Source: Flavobacteriaceae bacterium (GTDB lineage: Bacteria > Bacteroidota > Bacteroidia > Flavobacteriales > Flavobacteriaceae). Taken from it: DNA of 43,759 nucleotides. A program made the position numbers and the translations under genes. The stretch's first letter is position 1. Each line of letters begins with the position of its first letter. The stretch lies in assembly GCA_029247985.1 (NCBI GenBank), contig JAQWKF010000075.1:1-43759 (forward strand). The letters are read 5' to 3'. The notes below the pieces were generated by a model. The model made no database searches and was not told the DNA's origin. It was given only the letters and a program-made list of their open reading frames with translations. Shown here one piece after another: positions 1 through 43,759 of this stretch.

Positions 1-86
1 AAAATCTGAAGTGCCTCGTTTTTGGCTCCTTGAGGTTGTATGGAACCTGACAATGGTACACCGCCAGTAACTTTAAAAGCACCCAT
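1..86 (-). CDS. murA: UDP-N-acetylglucosamine 1-carboxyvinyltransferase, N-terminal fragment (runs off window)
   Basis: Reverse-complement translation from the ATG at 86 gives MGAFKVTGGVPLSGSIQPQGAKNEALQI, a typical MurA N-terminus (PQGAKNEALQ). It lies 1 nt downstream of the DUF4290 gene, the usual Bacteroidota arrangement. Confidence 0.75.
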   Translation of the reverse strand, partial: MGAFKVTGGVPLSGSIQPQGAKNEALQI

Positions 87-87
87 T

Positions 88-735
88 TTATTTACGTCGC
101 TGCTTTTGGTTTCGGTAATTCTTATTTTTAGTGTTTCTGGATCCCTTGGCAAAGCGCTTGTTTGTCAAGCGAATTAAGTTTTCCGAAGCAGACAATACCT
201 CGTCTTCCGTATTGATGACAATTTTGCCGTTTGACAGTTCGGCCAAATGACCAAAAATAACTTTGTCTTCAACGGTGTCTTTGTTCCAGTTGAGGAAGCA
301 TTTTTTCATGTGATTCGCAATCACATAGACCAAAGCTTCTTTCAAGTCTCCTTCTTCCCAGTCAACAATTACGTCAATCATGCCCTTAATGTTGTTTCCA
401 TAGAAACGATATTTAGGAAACGATTGCGGATAAGCCAATGGCGTTGGTGGAGCGGCAAGAACTTCAGCATCAGGTTTTGGGAAAGGCGCATCAACATCCA
501 ATTCAAAATTGGACATGATAAAAAGCTGATCCCAAAGTTTGTGCTGAAAATCAGCTACATCTCTTAAGTGTGGGTTTAGATTGCCCATAATACCAATGAT
601 GGCTTGGGCCTGTTTGTTGCGTTCTTCTTTGTTTTCTTCAGCTAAAACTTGCTGAATCATTTTGTGAATGTGGCGGCCATATTCAGGAATGGCTAGCATT
701 GAACGCTCGGTGTTGTATTGAAGATTGTCTATCAA
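88..735 (-). CDS. DUF4290 domain-containing protein
   Basis: 215-aa ORF. The N-terminus (YNTERSMLAIPEYGRHIHKMI ... NKQAQAIIGIMGNLNPHLRD) matches the conserved Bacteroidota DUF4290 pattern found upstream of murA. Confidence 0.85.
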   Translation of the reverse strand: MIDNLQYNTERSMLAIPEYGRHIHKMIQQVLAEENKEERNKQAQAIIGIMGNLNPHLRDVADFQHKLWDQLFIMSNFELDVDAPFPKPDAEVLAAPPTPLAYPQSFPKYRFYGNNIKGMIDVIVDWEEGDLKEALVYVIANHMKKCFLNWNKDTVEDKVIFGHLAELSNGKIVINTEDEVLSASENLIRLTNKRFAKGSRNTKNKNYRNQKQRRK

Positions 736-772
736 GAGGGAAATTTATGAGGTAAAACTAATAAAAAATAAA

Positions 773-1063
773 TTAGAGTTGGATGATGTTTGGGATTTTC
801 GATGCTCGTTTGTGTTTTTGAATGATAATATCGGGGCTTCCAAATTTTCCTGCGATGGAAATACTGGTATATTTTCCCTTGCTAGAAGCCCTAACATTAA
901 CCTCTACTTTTTCGTTTTCAAACAACGCCAACAACGTCGCTTTATTCGAATCTGAAGAGGGAATAATAAATTTAAAGACATAAACACCTGGCCATGTATT
1001 GCTTTCTAATAATTGCTGATGAAAACGCTCGTAAAACGAATCGTCTTTAGAATTTTGTTGCAT
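773..1063 (-). CDS. DUF493 (YbeD-like) family protein
   Basis: The ORF is trimmed to the internal ATG at 1063 (MQQNSKDDSFYERF...). It is small, with a W-P-x-Y-x-FKFI pattern typical of DUF493. The + strand ORF 725..955 is its shadow. Confidence 0.7.
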   Translation of the reverse strand: MQQNSKDDSFYERFHQQLLESNTWPGVYVFKFIIPSSDSNKATLLALFENEKVEVNVRASSKGKYTSISIAGKFGSPDIIIQKHKRASKIPNIIQL

Positions 1064-1112
1064 TAGGCAAATATACAGTTTTAGATAAGGCAACAATTAA
1101 CGACATTTGTGT

Positions 1113-1643
1113 ATGCTTGAACACAAAAGAATCGTGTTGACTGGAGGGCCATCAAGTGGCAAAACGAGTCTAATGAATCACATTCACCATTCAGACATAC
1201 ACTGTTTCGAAGAAGTGTCTAGAGATGTCATAAGCGATGCGCAAGGCAAAGGAGTCGAGCAACCCTTCTTGGACAACCCACTGGCTTTTAGCGAAGCCCT
1301 TTTTGAGCGCCGATTACATGACTATTTTGAGGATACAAAAAACATAAATCATGTTTATGATAGGGGCATACACGATGTTGTAGCTTATCTAAACGCTATT
1401 GGAGATGATGTTCCTTGTGGTATGTTGGAGGATTGCAGCAATTACTTATATGATACCGTTTTTGTATTTCCACCATGGGAAGCGATTTATATACAAGATG
1501 CAGAACGCATAGAGGTATTTGAGCAGGCAAAACATTTTCATAAGGCGCTAGTAGAGACTTATACCGATTTTGGCATGCAATGTATCGAAGTACCAAAAGC
1601 TAGTATTGAAGAAAGACTTCGTTTTATCTCAGATCTGCTATGA
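1113..1643 (+). CDS. AAA-type ATPase (AAA_28 / NadR-like P-loop NTPase)
   Basis: Walker A motif LTGGPSSGKTSL lies near the N-terminus. The ATG at 1113 is preferred over the TTG at 1107. The stop overlaps the next gene's start (ATGA at 1640). Confidence 0.7.
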   Translation: MLEHKRIVLTGGPSSGKTSLMNHIHHSDIHCFEEVSRDVISDAQGKGVEQPFLDNPLAFSEALFERRLHDYFEDTKNINHVYDRGIHDVVAYLNAIGDDVPCGMLEDCSNYLYDTVFVFPPWEAIYIQDAERIEVFEQAKHFHKALVETYTDFGMQCIEVPKASIEERLRFISDLL

Positions 1644-3493
1644 AAAATAACATATATGATGTGTTAAAAAGCCATTGGAATGTCTTGGAATTTCGCCAAG
1701 GACAAAAAGAAGCCATAACTGCCGTTTTAGACGCAAAAGACTGCCTCGTTGTATTGCCAACAGGCGGTGGCAAAAGTTTGTGCTACCAATTGCCAGCCCT
1801 TACAAAAACAGGTGTATGTGTTGTTATAAGTCCATTGATAGCCCTTATGAGCGGTCAAGTTGAAAGCCTTAAGAAAAAGGGGGTTCGCGCCATGAACCTG
1901 TCCGGCCCTATGCGCGAAGATGACCTAGTTACTGCACTAGACAATTGTAAATTTGGTGAATTTAAATTTTTATACCTATCACCCGAACGGGCGCAACACC
2001 CATTAGTTCAAGATCGGTTATCTGAAATGCAAGTCAGTCTGCTGGCCATTGACGAAGCCCACTGCATTTCAGAATGGGGACATGACTTCAGACCTACTTA
2101 CCGGGAAATTATAAGATTAAAAAACAGACTCCACAACACACCAACAATTGCCCTAACCGCAACGGCTACCAAAAGAGTTAAAGAAGATATTTGCAGCGTA
2201 CTTGAGCTAGCAAAACCCGTGCAAATAACAGATTCGTTTGATAGAAAAAATATTGAAATTAGGGTACTTAGAACTGCGAATAAGCTAGAAGCCATTTCAG
2301 AAGCACTAGCACCAAAAGGAACGCCTGCAATTGTGTATGCCGGAACAAGAAAAAGCGTTGAACTTTTAAGCAATCACTTAAACAATATGGGGCATCAGAC
2401 TGGTTTTTTCCACGGAGGTGTATTAACTAAAGAAAAACGTATCTCAAATTGGATGCAAGAAAAAACACCTGTCATGGTAGCCACTTCGGCATTCGGCATG
2501 GGGATTGACAAGGCAAATATACAACGCGTTGTTCACGCCACGCTTCCCTTTAGTATGGAGCAATACTATCAAGAAATTGGACGTTGTGGTAGAGACGGAG
2601 GTGCCGCAAAAGCCACCTTGCTTGTTGAAGATGGAGATGACCAAAAGCTGTGGAACAGCACAACCATTAGTATCCCAAGCGCTACGGTCATAAAGAAAAC
2701 ATACAAGCACCTATGCCATTATTTTGACATCGCCTATGGCGAAAAACCAAATGATATTTTGGTGTTTAATCACGCTCTTTTTTGTGAACGCTATGGATTA
2801 AAGCTCAGAACCACCTATCATGTACTCAAAGTATTGGAGCGTGGGCAGTTACTTACACTTACTCAGTATGACAAACCAAAAACTACCTTAAAATTACTGC
2901 ACAAACACTTAAAGCAAGAGCATATATTGGTGGATTATTTATTGCGAAACATAGGTGGTATTACTGAACGCTTTCAAGACATCAGCTTAGACAATATAGC
3001 AATGAAAAGCGGCGTGGGTTTACGCAATGCTATCGCGTGCCTAAAGCAATTAGAAAAACAAGGAGATGCAGAAGTACAACAACTCCATGCAGATAGTGGG
3101 ATTACGTTTCATGCTCCCAGAGAAGATAGCATAAGCTTAATGCCTGTATTCCATCAATTAAATGCAATTATGAAAGAAAAAAAGCGTTTGACTGGTGCCG
3201 TTTGGGAATACGTAACTGCCAATACTTGCTATCGAAAAAAATTATTGAATTACTTTGGTGAGACCCATAAAAAATATTGTGGCAAGTGCTCTAACTGTTT
3301 AGATAAAAAAAGTCCAACAGCCAAAACAATCCGATACCTAATAAAAACACTCTCCTCTGAAGATACACTATCTTTGGAACAGTTATGTGAGGTTGCGCCA
3401 TTTGACAGAGTACAGCTGGCGCTGGCCCTAGACGAAATGTGTGCTGAAGAAATGGTAATACAAGAAATACCAAACCAATACAAGCTGATATGA
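1640..3493 (+). CDS. RecQ-family ATP-dependent DNA helicase (short, non-canonical domain order)
   Basis: Helicase motifs are present: LPTGGGKSLCYQLPA (motif I), DEAHCISEWGHDFRP (DEAH box), LTATAT and GRCGRDG. A four-Cys zinc motif CYRKKLLNYFGE..CGKCSNC sits near the C-terminus. Confidence 0.9.
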   Translation: MKNNIYDVLKSHWNVLEFRQGQKEAITAVLDAKDCLVVLPTGGGKSLCYQLPALTKTGVCVVISPLIALMSGQVESLKKKGVRAMNLSGPMREDDLVTALDNCKFGEFKFLYLSPERAQHPLVQDRLSEMQVSLLAIDEAHCISEWGHDFRPTYREIIRLKNRLHNTPTIALTATATKRVKEDICSVLELAKPVQITDSFDRKNIEIRVLRTANKLEAISEALAPKGTPAIVYAGTRKSVELLSNHLNNMGHQTGFFHGGVLTKEKRISNWMQEKTPVMVATSAFGMGIDKANIQRVVHATLPFSMEQYYQEIGRCGRDGGAAKATLLVEDGDDQKLWNSTTISIPSATVIKKTYKHLCHYFDIAYGEKPNDILVFNHALFCERYGLKLRTTYHVLKVLERGQLLTLTQYDKPKTTLKLLHKHLKQEHILVDYLLRNIGGITERFQDISLDNIAMKSGVGLRNAIACLKQLEKQGDAEVQQLHADSGITFHAPREDSISLMPVFHQLNAIMKEKKRLTGAVWEYVTANTCYRKKLLNYFGETHKKYCGKCSNCLDKKSPTAKTIRYLIKTLSSEDTLSLEQLCEVAPFDRVQLALALDEMCAEEMVIQEIPNQYKLI

Positions 3494-4443
3494 GTAAATC
3501 CTTACGTGTTGTTTTTATGGGAACTCCCGCTTTTGCGGTGTCTGGACTTCAGAGCATAGTGGAAAGCCAGCACAAGCTTGTTGGTATTGTTACCGCACCT
3601 GATCGCCCCGCTGGACGTGGAAAAAAAATGCGGTACTCAGCTGTAAAAGATGTCGCACTTGAATACAATATTCCGCTTTATCAACCTGAAAAACTATCAT
3701 CACTGGAAACGGTTACGCAACTTGCCGCATTGAATGCAGATGTTTTTGTTGTTGTTGCCTTTAGAATGTTGCCAAAAGTAATTTGGGAGTTACCAAAATT
3801 AGGGACTTTTAACTTACACGCATCTCTCCTACCCCAGTATCGAGGTGCTGCGCCCATACATTGGTCCATAATAAATGGGGAGCAAGCATCTGGACTCACA
3901 ACCTTTTTAATTGATGATAAAATTGACACAGGTGCCATTTTACTTCAAAAAAAGCTGGATATATTACCTGAAGATACCATGGGCATATTAAGTGAACGTA
4001 TGCAAACTCACGCTGGCGAACTGATCATCGCTACTCTAGATGGATTGGCATCGGGAACCCTAAAGCCCATACCGCAGGAAGAAACAGAAACCATAAAGGC
4101 AGCGCCAAAGCTAAAAAGGGAGAATACCCAAATTGACTGGTGTCAGCCGGGGCAACACATCGTGCAATTTATCCGTGGACTAAATCCATTTCCAACAGCA
4201 TGGACTTTGATGGAAAATAATGCGGAAACCATACAGGTAAAAATCCATGACGCACACTTTGTTTCAGAAACACCCAAGGAAAAGCCTGGACACATTACAG
4301 TAAAAAACAAGGAACTTTACGTAAGTGTTGCAGACGGATATATTTATATAAATAAGCTGCAATTACCTAACAAAAAAAGTATGGAAACTAGAGCATTATT
4401 AAATGGGTTTATGTTTTCCACAACTGCTCGTTTTATATCATGA
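3490..4443 (+). CDS. fmt: methionyl-tRNA formyltransferase
   Basis: VVFMGTPAFAV N-terminus and the HASLLPQYRGAAPI signature. The ATGA overlap with the upstream gene suggests translational coupling. Confidence 0.95.
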   Translation: MSKSLRVVFMGTPAFAVSGLQSIVESQHKLVGIVTAPDRPAGRGKKMRYSAVKDVALEYNIPLYQPEKLSSLETVTQLAALNADVFVVVAFRMLPKVIWELPKLGTFNLHASLLPQYRGAAPIHWSIINGEQASGLTTFLIDDKIDTGAILLQKKLDILPEDTMGILSERMQTHAGELIIATLDGLASGTLKPIPQEETETIKAAPKLKRENTQIDWCQPGQHIVQFIRGLNPFPTAWTLMENNAETIQVKIHDAHFVSETPKEKPGHITVKNKELYVSVADGYIYINKLQLPNKKSMETRALLNGFMFSTTARFIS

Positions 4444-4970
4444 TTGGGAAATTACTTATTGCGCATCCATCTCTTCTAGGGGACCCCGCATTTGGCAGAA
4501 GCGTGATTCTTATGGCAGATCACAATAATGACAGTTCGTTGGGTTTTGTTGTAAACCAACCCACCCATTACAGTTTAAATGAATTGATTCCTGAGCTAAC
4601 CATAGACTTGCCCATTTATCAAGGTGGACCCGTAGATACCGATAGCTTGTTTTACATACATACCCTGAAAGATTTGCCCAATGCTCAAGCCATTGGAAAC
4701 AACTTGTTTTGGGGTGGTGACTTGGAGACACTTCAAGAAGCAATAATCAAGAAAAAAATAGCTCCTCATCAGCTACGGTTTTTTTTGGGATATAGCGGAT
4801 GGGGCAAAGGGCAACTACGACAGGAATACAATGAAAAAAGCTGGCTGTTGATTAAAAACAGCTATAATATTTTTGAGAAGGAGGAGCAGCTTTGGGGAAA
4901 CATCATGCGAGACTTGGGAGGTGAATACGCCTTATATGCTACTGCACCTAAGCATCCTGGCTTGAATTAA
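4440..4970 (+). CDS. YqgE/AlgH family protein (UPF0301)
   Basis: GKLLIAHPSLLGDPAFGRSVILMADHN..SLGFVVNQP is the family N-terminal signature. There is an ATGA overlap with fmt. Confidence 0.85.
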   Translation: MIGKLLIAHPSLLGDPAFGRSVILMADHNNDSSLGFVVNQPTHYSLNELIPELTIDLPIYQGGPVDTDSLFYIHTLKDLPNAQAIGNNLFWGGDLETLQEAIIKKKIAPHQLRFFLGYSGWGKGQLRQEYNEKSWLLIKNSYNIFEKEEQLWGNIMRDLGGEYALYATAPKHPGLN

Positions 4971-5796
4971 CCCAATCAAAAAGTCCTTGTTGAAGTTTTT
5001 GGCTTATGGACTTTTCATACGTTGTCCTGCGATAGCTACTAACTGGTTGAATTCCAACAATTGCATTGGTCATAAAGAGTTCTTGCACTCGCTGTAAGTC
5101 AAAAGGCGAAATGGGCTCTTCCACACAAGAAACTTCTAATTTTTTAGCAATTCGTATGATTTGCTTGCGCATAATGCCATCCAAACATCCAGAAGTTATA
5201 GGCGGTGTAAGAAGTTTTCCATCTTCTACGACAAAAAGATTGCCATTGAGAAATTCAACAACTTCCTTTTCATCATTAACCAATATACCATTATCAAAGC
5301 CTTGTTCTTGCATAAAAATACTACCGATAACTTGCAATGCTTTGTTGTTAGACTTGAGGTTTGATAACATACTTTTTTGCAAATAGTAGTCGTTAAACAA
5401 CTCAACTTTATATGTTTCAGCAGCCAAGTAATATGCTGAGTCAAGTGCTTTAGCTTCTATTACATAACCAACTTCTCTTGTGTTTGGCAAATAAGCACCC
5501 CCATCTTTTCGATAAACGGTCAAACGGATACGCCATGCTGCTGCTATTTCACTTTGGGCTTCTATCACGCGCAAACACTCTTGCTCCAGAAACTCTGGGG
5601 TAAAGGTCATCGGTATGTCCATGCGAAAAATACGCATCGCAGCCATAAGCCTAAAATAGTGGTCTTCCCAAAAATGAATATGGTCTTGGCTGTAGCGCAA
5701 AGTTTCAAAGACTGCATCTCCGTAAAGCAAACCACGATTGTGTACTGTAAAAACAGGCGACTGAGTTGAAGTAAGCGCGCCGTTATGGTTTATCAT
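4948..5796 (-). CDS. aminotransferase class IV (branched-chain aminotransferase / aminodeoxychorismate lyase-like)
   Basis: 282 aa. LLYGDAVFETLR near the N-terminus and a fold-type IV length and pattern (GILVNDE..., TPP...GCLDGIMR). Confidence 0.8.
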   Translation of the reverse strand: MINHNGALTSTQSPVFTVHNRGLLYGDAVFETLRYSQDHIHFWEDHYFRLMAAMRIFRMDIPMTFTPEFLEQECLRVIEAQSEIAAAWRIRLTVYRKDGGAYLPNTREVGYVIEAKALDSAYYLAAETYKVELFNDYYLQKSMLSNLKSNNKALQVIGSIFMQEQGFDNGILVNDEKEVVEFLNGNLFVVEDGKLLTPPITSGCLDGIMRKQIIRIAKKLEVSCVEEPISPFDLQRVQELFMTNAIVGIQPVSSYRRTTYEKSISQKLQQGLFDWVNSSQDA

Positions 5797-5797
5797 A

Positions 5798-6187
5798 TTA
5801 CGAAGAACCTAAAACTTGTTTTAAATCACCTATTTGGCTTTCCCAAAGCATTTTGGTTTCTTCAACTTCATCTTCATCGGCAAAATCCGTAACCACCACA
5901 GAAACGTCCTTGGTGATTTCATCTACCACGATGCGCATTTCAAAGTAACAATCGTCCTGATCATCATCGCCGTTTAACCAGCGAAAGCGAACAAATTCAT
6001 TTGCCTTCTTTTTGAGAAGAAGTGCCTCTTCTTCAGAGTCATCCCAAAAAAAGGTATATTTCTCTGTTCGTGCATTGACATTGTCAGCAAACCATTCTGA
6101 GAGACCAGATGGGGTGTGCATGTACTGATAGAGAAGCTGCGGGGAGGCTTGAATAACAAATTCAATCTCGAATTGTATTTTTGACAT
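5798..6187 (-). CDS. START-like / SRPBCC (AHSA1-type) domain protein
   Basis: The ORF is trimmed to the ATG at 6187 (MSKIQFEIEF...). SPQLLYQYMHTPSGLSEWFAD is typical of the Bacteroidota START-like family. It ends 1 nt before the downstream gene. Confidence 0.65.
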   Translation of the reverse strand: MSKIQFEIEFVIQASPQLLYQYMHTPSGLSEWFADNVNARTEKYTFFWDDSEEEALLLKKKANEFVRFRWLNGDDDQDDCYFEMRIVVDEITKDVSVVVTDFADEDEVEETKMLWESQIGDLKQVLGSS

Positions 6188-6274
6188 AAGTAATAAAATG
6201 TCCAATATATAGATTTATGATGACCTTTAAAAGAAATGATTGAAAAACCAAGATAAAATGGAAAAACAAATTGT

Positions 6275-6282
6275 TATATTTG
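6275..6282 (+). promoter_or_regulatory. Bacteroidota-type -7 promoter box upstream of tRNA-Met
   Basis: TATATTTG matches the TAnnTTTG -7 consensus exactly and ends 9 nt before the predicted tRNA 5' end. No well-spaced -33 TTTG was found. Confidence 0.4.
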
Positions 6283-6291
6283 CGCCGTTTT

Positions 6292-6365
6292 GGCGAGGTA
6301 GCTCAGCCGGTTAGAGCGTCGGATTCATAACCCGGAGGTCGGGAGTTCAAGTCTCCCTCTCGCTA
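6292..6365 (+). tRNA. tRNA-Met (anticodon CAU); a lysidine-modified tRNA-Ile2 cannot be excluded
   Basis: Hand-folded cloverleaf. Acceptor GGCGAGG pairs with TCTCGCT, with G-U pairs at both ends. D-arm is GCTCAGCCGGTTAGAGC. The anticodon loop TTCATAA carries CAT. T-arm is GGGAG-TTCAAGT-CTCCC. Length is 74 nt. Confidence 0.9.
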
Positions 6366-6367
6366 CT

Positions 6368-6394
6368 AAAAACCCTCTTTATGAGGGTTTTTTT
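6368..6394 (+). terminator. Rho-independent terminator after the tRNA
   Basis: AAAAACCCTC-TTTAT-GAGGGTTTTTTT: a GC-containing stem followed by a T-run, directly 3' of the tRNA. Confidence 0.75.
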
Positions 6395-6496
6395 GGATTT
6401 TGGTTAAGCCAATACCCGTCAGACAACTCCAAAGCAAAACAAACACCACCTAGGAATCCTTCAACGAAGGCAACGCTCAATTAATTTAAAGATTAG

Positions 6497-6525
6497 TTAA
6501 AACTTTTTTACTTTTATTAGGTCTA
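6497..6525 (+). promoter_or_regulatory. candidate ECF-sigma-dependent promoter (autoregulatory copy)
   Basis: TAAAACTTTTTTACTTTTATTAGGTCTAA has an AAAC -35-like element and a GGTCTAA -10-like element separated by 16 nt. It ends 17 nt before the sigma factor's TTG start. A near-identical copy lies at 7397..7425. Confidence 0.55.
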
Positions 6526-6542
6526 ATGACTAAAGATGCGTC

Positions 6543-7085
6543 TTGCAGCAGGAAAACCACATCATTGATCAACTTAAAAACAAGCAGTATGATAGGGCGG
6601 TTAGTGCCATTTCAGAACTGTATCACGAGATGCTCTATTGGCACATACGAAAACTTGTCAGGAAGCATCAAGATGCCGATGATGTGCTTCAAAATACCTA
6701 CATCAGAATTTTTAAGGGATTAAAATCTTTTAAATTTCGAAGTAGTGTTAAAACCTGGTGTTTTCGAATTGCGTATAACGAGTCTATGAGGTTACTCCAA
6801 AAGCAACAGAAACAAGAGTACACCAATGGCGAAGGGGATTTAACAGATCATCTAAACAAACTCACTGCTGATCCCTATTTTGATCTAGACTCTGTAAGCT
6901 ATGCCTTTCATGAATCTTTGCTTAAACTCCCTGAAAAGCAACAACGCATTTTTCAAATGAAATATTTTGACGAACTCACATTTGATGAAATCGCTGAAAT
7001 CACAACATGGAATAAAAATTCCATAAAAACAGCATTCTATGCTGCCAAAGAAAAAATTATAATTCATGTAAAAGCAACCGTATGA
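6543..7085 (+). CDS. RNA polymerase sigma-70 family ECF sigma factor
   Basis: Region 2 (DADDVLQNTYIRIFKGLKSFKFRSSVKTWCFRIAYNESMRLL) and region 4 (LPEKQQRIFQMKYFDELTFDEIAEIT) are both present. There is no in-frame ATG before codon 29, so the TTG at 6543 (the track's start) is accepted; no upstream stop was checked. Confidence 0.9.
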   Translation: MQQENHIIDQLKNKQYDRAVSAISELYHEMLYWHIRKLVRKHQDADDVLQNTYIRIFKGLKSFKFRSSVKTWCFRIAYNESMRLLQKQQKQEYTNGEGDLTDHLNKLTADPYFDLDSVSYAFHESLLKLPEKQQRIFQMKYFDELTFDEIAEITTWNKNSIKTAFYAAKEKIIIHVKATV

Positions 7086-7396
7086 ATTCGAAACATATAC
7101 ATAAAGAACAACTGGGCTACGAAGTGCCCGAAGGCTACTTTGAGTCTTCAAAAAGAGATATGCTACATTTCTTGCATAAAGAAGAAAAAAAGACATCTGT
7201 CTTTTTTGGCACGAAGACCATACTCGCCTCTGCTGTACTTGGCATTATGGCATTTGTGTTCTTATTGAATCAAAAGCAACAACTCACCAATTACGAAATA
7301 AATACATTTGAGGAGCTAACCATTGAATCTTTAGAAGTGAGTGACGAAGCTTTTGATGATTGGTTCGATGAAAAATTTGTTTTTAGCGAGGTCTAA
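7082..7396 (+). CDS. putative single-pass anti-sigma factor
   Basis: ATGA overlap with the sigma gene. 104 aa with one central hydrophobic helix (ILASAVLGIMAFVFLL) and an acidic C-terminal tail. No HxxxCxxC zinc motif. The assignment rests on position and topology only. Confidence 0.5.
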   Translation: MNSKHIHKEQLGYEVPEGYFESSKRDMLHFLHKEEKKTSVFFGTKTILASAVLGIMAFVFLLNQKQQLTNYEINTFEELTIESLEVSDEAFDDWFDEKFVFSEV

Positions 7397-7425
7397 TAAA
7401 ACTTTTTACAAAACAGCAGGTCTAA
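7397..7425 (+). promoter_or_regulatory. candidate ECF-sigma-dependent promoter (target copy)
   Basis: TAAAACTTTTTACAAAACAGCAGGTCTAA shares an 11-nt block and an 8-nt block with 6497..6525 in the same register (AAAC-N16-GGTCTAA). It ends 25 nt before the ATG at 7451. Confidence 0.55.
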
Positions 7426-7450
7426 AGATCAAACACAAAAAAATAGAAAA

Positions 7451-7918
7451 ATGAAAACAGCTAAAATCACCCTTATACTTGCTGCAATGGCCGTTGGTCA
7501 GTTCGCAGTAGCACAAGACAGAGCACAGGAAAAAGAAAAAATCTACACCCCTGAGCAGATTGAAATGTTAAAAGCACAAAAAGCTGCAGTGAAAGAAAAT
7601 CGCGAAGAATTTAAAAGTTCACTTACCGATGAGCAACTTGCTATTATGCAGAACAAAGAGCTTAGCAAAGAAGAACGTAGAGAAGCACTAAGTGCAAGTT
7701 TTTCTGATGCGCAAAAAGCGATGATGGAAGCCAATCGCAGTGAAATTAAAGCCTTAAGAGATGCTTTCCGCGCAACCATTACAGACGAACAAAAACAGGT
7801 GATGAAAGAGCGCAGAAAAAAAATAAAAAAGCGCTTAGTAAATATGAAAGACCGCAAGGAACAGCTTAAAGAACGAAAAGAAAATATTAAAGAGAGAAGG
7901 AAAAAGAAAAAAGGATGA
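7451..7918 (+). CDS. secreted Spy/CpxP-like (LTXXQ-type) periplasmic protein with a polybasic tail
   Basis: Signal peptide MKTAKITLILAAMAVGQFAVAQ. Four T/S-x-E/A-Q-x3-M repeats (YTPEQIEML, LTDEQLAIM, FSDAQKAMM, ITDEQKQVM). Lys/Arg-rich C-terminus. Confidence 0.65.
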   Translation: MKTAKITLILAAMAVGQFAVAQDRAQEKEKIYTPEQIEMLKAQKAAVKENREEFKSSLTDEQLAIMQNKELSKEERREALSASFSDAQKAMMEANRSEIKALRDAFRATITDEQKQVMKERRKKIKKRLVNMKDRKEQLKERKENIKERRKKKKG

Positions 7919-7950
7919 GAATGGGGGCTTTGCCCCTATTATCTATTTTA

Positions 7951-8799
7951 ATGAGAAAACTAAAATTTATTGTAGCATGCATTCCAGCTTTGGTCTTAGC
8001 GCAAGAGCGCGTTAAGTCCGAAGCTGATGCCATTTTAGATGAACTCTTCCCCACAGACAGTTTGACGATTGAATCCATGGTGCTTGATCTTAAAAAGCAA
8101 GATTTTCTTTACATCAACACGCTTTACAATACCAAAACACTCTTTTCGGGACGTGATTTTGGGGTTGAGCAGTACAGTTTTTTTCCGGCCATTAGCTATA
8201 TAGACTCGAATAACTTTTTTTTAAATATAGGTTCGGGTTATTATAGCGAGGTTGATCCACAGTGGGATTTTATCACCTTTAGCGGTGGTTACTCAAACTA
8301 CTTAAACAAGAAAAAGTCGATTTTAGCAACGGGAGTCTATTCCTATACCACCTTTACAGAAGACGTTGCAGATCTTAACAATCAACGTGTTTCACTCAGC
8401 TTAAGTTATCGCGCTAAGTGGTTTAGAAACACACTTTCTGGCGGTTATTTATTTGGGGGGAACCGTTCAAGTTATTTATCCAACAACACCTACTTCAACA
8501 TTGATCTGTTAGAAAGCAAATCGCTAGATATATCCATTGAACCTAGGGTTGGTATCTTTTGGGGAAATCAAACGGTAACTGAATTGGTACGCATTGGCAC
8601 TTTTCAATTCCAAGAAGTAAGTACCGATGTGTTCCAGCTTTTGAATACAGAAGTGAGTATTCCGATCGCATTTGATTTTGGTAAATGGGATTTTGAAATT
8701 GACTACACCTATGCAATGCCAAATGCCCTTCCTGGTGAAGACAAACCAAACAACAACGGCTATTTTTCTATTTCCTTAGGTTACTTGATTGGGCTATAG
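7951..8799 (+). CDS. hypothetical outer-membrane (beta-barrel-like) protein
   Basis: From the ATG at 7951 the product has a clean signal peptide (MRKLKFIVACIPALVLAQ). The rest is rich in alternating aromatic/polar beta-strand patterns (YSYTTF, SLSLSYRA, FEIDYTYA, FSISLGYL). The ATG at 7915 is an alternative start that overlaps the upstream stop. Confidence 0.5.
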   Translation: MRKLKFIVACIPALVLAQERVKSEADAILDELFPTDSLTIESMVLDLKKQDFLYINTLYNTKTLFSGRDFGVEQYSFFPAISYIDSNNFFLNIGSGYYSEVDPQWDFITFSGGYSNYLNKKKSILATGVYSYTTFTEDVADLNNQRVSLSLSYRAKWFRNTLSGGYLFGGNRSSYLSNNTYFNIDLLESKSLDISIEPRVGIFWGNQTVTELVRIGTFQFQEVSTDVFQLLNTEVSIPIAFDFGKWDFEIDYTYAMPNALPGEDKPNNNGYFSISLGYLIGL

Positions 8800-9291
8800 T
8801 CCGCAAAGTTTAAGGTGGTGCTCTAAATGAAGTTTGATAAATTTCTGAGTTAAGCTTTTGTTTAAACGCCCTATGAACAGATGCTTAAAAATTCCTTTGC
8901 GAGCTGCGGTTTCAGGGAGTGCTGCAAAAAACAAATCAGCTTCTTCTCGGGTTTTAGAAAGGCGCTCATATAAATCCTTTTGATCCATGTTTTCGGGGAA
9001 TACCTCCACTATTTTTGGCGCTTTAACTTTTAACAATCCTAATTTTAATAGTGCAAAAAAAAGGATGAATCGCAATCGGGTTAACAAACGTACGTTTTCC
9101 AAAGCCTGTAGGTCTTGAGTTTTAAGCTTAATGTAGGCTAACACACCTCTTTCTACCAACCAGCAATGATATAGATGCTGCAATACACTCCATTTTCCTT
9201 CAATGGGTGCTCGTAAGTCTTCATCTGAATAAGCTGCAAGCTTTTGTTGCAATGCCTCTACAGAAACGAAACGATTAGAAAAGGTATACAT
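8794..9291 (-). CDS. DinB family protein
   Basis: 165 aa. KWSVLQHLYHCWLVE ... FIKLHLEHHLKL fits the DinB four-helix His-triad pattern. Confidence 0.75.
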   Translation of the reverse strand: MYTFSNRFVSVEALQQKLAAYSDEDLRAPIEGKWSVLQHLYHCWLVERGVLAYIKLKTQDLQALENVRLLTRLRFILFFALLKLGLLKVKAPKIVEVFPENMDQKDLYERLSKTREEADLFFAALPETAARKGIFKHLFIGRLNKSLTQKFIKLHLEHHLKLCGL

Positions 9292-9293
9292 TT

Positions 9294-9776
9294 TTATCTT
9301 CCAAAATCATCAGAAACCCTAACAATATCGTCCTCATCAGATGGGTTTTCGGGATCTGTGTGTTGCCATATTTCTGCCACCAAGGCACGCGAAGACAACC
9401 CTACTAAACGATGTCGTTCACCCTGTTTTAATCGAACTTGATCGCCCTCATTTAGCACTTCTAGTTCGCCTATATCGTCGGTATCAGAGCGTATGATACC
9501 AGCAGTTCCTCTATAAACACGCCATATTTCAGCACGTCTGTGATGGTATTGCCATGACAGTCTTACGTCAGGTGAAACAATCAATATTTTAGGACTTAGT
9601 TTTCCTCCAATACGAATTGAATCCACATCTAATCCAGAAAAAAACTGATTGGCAAAGTCTTGTGCTTGTGCCTCATCTACAACCAGAAAACCGCCCCATG
9701 GACGCGAAAAATCATGCGCTACCACATTGAAGCCTAACGACTCGATATGAGACTTAATTTGTTCGAATGATTCCAT
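9294..9776 (-). CDS. cupin-domain sugar-phosphate isomerase-like protein (mannose-6-phosphate isomerase type II C-terminal-like)
   Basis: Trimmed to the ATG at 9776 (MESFEQIK...). RPWGGF, SWQYHHRRAEIW and GERHRL are cupin motif 1 and 2 residues. Confidence 0.7.
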   Translation of the reverse strand: MESFEQIKSHIESLGFNVVAHDFSRPWGGFLVVDEAQAQDFANQFFSGLDVDSIRIGGKLSPKILIVSPDVRLSWQYHHRRAEIWRVYRGTAGIIRSDTDDIGELEVLNEGDQVRLKQGERHRLVGLSSRALVAEIWQHTDPENPSDEDDIVRVSDDFGR

Positions 9777-9865
9777 TGTAATAATTTGAATCAAAGATAC
9801 AGTAAGACAAAGAATTGTTACACCATAGTGGAACAAAATTTATATATTGAAGAAATTTTAACTAC

Positions 9866-10756
9866 ATGTTCGAGCTGTTCTATGCAAAACTTTTGGATGA
9901 AAAAACCAAAAAGTTAAGTGAAAAATTCATCATAAATCTTGCCATTGTAAGCTTTTTGCTTCACTTGGCTGTGATTACGCTAAACGACCTTGGCCTTCTT
10001 GGAATTGCCATCACAGGCGAGTTGTTTACGAATCCTATTTCGGCTATATATACACCATTCTCCTTTATCCTTGTTTATGAGGTATACTTGCTGATTTATT
10101 ATTTACCAAAGTCGATGACCATCTATATTGGAAAGCAATATGAAATCATCATGCTTATCGTCATTCGAAGATTGTATAAAGATTTATCCAACATTTCGTT
10201 GGATGGCAACTGGTTTGAAAGTGCACAAAACCTGCAATTTATATATGACATCATTGCTACTGTGATCCTGTTTTTACTTATTCACTTTTTTTACAGCATG
10301 AATAAGTTTAGGGTAAGAAAACTATTAAAGTTAACCGAAACTCGTCCGGAACTTGTTCGTTTTATCAAGTTTAAGAAATCATTGGCTGTTTTGTTGGTGC
10401 CAACATTCATCATCATCGCATTGTTCAATGTATTCGAATGGGCATCGCAAGTATCTGAACTTGAGCAAGGAATTGCTTCAGGGCTTGACGTTAATGCAGT
10501 ATTTTTTGATGACTTCTTTACCGTGTTAATTTTGGTAGATGTGCTTTTGGTGTTGTTTTCATTTGCACATACGGATAAGTTCAACAAGGTTATTCGCAAC
10601 TCTGGATTTGTAATCTCGACCATTTTGGTCAAGTTATCCTTTAGCGTTTCAGGGCTTCAAAATGTATTGCTTATTATTTCAGCAGTTGCCTTTGGGGTTA
10701 TTATCCTCTGGATTCACAAATTGTTCGAGAAAAATAAATTACCTGCCAATTATTAA
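9866..10756 (+). CDS. hypothetical multi-pass membrane protein
   Basis: 296-aa ORF with at least six long hydrophobic segments. I recognise no family signature. Confidence 0.6.
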   Translation: MFELFYAKLLDEKTKKLSEKFIINLAIVSFLLHLAVITLNDLGLLGIAITGELFTNPISAIYTPFSFILVYEVYLLIYYLPKSMTIYIGKQYEIIMLIVIRRLYKDLSNISLDGNWFESAQNLQFIYDIIATVILFLLIHFFYSMNKFRVRKLLKLTETRPELVRFIKFKKSLAVLLVPTFIIIALFNVFEWASQVSELEQGIASGLDVNAVFFDDFFTVLILVDVLLVLFSFAHTDKFNKVIRNSGFVISTILVKLSFSVSGLQNVLLIISAVAFGVIILWIHKLFEKNKLPANY

Positions 10757-10930
10757 AAAACCTACCCCAGGCAAGTTTTGCATAAACTCGAATTAAACAT
10801 GTTTGAGGCTACCTGTGTGTTTAAGGATCCGCATAAAACGGCTTGCTTGTGCACCCAAAACTCACCTCTTCGAATTAAATTAGCGTTGAGTTTATCAAAA
10901 AATGTACCTTATGTAGGGTAGGTATTTTTG
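10757..10930 (-). ncRNA. ssrS: candidate 6S-like RNA (6S-Flavo type) downstream of zapA
   Basis: A noncoding gap of 178 nt contains nested inverted repeats: CCTACCC (10761-10767) with GGGTAGG (10916-10922), TTTTG (10776-10780) with CAAAA (10896-10900), and ATAAACTC (10782-10789) with GAGTTTAT (10888-10895). On the minus strand the element ends in GGGGTAGGTTTTTT. Its position 3' of zapA mirrors zapA-ssrS in E. coli. Strand and ends are inferred. Confidence 0.45.
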
Positions 10931-10934
10931 GTAT

Positions 10935-11219
10935 TTAGGAAGCTAATTGCTCCGTTAAATACTTTGATAAAAGTACAATTTTTTTGTGAACATCGCTTTG
11001 CGATGTCGTATTGGCGTCTGCTTCCTTACTGGACTGTACAGCAATTTGAAGGGCACACATGGCCAAAACGTCTTGCTTGTCTTTTACTGCATAGTTTTTT
11101 TCAAAATGATCTACCATCACATTTAGGCTTTTTGCAGCTTCACGTAGAATAGCCTCTTCGCCTTCTGGTACACTTAATGGATATACCCTATCGGCAATAG
11201 AAAGTTTAATTTTTTGCAT
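10935..11219 (-). CDS. zapA: cell division protein ZapA
   Basis: 94 aa. IKLSIADRVYPLSVPEGEEAILREAAKSLN matches the ZapA N-terminal pattern. The + strand ORF 10928..11152 is its shadow. Confidence 0.8.
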   Translation of the reverse strand: MQKIKLSIADRVYPLSVPEGEEAILREAAKSLNVMVDHFEKNYAVKDKQDVLAMCALQIAVQSSKEADANTTSQSDVHKKIVLLSKYLTEQLAS

Positions 11220-11521
11220 CAGTCCTCTATTTTAATTTGCGCAATACAAGCATCTACTTCGCTTATTAACGCATCTATGTGGTGTAAGGTGCGCTTTTTA
11301 GCTGCGGTATTGTCCGTTTTCATGCCTTGAACGGATTTCAAGGCTTCGTATTTTTCTTTCCACTCTTGCGCATCTTCTTGCTTAACCTTAAGTTTAGATT
11401 GGACCTCAAGTAAAGAAGCTTCTAAAGCAGCTTTTGATTGCTGCAATTGATGCATTTTTTCAACCAACTCATGAAGTTGATTTTCTAATTTATCCAAAAC
11501 AGCGGTAGTGGCGTTGTCCAT
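11219..11521 (-). CDS. coiled-coil protein, translationally coupled to zapA
   Basis: 100 aa with heptad-like Leu/Gln/Glu/Lys-rich sequence. Its TGA overlaps the zapA ATG by 1 nt. I recognise no family signature. Confidence 0.6.
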   Translation of the reverse strand: MDNATTAVLDKLENQLHELVEKMHQLQQSKAALEASLLEVQSKLKVKQEDAQEWKEKYEALKSVQGMKTDNTAAKKRTLHHIDALISEVDACIAQIKIED

Positions 11522-11612
11522 TTAATTAAATTCCTTTCAAATGTACCTAAGCTATTGACATTTAACAAATTCCCATTCTCAATTTGCTTCATAATATTTT
11601 ACCTTTGAAAAC

Positions 11613-13268
11613 ATGAAACGCTCAATCTTACTATCCACTTTGTTAGTAATACGCTTTATTTATGCGCAATACTACCGCTCACCCGTCGACATCCCTATTC
11701 AATTGTCTGGAACATTTGCAGAACTTCGAGGTACACATTTCCACGCAGGAATTGACATTCGCACCCAAGGCAAAGAAGGATTGCCATTACGTGCCGTTGC
11801 AAACGGCTATGTGTCGCGTATTAAAATTCAACAAGGCGGTTATGGAAAAGCTGTGTACATCAATCATCCCAATGGCGTGACTAGTGTTTATGCGCATCTG
11901 CAACGCTACAGTCCAGATATTATACAACATGTTCGTAAAAAACAATATGAACAAAAAAGCTACACTGTTGAGTTTTATCCTGAGCCTGATCAAATGCCCA
12001 TAAAAAAAGGAGCACTTATTGGATATTCAGGGAATACTGGCTCGTCTTTTGGCCCTCACCTACATTTTGAGCTCAGAACAAGCGTAAACCAAATTCCATT
12101 CAATCCGCTACTTGTCAATAGCAATATCGCAGACACACGAAAGCCCATAATAGTACAACTTATTGGCTATCCCATTGATGGTGTTATCAATAGATCAGAA
12201 GAGCAAATTCAGTTGCCCATAACCCAAAAGAATGATAGTGTATATATTGCCGATAAGGTTACGGCCATAGGAACTATTGGTTTTGGTATAGAGCATTTTG
12301 ACAGGCAAAATGATTCTTTTTTTAAAAATGGTGCCTTTAAAATTGATGCCACTCTTGACAGCACCCCACGATTTAAAATTCAATTTGACACACTCTCATT
12401 TGACGACACCATTGAAATGCACAAGTTAATAGACTATCCGCTATATGTAGACGCAAATAAGAAAGTGATGCAACTTTTTAATTCCCATAAAACACCCGTT
12501 GCCTTTGCCAAGTACACAAACAATGGTCTTATTGATGTTGAAGCGGGTGCGCAGTTAACATATACCGTAAAGTTGCGCGATGTCGCTGGTAATAAGGTGT
12601 ATTTACACATACCCATAGAAGGAAAAGCTGAAGAAGTGTGGGTGACAAAAAAATCTCCACTGCCAGGAAAAATGATTTATCCCAAAAGGGATTATATGTT
12701 CGAGTTACAAGACTACAGCTTGTATATAAACCAAAAAACCTTTAGTCAACCCACCCCGCTAAACATTGAAATGGACGGAGACACACTCAATATCTCTAAC
12801 GATTACGCTTATTTTGAAAAGCCATACACATTAACATTGGAAAAAGAAAATACACCCAAAGGAGCTTATTTGGCCTTGAAGCGGAGTAAGCGCTGGGGGT
12901 ATGTGGCAAATAAAAACAAGAAAGGACAGTTTTCGGCAAAGCTGAAAAGTACAGGAGCTATAACGGTACTGATTGACAGTATCCCTCCTACTATTGTAGA
13001 CCAAAAGAAAATCAGTGATCGGTGGATTTCACTTGTAAAAGACATCCGCTTTACGATAGATGACAAAGGCGCTGGAATAGATCGCTATGAGGGCTATTTA
13101 AACGACAAATGGGTTCTGTTTGAATACGAGCAAAAGAAAAAAGAACTCACATTTCGATTTCGAGATCCTATAAAACTTAAAAAAACAAAACATAAATTAA
13201 AGCTAATTGTTTGGGATAAAGTCGGTAACAATACTACATTTGAAACAACGTTTTATCGTAAAGAATGA
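11613..13268 (+). CDS. M23 family metallopeptidase (LytM/lysostaphin-type)
   Basis: HFHAGIDIR (HxxxD) and GPHLHFELR (HxH) zinc-ligand motifs, with an N-terminal signal-like segment. Confidence 0.9.
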   Translation: MKRSILLSTLLVIRFIYAQYYRSPVDIPIQLSGTFAELRGTHFHAGIDIRTQGKEGLPLRAVANGYVSRIKIQQGGYGKAVYINHPNGVTSVYAHLQRYSPDIIQHVRKKQYEQKSYTVEFYPEPDQMPIKKGALIGYSGNTGSSFGPHLHFELRTSVNQIPFNPLLVNSNIADTRKPIIVQLIGYPIDGVINRSEEQIQLPITQKNDSVYIADKVTAIGTIGFGIEHFDRQNDSFFKNGAFKIDATLDSTPRFKIQFDTLSFDDTIEMHKLIDYPLYVDANKKVMQLFNSHKTPVAFAKYTNNGLIDVEAGAQLTYTVKLRDVAGNKVYLHIPIEGKAEEVWVTKKSPLPGKMIYPKRDYMFELQDYSLYINQKTFSQPTPLNIEMDGDTLNISNDYAYFEKPYTLTLEKENTPKGAYLALKRSKRWGYVANKNKKGQFSAKLKSTGAITVLIDSIPPTIVDQKKISDRWISLVKDIRFTIDDKGAGIDRYEGYLNDKWVLFEYEQKKKELTFRFRDPIKLKKTKHKLKLIVWDKVGNNTTFETTFYRKE

Positions 13269-15709
13269 AAAAACTAGCGCTTGCTTTCCTATACTACTTA
13301 AGTTGTCATTTCGTTTTACATGCGCAAAACACTACTCTACAAGGTATCATTACTAATGATAAGCAAGAACCCATACCCTATGTGACGGTAAGCACAAATA
13401 CGGGCTTTGGCACCACCACAAACCAGAACGGTTTTTATCAATTGAATTTACCCGCTGAAACAAAATTTGTAGTCAGCTTCTCTCATATTGCTCATGAAAA
13501 GGTAGTAGTAACCATTACTCCGCAACCCAATACCGTTCAAGAATTCCACCCTGTAATGAACACCAAACGCGCACAAATGGGCGAAGTAGTAGTCATGGGA
13601 AATCAGTCTTCCAAAATTAGTGGGGTAACTGTCTTATCCCCTGAAACAGTACGTAGTATTCCTGGTGCAAATGCGGGCGTTGAGAACTTACTCTTAAGCT
13701 TACCAGGGGTAAATTCAAATAACGAACTCAGTACGCAATATGCTGTTAGAGGAGGAAATTATGATGAGAATTTGGTTTACGTAAATGGAATCGAAGTGTA
13801 TCGGCCAACCCTAATCCGTGCTGGACAGCAAGAAGGATTAAGCTTTTTAAATCCCGACCTCATTCAACAAGTATCGTTTAAGGCTGGTGGTTTCGAAGCA
13901 CGTTTTGGCGACAAACTTTCTTCGGTATTAGATATTACCTACAAAACACCAACGCAAAAAGTATTACGTGTAGATGCGAGTTTATTGGGAGGTGGAATAA
14001 GCTATGGCAATACGAAGGGTAAGTGGTCTGCAATTGTAGGCGCACGCTATCGCGACAACCAATTGCTGGTTAACCAAAAGGAAACCAGTGCGCAATACCA
14101 GCCTTCATTTGCTGATCTACAATCCTTTATTAGTTATCAAAAAAGTGATAAGCTAAAATTTCAATTTCTAGGTTCTGTTTCTAGAAACGTTTATAATTAC
14201 GCACCCCAAACTAGACAAACAAATTTTGGAACTGCCAGTGATCCACGTGCGCTATTGGTTTATTATGAGGGTAGTGAAGAAGATATTTACCAAACTTATT
14301 TGGGTGCACTAAAGGCCACTTATCAGCCATCTGAAAACAACCAATATGTTTTGACAACTTCTATTTATCATACCCAAGAGCAAGAGTATTTTGACATTAT
14401 TGGGCAATATTTGCTTGGCACACCAAATACGCAGATTGGCTCTGAAGACCTAGGTAACATATCCTTTGCAGAGGGTATTGGCAGTCAGCATACACATGGA
14501 AGAAACGATTTTGATGCTCTCATAACATCTGTAAATATTTCTGGAAAACATCAGCTAGACAAGCAGGAATTACGATGGGGTGTGTCATTAAAATCTGAAG
14601 ACATACGCGATCGAATAGTTGAGTGGGAAAAAATAGACTCTGCAGGCTTTTCTATACGTCCACCACACATCACTGCTAAAAACAACCAACCCTATGAACC
14701 ATTTGAAGGACCATTGACTTTGTTCAATAACATAAGGGCTACCCAACATAGTACGCTCAACAGAATTTCAGGCTACCTACAATGGAATAATCGTTTTTTG
14801 ATGGGAAAAAAAATAGCATGGTTGTCGGCTGGAATTCGGGTACACCATTGGAACCTGTCAAACTTTAGCAATTCTGGTAGTACATTTGTTAGCCCACGTG
14901 CGCAATTGAGTTTTCAACCTGTAAACAACCCTAATATAGTAACGCGTTTATCAGTTGGAAATTACACCCAAGCCCCATTTTACAAAGAATTAAGGGGTAT
15001 TGACGGTAAGATAAATCCATCCGTAAAGCCACAACAATCTATTCATGCAGTAGTAAGTCAGGATCGAACATTTCAACTTTGGAAAAGGCCGTTTGTATTT
15101 AGAGCTTCTGCATACTATAAATACTTGTGGGATGTCAACCCCTATACCTTGGAAAATGTACGCATTCGGTATGCAGCGAATAACGACACAAAGGCTAAAG
15201 TTTACGGCTTAGATATGCGCCTAAATGGTGAGTTTGTTCCAGGCACTGAATCTTGGATAAGCGTGGGGCTATTAAAAGCAGTTGAGAATCAAAATAATCG
15301 TGGAGATATACCAAGACCTACAGACCAAAGATTAAAATTTGCCATGCTTTTTCAAGACTATGTACCTAGGTTACCATTCTTAAAAATGAACTTAAATTTG
15401 GTTTACAACACTGGTCTTCCAGGCGGCTCTCCTAGCTATGCTGACGCCTACAATTATCAAAACAGATTGCGCAACTACAAACGTGCCGATATTGGCTTTT
15501 TGTATGTCATAAAAGACGACACCCGTTTTAGAAATACCTTCAATGCATTTAAGGAACTAGAAGTTGGGGTCGAAATTTTCAATATATTCAATGTACAAAA
15601 CGCGATTACCAATACTTGGGTAAGAGATGTCTATACACAACGTCAATTTGCCGTTGCCAACTACATGACTCCGCGTGTATTCAATATCAAAATCAAAGCA
15701 AAATTTTAG
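13265..15709 (+). CDS. TonB-dependent receptor-like outer-membrane protein with a CarboxypepD_reg N-domain
   Basis: Signal peptide, then LQGIITNDKQEPIPYVTVS (carboxypeptidase-regulatory-like fold). A plug-like region follows (IPGANAGVENLLLSLPGVN ... AVRGG). The long beta-rich body ends in ...IKIKAKF, a terminal aromatic residue. Confidence 0.85.
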   Translation: MKKLALAFLYYLSCHFVLHAQNTTLQGIITNDKQEPIPYVTVSTNTGFGTTTNQNGFYQLNLPAETKFVVSFSHIAHEKVVVTITPQPNTVQEFHPVMNTKRAQMGEVVVMGNQSSKISGVTVLSPETVRSIPGANAGVENLLLSLPGVNSNNELSTQYAVRGGNYDENLVYVNGIEVYRPTLIRAGQQEGLSFLNPDLIQQVSFKAGGFEARFGDKLSSVLDITYKTPTQKVLRVDASLLGGGISYGNTKGKWSAIVGARYRDNQLLVNQKETSAQYQPSFADLQSFISYQKSDKLKFQFLGSVSRNVYNYAPQTRQTNFGTASDPRALLVYYEGSEEDIYQTYLGALKATYQPSENNQYVLTTSIYHTQEQEYFDIIGQYLLGTPNTQIGSEDLGNISFAEGIGSQHTHGRNDFDALITSVNISGKHQLDKQELRWGVSLKSEDIRDRIVEWEKIDSAGFSIRPPHITAKNNQPYEPFEGPLTLFNNIRATQHSTLNRISGYLQWNNRFLMGKKIAWLSAGIRVHHWNLSNFSNSGSTFVSPRAQLSFQPVNNPNIVTRLSVGNYTQAPFYKELRGIDGKINPSVKPQQSIHAVVSQDRTFQLWKRPFVFRASAYYKYLWDVNPYTLENVRIRYAANNDTKAKVYGLDMRLNGEFVPGTESWISVGLLKAVENQNNRGDIPRPTDQRLKFAMLFQDYVPRLPFLKMNLNLVYNTGLPGGSPSYADAYNYQNRLRNYKRADIGFLYVIKDDTRFRNTFNAFKELEVGVEIFNIFNVQNAITNTWVRDVYTQRQFAVANYMTPRVFNIKIKAKF

Positions 15710-16854
15710 CTTTTTACATAGTCAACAAGAATATCAACAAGTTTGTCAATTTCTTTTTTTGTGTTGTGAGCTGAAAAAGAAAAACGCAAGGACGGCACCT
15801 TGTTTTGCTCAGCAGTTAGCAAGTTTTGCAACACATGAGAGCCCCCCTCGCTCCCAGATTGACAAGCACTGCCTTTAGAACAACACACGCCCTGTAAATC
15901 AAGATTAAAAGCCAAGAGTTGCGCTTTCTTCTCATCCATGGGCAGACGTGCATTTACGATCGTATACGTACTGCTTTCAATATCGCCAGATGCACCATTG
16001 AATGTTGTGCCGGGCAAGGCAGCTTGTAATTGGGCTAGGCAATAGCTTTTTAAACCCTTGATATATAAAGCATCTGCTTGCATACGTTGACAGGAAATTT
16101 GAAAGGCAGCTTGCATACCAACGATATTATGAACGGCCTCTGTACCTGCGCGCATTCCGCGCTCTTGTGATCCCCCCAAAAGTATACCGCTTAAGCCCGT
16201 ATCCTTTTGAATATATAAAAAACCAACGCCCTTGGGTCCGTGAAATTTGTGTGCCGAGGCTACAGCGAAATCTACGGGAAGCTTTCCAAAGTCCAAGTAG
16301 AAGTGACCGATGGACTGAACGGTATCTGTATGGAATAACGCATTGTGTTCGTGACATAGGTTTCCAACTGCCTCAAGGTCTAATATGGTCCCTACTTCAT
16401 TATTGACATGCATCAGGCTCACCATTTTTTTCTCATCACTACTGCTCAATAAACGTTTCAGATCGTCTGTGTCGGGCAAACCGTTGGGAAGTATTTTTAC
16501 CAAGTCTAATTTTATATGCCCCTGTTGAGCCATGTGTTCTAAGGGATGAAGTACTGCATGGTGTTCTATTGGAGAACTAATAAAGTGACGAATTTTCAGT
16601 TGATGTAAAGCAGATTGCATCACTGTATTATCACCCTCTGTTCCACCAGATGTGAAAATAATTTCTTTGGGCAAAACGCCCATTTGATTGGCGATGTATT
16701 TTCGGGCAGACTCAACCTTAGCCTTTGCCGAACGTCCTGCCGCATGGACAGAAGATGGATTGCCAAAATCTTCTTGCATCGTATCATGCATGGCTTTGAT
16801 AACTTCAGGATAAATTGGAGTAGTTGCAGCGTTATCAAAGTAAATCAAATCCAT
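15706..16854 (-). CDS. cysteine desulfurase (class V aminotransferase, NifS/IscS-like)
   Basis: IYFDNAATTP N-terminus, the PLP-lysine motif SAHKFHGPKGVGFLY and the catalytic-Cys region GSACQSGS. Confidence 0.9.
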   Translation of the reverse strand: MDLIYFDNAATTPIYPEVIKAMHDTMQEDFGNPSSVHAAGRSAKAKVESARKYIANQMGVLPKEIIFTSGGTEGDNTVMQSALHQLKIRHFISSPIEHHAVLHPLEHMAQQGHIKLDLVKILPNGLPDTDDLKRLLSSSDEKKMVSLMHVNNEVGTILDLEAVGNLCHEHNALFHTDTVQSIGHFYLDFGKLPVDFAVASAHKFHGPKGVGFLYIQKDTGLSGILLGGSQERGMRAGTEAVHNIVGMQAAFQISCQRMQADALYIKGLKSYCLAQLQAALPGTTFNGASGDIESSTYTIVNARLPMDEKKAQLLAFNLDLQGVCCSKGSACQSGSEGGSHVLQNLLTAEQNKVPSLRFSFSAHNTKKEIDKLVDILVDYVKS

Positions 16855-16858
16855 AAAA

Positions 16859-18142
16859 CTACTTCGGCTCGAAAGATTTGAGCGTTGATGTTATGATATT
16901 AACACAATCTAATAGCTGCTCCTCGGTCATCACTAATGGTGGTGCAAATCGGATAATATTGCCGTGCGTAGGCTTGGCGAGCAATCCGTTCTCCTTTAGT
17001 GCCATACAAATGTTCCATGCAGTGTCACTATCAGGACTATCATTAATCACAATTGCATTAAGCAGCCCCCTACCTCGTACCAGAGTTACAATCTTGCTAG
17101 ACCTAATATAGTTATTGAGTTGGTTACGGAATATTTTTCCAAGTTTACGAGCATTTAAGGCTAATGCCTCATCTTGAACCACTTTTAGAGCAGCTGTAGC
17201 TACCGCAGCAGCGATTGGATTTCCACCAAAAGTACTGCCATGCTCGCCAGGCTTGATTACGTCCATAACTTCATTGTTGGCCAAAACAGCAGAGACAGGG
17301 TATACGCCTCCACTAATTGCCTTACCAAGAATTAACACGTCTGGGGCAGCAAATGTGTCTGACTGTCTTTCACATGATGCACCACAATCACAATTACCAC
17401 AAACCGCAAGTAAAGAACCTGTTCTGGCTATACCTGTTTGGATTTCATCAGCAATAAATAAGACCTCATGTGCGTTACAAATCGCTTGTACGTCTTGTAA
17501 GTAATTTTCATCAGGGGTAAAAATACCTGCTTCTCCTTGAATGGGCTCCATCAAGAAACCAACAATATTTTTGTTTGCTTTCAAGACATTTTTCAAAGCG
17601 TCCAAGTCATTGTGTGGGATAGCGATAAACCCAGGTGTATAAGGGCCAAAGTCGTTTTTTGCTCCTTTGTCATCTGAAAATGAAATAATCGTAGTTGTTC
17701 TGCCGTGAAAATTATTGTGGCACACTACAATTTGAGCTGCCTCTTGTGGTATATTCTTTTTTTGAACACCCCATTTTCGCGCAAGTTTGATGGCAGTCTC
17801 TACAGCTTCTGCCCCAGAGTTCATGGGCAGTATTTTATCAAATCCAAAGTATTTGGAAATAAATGCTGCGAAAGGACCTAAAGAACTATTGTAAAAAGCG
17901 CGTGATGTAAGACATAATTTTTGCGACTGTTCTTGCAGGGCTTGAATGATTTTTGGATGGCTATGCCCTTGGTTAACTGCTGAATAAGCAGAAAGAAAAT
18001 CGTAGTATCTTGTACCTTCAACATCCCACAAATAGACCCCTTCGCCTCTATCTAATACAACAGGGAGCGGATGATAATTGTGTGCACCGTGAGCATGCTC
18101 AAGATCAATAAACTGGTCGGTAAGTTTTGTGTCAGTCTCCAT
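16859..18142 (-). CDS. rocD: ornithine--oxo-acid aminotransferase
   Basis: Recalled similarity to eukaryotic and bacterial OAT through the C-terminal half (roughly codons 220-427): FIADEIQTG.ARTG, ILGKAISGGVYPVSAV, PGEHGSTFGGNP and LLAKPTHGNIIRFAPPL. It carries a Cys-rich insertion (see findings). Confidence 0.9.
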   Translation of the reverse strand: METDTKLTDQFIDLEHAHGAHNYHPLPVVLDRGEGVYLWDVEGTRYYDFLSAYSAVNQGHSHPKIIQALQEQSQKLCLTSRAFYNSSLGPFAAFISKYFGFDKILPMNSGAEAVETAIKLARKWGVQKKNIPQEAAQIVVCHNNFHGRTTTIISFSDDKGAKNDFGPYTPGFIAIPHNDLDALKNVLKANKNIVGFLMEPIQGEAGIFTPDENYLQDVQAICNAHEVLFIADEIQTGIARTGSLLAVCGNCDCGASCERQSDTFAAPDVLILGKAISGGVYPVSAVLANNEVMDVIKPGEHGSTFGGNPIAAAVATAALKVVQDEALALNARKLGKIFRNQLNNYIRSSKIVTLVRGRGLLNAIVINDSPDSDTAWNICMALKENGLLAKPTHGNIIRFAPPLVMTEEQLLDCVNIITSTLKSFEPK

Positions 18143-18180
18143 ACCCTACAAAAATACGGAAGCATCAGGTAATAAAAAAG

Positions 18181-18966
18181 TTATATGATTGTTTGGTAGG
18201 TTTTTTCCATGAAAGAAATCAGAAATTTGTAGCCAGTTCTAGGTATTTGAATACGATACCCGTTTGTAAGTGTTAGCGTATACTGCACATTGCGATGAAT
18301 GATTCGTATGGCCGCAATATTAACAATAGAAGTACGGCTTACCCTAAAGAAAATATTTTCAGGTAATTTTTTTTCCATTTCGAGTAATGGTTTTGATACT
18401 ATAATGTGCTCGCGTCTTTCATGATGCTTTAATACGACTTCTGATTTGTGTGTACCCTTGTGAGTCTCTACACACAAAATTTCGTCAATGGAAACAAAAT
18501 CAACACTAGATCTCTCAGAAATAGCAATGCGATGGTTAATAGTTGGCAAGGCACTGTTGATTGCGTTAAAATGGGAGGAATCAAAAACTTGCTTTTCCTT
18601 ATATTTAGTTATAGCCTTTTCAATTTTTTCTACTGTGAAAATTAGATCTTGAATTTCTAGAGGCTTAAGCAGATAGTCTGTGACTTGATAACGAATCGCC
18701 TTAAGCGCAAATTCATCATGAGCAGAACACATCACAACACGGATGTTCTCATAATCTATATTGTCTAAAATATCAAAACCACTTCCAGAGTCAAGTATAA
18801 TGTCTAGAAAAAGGATATCAGGCTTGTTATTTCTTAAATAAGAAATGGCCCTCTTTTTTTTAGAAAATGATGCGACTAACGAAATCTGAGGGCAATACTT
18901 TTCTAGGAAATGAGATAAAAGTGCGATATTGCGCGCTTCATCGTCAACAATTACAGCGGTGAGCAA
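18181..18966 (-). CDS. LytTR-family response regulator (receiver + LytTR DNA-binding domain)
   Basis: Receiver motifs VIVDDE and PDILFLDI, with a C-terminal LytTR region (FFRVSRTSIVNI). The start is set at the TTG at 18966 (MLTAVIVDDE). The upstream ATG at 19077 would add 37 low-complexity residues and overlap the divergent trmH-like gene. Confidence 0.8.
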   Translation of the reverse strand: MLTAVIVDDEARNIALLSHFLEKYCPQISLVASFSKKKRAISYLRNNKPDILFLDIILDSGSGFDILDNIDYENIRVVMCSAHDEFALKAIRYQVTDYLLKPLEIQDLIFTVEKIEKAITKYKEKQVFDSSHFNAINSALPTINHRIAISERSSVDFVSIDEILCVETHKGTHKSEVVLKHHERREHIIVSKPLLEMEKKLPENIFFRVSRTSIVNIAAIRIIHRNVQYTLTLTNGYRIQIPRTGYKFLISFMEKTYQTII

Positions 18967-19057
18967 TTTGTTAATTTTTAAAATTTGGTTGAAACAAATA
19001 TAATAATTTTTACTCGAAATACTAGCAATTGTTTGTGAGTTAATATTTAAATAACTA

Positions 19058-19855
19058 ATGAAATATATTTCTAGCACTCAAAACCAATCGGTTAAGAACA
19101 TTGTTGCATTGCAGTCTAAAGCTAAGGCAAGAAAAGAGAGCAATTGCTTTACAGTAGAAGGCTTACGAGAACTGCAATTGGCATTAACAGCAGGGTATGA
19201 GGCGACACATATTTATTGGTGCTCGGAAATTTTAGACGATGCGGCATTTAAAAACTATTTAGATAAGTTTAATCTCAAATCAGAAATTGTTTCTGTTTCT
19301 TTAGAGGTGTACCGCAAAATGGTAATGCGCGATTCAACCGAAGGGGTTTTAGGACTACTGAAACAAAAAAATAATAGAATAGAAGATTGGCAACCAAAAA
19401 ACAAGCACCCTTTTGTATTGGTTTTGGAATCTATTGAAAAGCCCGGAAATTTGGGTGCCATACTACGTACTGCTGATGCCTCAGGCGTGGATGCCGTGAT
19501 TATAAGCGATCCACATACCGATATATACAACCCAAATCTGATAAGATCAAGTGTTGGTGGGTTTTTCTCAGTACTAACATTTGTTTGTGAAAACAAGAAA
19601 GCTAGTGCTATCCTAAAAGGTTTTAAAATCAACACCTATGCAGCTTCGCTCCAAAAAAGCATAAAACATACGGATGCAGATTTTACCAAAGCAACGGCCT
19701 TGGTTATGGGTAGTGAAGCAAAAGGCCTAAGTCCATTTTGGCTAAAAGAAAGCACAGCGATAAAAATCCCAATGTTGGGCCATGTTGACTCCTTAAATGT
19801 ATCGGTAGCTACTGCCGTATTGGCTTATGAAGTTGTGCGTCAGCGCAAATCCTAA
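19058..19855 (+). CDS. TrmH/SpoU family RNA 2'-O-methyltransferase
   Basis: SpoU motifs ESIEKPGNLGAILRTADASGVD, LVMGSEAKGLS and VDSLNVSVATAVLAYE. Confidence 0.85.
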   Translation: MKYISSTQNQSVKNIVALQSKAKARKESNCFTVEGLRELQLALTAGYEATHIYWCSEILDDAAFKNYLDKFNLKSEIVSVSLEVYRKMVMRDSTEGVLGLLKQKNNRIEDWQPKNKHPFVLVLESIEKPGNLGAILRTADASGVDAVIISDPHTDIYNPNLIRSSVGGFFSVLTFVCENKKASAILKGFKINTYAASLQKSIKHTDADFTKATALVMGSEAKGLSPFWLKESTAIKIPMLGHVDSLNVSVATAVLAYEVVRQRKS

Positions 19856-19872
19856 TTTTTGTATATTTAACT

Positions 19873-22074
19873 ATGCAAATTTCAGAAGTTAACGAGAATG
19901 CTATCATTGCGCAGGAGTATAAAAACTTGCTTCGCAATAGCTACCAATCGTTAACCACTGAAGACAAAAAACTCATACGACTGGCCTTTGACACAGCCGT
20001 AGACGCCCACAAAGATCAAAGACGCAAAAGTGGTGAGCCCTATATCATGCACCCAATAGCTGTTGCCCAAATAGTTGCTGATCAGATTGGGCTTGGTGCA
20101 ACTTCAATTGCAGCAGCCCTACTGCACGATGTGGTTGAAGACACTTCCTTGACACTTGATGATATAGCACTCATGTTTGGGGATACCGTCGCGAAAATTG
20201 TTGATGGACTTACCAAAATATCAAAACTCTCTAAAGACAAGCGTGTTTCCATTCAAGCAGAAAATTTCAAAAAAATGTTACTGACAATGAATGAAGATGT
20301 CAGGGTTATTTTGATAAAAATTGCAGACAGGCTTCACAACATGATGACGTTAACTGCAATGCCAGAAGAAAAGCAAGTGCGTATTGCCTCTGAAACTCTT
20401 TATATCTATGCGCCTTTAGCCCACCGTATAGGTATGTTTAATATAAAAACACAGCTAGAAGACTTAGCACTTAAGTATACAGAGCCTGAAGTATATAACG
20501 ATATCGATATAAAAATTAAGGAGAGTGAAGAAGAGCGACAGACCTACATAAAAAACTTCACCAAACAACTCCAAAAGCATCTAAGCAAAGAACGTATTAG
20601 TTTTAAAACAGAGGGACGCTTTAAAAGTATTTTTTCTATTCGCAGAAAAATGCAAGTCAAAAACAGAAAGTTTGATGAGGTTTTTGATCGTTTTGCTGTG
20701 CGTATTATTTATAAATCAACGCCAAAGCAAGAAAAGTTTTTAGCTTGGAAAATTTACTCCATCGTTACTGACCACTTCCAACCTAATCCTATGCGATTGC
20801 GCGATTGGATATCCTCCCCCAAATCAACAGGCTATGAAGCCCTACACATAACGGTAGTTGGACCTGGCGGTAAATGGGTCGAAGTACAAATTAGATCTGA
20901 ACGCATGCACGAAATTGCCGAAAAAGGGTATGCTGCTCATTTTAAATACAAGCACGGAAGCAAAGACGAGGGTGGCATGGAAAGCTGGTTAAACCGATTG
21001 CGTGACGTTTTAAAATCAGACGAAACCGATGCGGTGGACTTTGTTAAAGATTTTAAACTCAATTTATATGCGAGCGAGATTTTCGTCTTTACGCCCAAAG
21101 GAGACTTAAAATCCTTACCAAAAGGAGCAACGCCTGTAGATTTTGCATATTCCATCCACAGTGAAGTTGGTGACAAAACACGAGGGGCAAAAGTGAATGG
21201 CAGAATCGTTCCGCTTAACTATACATTAAATAGTGGTGACCAAGTCGACGTTATTACTTCTGAAGCTTCATCTCCGAATGCCAACTGGCTTGATTTTGTA
21301 ATCACGTCCAAAGCACGATCAAGTATACGCACCTCATTACGAGCTGAAGAAAAAGCTATCGCAACAGAGGGCAAAGAACTTCTTAGACGAAAGCTTCGTC
21401 AGATGAAATTTAAGTTTGGTGATCGGATCATTAATGCAATGGTTTCATATTTCAAACTTAAAACCAGTTTGGATTTGTATTATCGGATAGGTATTGGCAC
21501 TATTGACAATAAAATGTTAAAGAAGTTTGCCTCCGAGGAAAACAACCGTTTCTACCAGCTCTTTAGAAGACGACCGTCAGACCGACCCAAAAAAGAAAAC
21601 CTCGATAGTACTGAGATTTCAAGCTTCTACGATATGTTGGTTTTTGGAAAAGACCAAGAAACCCTCAATTACACATTAAGTCCGTGCTGTAACCCTATTG
21701 CAGGGGATGATGTGTTTGGATTTGTATCCATCAATGAAGGCATTAAAGTGCATAAAAACGAATGCCCAAATGCTATCAGCTTACATTCAAATTACGGCTA
21801 TCGAATTTTAAGTGCAAAGTGGATAGACTCATCAAAAGGGTTCTTTACTGGAAGTATTCGTCTTTCTGGTATTGATCGAATTGGACTTGTCAGCGAGGTA
21901 ACCAATCTTATTTCAAATGCGCATAACGTGGATATTACACAAATAAAATTTGATACAGAAAAAGGTACATTTTCTGGTGAAATAAGACTACACGTAAGAC
22001 ACGCTTCTACACTCTACATGTTAATAAATAAGCTTGAAAAGGTTACTGGGATTGAGAAAGTAGTTCGAGATTGA
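19873..22074 (+). CDS. bifunctional (p)ppGpp synthetase/hydrolase (RelA/SpoT homologue)
   Basis: HD hydrolase motif (HPIAVA...LLHDVVEDT), a synthetase region ([35 protein letters not shown]), a TGS region (IFVFTPKGD) and a C-terminal ACT-like region. Confidence 0.95.
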
Positions 22075-22111
22075 TTTCGGTTGCTTATCTTTGTTTTTTG
22101 GGTTTTACCAT

Positions 22112-22546
22112 ATGAAAAACGAATTCGAAATAGTAAAGAGTGTTTTTATTCAATTTTTGGATAGCAACGGGCATAGAAAAACGCCTGAACGCTTTGCCAT
22201 ACTTGAAGAAATTTACTTAAGTGAAGAGCATTTTGATATCGAGTCGTTATATATCATGATGAAGAACAAAAACTACAGGGTTAGTCGCGCCACGCTCTAC
22301 AATACTATTGAATTGTTGTTGGCATGTGGATTGGTTCGAAAACACCAATTTGGTTTACAACACGCCCAGTACGAAAAGTCATATTTTGACAAACAACACG
22401 ATCACGTAATTTTAACAGACACTGGAGATGTAAAAGAATTTTGCGACCCTCGTATACAAGCCATAAAACAAACTATTGAGGAGGTTTTTGATATTGATAT
22501 ACACGCGCATTCATTATACTTTTACGGAACCAAAAAAAAACGCTAA
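22112..22546 (+). CDS. Fur-family transcriptional regulator
   Basis: Trimmed to the ATG at 22112. Winged-helix part ([14 protein letters not shown]...[14 protein letters not shown]) and an HDH metal-site motif. No paired CxxC motifs. Confidence 0.75.
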
Positions 22547-22556
22547 CTAATCATTC

Positions 22557-23837
22557 ATGGCCATTGATTTACTCCTAGGCTTACAGTGGGGCGACGAGGG
22601 AAAAGGTAAAATTGTTGATGTACTTACAAAAAAGTACGACATCATTGCTCGATTCCAAGGCGGACCCAATGCAGGCCACACCCTAGAATTTGACGGAATT
22701 AAACACGTATTGCATACCATACCTTCTGGTATATTTCATCCCACTGCTACAAACTTGGTCGGAAACGGCGTGGTGATTGATCCCGTTATTTTTAAGCAAG
22801 AATTAGATAACCTTGCTCCTTTTGATATTGATATCAATACATCGCTATTGGTTTCTAGAAAAGCACATCTAATTCTTCCAACACACCGGCTACTTGACGC
22901 CGCTTCAGAGCTGGCAAAAGGAAAAGCAAAAATTGGATCTACGCTCAAAGGTATCGGCCCCACATATATGGACAAAACAGGTCGTAATGGAATTAGAGTT
23001 GGTGATATTGAATTAGCAAGCTGGAAGACAAGATATCAAGCGCTTCGCGACAAGCATTTGGCTATGGTTGCAAATATGAACGTTAATCTTGAGTATGACA
23101 TGGACTCACTTGATAAGGCGTTTTTTGAAGCGATAGATTTTTTGAAAACCAACATTTCATTTGTTGATAGCGAACAGTTCTTAAGTGTAGCGCAAAAAGA
23201 AGGCAAGCATATTTTAGCTGAAGGCGCACAAGGATCTCTTTTAGATATTGACTTTGGCACGTATCCGTTTGTTACCTCATCCAATACGACTGCCGCTGGC
23301 GCATGTACCGGACTGGGTGTTGCACCTAACAAAATCGGCGAAGTTTACGGCATATTCAAAGCCTATACTACTAGAGTGGGAAGCGGACCTTTTCCAACCG
23401 AGCTATTTGACGAAATTGGAGAAACAATGGGTCGTGTAGGTCATGAATTTGGTGCTACAACAGGGCGTTCGCGTCGTTGTGGCTGGCTAGATTTGGTTGC
23501 CCTCAAATACGCTGTAGAGGTAAATGGGGTTACGCAACTGATGATGATGAAAGGCGATGTGCTCTCTGGATTTGACACACTTAACGTATGTGTCTCGTAT
23601 GATTACAGAGGTCAGAATATTCAGCATCTGCCCTACTCGTTAAATGCAGAAGAGGTTGAGCCACAATACACTTCATTACCTGGTTGGGAGGAAGACTTGA
23701 CCAAAATGCGTAGTGAAGACGAACTCCCAAAAACATTTATGGACTATGTAGCATTTATTGAAGCTTATGTAGAAACGCCCATAAAGATTGTTTCTGTAGG
23801 CCCTGATAGAAATCAAACCATCTTTCGTTCGTCATAA
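22557..23837 (+). CDS. purA: adenylosuccinate synthase
   Basis: GLQWGDEGKGKIVD P-loop, GGPNAGHT, GIGPTY and GATTGR motifs. Confidence 0.97.
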   Translation: MAIDLLLGLQWGDEGKGKIVDVLTKKYDIIARFQGGPNAGHTLEFDGIKHVLHTIPSGIFHPTATNLVGNGVVIDPVIFKQELDNLAPFDIDINTSLLVSRKAHLILPTHRLLDAASELAKGKAKIGSTLKGIGPTYMDKTGRNGIRVGDIELASWKTRYQALRDKHLAMVANMNVNLEYDMDSLDKAFFEAIDFLKTNISFVDSEQFLSVAQKEGKHILAEGAQGSLLDIDFGTYPFVTSSNTTAAGACTGLGVAPNKIGEVYGIFKAYTTRVGSGPFPTELFDEIGETMGRVGHEFGATTGRSRRCGWLDLVALKYAVEVNGVTQLMMMKGDVLSGFDTLNVCVSYDYRGQNIQHLPYSLNAEEVEPQYTSLPGWEEDLTKMRSEDELPKTFMDYVAFIEAYVETPIKIVSVGPDRNQTIFRSS

Positions 23838-23846
23838 TAAAAAAAC

Positions 23847-25493
23847 ATGAGAGCTTTTCTCTTTTCTTGTTTATTGCTATTGTCCGCTACAGGATTATGG
23901 GCACAGGAAAAAGAAATAGAAATACGCCAAGCGGGCTCATTTCAGCTTGATGAAGAAAACTTTCCAGGAGCTAATATCTTAGAGCGAAGTGCCACCCAGC
24001 AGGTACATCTAGTGCATCAAGGCATGGATGTATGGTCTGATAAGGCGTTTTTTTATAAAAAAGAAAATAGATTTGATGCCTTTGGAAATGTTCGCATCAC
24101 ACAAGGCGATAGCTTGGTGCTTACCAGCAAGACTGTCAATTACAACGGCAAAATAAAACTAGCCGTTGCAAAAGAACAGGTTGTGCTAGATAACAAGGAA
24201 ATGCTGCTTAAAACGGATACGCTCTATTTTGACAGAGCTAAAAATATAGCCTATTACCCTGCTAACGGTACGGTTTATGACAGTTTAACAACAATAAATA
24301 GCAAAAGAGGTACTTATATTTCTGATAGCAAAAAATACAAGTTTGAAAACAAAGTGGTAGTCAACAATCCTGACTTTACATTGACCTCTGCTCGTATGGA
24401 TTTTTACACCGAAACAAAACACGCTTTTTTTTACGGACCTACCACAATTATAGGAACAGATTATGTGGTTCGCTGCCGTGAAGGCTTTTATAACACAGTT
24501 ATGAAAGAGGGATTCTTTAAGAAAAATGCATCTGTAGACTACAACAACCGAAATATCATTGGGGATAGCATCTATTTCAATGATACCAAAAAATATGCAT
24601 CAGCCACCCAAAATATTCGGATAACAGATACTATAAATAATTCCATTATCACAGGGAATTATGGGCAGGTGTTTAAAGAAAAAGACTCGGCTATGGTAAC
24701 ACACCGAGCGGTTGCTATTAATGTAGTTGAACTGGATTCCCTTTACATTCATGCAGATACACTTATAGCAACTGGCCCTCCTGAACAACGAATCATACGT
24801 GGATTTCACGATGTACGCATCTTCAAAGAAGATTTGAGTGGCAAGACAGACTCGATACACTTTAACCAAACTTCTGGGCGTGCAAAGCTCATTAGACGTC
24901 CAATCACTGACCGTGATTTACAATATTTAACTCCACAAGAGATTGCAGATCGCAACCCCATATTATGGTCTGATGAAAGTCAAATGACAGGAGACGAAAT
25001 CCACCTTACCATAGACAACGAAGAAGAAGTGTTAGATTCACTGCTTATCTACAATAACGCTTTTGTCATTGAACAAGACAGTTTAAATGCGGCTAATTTT
25101 AATCAAATCAAAGGGCTTCAACTAAAGGGCAAATTCAAAGGCAAAAGCCTTGAAATAGTAGACGTTATTCAAAATACAGAAATGGTTTATTATATCTATG
25201 ATGATGAAACACTTGAACTGACAGGAATAGATAAAGCCATATGTAGTGCTTTACGCCTAGAATTTGAAGACAGTGGTATTGAAAAAATTACTTTTTTCAC
25301 AAATCCCGACGGGGTCGTTTATCCCCCTGATGACCTCCCTGAAAACACTAGGCAGTTACTTGGTTTTACATGGCGAGAAGATGAGAGAATATACAGCAAG
25401 GAAGATCTGTTTCACGGCATAGACCTCGAACGCTACAACATAAAAGGCAATCAGCCAGAAATAGAAGGAATCCCAATAAAATTAAAAAGATAG
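23847..25493 (+). CDS. OstA-like (LptD N-terminal-like) periplasmic/outer-membrane protein
   Basis: Signal peptide MRAFLFSCLLLLSATGLWAQ, then repeated beta-jellyroll-like segments (GNVRITQGD, DTLYFDR..., ADTL). The family call is from recollection of flavobacterial OstA-like proteins of similar length. Confidence 0.5.
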   Translation: MRAFLFSCLLLLSATGLWAQEKEIEIRQAGSFQLDEENFPGANILERSATQQVHLVHQGMDVWSDKAFFYKKENRFDAFGNVRITQGDSLVLTSKTVNYNGKIKLAVAKEQVVLDNKEMLLKTDTLYFDRAKNIAYYPANGTVYDSLTTINSKRGTYISDSKKYKFENKVVVNNPDFTLTSARMDFYTETKHAFFYGPTTIIGTDYVVRCREGFYNTVMKEGFFKKNASVDYNNRNIIGDSIYFNDTKKYASATQNIRITDTINNSIITGNYGQVFKEKDSAMVTHRAVAINVVELDSLYIHADTLIATGPPEQRIIRGFHDVRIFKEDLSGKTDSIHFNQTSGRAKLIRRPITDRDLQYLTPQEIADRNPILWSDESQMTGDEIHLTIDNEEEVLDSLLIYNNAFVIEQDSLNAANFNQIKGLQLKGKFKGKSLEIVDVIQNTEMVYYIYDDETLELTGIDKAICSALRLEFEDSGIEKITFFTNPDGVVYPPDDLPENTRQLLGFTWREDERIYSKEDLFHGIDLERYNIKGNQPEIEGIPIKLKR

Positions 25494-25498
25494 CTGCA

Positions 25499-26689
25499 AT
25501 GGCTTCACTTGCATCGTTATTTAAAGATTTCCAAGCGCAAACAACACCGTACCCAATGGGACTTGAAATTGTTCGTGCAAAGGGATGCTACCTATATGAT
25601 AGCAACAAAAAAAAGTACCTTGATCTGGTGGCTGGCGTATCTGCGTGTAGCTTAGGGCATCGACACCCCACTGTTGTACGTGCTATAAAAAGACAATTAG
25701 GCAAATACCTCCACGTGATGGTCTATGGAGAGTTTATCCAAAAAGAACCTGTCTTACTTGCCAAGTTGCTGGCCGATCACTTGCCGCAACAACTAAACAC
25801 TACCTATTTAACCAATTCGGGAACCGAGGCTATAGAAGGTGCATTAAAATTGGCTAAGCGTGTAACTGGACGTGCTGAAATCATAGCGGCAAGAAAAGCC
25901 TATCATGGAAATACCATGGGGGCCATGAGCGTTATGGGTTACGAATTGCGAAAAAGCGCTTACAGACCACTCATACCAGGAACACGGTTTATCAATTTTA
26001 ACCATCATGAGGATCTTAAAAATATCACAAGTCAAACTGCTGCTGTTATTTTAGAGACCATTCAAGGTGGTGCCGGATTTATTGTACCAGAGAAGGGGTA
26101 TCTGAAAAAAGTTAAAAAACGTTGTGAAGAAGTTGGTGCGATGCTTATCCTAGACGAAATTCAACCCGGAATTGGACGCACAGGAAAACTATTTGCCTTT
26201 ATGGATCACGATACAGCACCTGATATATTGGTGATTGGAAAAGGGCTTGGAGGTGGGCTTCCCGTAGGAGCTTTTATCGCAGATCAAAAACATATGGCGC
26301 AGCTAAAACAAGCGCCATCTCTTGGACACATTACGACTTTTGGAGGAAATCCAGTCATTGCTGCAGCCTGTCGGGCTACTCTAGATACCATTCTCAATAG
26401 TAACTTGATATCAGCGACACTTGAGAAAGAAAAACTGTTTCGAAACTTACTTGTTCACCCTAAAATCAAGACGATTAGGGGCAAGGGACTTATGCTTGCG
26501 CTCATTATGGAAGACGCAAAAACAGCACAAACAGTCGTAAAAAAATGCTTGCAAGAAGGAGTTTTGCTCTTTTTTCTGCTGTTTGAACCCAATGCTGTAC
26601 GAATTTCTCCACCGTTGACTATCTCTGAAAAACAGATTAAAAAAGCCTGTAAAACCATTATCAAAGTGCTCAATCAAACAGAGTGTTGA
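25499..26689 (+). CDS. class III (acetylornithine/GABA-type) PLP aminotransferase
   Basis: SGTEAIEGALKLAK, LILDEIQPGIGRTGK, GKGLGGGLP (PLP lysine) and TFGGNP motifs. Confidence 0.85.
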   Translation: MASLASLFKDFQAQTTPYPMGLEIVRAKGCYLYDSNKKKYLDLVAGVSACSLGHRHPTVVRAIKRQLGKYLHVMVYGEFIQKEPVLLAKLLADHLPQQLNTTYLTNSGTEAIEGALKLAKRVTGRAEIIAARKAYHGNTMGAMSVMGYELRKSAYRPLIPGTRFINFNHHEDLKNITSQTAAVILETIQGGAGFIVPEKGYLKKVKKRCEEVGAMLILDEIQPGIGRTGKLFAFMDHDTAPDILVIGKGLGGGLPVGAFIADQKHMAQLKQAPSLGHITTFGGNPVIAAACRATLDTILNSNLISATLEKEKLFRNLLVHPKIKTIRGKGLMLALIMEDAKTAQTVVKKCLQEGVLLFFLLFEPNAVRISPPLTISEKQIKKACKTIIKVLNQTEC

Positions 26690-26767
26690 TTACTTTGTTG
26701 AAAATTGAGTCAACACCTCTACAGTAAGCTGAAATTCAATTTTTAGATTTATAAATTAAATCAAAGT

Positions 26768-28153
26768 ATGGAATTTCCATTTGGTGATTTTTCTGATTTA
26801 CCAATTTCGCGTTTTGAGTCAATGCTCAAAACAAACGAAATTCAATTTTTTGATGCCTCAGAATTTGAAGAGATTGGACAATATTATATTGATGCCGCTA
26901 ACCTGAGTATGGCAAAAAAAGCCATTGAAGTTGGACTCAACCAACACCCTGACGCAACAGAGCTCATTTTACTCCTTATTGAATACTATACCCTAACGAG
27001 TTCCTATGAAGAGGCTCGCATTTTAGTGGATAACCTTATCGCTGTTGAACCCTTCAACCCTTACGCCTTCCAGCATTTGGCGGTAATACAATCCAAGTGC
27101 AATGAACATCAAGAAGCTATCGAATCTCTTAAAAAAGGACTGGCCTATGCAGACAATAAATATGAATTTCATTCGCTTCTTGCAATGGAATACCTCTACT
27201 TAGACGCCTTTTTTATGGCAAAAGAGTATTTCATTAGATGCTTGGAGGAAGAGGTAACAGATAATCATGCCTTGTACAACATCATTTATTGCTTTGAGTC
27301 CTTAAAAGATGCTGACGGTGCTATTGCCTACATGAACGAGTTTTTAAACAGAGACCCCTACAACGAAGTTGCATGGCATCAATTGGGAAGACAGTATTTA
27401 GCCAAGCAAATGTATGAGCAAGCCATCACTGCCTTTGATTTTGCTGTTATTTGTGACGACACCTTTATTGGCGCATACTTAGAATTAGGAAAAGCGTTGG
27501 AACAGCTTGGACGTTATAATGAAGCTATCAATCACTACGAAATTACACTTAGTATTGATGACCCTACGGCTTTTGCACTCCTGCGCATTGGAGAATGTCA
27601 TTTAAAACTCAAAAACGATGAGTTGGGTATTAAGTTTCTTAAAAAAGCCATACACGAAGACCCATTGTTAGATAAAAGCTGGCTGGCACTGTGTGGGCAC
27701 TATATGCGTAACAAATCCTATGCAAAAGTACTGCACTACATCAAGAAAGCTGTTAAAATTGATTCCGGTCATGTGAAGTACTGGCGTTTGTATGCACAAG
27801 CAAATAAGGCATTGGAGTTCTTTGAGGAATCAAATCTCGCATACGAACGTTTGGTAAATCTTGGAAACTATGAACTACAAACTTGGTTAGACTGGGCGAG
27901 TGTCTTGTTGCAATTACAAGACTATAGCAAGGGGATTGAGACCTTACAACAAGGTTTGGATTTTCATCCTGAAAATAGCTCCCTAAACTATATGCTCGCG
28001 GGATTTTATATGATGCAAGCAAAAGCAAATGAAGCTTCCTTTTTTCTTAAAAATGCTTATGCCATCAATCCGAATGAACTGGATGTTTTATATGAAACCT
28101 TCCCAACTTCAAGGGCTTCAGTATTGGTAAAAGACACCTTATCAATTTCATAG
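26768..28153 (+). CDS. tetratricopeptide repeat protein
   Basis: 461 aa of repeated 34-residue A/Y/L-patterned helical units (for example AWHQLGRQYLAKQMYEQAITAFDFAV, AYLELGKALEQLGRYNEAINHYE). Confidence 0.75.
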   Translation: MEFPFGDFSDLPISRFESMLKTNEIQFFDASEFEEIGQYYIDAANLSMAKKAIEVGLNQHPDATELILLLIEYYTLTSSYEEARILVDNLIAVEPFNPYAFQHLAVIQSKCNEHQEAIESLKKGLAYADNKYEFHSLLAMEYLYLDAFFMAKEYFIRCLEEEVTDNHALYNIIYCFESLKDADGAIAYMNEFLNRDPYNEVAWHQLGRQYLAKQMYEQAITAFDFAVICDDTFIGAYLELGKALEQLGRYNEAINHYEITLSIDDPTAFALLRIGECHLKLKNDELGIKFLKKAIHEDPLLDKSWLALCGHYMRNKSYAKVLHYIKKAVKIDSGHVKYWRLYAQANKALEFFEESNLAYERLVNLGNYELQTWLDWASVLLQLQDYSKGIETLQQGLDFHPENSSLNYMLAGFYMMQAKANEASFFLKNAYAINPNELDVLYETFPTSRASVLVKDTLSIS

Positions 28154-28202
28154 TACGCTTTACGCTTGATTGCGTAATTTTACATTCCAACACATCAGCC
28201 TA

Positions 28203-29144
28203 ATGAAGCAATCCGTGAAAGAACATATTGTCATCTATCTCAAAGGCTTAGCTATGGGCGCAGCTGATGTGGTTCCAGGAGTTTCTGGAGGTACCATTGC
28301 GCTCATCACACATATCTATGAAAGACTCATTAAAGCTATAGACAAGGTTTCAATTACATTACTCTTGCAGTTGTTTGGTCGTGATAGAAAAGCGGCTTGG
28401 CAATCTCTTGATGGTCCATTTATATTGGCGTTAACACTAGGAATTGGCACAGGTATGCTATTAGTAAGCAGTGGCATTTCATGGCTGCTAACGGCATACC
28501 CTATCCCATTATGGGCCTTTTTCTTTGGACTGATACTAGCAAGTGCCTTTGTTTTAAAAAACAGTGTTTCTAGATGGAATATTTCCGCTTTCACAGCTAT
28601 GATATTAGGTTTTCTTGTTGCTTTGGGAATAGGATTAATTACGCCCAGCTCAGGTTCAGATAGCTTACTATATCTCTTTTTCTGCGGTATGCTTGTGGTT
28701 ATTGCCATGATACTCCCCGGAATTTCTGGTGCGTTTATTCTCATCTTACTCGGTGCGTACGAAACTGCCTTGAACACATTAGATAAAATAAAGGCCTTTG
28801 AAATTGAGGGATTGATTGTTTTCTTGGTAATGGCTGCAGGGGGATTGATAGGGCTAAAAGTTTTTGCAAAGGTTTTACGGTGGCTTTTTGCTCAACACAA
28901 AAATATCATTTTGGCAACGATGACAGGCTTTTTAATGGGCTCATTGTACAAAGTATGGCCGTGGAAAAAAATCTCAGCATACTACACCAATAGCAAAGGA
29001 ATTGAAGAACCGCTAACGACAAAAGTTACGCTGCCAGAATTCTCCAACCCCGATGCACAGGTGTTACTGGCTTCAATAGCATTTATAGCGGCATTATGTT
29101 TGTTGTATTTTTTAGAAAAATTTAGCAGAAAAAACCATGTCTAA
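28203..29144 (+). CDS. DUF368 family membrane protein (PopT-like), copy 1
   Basis: Trimmed to the ATG at 28203. GLAMGAADVVPGVSGGT and the internal repeat LPGISGAFILILLG. Multi-pass membrane protein. Confidence 0.85.
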   Translation: MKQSVKEHIVIYLKGLAMGAADVVPGVSGGTIALITHIYERLIKAIDKVSITLLLQLFGRDRKAAWQSLDGPFILALTLGIGTGMLLVSSGISWLLTAYPIPLWAFFFGLILASAFVLKNSVSRWNISAFTAMILGFLVALGIGLITPSSGSDSLLYLFFCGMLVVIAMILPGISGAFILILLGAYETALNTLDKIKAFEIEGLIVFLVMAAGGLIGLKVFAKVLRWLFAQHKNIILATMTGFLMGSLYKVWPWKKISAYYTNSKGIEEPLTTKVTLPEFSNPDAQVLLASIAFIAALCLLYFLEKFSRKNHV

Positions 29145-30063
29145 GCGATCAGTATCAGATTATAGCTTATTAATCCTCAAAGGGATTGCTATGGGTATTG
29201 CTAATAAAATTCCAGGGGTTTCTGGAGGTATAGTTGCAGTCGTGACAGGTTTTTATGAAGAGCTTATTTTTTCCTTTCAACGCCTAAATTTCAAAGCCAT
29301 ATCGCTGCTTTTTAGAGGTCGCTTTAGAACTTTTTGGCAATACATTAATGGCACGTTTTTAATAGCCTTGTTTGTTGGGGTTATACTGAGTTACTTCACC
29401 CTTTCGCTAATGCTGGACGCTGCCTTAAATTCCTATCCACTAAACGTGTGGGCATTATTCTTTGGTTTGGTTTTGGCATCTGCACTAATCTTGTATCGAG
29501 ATTTCAGCAATTGGCGTAAAAGAAATTTGTTGCTTAGCCTTGTCGGACTAGCTGTTGGTATTGGTTTAAGTGTGTTGTCGCCATCAGAAGAAAATACCAA
29601 CCTATTATACATTTTTTTGTGCGGTTATTTGAGCATCATAGGGATGACTTTACCCGGCTTATCGGGATCGTTTTTACTCATTCTAATGGGCAATTATTCA
29701 CTACTACTGGTAGACAGTGTAAATGCTTTGGGTAGATATATCATAAGTCCGTTTAGCAGCATTGAGCTACTCCCGCAAGACGAGACGTATGCCCTTATGT
29801 TTGCCGTATTCCTACTAGGTTCATTGGTTGGTATCAGCAGCTTGTCAGCCCTTATTCACAAAATCCAACAACGTGCCAAAGACGAACTCCAAGCCGTATT
29901 GATTGGATTTGTTTTTGGATCGCTGTTTATTCTTTGGCCTCCAAATAGAATTGCTAATTTTGCAGAAGTAAATAACATATCCGACAGCATCTGGGCCATT
30001 TTGTGGTGTGGTGTTGGCTTACTTGTTGTTTTTGCACTAGATTATTATGAGCGAAAAAAATAA
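29137..30063 (+). CDS. DUF368 family membrane protein (PopT-like), copy 2
   Basis: GIAMGIANKIPGVSGG and LPGLSGSFLLILMG. The start overlaps the end of copy 1 by 8 nt. Confidence 0.85.
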   Translation: MSKRSVSDYSLLILKGIAMGIANKIPGVSGGIVAVVTGFYEELIFSFQRLNFKAISLLFRGRFRTFWQYINGTFLIALFVGVILSYFTLSLMLDAALNSYPLNVWALFFGLVLASALILYRDFSNWRKRNLLLSLVGLAVGIGLSVLSPSEENTNLLYIFLCGYLSIIGMTLPGLSGSFLLILMGNYSLLLVDSVNALGRYIISPFSSIELLPQDETYALMFAVFLLGSLVGISSLSALIHKIQQRAKDELQAVLIGFVFGSLFILWPPNRIANFAEVNNISDSIWAILWCGVGLLVVFALDYYERKK

Positions 30064-30793
30064 AATGCTTTTTGGACTTTTAGGTAAGGATGTAGACTAT
30101 TCCTTTTCTAGAGCATACTTTGCAGAGAAGTTTAAAAAAGAGGGGCTTGATCACTGCTCGTATCAGAATTTTGATTTAGCCGATTTAACTGATTTTAAGG
30201 CGGTTTTACAAACGCCTCAACTCAAAGGGATGAATGTTACCATTCCATACAAACAAGAGGTGATGCCCTTTCTTGATAATCTTGATGAAGTTTCAAAAGC
30301 TATTGGTGCAGTGAACACCATTGTGTTTAATAAAGACGGAACGACGACAGGACATAACACCGATTATATTGGTTTTCAAAAGAGTATTGCTCCTATGATT
30401 ACTGATGAAGTTAAGGCTGCGTTAGTGCTTGGTACAGGTGGTGCATCTAAGGCGGTGGTATATGCATTAAACAAAATGGGAATCAAAACCCAATATGTTT
30501 CAAGAAAGAAACACACCAATAATCTGACCTATGATGAAATAACTGAAGCAATATTAAATGATCACAAACTAATTGTGAATTGCACGCCTTTGGGAACTCA
30601 TCCCAACATATTTCAAAGACCAAATCTCAACTACGACCAACTGACAAACACGCATATTTTGTTCGATTTAATTTACAACCCCTCAGAAACAGCCTTTATG
30701 AGAGCAGGTAAAAAGGCGGGAGCTAAGGTTGGGAATGGCGAAAATATGTTAGTAGCACAAGCTGAAGCCTCTTGGCATTTGTGGAATATGTGA
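30047..30793 (+). CDS. aroE: shikimate dehydrogenase
   Basis: NVTIPYKQEV, GAVNTI, GHNTDYIGF and VLGTGGASKAV motifs. 17-nt overlap with the upstream DUF368 gene. Confidence 0.9.
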   Translation: MSEKNKMLFGLLGKDVDYSFSRAYFAEKFKKEGLDHCSYQNFDLADLTDFKAVLQTPQLKGMNVTIPYKQEVMPFLDNLDEVSKAIGAVNTIVFNKDGTTTGHNTDYIGFQKSIAPMITDEVKAALVLGTGGASKAVVYALNKMGIKTQYVSRKKHTNNLTYDEITEAILNDHKLIVNCTPLGTHPNIFQRPNLNYDQLTNTHILFDLIYNPSETAFMRAGKKAGAKVGNGENMLVAQAEASWHLWNM

Positions 30794-30843
30794 TTTTTTT
30801 TGAGTGGTATACTATAAATTGTATATTCGAATTGATTTAAATC

Positions 30844-32853
30844 ATGACTATGTTGGAAAAAGCCGACAACGATTTGCCAAAAGCAAACGACGAAAACGTA
30901 AGTGAAGATGCTTCTACCCCCAATGCTAAAAAAGAAGACGACACTTCAAAAAAACCTACTCAACCTCCCGTTGAATCGGAAACAGGAAATCTAGCCGAAA
31001 TGGACCAGCCTGCACCCGAAAATCAGCAAGAAGAAACAGTCGAGGTCACTGAAGAGCCCGTCGAGACTGTACATGATGCTTCCGAAACTGAGGAAGCAGC
31101 AGAAACCCCCGATAAGGACGCTACAACTGAGGCTGAGCGTTCGGAGCAAGTGTTCGAGGGCATGGAACCCAAGGAAATGGTGGAATATTTCTCTGAAGCA
31201 TTGGATAACAAACCCATTCAAAATTTAAAAAGCACTGCGGATGCCGTAACCAAGGCCTTTGAAAAAGAAATGGCAAGCCTTAAAGACACCCAAAGGCAAG
31301 CTTTTATAGCCGAAGGGGGTAATCCAGATGCGTTTTACTTTAATCCACCAATACTAAAAGATTTCAACAATCTCATTCGTAAATACAAATCGAATAGAGG
31401 CACATACTATAGAAGCGTTGAAGAAAAACAGCATAAGAGCCTTGAACAAAGACTGGCGCTGATAGAAGAATTAAAAGGGCTTATTAGCGTTGATCAAGAT
31501 ATAAACGCCACCTACAAACAATTTAAAGATTTACAAAGACGTTGGAAAGAAACGGGACAAGTTCCTAGAATGGAAGCCAATAATATTTGGAAAACCTACC
31601 ATCACCATGTAGGGCATTTTTATGACTTCCTTCACCTAAACAGAGAACTACGTGAATTGGATTTTAAATTTAACTTGGAGCAAAAGTTGAAAATTTGCGA
31701 ACAGGCAGAGGCACTAGCTAGCATGGAAGATATTCCAAAGGCCTTTCGTCACTTGCAAACACTACACAAGAAATGGAAAGATGAACTTGGACCTGTGGAT
31801 AAAGAACACAGCGAAGAGGTTTGGCAAAGATTCAGTAATGCTACGAAAATTGTTCATGACAAGCGGAGATATTTTATCAAAAATCAGGAAAAAATTTTTG
31901 AAGAAAATCTTCTTAAAAAAAGAGCTATTCTTTCTCAAATGGAAGAATTACTCGCCAAAGAATTTAATTCTAAAACCAATATCAATAACTTTTCGAAAAC
32001 TTATGAAGGTTTACGAGAATCGTTTTTTGCCATTGGCAAAGTGCCTGAGAAACACCGCAACGATTTATGGTCAACTTTCAAAAGAACATCAAATCAGTTT
32101 AGCAAAAAAAGAAATCGCTTTTACAAATCGCTAAAAAAGGAATATGCAACTAATGTTGCAAAGCGTAAGGAACTTATTGCGCAAGCAGAAATCTTGAAAG
32201 AGCAAACCAATCAAAAAGAAACAACGCTAAAAATTATCGCTTTACAAAAGGAATGGAAAACTGCCGGACCTGTGAGAAAAGAAGATTTTATAAAACTAAA
32301 CACCCTGTTTAGAGCCTTGTGTAATGAGTATTTTGAAAGTAAAGATGCCAATCGAAACCAGCAAAACGAAAAGCAAAAGGAAAATCTCAATAAAAAAATG
32401 ACACTATTGTCGTCTCTTAAAGATATGATTTCTTCAGATGACAAACCCAATGAAAAAGACATTGACAGCATGGTGTCACAATGGAATGCCATAGGCTATA
32501 TTCCGAGAAATAAGATGAGCATAAATCAAGACTTTTTAAGCTTGGTTGACAACGCTTATAAGATTATTGGTCTTTCCTCTTCGGAAATCACCCAAAAAAG
32601 TTATCAGAATAAACTTGACAACATTAAAGAAGATGACGATAGTATACGTAAAGAGGTACAATCACTGAACCGTCGCATTAGCGAAATAAAACAGGAGATT
32701 ATACAACTGGAAACCAACCTTCAGTTTTTTGGGAAAAATCAAGACAAGAATCCTATAGTCATAAAGGTCCATGAAGACATCGCCAAGCATCAAAAACGAC
32801 TAGAAAGCTTAGAGCAAAAGAAGCGTTTGGCAAAATCTTTACACAAACACTAG
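30844..32853 (+). CDS. DUF349 domain-containing protein with an acidic low-complexity N-terminus
   Basis: Repeated helical units carry the DUF349-type W-x3-G-x-V/I-P/R motif (RWKETGQVPR, KWKDELGPVDK, EWKTAGPVRK, QWNAIGYIPR). The first ~100 residues are Glu/Thr/Asp-rich. Confidence 0.7.
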   Translation: MTMLEKADNDLPKANDENVSEDASTPNAKKEDDTSKKPTQPPVESETGNLAEMDQPAPENQQEETVEVTEEPVETVHDASETEEAAETPDKDATTEAERSEQVFEGMEPKEMVEYFSEALDNKPIQNLKSTADAVTKAFEKEMASLKDTQRQAFIAEGGNPDAFYFNPPILKDFNNLIRKYKSNRGTYYRSVEEKQHKSLEQRLALIEELKGLISVDQDINATYKQFKDLQRRWKETGQVPRMEANNIWKTYHHHVGHFYDFLHLNRELRELDFKFNLEQKLKICEQAEALASMEDIPKAFRHLQTLHKKWKDELGPVDKEHSEEVWQRFSNATKIVHDKRRYFIKNQEKIFEENLLKKRAILSQMEELLAKEFNSKTNINNFSKTYEGLRESFFAIGKVPEKHRNDLWSTFKRTSNQFSKKRNRFYKSLKKEYATNVAKRKELIAQAEILKEQTNQKETTLKIIALQKEWKTAGPVRKEDFIKLNTLFRALCNEYFESKDANRNQQNEKQKENLNKKMTLLSSLKDMISSDDKPNEKDIDSMVSQWNAIGYIPRNKMSINQDFLSLVDNAYKIIGLSSSEITQKSYQNKLDNIKEDDDSIRKEVQSLNRRISEIKQEIIQLETNLQFFGKNQDKNPIVIKVHEDIAKHQKRLESLEQKKRLAKSLHKH

Positions 32854-33632
32854 CCCAACTCCTCTTTGGCTACTTGCCAAAGCTGTTCCCATTGATCGGG
32901 CGTTAGATTATCAAGCGCTAGCCCTTGCAGCTTTGCTGTCTTTTCCATGGCTTCAAAACGGCTACGAAAACGTCTGTTTGATGATGAGAGTGCATCGTCG
33001 GGGTTGATTTTAAGAAAACGTGCATAATTGACTAGCGAGAAGAAAACATCTCCCATTTCATCAGATATTTTTTCTTTTGTGCCATGTTCAATTTCATAAT
33101 CCAACTCACCTAATTCTTCATTGATTTTATCTTTTACCCCATCAATACTTTTCCAATCAAAACCAATGCCCGCGGCTTTATCTTGCATACGACTGGCCAT
33201 AACCAAGCTAGGCAAACTTTTAGGAACTCCTGACAAAACCCCTTTGTTGCCTTCTTTGAGTTTGAGTTTTTCCCAATTTTTCTTTACATCTGTCTCGTCA
33301 GTAACTTCTACGTCGCCATAGATATGAGGATGCCTATCGATAAGTTTTTCTGAAATGGCATTTGCCACATCCCCTATGTCAAAAACACTTTGCTCGCTGC
33401 CAATTTTTGCGTAAAAAACGATATGTAATAGCAAATCGCCTAATTCGTTCTTTACCTCCTCCAAATCGCTTGACAGTAGCGCTTCGCTAAGTTCGTAAGT
33501 TTCTTCAATGGTGAGGTGACGTAAAGAAGTAAACGTTTGCTTTTTATCCCATGGACAATTGGCGCGCAATTCGTCCATAATAGTCAACAAACGATCAAAT
33601 GCTTTAAGCTGTTTGGTTCGTTTGTTATCCAT
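32850..33632 (-). CDS. mazG: nucleoside triphosphate pyrophosphohydrolase MazG
   Basis: CPWDKKQTFTSLRHLTIEETYEL and two tandem EExxE/D MazG repeats (EELGDLL, EEMGDVF-like). Confidence 0.9.
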   Translation of the reverse strand: MDNKRTKQLKAFDRLLTIMDELRANCPWDKKQTFTSLRHLTIEETYELSEALLSSDLEEVKNELGDLLLHIVFYAKIGSEQSVFDIGDVANAISEKLIDRHPHIYGDVEVTDETDVKKNWEKLKLKEGNKGVLSGVPKSLPSLVMASRMQDKAAGIGFDWKSIDGVKDKINEELGELDYEIEHGTKEKISDEMGDVFFSLVNYARFLKINPDDALSSSNRRFRSRFEAMEKTAKLQGLALDNLTPDQWEQLWQVAKEELG

Positions 33633-34222
33633 TATTTACTATTGGTTTTTCCATAAAATCGCATAAGATAGTCAGGCTTGATATTACCACGTGCTATCTG
33701 TGCTAGTTTGGGTTTTAGTAATTTCTTTTTAAGAGGACCCAACTTATCTGTAAACAAAATACCTTCTATATGATCAAATTCATGTTGCACAATTCGAGCA
33801 GCCAATCCACTAATTTCTTCCTCTACTTTTTCGAATTTTTCATTGTAATAAACAATTTCGATTGTAGAGAGTCTGGAAACATCTTCTCGTACATCGGGAA
33901 TACTAAGGCAACCTTCATTGAAAGACTCATTTAATCCGCTATATGAGATGATCTCTGGATTAATAAACACTTTCTTAAATGCTCTTAATTCTTGTTGCTC
34001 AACGTGATCAAGTGATTTGTCTTGTGCAAATGGGCTGCCATCGACGATAAACAATCGAAGCGACTCCCCTATTTGAGGAGCTGCAAGGCCTACTCCATAA
34101 GCAGCATACATGGTTTCCCACATGTTGCTAATGAGCTCTTTAAGTTTCAAGTGGTGCTTTTCTACGTTTTCGGCTTTCTTCTTTAATACAGGATCGCCGT
34201 AGGCTACAATAGGAAGTATCAT
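33632..34222 (-). CDS. def: peptide deformylase
   Basis: GVGLAAPQIG, EGCLSIP and QHEFDH motifs. Confidence 0.95.
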   Translation of the reverse strand: MILPIVAYGDPVLKKKAENVEKHHLKLKELISNMWETMYAAYGVGLAAPQIGESLRLFIVDGSPFAQDKSLDHVEQQELRAFKKVFINPEIISYSGLNESFNEGCLSIPDVREDVSRLSTIEIVYYNEKFEKVEEEISGLAARIVQHEFDHIEGILFTDKLGPLKKKLLKPKLAQIARGNIKPDYLMRFYGKTNSK

Positions 34223-34638
34223 AAACTTTGCTGTTGATCTAAATACCCTTGCAAGATAAGTGTTGCGCTCAATTTATCAATAACTTCTTTTTTTTGACGC
34301 ACTTTTTTTGGTGCACCACTCATCAAAAGCGATTGTTGTGCCATTTTAGAAGTATATCTCTCATCATAGCGCACGACATTGATATCAGGGAGTTGAGCTT
34401 TTAATTGAGCTACAAAGGGTGTAATTTTAGTTTCTACTGGAGAAGGTGTATTGTCCCGTTGTTTGGGTGCGCCGACAACTAAACGGACTACCTCCTCTTG
34501 ACTGGTGTACTTTTTTAGAAATGGAAGCAATTCTTTTGGCGAAACAGTATCCAATCCAAACGCACAGGTCTGCAAGGGATCTGTAACAGCGATTCCGCAG
34601 CGTTTTGTTCCATAATCTATTGCCATTATTCTTGCCAT
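34219..34638 (-). CDS. ruvX: Holliday junction resolvase-like protein RuvX (YqgF)
   Basis: IMAIDYGTKRCGIAVTDP N-terminus and YDERYTS motif. Overlaps the def start by 4 nt. Confidence 0.9.
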   Translation of the reverse strand: MARIMAIDYGTKRCGIAVTDPLQTCAFGLDTVSPKELLPFLKKYTSQEEVVRLVVGAPKQRDNTPSPVETKITPFVAQLKAQLPDINVVRYDERYTSKMAQQSLLMSGAPKKVRQKKEVIDKLSATLILQGYLDQQQSL

Positions 34639-34717
34639 GCTACAAATGTAAGTAATGAATTTTTGGAAATCATGGATTTGGTTTCATCTCAAAACTTATC
34701 TTTGAAAAAAAAATGAG

Positions 34718-35527
34718 ATGAGCAGAGCCATTATCGAAGCAGCTTGGGAGAACCGAGCGCTTTTACAAGAAGAAGAAACACAACAAGCCATTCGTAAGGT
34801 CATTGACCAGTTAGACCAAGGAATACTCCGCGTTGCTGAACCAACCCATGAGGGGTGGCAAGTAAACGAATGGGTGAAAAAAGCCGTGGTACTCTACTTT
34901 CCCATTCAAAAAATGGAAACCATTGAAGCTGGACCTCTTGAGTTTCATGATAAAATTCCGCTAAAAACAGGTTATAAAGAAAAAGGTATTCGTGTTGTGC
35001 CGCACGCTGTGGCACGTAAAGGCGCCTATATTTCTTCTGGCACCATATTGATGCCTTCTTACGTTAACATTGGTGCCTATGTAGACGAAGGTACCATGGT
35101 AGATACTTGGGCCACTGTGGGGAGTTGTGCGCAAATTGGAAAAAACGTTCACTTAAGTGGCGGCGTTGGAATTGGTGGTGTTTTAGAGCCCCTTCAAGCT
35201 GCACCTGTGATTATTGAAGATAATGCATTTATTGGCTCGCGCTGTATCGTAGTAGAAGGTGTTCGCGTAGAAAAAGAAGCCGTACTAGGAGCCAATGTAG
35301 TATTGACGGGATCTACTAAAATTATTGACGTAACCGGCGATGAGCCTATTGAACGCAAAGGTCGTGTTCCTGCAAGATCTGTAGTCATTCCAGGAAGCTA
35401 TACCAAAACATTTGCAGCAGGCGATTATCAAGTACCTTGTGCCCTTATCATTGGCAAAAGGAAGGAAAGCACCAATAAGAAGACCTCTCTTAACGATGCA
35501 TTAAGAGAATACAATGTGTCTGCCTAA
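34718..35527 (+). CDS. dapD: 2,3,4,5-tetrahydropyridine-2,6-dicarboxylate N-succinyltransferase
   Basis: Length and N-terminus (IEAAWENRALL) fit DapD. The hexapeptide-repeat body (GAYVDEGTMVDTWATVGSCAQIGKNVHLSGGVGIGG) supports the call. Confidence 0.9.
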   Translation: MSRAIIEAAWENRALLQEEETQQAIRKVIDQLDQGILRVAEPTHEGWQVNEWVKKAVVLYFPIQKMETIEAGPLEFHDKIPLKTGYKEKGIRVVPHAVARKGAYISSGTILMPSYVNIGAYVDEGTMVDTWATVGSCAQIGKNVHLSGGVGIGGVLEPLQAAPVIIEDNAFIGSRCIVVEGVRVEKEAVLGANVVLTGSTKIIDVTGDEPIERKGRVPARSVVIPGSYTKTFAAGDYQVPCALIIGKRKESTNKKTSLNDALREYNVSA

Positions 35528-35910
35528 TGTCTATTCAGTATATTTTAGTGGATGCATGGAACACTTTGGTAACTGAAGATGGTATTAACAATCAAATGCT
35601 TTCACTTTTAAACCAGTATGAGACTCGGAAAGTGATTGTAACTAATGCCACTGAAGAAGAAAAAATTAAGTTTGGTATCACTGAAATGCCCTACCCCGTA
35701 TTTAGTTTGGCCCACCAACCTAACAAAACAGACCCTATTTATTTTACAAGGTTGTTGTCATATTTGTCCGTTACTTATAAAGAAGTAATTTATTTTGACC
35801 ACAACCCAAAAGCATGTGAAGCTGCTATTTCGTTAGGAATTAAAACGCATTTTCATTCCAAAGGAGCTAACCTTATACACTTGGTCGCTTTCTTAGACAA
35901 ATACCTTTAA
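35527..35910 (+). CDS. small HAD-superfamily-like protein with a degenerate motif I
   Basis: ILVDAWNTL (DxDxT-like, with Trp at the second Asp position), VIVTNA (motif II), a Lys in NKTDP, and FDHNP (motif IV-like). The start overlaps the dapD stop (TAATG). Confidence 0.5.
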   Translation: MSIQYILVDAWNTLVTEDGINNQMLSLLNQYETRKVIVTNATEEEKIKFGITEMPYPVFSLAHQPNKTDPIYFTRLLSYLSVTYKEVIYFDHNPKACEAAISLGIKTHFHSKGANLIHLVAFLDKYL

Positions 35911-35912
35911 TT

Positions 35913-36497
35913 ATGGCGTATAATATTCGATTAGAGGGAAAAAACCTGATGGTCGCGGAGCGTATGCTTTCTCGCATTTCGCTTATTTTAAATTATTGTG
36001 AAATAAGCTATTGGTTAGAAGGAGGAACATTACTTGGAATCCGTAGAGAAGATAGGCTACTCCCTTGGGATGATGATATAGATGTGTCCATGATGGTGGA
36101 TCAAGAAGATAAACTTCCCCTATTTTACAGAAAACTAAAAAAGGCTGGATATCGTGTAAAAAAACGTTACTTTAAGAGAGATGATGCTCCGTTTAAAAGA
36201 GGTTCTTTACGAATGATTAAAATTCGTGAACGAAGGTTTTTTGGACTAATCAAAGGAGCAGTATGCTTAGATATTTTTATAAAATACCCCAACAATATGG
36301 ATTGTTACTGGGAAATAGCTGATAAGAAAAAATCTGTTCCTAAAAAGTTTTACAAAACTTTAAAAAACATAACGTTTAAAGGTCAAGAATATTCTATCCC
36401 GAAAATGACAGACGCCTATTTAACCTATCGCTATGGAGAATGGAAAACACCAATTAAAGATTGGGACACAGCCAATGATGACAAAGCCTTAGCCTAA
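35913..36497 (+). CDS. LicD family phosphotransferase (CDP-alcohol-dependent, fukutin/LicD-type)
   Basis: YWLEGGTLLGIRREDRLLPWDDDIDVSM is the LicD nucleotidyltransferase-fold signature with a DxD. The YRYGEWKTP C-terminal motif is also present. Confidence 0.8.
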   Translation: MAYNIRLEGKNLMVAERMLSRISLILNYCEISYWLEGGTLLGIRREDRLLPWDDDIDVSMMVDQEDKLPLFYRKLKKAGYRVKKRYFKRDDAPFKRGSLRMIKIRERRFFGLIKGAVCLDIFIKYPNNMDCYWEIADKKKSVPKKFYKTLKNITFKGQEYSIPKMTDAYLTYRYGEWKTPIKDWDTANDDKALA

Positions 36498-37111
36498 TTT
36501 TTTTTTGAGAGTTTTAACGTATTTTTTAAAATGGTACTACTAACACTTTTGGTGTAAGGTAAATATTCCACAGGGCAAGTCGTTTTCGGAAATCTGCCCT
36601 TCCAATCATCACCTACAGAAATAGCATCAATATTATGCAGATCAACTATTCGCTGTTTGTTTTTGTCGACTTGAGGGATTACCTTATCTACGCAACTAAT
36701 GGATTCAATTACTCTTAAACGCTCCTCAAAAGGAATGACAGGACGATTTCCTTTTTCTTTCTCTATAAGCTCATCAGTGGAAACTCCAACAATTAAAAAA
36801 TCGCACATTTGCTTAGATCGTTTCAAAATATTAAGATGACCGTAGTGAAAAATATCAAAACAACCAGAGGTATACATTCGTTTATAAGGTGTGCTGTTGT
36901 TGGACACTTCAAGACTAGCGCTAGGAATATCGTCAGACACAATATTAATTGAAACAGGGATGCTTAATACGGCTAAAATTGCTTTTAAAACCTCAAACAG
37001 TGAGTCGAAAGATTTCTGATTTGGGTTGTTAATGTGTAATGTACTCTCAGTAATTTCAAAACTCCAATTGGAATATTTTGACAATATGGGCTCTAATTTT
37101 TCTAGTTCCAT
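36494..37111 (-). CDS. cytidylyltransferase, TagD (glycerol-3-phosphate cytidylyltransferase)-like, with an N-terminal extension of about 75 aa
   Basis: The C-terminal ~130 aa align by eye to TagD: YTSGCFDIFHYGHLNIL (HxGH), VGVSTDE, VDKVIPQ, DAISVGDDWKG, YLPYTKSVSSTILK (RTxGISTT-like). Confidence 0.8.
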   Translation of the reverse strand: MELEKLEPILSKYSNWSFEITESTLHINNPNQKSFDSLFEVLKAILAVLSIPVSINIVSDDIPSASLEVSNNSTPYKRMYTSGCFDIFHYGHLNILKRSKQMCDFLIVGVSTDELIEKEKGNRPVIPFEERLRVIESISCVDKVIPQVDKNKQRIVDLHNIDAISVGDDWKGRFPKTTCPVEYLPYTKSVSSTILKNTLKLSKKN

Positions 37112-37192
37112 GTTTCTGAAAAAAATTCTTTACGACAACCGTAAAACTACAAAACAATGTGATGAGAAATAATAAATCTTACTTAATTATTG

Positions 37193-37222
37193 TTTGTTAA
37201 TGCTTTTTATACGTTAAATTTG
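37193..37222 (+). promoter_or_regulatory. Bacteroidota-type promoter for the + strand genes of the island
   Basis: TTTG (37193-37196), an 18-nt spacer, then TAAATTTG (37215-37222, TAnnTTTG). It ends 24 nt upstream of the ATG at 37247, in the divergent intergenic region. Confidence 0.4.
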
Positions 37223-37246
37223 ATAATCAAAATAGCGTAAAAATTA

Positions 37247-37927
37247 ATGAAAATTATCATTCTCGCCGCTGGGATTGGCTCTCGATTAGGAAATCCATTT
37301 CCAAAACCACTTACCCCTTTAAAAATTGGTAAAAGTATTATGGAGCTTCAGACCAATTACTTGTCATCGAAATTTGACATACATGCTATCCATGTAGTAG
37401 TAGGCTTTAAAAAAGATTTAATCATGGAGCGGTTCCCGCAATTGACATATGTATACAATCCCTTTTTTGACAGAACCAATACTTCAAAAAGCCTTTTGAA
37501 AGCCTTAAAGAAAAATCGAAATGAGTCTGTGCTCTGGTTAAATGGGGATGTTGTGTTTGATGAAAAAATTCTTGAAATTCTTGAACCACACATAAAAGAA
37601 AATGTTTCGTTTGTTGCGGTGAACACCAGTAAAGTAGCCGAGGAGGAAGTAAAATATACCTTAAAAAATAATTTTATATTAAAACTTTCAAAGGAAGTTT
37701 CTGGTGGTTTAGGTGAAGCAGTCGGCATAAATTTTATTTCATCAAATGATATAGATAATTTCATTTCAAGACTTGAAGAATGCGATGACAATGATTATTT
37801 TGAAAGAGGACTGGAATTAGCAATTGAAAAAGATGGCATTAAGGTTAAAGCAGTAGACATCTCTGCTTTTAATTGTATGGAGATTGATTTTTTAGATGAC
37901 TTAGAGAAAGTTAATAAAATGCTTTAA
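37247..37927 (+). CDS. LicC-like nucleotidyltransferase (phospho-alcohol / sugar-phosphate cytidylyltransferase family)
   Basis: MKIIILAAGIGSRLG..PKPL N-terminal NTP-transferase signature. Overall length and layout resemble LicC (CTP:phosphocholine cytidylyltransferase). Substrate cannot be told from sequence. Confidence 0.75.
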   Translation: MKIIILAAGIGSRLGNPFPKPLTPLKIGKSIMELQTNYLSSKFDIHAIHVVVGFKKDLIMERFPQLTYVYNPFFDRTNTSKSLLKALKKNRNESVLWLNGDVVFDEKILEILEPHIKENVSFVAVNTSKVAEEEVKYTLKNNFILKLSKEVSGGLGEAVGINFISSNDIDNFISRLEECDDNDYFERGLELAIEKDGIKVKAVDISAFNCMEIDFLDDLEKVNKML

Positions 37928-37930
37928 TCG

Positions 37931-39739
37931 ATGAAGTTTATTCTTTTTTGTCAAAACAATTACGCCTACGGGATCTTGAATCCAATCAAGCGGGTGATAA
38001 TTGAAAAAAAGTATTCATATCTATGGTATATACCCAAAAAACTAGTTAAAGATTTTCCTCATAAAGATGAAAACCACAGCTCGTCAATGTCTGAATTGGC
38101 AGAATTTAAAAGTGATATTATTTTTGTGCCTGGCAATCAAGTACCTTACTACTTAAGAGGGTTAAAAGTTCAGGTTTTTCATGGTTTTGCTGGAGAAAAA
38201 AAAGGGCATTTTAAAATTCGTCATTATTTTGATTTATATCTTACACAGGGGCCATTTTTTACTAAAAAGTTCAAATCACTACAACAAAAACATAAGAATT
38301 TTGAAGTAATAGAAACTGGATGGCCAAAGTTGGATGTTTTTGCAAAAAATAATGTTGCTTTTAATATTGAAAAAGAGAATTTATTAAAAAAATACAATGC
38401 GGAAACTATCATTTTATATGCTCCAACTTTTTCACCTAAGCTAACTTCTGCGCCCTATTTGGGAGCGCATTTAAAGCAATTGGCTCAAAATAAAAATTAC
38501 CTTATAGTCATAAAATTTCACCCATTAATGGATTTAAAATGGATTGAAACATATCGTACTATTGCTTCAAAACATCTTAATATTATTATCCAAGAAGATA
38601 AAAATATTGCAAAGCTTGTAGCCATTGCAGATTTAATGATTAGCGACACTTCCTCAGCTATTTATGAGTTCTTGCTATTGAACAAGCCTGTCGTTTCTTT
38701 TGGTAATATTTCAAAAAACATTCTTTGGGAAAATTCCAAAAGCTATAGCGCACTACCAGAACTTGTTAGCAAGAATCTTCAAAAAGATCCTTTTGCCGAA
38801 GAACGTAAAGTTATTTTTGACTTATTTCATCCATATAATGATGGTAAATCAGCTGAAAGAATGGTAGATGCATCCATTGAATATATTAACAAACACGGCA
38901 TTCCAAATAACAGAAAACTACCCTACACAAGAACGCTTAAAATAAACGCAATGTTTGGAGCTGCGCCTAGCACAAAAAACAAACCTGCAAAACTTACCGC
39001 ATTGATTACTTGCGGTAATGAAATTCATAACATTGAAGCTGTAATTAAGTCCGTAGATTTTGCAGATGAAATACTGGTAGCTGACAGTTACAGTTCCGAC
39101 GGAACCTATGAAAAGGCTTTAGAAATGGCCTCTAAAGTCATCCGCAGAGAATATGAGTACGCTGCATCTCAAAAGAATTGGGCAATTCCTCAAGCGTCTC
39201 ATGAATGGATTTTGCTCGTTGATGCTGATGAAAGAGTAACTCCTGAGCTAAGAGAAGAGATATTGAGCATTTTAAAGAACCCTCCAAGCAATATTGTTGG
39301 TTATTGGATTGGAAGAAGAAATTACTTTATGGGAAAGCGAATTTATTACAGCGGTTGGAAAAACGATAAGGTCATACGCTTATTTAAAGGAGCACACTGT
39401 CGCTATGAAGACAAATATGTTCATGAAGAAATTAACGCTAGCGGAGCTATCGGAAGCTTATATCACAAATTTGAACACAATACTTTTGTTACTCTTAATG
39501 ACTACATTGAAAAAATGAATCGCTACGCTGATTATCAAGCTAAAGACTACGACAAAAAAACAGGGAAGCTAAACCCTTACCATTTTGTATTAAAACCCAT
39601 TTGGAGATTTTTAAAACACTACTTTATTCAAGGCGGTTTTCTAGATGGAGTTGCAGGTCTAAGCATTGCGTATATTCAATCTTATGCTGTATTTATGCGA
39701 TATGTAAAATTATGGCTTCTACGAAAAGGCACGAAGTAA
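37931..39739 (+). CDS. fusion protein: TagB/TagF-like CDP-glycerol glycerophosphotransferase domain + family 2 glycosyltransferase domain
   Basis: The N-terminal ~330 aa carry IILYAPTFSPK, IKFHPLM and ADLMISDTSSAIYEFLLLNKPVV (Glyphos_transf pattern). From about nt 38990 the C-terminal part carries LTALITCGNEIHNIEAVIKSVDFADEILVADSYSSDGT ... LLVDADERV, a GT2 (WaaE/KdtX-like) pattern with a DxD. Confidence 0.8.
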   Translation: MKFILFCQNNYAYGILNPIKRVIIEKKYSYLWYIPKKLVKDFPHKDENHSSSMSELAEFKSDIIFVPGNQVPYYLRGLKVQVFHGFAGEKKGHFKIRHYFDLYLTQGPFFTKKFKSLQQKHKNFEVIETGWPKLDVFAKNNVAFNIEKENLLKKYNAETIILYAPTFSPKLTSAPYLGAHLKQLAQNKNYLIVIKFHPLMDLKWIETYRTIASKHLNIIIQEDKNIAKLVAIADLMISDTSSAIYEFLLLNKPVVSFGNISKNILWENSKSYSALPELVSKNLQKDPFAEERKVIFDLFHPYNDGKSAERMVDASIEYINKHGIPNNRKLPYTRTLKINAMFGAAPSTKNKPAKLTALITCGNEIHNIEAVIKSVDFADEILVADSYSSDGTYEKALEMASKVIRREYEYAASQKNWAIPQASHEWILLVDADERVTPELREEILSILKNPPSNIVGYWIGRRNYFMGKRIYYSGWKNDKVIRLFKGAHCRYEDKYVHEEINASGAIGSLYHKFEHNTFVTLNDYIEKMNRYADYQAKDYDKKTGKLNPYHFVLKPIWRFLKHYFIQGGFLDGVAGLSIAYIQSYAVFMRYVKLWLLRKGTK

Positions 39740-40707
39740 TTAAAAAGTTAAAATCAGTGGATAACAATCATATACCAATAGATGCTGTCATAACATGGGT
39801 TGACAATGGTGATGCAAAGCATTTAGAAAAGATTTTAAAATATATACCCAAGGCTCAGAACGAAAGACGAAAAAAACTTAAAAAGCAACTAATTGAAGTT
39901 GAAGAATTAAAATACGTTGTGCACTCCATAATAAAATATGCACCGTTTATTCGTACGATTTATATTGTGACTGATAATCAATGCCCAAAATTTTTAAAAA
40001 AGAGTGATGAAAGGTATACCAAAGTAAAGATTATTGATCACAAGGATATTTTTAAAGACGATGCCGCTTATCTTCCTGTATTTAACTCTAGGAGTATTGA
40101 AACAAAACTTTATGATATACCCAATCTTTCAGAACACTTCATCTATTTTAATGACGATATATTTATACTAAAACCTTTGGATCAAACTCATTTCTTCCGT
40201 GAGGGACTTCCCGTAATTAGGGGGAAATGGGAAAAGTTTAAAGATGATAAATTCTACAAGAAATTTACTACAAAAAAAGAAGATACAAAACCTAAACACG
40301 GCTTGGCGCAAGACCTAAGTGCAAAAACAATTGGATTCAAAAAGGTCTTTAGATTTCAGCACACGCCAATACCTATTAGAAAAAAGGTGTTAAAAGATTT
40401 TTTTGAGCAAAATCGAAAGCTCGAAATAAAAAATATAAAGCATAAATTTCGACACAAAGAACAGTTTCTTATTCAAGGCATTGCCAATCACATTGAAATC
40501 AAAAACAAAAGTGGCATCATGCTTCAGGATTATCAACTCGTAAATATCACATCACACAAAAAAAAGATTATTTGGCTATATTTCAAGCTACATGTTCTAG
40601 CAAATAAACAGAATAAACTGTTTTTAAATATCCAAAAATTAAATCTTTACAAAGAGGCAAATAAAAAATTTGTCTTGGAGTGGTTAGAGAAAAAATACAA
40701 ACTGTAA
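39712..40707 (+). CDS. Stealth family (CR1-CR4) hexose-1-phosphate transferase
   Basis: From the ATG at 39712: IDAVITWVDNGD (CR1), ELKYVVHSIIKYAPFIRTIYIVTDNQCPKFL (CR2), LPVFNSRSIETKLYDIPNLSEHFIYFNDDIF (CR3). The 5' 111 nt of track ORF 39601.. lie inside the previous gene and are not counted. Confidence 0.8.
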   Translation: MASTKRHEVIKKLKSVDNNHIPIDAVITWVDNGDAKHLEKILKYIPKAQNERRKKLKKQLIEVEELKYVVHSIIKYAPFIRTIYIVTDNQCPKFLKKSDERYTKVKIIDHKDIFKDDAAYLPVFNSRSIETKLYDIPNLSEHFIYFNDDIFILKPLDQTHFFREGLPVIRGKWEKFKDDKFYKKFTTKKEDTKPKHGLAQDLSAKTIGFKKVFRFQHTPIPIRKKVLKDFFEQNRKLEIKNIKHKFRHKEQFLIQGIANHIEIKNKSGIMLQDYQLVNITSHKKKIIWLYFKLHVLANKQNKLFLNIQKLNLYKEANKKFVLEWLEKKYKL

Positions 40708-40713
40708 AAAAAC

Positions 40714-41472
40714 ATGAAAATATTCCCATTTTACTATATCAAAAAACTATACAAACTCAAGTACTTAACACATAAGTACCTCCTCAAAACCACCAAGCCC
40801 ATAAAATCAGTTTATGACGTGTATTTAACGCCTAATTTTTATGACACTACCTTCATGTATTACTTTAAGGGAACCTATGGTTTTTTTCTTAGTGATTTTA
40901 TAAAAAATATATCATCCGCAACTACCTTTATCGACATTGGAGCCAATCAAGGTTTATTTAGTATTCTAGCTGGAAAAAATGAACATATAAAGCAGATCAT
41001 CGCATTCGAGCCAACAAAAAGAACAGCTAACTTATTACGTGCCAATTTGGCTTATAACAAAATTGAAAATTGCCTTGTCGTGGAGAAGGGCATTTCTGAC
41101 AAACGAGGTTTCTTGAATTTGAATGTAGCACATGGACACTCTGGAAAAAACACCTTTAGAACAAACAACTTAGATAAAAATATCGTTAGCGAAAAAGTTG
41201 AAATAACAAATCATGAGGATATTGAATTGCTCTTTCAAGAAAACACAAATTATGTCATAAAAATTGATGTCGAAGGGCATGAAGAAATTGTAATAAATGA
41301 ACTTACGAAATGTTCCTTTATTCAAAATGTGTCTTATATTTTTTGCGAAATTGACTCCAATTGGGTGGATGTAGAACGCCTTAAGAAAAAGCTCACTTCA
41401 GTTGGCTTTACTACATTCAAAAAAATTGGTAAAGGCTCTATTCATTATGATATGCTAATTTCAAAAAATTAA
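40714..41472 (+). CDS. FkbM family methyltransferase
   Basis: FIDIGANQGLFSILAG ... IIAFEP (SAM-binding Methyltransf_21 pattern), IKIDVEGHE. Confidence 0.75.
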   Translation: MKIFPFYYIKKLYKLKYLTHKYLLKTTKPIKSVYDVYLTPNFYDTTFMYYFKGTYGFFLSDFIKNISSATTFIDIGANQGLFSILAGKNEHIKQIIAFEPTKRTANLLRANLAYNKIENCLVVEKGISDKRGFLNLNVAHGHSGKNTFRTNNLDKNIVSEKVEITNHEDIELLFQENTNYVIKIDVEGHEEIVINELTKCSFIQNVSYIFCEIDSNWVDVERLKKKLTSVGFTTFKKIGKGSIHYDMLISKN

Positions 41473-41482
41473 GTTTAAGCTT

Positions 41483-42043
41483 ATGTACGCGGGCAATATA
41501 GTCAATGTGTTTTCCGATTATCTTGAGGATAGCAAAACCCTCCTCTACCCCACGGACACCATCTGGGGGCTGGGTTGTGATGCTACAAATCAAGAGGCTG
41601 TAAATCGCATCTATACCCTCAAAAAACGACCAAAAAACAAACCCCTAATTGCGTTGGTTTCAGACATTAAAATGCTGGCGCAATATATTGAAACACTGCC
41701 CATTGAGATAGACAAACTGTTAGCAAGCGAGCTACCCACCACCATTGTTTACCCAAATGGAAAAGGACTAGCAAAAGGCGTAATTGCACAAAATGGCAGT
41801 GTAGCCATTCGTATTCCCGCAGCCGGTTTTGCTCTTGATTTAATCAAATCCTTTGGCAAACCCATAGTAAGTACCTCTGCAAATATCAGTGATGCACCTA
41901 TTCCAGAAAGCTTTGACGAAATAGATCCGCATATTTTGGCGCAAGTAGACGAAGTAGTACCTTTGGACAAAGAAAAAGTAGCGCGTATTCCATCACGAGT
42001 ATTCCAAATTATGCCCGATGGTAGTGTGAAGCAGTTGCGATGA
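41483..42043 (+). CDS. tsaC: L-threonylcarbamoyladenylate synthase (YrdC/TsaC)
   Basis: LLYPTDTIWGLGCDATNQEAVNRIYTLKKRPKNKPL and VSTSANISD motifs. Confidence 0.85.
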   Translation: MYAGNIVNVFSDYLEDSKTLLYPTDTIWGLGCDATNQEAVNRIYTLKKRPKNKPLIALVSDIKMLAQYIETLPIEIDKLLASELPTTIVYPNGKGLAKGVIAQNGSVAIRIPAAGFALDLIKSFGKPIVSTSANISDAPIPESFDEIDPHILAQVDEVVPLDKEKVARIPSRVFQIMPDGSVKQLR

Positions 42044-43473
42044 AAACCATAGAATCCCTTATCGAAAAAGCACTTGTACCAGTCGTGTTTGGTCATCTTC
42101 AAAAAGCAGCCGATGCATTAGGTGTTGAAAGCTATGTCATAGGAGGGTATGTAAGAGACACTTTCCTCAACCGTCCTAGGGGTCATGATATTGACATCGT
42201 AGCGGTTGGCAGTGGAATTGCACTTGCCAAAAAAGTAGCTGAGCTATTACCCGGAAAAAACAACATTCAAGTTTTTAAGAACTACGGTACTGCCATGATC
42301 AAATGGCAAAACATTCAATTGGAATTTGTCGGAGCAAGAAAAGAAAGTTATGACAATGAGAGTCGCAACCCCATAGTGGAGAATGGAACCCTTGAAGACG
42401 ACCAAAACAGGCGTGATTTTACTGTTAATGCATTAGCCCTTAAACTTAATAAAGAAGGTTTTGGCAAACTGCTAGACCCTTTTAATGGCATGCAAGATTT
42501 GACCGCAAAAGTCTTGCGAACTCCGCTAGATCCGGACATTACCTACAGCGACGATCCCCTACGAATGCTCCGAGCAGTGCGCTTTGCCACCCAACTCGAC
42601 TTTGCAATTGATAAAGCTTCGCTTTTATCTATTAAAAAAAACAACGTGCGTATCGATATACTGTCTAAAGAACGTGTTATTGAGGAAGTGCATAAGATAT
42701 TAGCCGCGCCTGTGCCCTCTACCGGTCTGTTGTTATTGGATCAATTGGGGTTATTGGAACGCATACTACCTGAAATTACAGCTCTCAAAGGAATTGAAGA
42801 GGTTGAAGGACAAAGTCATAAGGATAACTTCTACCACACTTTTGAAGTAGTGGATAACATCTGTGCCTATACAGAAAACCTTTGGTTGCGTTGGGCAGCA
42901 TTGTTACACGATATTGGCAAAGCACCCACGAAAAAATTCGACAAAAAAGTGGGCTGGACTTTTCACGCACACGAGTTTGTCGGAGCCAAAATGGTGTATA
43001 AGCTTTTTAAACGTATGCGTATGCCCTTGAACGACAAAATGAAATACGTTCAAAAACTGGTTTACATGAGTTCAAGACCTATTGTCATTTCTGAAGATCA
43101 TGTCACCGATTCAGCGGTGCGAAGACTTATTTTTGATGCGGGTGAGCTGTTGGAAGATTTACTTTTGCTCTGCAAGGCAGACATCACTACAAAAAATCCA
43201 AAACGATTTGCGAAGTATCACAACAACTTTGACATCGTCAAAGCAAAGATTGAAGAAGTAGAAGCACGTGACCATGTGCGAAACTTTCAACCCCCCGTCA
43301 CAGGTGAGGAAATCATGCGTATTTTTGCATTGAAGCCTTGCAGACAAGTGGGCGAACTCAAAGAGGCAATTAAAGAAGCTATTCTCGAGGGTGTTATTCC
43401 AAACGAATACGAAGCTGCACATGATTTTATGCTAACAAAAGCCAAAACCATGGGATTATCCCCTACTTCATGA
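42040..43473 (+). CDS. CCA-adding enzyme / poly(A) polymerase family tRNA nucleotidyltransferase with an HD domain
   Basis: GGYVRD....DIDIV head motif, RRDFTVNALA, DPLRMLRAVRFA, and HD region LLHDIGK. Confidence 0.85.
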   Translation: MKTIESLIEKALVPVVFGHLQKAADALGVESYVIGGYVRDTFLNRPRGHDIDIVAVGSGIALAKKVAELLPGKNNIQVFKNYGTAMIKWQNIQLEFVGARKESYDNESRNPIVENGTLEDDQNRRDFTVNALALKLNKEGFGKLLDPFNGMQDLTAKVLRTPLDPDITYSDDPLRMLRAVRFATQLDFAIDKASLLSIKKNNVRIDILSKERVIEEVHKILAAPVPSTGLLLLDQLGLLERILPEITALKGIEEVEGQSHKDNFYHTFEVVDNICAYTENLWLRWAALLHDIGKAPTKKFDKKVGWTFHAHEFVGAKMVYKLFKRMRMPLNDKMKYVQKLVYMSSRPIVISEDHVTDSAVRRLIFDAGELLEDLLLLCKADITTKNPKRFAKYHNNFDIVKAKIEEVEARDHVRNFQPPVTGEEIMRIFALKPCRQVGELKEAIKEAILEGVIPNEYEAAHDFMLTKAKTMGLSPTS

Positions 43474-43759
43474 TGTATAAACAACTACAACGCTGGACGC
43501 GGATATCGCTTATTATCGTTTACCTTGTTATTGCAGCAGGTGCAACGGTACGGATGACCGGTAGTGGCATGGGATGCCCAGATTGGCCGAAGTGCTTTGG
43601 CTACCTCATTCCACCTACAAACGAAGCACAGCTGCAATGGAAACCAAACACCAAGTACAGTGAAGGAAATGTGATTATAGACAATGAAAGACTACTAGTA
43701 GCCTCCACATCCTTTACAACCACCGATCGTTTTAATATCGCTATGTGGGAGCCCTATAC
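43470..43759 (+). CDS. ctaA: heme A synthase (COX15/CtaA family), N-terminal fragment (runs off window)
   Basis: My own translation from the ATG at 43470 gives MMYKQLQRWTRISLIIVYLVIAAGATVRMTGSGMGCPDWPKCFG, the CtaA N-terminal signature. It overlaps the upstream stop (ATGA). Confidence 0.75.
   Translation, partial: MMYKQLQRWTRISLIIVYLVIAAGATVRMTGSGMGCPDWPKCFGYLIPPTNEAQLQWKPNTKYSEGNVIIDNERLLVASTSFTTTDRFNIAMWEPY

Follow-up and report, generated by a model that had tools for sequence, protein, structure and literature searches.

A variable dapD–tsaC glycan slot in Flavobacteriaceae, with a proposed role in LPS core decoration

Gene content of the dapD–tsaC interval

The window analysed here is the whole stretch of 43,759 nucleotides of contig JAQWKF010000075.1 (assembly GCA_029247985.1) from a member of the Flavobacteriaceae. 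Six consecutive open reading frames (ORFs) span positions 35913–41472, bounded by dapD on the left and tsaC on the right, with the following features.

34718–35527, + strand: dapD, the conserved gene at the left edge of the variable slot (NF008808, E 1e-110)
35527–35910, + strand: small HAD-like protein, 127 aa (weak TIGR01509 match, E 1.6e-4)
35913–36497, + strand: LicD, 194 aa (PF04991, E 3.5e-16)
36494–37111, − strand: TagD-like cytidylyltransferase (PF01467, CTP_transf_like, E 5e-20)
37112–37246, no strand: intergenic region, 135 bp, likely promoter of the rightward unit (TAAATTTG)
37247–37927, + strand: LicC/PntC-like cytidylyltransferase (PF12804, NTP_transf_3, E 1.2e-12)
37931–38965, + strand: TagB/TagF-like domain, residues 1–345 of a 602-aa fusion (PF04464, E 2.5e-21)
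38966–39739, + strand: GT2 (GT-A) domain, residues 346–602 of the fusion (PF00535, E 1e-13)
39712–40707, + strand: short Stealth protein, 331 aa (Stealth_CR2 E 2e-35, CR1 E 1e-6)
40714–41472, + strand: FkbM methyltransferase (TIGR01444 E 1e-21; PF05050, Methyltransf_21)
41483–42043, + strand: tsaC, conserved right boundary (TIGR00057 E 1e-38; synteny in relatives)

The gaps and overlaps between neighbouring genes, ranging from −28 to +10 nt, suggest that the block is co-transcribed with dapD on one side and with tsaC and a cca-like gene on the other. The dapD stop overlaps the start of the HAD-like ORF by 1 nt, and dapD, preceded by a Bacteroidota −7-type motif (TATCTTTG, 34697–34704), is probably the first gene of a dapD/HAD-like/LicD transcription unit. 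At the other end, FkbM and tsaC are separated by 10 nt and tsaC overlaps the next, cca-like gene by 4 nt, so tsaC is probably co-transcribed. Within the block, TAAATTTG at 37215–37222, 25 nt ahead of the LicC-like ATG at 37247 and a motif without window-wide enrichment, hints at a likely promoter for the rightward unit.

Pfam and NCBIfam searches confirmed the domain calls made in an earlier note on this DNA for LicD, the TagD-like and LicC-like proteins, the TagF-like/GT2 fusion, Stealth and FkbM. The LicD protein (Pfam 60.4 bits, cut-off 22.6), which carries the acidic motif DDDID, is predicted from its sequence to be a minimal LicD-family CDP-alcohol phosphotransferase. Convergent with it, and overlapping it by 4 nt, is the TagD-like gene, whose product scores 72.6 bits against CTP_transf_like and 99.6 against the TIGR01518 equivalog, under the cut-off of 165.4; its best PDB match is B. 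subtilis TagD (1COZ, E 2e-27), followed by human ECT (E 1e-23), and a family search with its N-terminal extension of ~75 aa returned no match. The HAD-like ORF at 35527–35910 has no Pfam match and only the weak TIGR01509 match listed above.

The LicC-like protein (NTP_transf_3, 48.7 bits) matched PntC (6PD1, E 6e-6) and LicC (1JYK, E 3e-5) in a profile search against the PDB, and its AlphaFold2 model (pLDDT 84.9) has LicC (1JYL, E 3e-14, TM 0.77) as best match, with a TM of 0.82 to PntC. The fusion protein combines Glyphos_transf (residues 101–257, 76.5 bits) with Glycos_transf_2 (residues 358–473, 52 bits). Its TagB/TagF-like domain, a predicted polyol- or sugar-phosphate transferase, matches TarL (8VA1) and Cps3D (8QOY) in PDB sequence and profile searches and TagF (3L7I, E 1.8e-10, TMt 0.53) in Foldseek; the GT2 domain, with long C-terminal helices, matches GmaR, SunS and K4CP, and its DxD-type D431-A-D433 as well as D385, S386 and D390 are invariant.

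The Stealth protein is predicted to be a hexose-1-phosphate transferase and matches CpsY (8J2N, E 5e-24) and GNPTAB in the PDB. Of the four conserved regions named for it in the earlier note, CR2 (121.7 bits) and CR1 (28.4 bits) were found, whereas CR3 and CR4 were not detected even at E≤10. In the ORF listing this gene opens with a TTG (39601); a start at the ATG at position 39712 agrees with P0121, a 331-aa protein from a separate gene call, and gives a 28-nt overlap with the fusion gene. Short Stealth forms (~315–330 aa) are widespread in Flavobacteriaceae, and in the relative L087 the protein is fused to a GT2 domain. The FkbM protein shows a weak RfbT-like match besides TIGR01444 and PF05050.

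A conserved slot built from modules of different frequency

We retrieved 66 complete loci from relatives through the TagF-like protein and motif, covering Maribacter, Arenibacter, Cellulophaga, Muriicola, Winogradskyella, Gelidibacter, Pontimicrobium, Formosa, Robiginitalea, Flavobacterium and other genera; for genomes that lack a TagF-like gene, the slot was sampled in one case, Tenacibaculum. The LicC-like/TagF-like pair lies between dapD and tsaC/cca in all 66, and dapD shows 79–88% identity in every related locus. The block represents the form taken here by a variable glycan slot conserved throughout the Flavobacteriaceae. The earlier note had described a compact, possibly recently acquired island. 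This is contradicted by the identical position in 66/66 loci and by the 69–87% identity of the LicC-like protein, and the lower GC of the block (0.326 versus 0.393 in the remaining window) is not peculiar to this genome, the slot falling below its flanks in every one of the 66 loci. No flanking repeats surround the block, and searches for plasmid or phage relatives returned a single 89-bp match in a Parabacteroides plasmid.

Nor do the six genes travel together, a possibility raised in the earlier note: across the 66 loci the LicC-like gene occurs 66 times, LicD 38, the TagD-like gene 33, Stealth six times and FkbM once. They sort into three modules, LicC-like/TagF-like, LicD/TagD-like and Stealth/FkbM, whose frequencies differ widely. 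The LicC-like gene, which adjoins the TagF-like gene in 66/66 loci, is the invariant and most conserved gene of the locus, its protein's conservation being comparable to that of dapD, and the smallest loci consist of these two genes alone (as in L043, whose interval measures 2.7 kb). The TagF-like domain is 51–76% identical across loci and occurs as a stand-alone protein of ~342 aa in Flavobacterium spp.; the GT2 domain is 29–86% identical and is missing or replaced in some.

LicD and the TagD-like gene form an optional convergent pair that moves together, the TagD-like gene never occurring without LicD. The pairing of enzymes implied in the earlier note has to be redrawn: by synteny, the TagD-like enzyme belongs with LicD, and the LicC-like enzyme goes with the TagF-like domain, for which it is presumed to supply the donor. 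The HAD-like ORF, which was not among the six genes originally described, is found in 15 of the 66 loci and has LicD directly downstream in 15/15; because it occurs in relatives only alongside LicD, it is counted as a functional part of the block, with an accessory role beside the LicD/TagD-like module.

Stealth and FkbM are a lineage-specific insertion and entered together. Stealth is missing from the 71%-identical relatives L002 and L003 and present in L001 and L005, and a full FkbM homologue sits at the same position only in L001/L005 and L087; L072 has no more than a 27% match on the opposite strand.

LPS-type genes in the slot of relatives

A Kdo/WaaP-family kinase (best NCBIfam matches Kdo kinase and RfaP) lies within the same interval in 17 loci, a GT9 heptosyltransferase-family gene in five, and a YrbL-like kinase cluster contributes four members in three loci; an LpxL-type lipid A acyltransferase also occurs between dapD and tsaC. 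Further genes of these intervals include GT2, GT4, GT-D, Glf, a GT52-type sialyltransferase cassette, and pyruvyl- and sulfotransferases. In F. commune the order is dapD, Stealth, TupA-like, Stealth, TagF-like, Kdo-kinase-like, epimerase, an unknown gene, LpxL-like and tsaC.

Among the window's remaining ORFs (110 aa or longer), Pfam searches found no WbaP/WecA, Wzx/Wzy/Wzz, ABC-2/Wzt/TagGH/Kps, choline kinase or permease, in agreement with the earlier note. Priming and export genes were likewise not found in the 10-kb flanks of four relatives, and the relatives' intervals are free of Wzx, Wzy, Wza and Wzc as well as of ABC exporters and initiating transferases. As had been argued, the block thus does not amount to a complete capsule or teichoic acid locus of its own. 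The accompanying idea of a glycan made elsewhere holds in part; the slot of relatives also carries that glycan's own glycosyltransferases.

Discussion

Taken with the domain identities, the conserved position and the modular co-occurrence of the genes, all observed directly, the LPS-marker genes in the slot of relatives lead us to favour, at a probability of roughly 60%, a role of the slot in assembling and decorating the LPS/LOS core and lipid A, with phosphodiester-linked groups added onto Kdo-lipid A-core. The LPS core was among the candidate acceptors of the earlier note, and the Kdo/WaaP kinases, GT9 and LpxL-type genes favour it. LPS-specific genes (GT9, Kdo kinase, LpxL or WaaA) are missing from the window itself, so the link to LPS is one of association in relatives. 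Known LOS chemistry agrees with this reading: the Arenibacter certesii LOS core has monosaccharides joined via phosphodiester bonds (PMC3210612), and in B. fragilis LOS both Kdo and lipid A are sites of HexA-P and PEtN substitution (bioRxiv 10.1101/2024.04.13.589361).

The mechanism we propose is inferred as regards the acceptor, the identity of the donors, the sequence of the steps and the choice of single addition over oligomerisation. All steps would take place on the cytoplasmic face of the inner membrane, straight onto Kdo-lipid A-core. The LicC/PntC-like enzyme would convert a small phospho-alcohol into its CDP (or CMP) conjugate, the TagF-like domain would move that alcohol-phosphate onto the core, possibly onto Kdo as CpsA of A. 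pleuropneumoniae does, and the fused GT2 domain would then attach the next sugar. Separately, the TagD-like enzyme may make CDP-glycerol (or CDP-ethanolamine) and the minimal LicD transfer the head group, accompanied by the HAD-like protein. In this lineage, Stealth would add hexose-1-phosphate from a UDP-sugar and FkbM would O-methylate a sugar. Flipping of the finished lipid A-core by MsbA and export by Lpt are proposed, and this general route would explain the absence of a linked priming transferase, flippase, polymerase or dedicated exporter.

Several points count against the LPS-core reading. Automatic annotation names for the LicC-like enzyme disagree, the slot might accumulate glycan genes of any kind that serve mixed targets, and the glycerol reported in the P. 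gingivalis LPS core has since been questioned (PMC13086638). In the same species, and thus within the Bacteroidota, the protein O-glycan bears (acetyl)glycerol phosphate on HexNAc (PMC8729774). The groups added here might accordingly decorate an undecaprenyl-phosphate-linked glycan made elsewhere, most plausibly the Bacteroidota general protein O-glycan and alternatively O-antigen or capsule repeat units, the phospho-groups and methyl being added in the cytoplasm before a distant Wzx acts. Bacteroidota O-glycans are often methylated and occasionally phosphorylated or glycerol-substituted, by enzymes yet unassigned (PMC12871550), and the lack of any LPS-specific gene in the window would suit such a target. 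We nevertheless consider it unlikely: across 68 intervals there is no flippase, oligosaccharyltransferase-type, initiating transferase or fucosyltransferase-type O-glycosylation marker, whereas lipid A- and Kdo-specific families are present among them.

The same enzymes could instead build a polymer. In the closest characterised system, the CpsA–D proteins of the A. pleuropneumoniae serotype 3/7 (App3/7) capsule, TagF-like/GT fusions and a LicD-family enzyme are polymerases (PMC5974469, PMC11666461), so the earlier statement that the block has no polymerase genes cannot be upheld. The TagF-like/GT2 fusion, possibly with LicD, would then be a minimal polymerase of poly- or oligo(glycosyl-polyol-phosphate) chains resembling teichoic acid, with a glycolipid or lipid A-core as anchor and an unlinked system for export, comparable to the Actinobacillus and Neisseria group 2 capsules. 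Two-domain TagF-like + GT proteins act as stand-alone capsule polymerases (PMC5974469), the App3/7 region-2 set (CpsA, CpsB, CpsC, CpsD) closely mirrors the block and CpsC polymerises Gro3P (PMC11666461), and profile and model both match Cps3D (8QOY). Yet the fusion lacks the TPR domain needed for processive elongation by CpsD, has 602 aa where known polymerase genes exceed 2,500 bp (> ~830 aa), and places its domains in an order that fits neither known architecture. Exchange or loss of GT2 (29–86% identity) while the TagF-like domain is kept (51–76%) is unexpected for an obligately alternating polymerase. Neither kpsMTED/kpsSC nor TagGH or Wzt was found in the window or the relatives' flanks, and the ABC-2 pair ~5 kb downstream in relatives is generic, with unrelated genes between; we regard a polymerase as rather improbable. 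Least of all do we expect head groups for membrane phosphoglycolipids in place of LPS, modelled on Mycoplasma fermentans Mf1, which places phosphocholine on glucosyl-diacylglycerol. Mf1, the top NCBIfam match of the LicD protein (E 2e-12), works on a glycolipid and takes CDP-choline and CDP-ethanolamine (PMC11982090), but the score of 47.8 is far under the equivalog cut-off of 225, and the co-located genes of relatives are LPS-type, not lipid-synthesis-type.

Comparison with known systems

The Stealth protein shares conserved CR1 and CR2 with M. tuberculosis CpsY (8J2N, E 5e-24), human GNPTAB and meningococcal CsaB/CsxA, and by analogy its expected chemistry is sugar-1-phosphate transfer from a UDP-sugar; unlike those enzymes it is a short form with undetectable CR3/CR4, encoded in the dapD–tsaC slot and not in a capsule locus. 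The lic1 locus (licABCD) of Haemophilus and commensal Neisseria decorates LOS sugars with phosphocholine in the cytoplasm from a CDP-activated head group, using a LicC-fold cytidylyltransferase (structure 1JYK) and a LicD-family transferase. Both families are present here, but the LicA kinase and LicB permease are not, and LicD is syntenic with the TagD-like gene while the LicC-like enzyme pairs with a TagF-like transferase.

With the App3/7 capsule (Litschko et al. 2018, 2024; PMC5974469, PMC11666461), the locus has four enzyme types in common: TagB/F-type transferases (PF04464), cytidylyltransferases of the CDP-glycerol type, CDP-alcohol transferases of the LicD family, and fusions of a TagF-like domain with a glycosyltransferase. 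In that system, Cps7A/Cps3A (PF04464) puts one glycerol-3-phosphate on Kdo, and LicD-family CpsC uses CDP-glycerol from the CDP-glycerol synthase CpsB (PMC11666461). The similarity to App Cps3D is remote (E 2e-10 over ~130 residues), and the domain order here is TagF-like then GT-A, compared with GT-A/TagF-like or TagF-like/GT-B in the known architectures. In contrast to that group 2 capsule, our locus is without kps export genes, poly-Kdo genes and a TPR domain, adds an invariant LicC/PntC-like cytidylyltransferase, Stealth and FkbM, and occupies a conserved chromosomal position with LPS-type genes alongside in relatives.

The experimentally defined B. thetaiotaomicron LOS cluster (BT3362–BT3380) is organised along the same lines as the slot, which speaks for the LPS-core reading: next to glycosyltransferases and tailoring enzymes it has a GT9 homologue and an LPS kinase, but neither flippase nor polymerase; the text of that paper mentions no TagF-like, LicD or cytidylyltransferase genes (PMC5850320). 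Unlike this cluster and the enterobacterial waa core loci, the present window is missing the GT9 and kinase markers, which are seen only in the slot of relatives. Like them, it has no priming transferase, flippase, polymerase or exporter, and, as in those loci, we propose that the glycan would be assembled straight on lipid A-Kdo.

A conserved variable slot between dapD and tsaC

Our analysis points, with a probability of about 0.6, to the interval between dapD and tsaC-cca (hereafter the slot) being an LPS/LOS core locus that adds phosphodiester-linked groups to Kdo-lipid A-core. The ORF listing recovered the six ORFs as the earlier note had described them, and profile searches (Pfam, NCBIfam) upheld all of their family assignments:

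35913-36497, + strand: LicD (PF04991)
36494-37111, - strand: TagD-like protein, CTP_transf_like (PF01467)
37247-37927: LicC-like protein, NTP_transf_3 (profile match)
37931-39739: fusion of Glyphos_transf (TagB/TagF) and GT2 domains, 602 aa (profile match)
39712 (ATG) to 40707: Stealth protein, CR1 and CR2 (profile match)
40714-41472: FkbM methyltransferase (profile match)

One genome per species was scanned, yielding 320 loci with relatives, of which the best 80 were kept and mapped by tblastn with the window proteins. Three relatives' neighbourhoods, including that of the complete genome of Maribacter sp. HTCC2170 (50% identity), share the order def, ruvX, dapD, variable genes, LicC-like, TagF-like/GT2, further variable genes, tsaC, cca and ctaA. 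Among the best 80 of 320, both boundaries were present in 66 loci, and in all 66 the stretch between dapD and tsaC/cca has the LicC-like gene directly upstream of the TagF-like gene. At 69–87% identity across genera, the LicC-like protein is about as conserved as dapD (79–88%). Across the same set of loci, the TagF-like domain shows 51–76% identity and the GT2 domain 29–86%, the latter being swapped out in some lineages; in Flavobacterium spp. it is missing, leaving a stand-alone TagF-like protein of ~342 aa. Interval lengths lie between 2.7 and 9.0 kb, and the smallest loci consist of the LicC-like/TagF-like pair alone.

This fixed position speaks against the compact acquired island that had been proposed for the block. 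GC content falls below that of the flanks in 66/66 loci (from the best 80 of 320), with a mean gap of 3.5 points, so that the dip seen in the window (0.326 in the block, 0.393 in the rest) is a property of the slot rather than a sign of recent transfer. Searches of the block returned no phage matches and a single plasmid match, 89 bp within an adenylyl/cytidylyltransferase gene of Parabacteroides distasonis, and neither flanking repeats nor an adjacent tRNA were found at the block. Recent horizontal acquisition or a mobile element was consequently rejected.

Modules within the slot

Nor do the six genes travel as a unit, and module frequencies differ across the 66 loci (from the best 80 of 320): LicD occurs in 38, the TagD-like gene in 33 and never without LicD, Stealth in 6 and FkbM in 1. 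Where LicD and the TagD-like gene both occur they are always adjoining and convergent (33/33 loci), which lends indirect support to the prediction that LicD moves an alcohol-phosphate from a CDP-alcohol. In some loci the pair precedes the LicC-like gene and in others it follows the fusion gene; these alternative locations indicate that it moves as a cassette. A small HAD-like ORF (35527-35910 in the window) is present in 15 loci, always immediately before LicD, and five loci carry a more divergent LicD (46–51% identity) directly before the LicC-like gene, with no TagD-like gene. Synteny thus pairs the TagD-like protein with LicD and the LicC-like protein with the TagF-like domain, the opposite of the textbook pairing implied by the labels in the earlier note.

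In two 71%-identical relatives (L002 and L003) the fusion gene is followed by tsaC with nothing between, and in an 80% relative (L001/L005) Stealth and FkbM are positioned as in the window. The Tenacibaculum slot reads dapD, TupA-like, Stealth, tsaC, and that of Flavobacterium commune reads dapD, Stealth, TupA-like, Stealth, TagF-like, Kdo-kinase-like, epimerase, an unidentified gene, LpxL-like, tsaC; the Arenibacter version comprises HAD-like, LicD, TagD-like, GT2, LicC-like and TagF-like/GT2.

Sequence and structural features of the encoded proteins

LicD scores 60.4 bits against PF04991 (cut-off 22.6), although it has only 194 aa and the match is split into two stretches. Near its N-terminus it carries an acidic DxD-type motif (LPWDDDIDVSM), whose counterpart in the LicD-family enzyme Mf1 is Asp51/52/54; Mf1 accepts both CDP-choline and CDP-ethanolamine (PMC11982090). 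The TagD-like protein is a family-level match to PF01467 with an HxGH motif (FHYGHL), scoring 99.6 bits against the TIGR01518 equivalog, under its cut-off of 165.4, and among solved structures it matches B. subtilis TagD (E 2e-27) and human ethanolamine-phosphate cytidylyltransferase (ECT; 1e-23). Its N-terminal extension of ~75 aa (window 36887-37111) belongs to no detectable family, and several relatives align with the catalytic part only.

The AlphaFold model of the LicC-like protein (pLDDT 85) has LicC (1JYL) as its top Foldseek hit (E 3e-14, TM 0.77) and gives a TM of 0.82 with the phosphonate-specific PntC. LicC and PntC rank first in both profile and fold searches, with sugar-1-phosphate enzymes close behind, and a sugar-1-phosphate nucleotidyltransferase that would supply a TagF-like hexose-phosphate transferase is a possible alternative. 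A choline kinase or permease (licA/licB supply) is absent from the window ORFs of at least 110 aa and from the relatives' loci. Automatic names of the orthologues clash: choline kinase, phosphocholine cytidylyltransferase family and L-glutamine-phosphate cytidylyltransferase all occur.

The fusion protein has homologues in the thousands, with full-length relatives at 47–80% identity in many Flavobacteriaceae genera, and its TagF-like domain scores 76.5 bits against PF04464 (cut-off 22.1). The AlphaFold model (pLDDT 88) superposes on TagF (3L7I, E 1.8e-10), TarL (8VA1) and GT-A enzymes; by solved-structure matching, the N-terminal half resembles TarL and Cps3D and the C-terminal half GmaR and SunS. 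TagF has two catalytic histidines, H444 and H584. In the fusion, H197 is invariant within a KFHP motif that aligns with KMHP of TarL, and the invariant H84 (FHG motif), a candidate counterpart of the first histidine, lies outside the aligned region and beside a low-confidence loop (86-95).

In the Stealth protein, CR1 (28.4 bits, cut-off 27.2) and CR2 (121.7 bits, cut-off 39.4) were found, whereas CR3 and CR4 gave no match even at E<=10. It matches M. tuberculosis CpsY (E 5e-24) and also GNPTAB, in CR1-CR2 only, and PDB alignments are confined to residues 21-170. The GT2 domain forms the end of the fusion gene in the window, where the Stealth start codon lies 28 nt ahead of the fusion's stop, in another frame (39712-39739). 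In the close relative L087, a single 580-aa ORF (1477-3219) joins GT2 and Stealth and is followed by FkbM and tsaC. Together, these arrangements suggest recent domain reshuffling at this junction.

LPS-type genes in the relatives' slots

From 68 loci, all other ORFs in the slot were extracted, 73 in total and falling into 26 clusters, and scanned with Pfam and NCBIfam. A Kdo/WaaP-family LPS kinase (best NCBIfam matches Kdo kinase and RfaP) occupies the slot in 17 of the 68, a YrbL-type kinase-like cluster has four members in three loci, a GT9 heptosyltransferase-family protein occurs in five loci, and L083 and F. commune each have an LpxL-type lipid A acyltransferase. Additionally, the slot holds a further GT2 (12 loci), a TupA-like ATP-grasp protein (9 loci), a second PF04464 protein, GT4, GT-D, UDP-galactopyranose mutase, and pyruvyl- and sulfotransferases. 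The window itself is without lipid A/Kdo-specific genes (GT9 homologue, Kdo/WaaP kinase, LpxL), this co-location being confined to the relatives' slots. The same slot of a Flavobacterium MAG (L077, 12854-17006) carries a GT4 gene and, in addition, a sialic-acid cassette of NeuB-like, CMP-sialate synthetase~HAD fusion and GT52/polysialyltransferase-like genes, a possible sign that this environmental flavobacterium sialylates its LOS.

Export and priming genes were missing throughout, as the earlier note had observed for the window. Pfam searches of window ORFs of at least 110 aa found no priming transferase, flippase, polymerase, chain-length regulator or exporter, the remaining ORFs being housekeeping; TagO/TagA priming, TagGH export and LCP ligation functions of the wall teichoic acid pathway are absent from the window and the relatives' flanks, as are other priming and export genes; and none of the 68 intervals contains Wzx, Wzy, Wzz, Wza, Wzc, an ABC exporter or an initiating phosphoglycosyl transferase. 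The neighbourhoods of Stealth homologues (the Tenacibaculum, F. commune and L087 slots) strengthen this picture. Core oligosaccharide is put together in the cytoplasm with Kdo-lipid A as its direct acceptor and exits through MsbA and Lpt, a route that accounts for the missing genes. The view that this is not a capsule or teichoic acid locus therefore stands, and the LPS core is a good candidate acceptor.

An ABC-2 pair downstream of the slot in relatives was rejected as the missing exporter: its best NCBIfam matches are lantibiotic, daunorubicin and GldA-type ABC ATPases, and it lies ~5 kb off, with COX15, a PRiA4-domain gene and a gene on the opposite strand in between. Downstream of this pair, past the equivalent of the window end, are very large CHU_C (T9SS-sorted) adhesin-like proteins (L002 18288-21818, L004 19489-21833). 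In a Tenacibaculum locus (L085, 11967-16493), whose minimal slot has just the TupA-like gene and Stealth, cca is directly followed by genes for a 608-aa MsbA-like ABC protein (ABC_membrane and ABC_tran), a phosphogluco/mannomutase and a GT2. The window also encodes a 548-aa OstA_2/LptD_N-like, LPS-transport-related protein (23847-25493) and tandem DUF368/VCA0040-like (undecaprenyl-phosphate translocase-like) genes ~6 kb upstream of the block (28170-29144 and 29137-30063), a pair also kept in L002.

Proposed mechanism and transcription

In the pathway we propose, the LicC/PntC-like enzyme would activate a common small phospho-alcohol with CTP. Given that the locus has no linked kinase or synthase dedicated to such a substrate, the simplest candidate would be glycerol phosphate, a choice that the fold cannot decide. 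The TagF-like domain would then place the alcohol-phosphate on either Kdo or a sugar of the inner core, and the fused GT2 domain would attach the next, lineage-variable sugar. The TagD-like enzyme may make CDP-glycerol or CDP-ethanolamine, from which the minimal LicD could add a second phospho head group, and in this lineage Stealth may add hexose-1-phosphate and FkbM methylate a sugar.

Tight gene spacing suggests two transcription units that include housekeeping genes, one of dapD, HAD-like and LicD and one running from the LicC-like gene through cca. Weak promoter evidence comes from Bacteroidota -7-like motifs upstream of dapD and of the LicC-like gene. A sigma-70 promoter/terminator scan was not informative, giving 28 sites where 30.8 were expected, and Bacteroidota promoters differ.

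Alternative products of the block

The block might instead decorate a glycan linked to undecaprenyl, such as the general protein O-glycan, since the O-glycans of P. gingivalis bear glycerol phosphate (PMC8729774); however, no O-glycosylation or flippase markers share the slot, and we regard this as unlikely. That the product is a membrane phosphoglycolipid is the least supported of the alternatives, and we consider it highly improbable.

A further alternative, which we judge quite unlikely, is that the fusion is a minimal teichoic-acid-like polymerase. Serotypes 3 and 7 of A. pleuropneumoniae use CpsA, a PF04464 enzyme, to place a single glycerol-3-phosphate on Kdo, and the LicD-family CpsC extends this product with CDP-glycerol from CpsB (PMC11666461). 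Their polymer is made by CpsD, in which TagF-like and GT domains are fused and a TPR domain is present (PMC11666461, PMC5974469). The fusion and LicD parallel this polymer-forming set, and the proposal of an island without polymerase-type enzymes is thereby unsupported. Like group 2 capsule polymerases (Litschko 2018, PMC5974469), the fusion combines TagF-like and glycosyltransferase domains in one polypeptide. Those enzymes, however, are ordered GT-A/TagF-like or TagF-like/GT-B, have a TPR domain, are encoded by ORFs of >2.5 kb and belong to a kps locus, whereas the fusion has a TagF-like domain followed by GT-A, no TPR match and a gene of 1.8 kb, and kps genes are absent from the window and the relatives' flanks. 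The GT2 domain is, moreover, swapped or absent among relatives, and no exporter is linked, the relatives' ABC-2 pair being generic and separated by unrelated genes.

Implications and comparison with known systems

Beyond an LPS/LOS core locus as such, we tentatively raise the possibility that the Flavobacteriaceae LPS includes, as a conserved part of its inner core, a teichoic-acid-type phosphodiester-linked unit (alcohol-phosphate and sugar), set on Kdo/core by the invariant LicC-like/TagF-like-GT2 pair, which is conserved like housekeeping genes, and that this strain stacks up to three mechanistically distinct phosphodiester chemistries (TagF-, LicD- and Stealth-type) plus methylation on a single lipooligosaccharide. 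If so, a Gram-negative core would be made partly by wall-teichoic-acid enzymology.

Flavobacteriaceae include abundant marine polysaccharide degraders and fish pathogens, and the genetics of their LPS core biosynthesis is thin. The slot can be found in any genome via dapD and tsaC and would help to predict core/LOS diversity, as well as phage-receptor and serotype variation. Its practical value is moderate: all of the gene families are already known, and an LOS locus normally carries no export genes. In the literature searched, the family-wide variable slot at dapD/tsaC, the invariant LicC-like/TagF-like pair at its heart and the combination, in this lineage, of three chemistries that form phosphodiesters appear to be undescribed; the same searches found no link of these gene families to Flavobacterium LPS, and nothing on a Flavobacterium glycerophosphotransferase with phage resistance or on LicD and the LPS core of Flavobacterium.

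Chemical precedents exist within the phylum. The LOS core of Arenibacter certesii has monosaccharides joined to the backbone through phosphodiester bonds (PMC3210612), for which the slot offers candidate genes, and in the LOS of B. fragilis both Kdo and lipid A are sites of hexuronate-phosphate and phosphoethanolamine (bioRxiv 10.1101/2024.04.13.589361). Together with the CpsA-D reactions of A. pleuropneumoniae and the donor range of Mf1, these precedents make the proposed steps chemically ordinary, without proving them for the block. The sole experimentally defined Bacteroidota LOS cluster, that of B. thetaiotaomicron, consists of glycosyltransferases and tailoring enzymes without flippase or polymerase and is recognised by its GT9 homologue and LPS kinase (PMC5850320), markers that the relatives' slots share.
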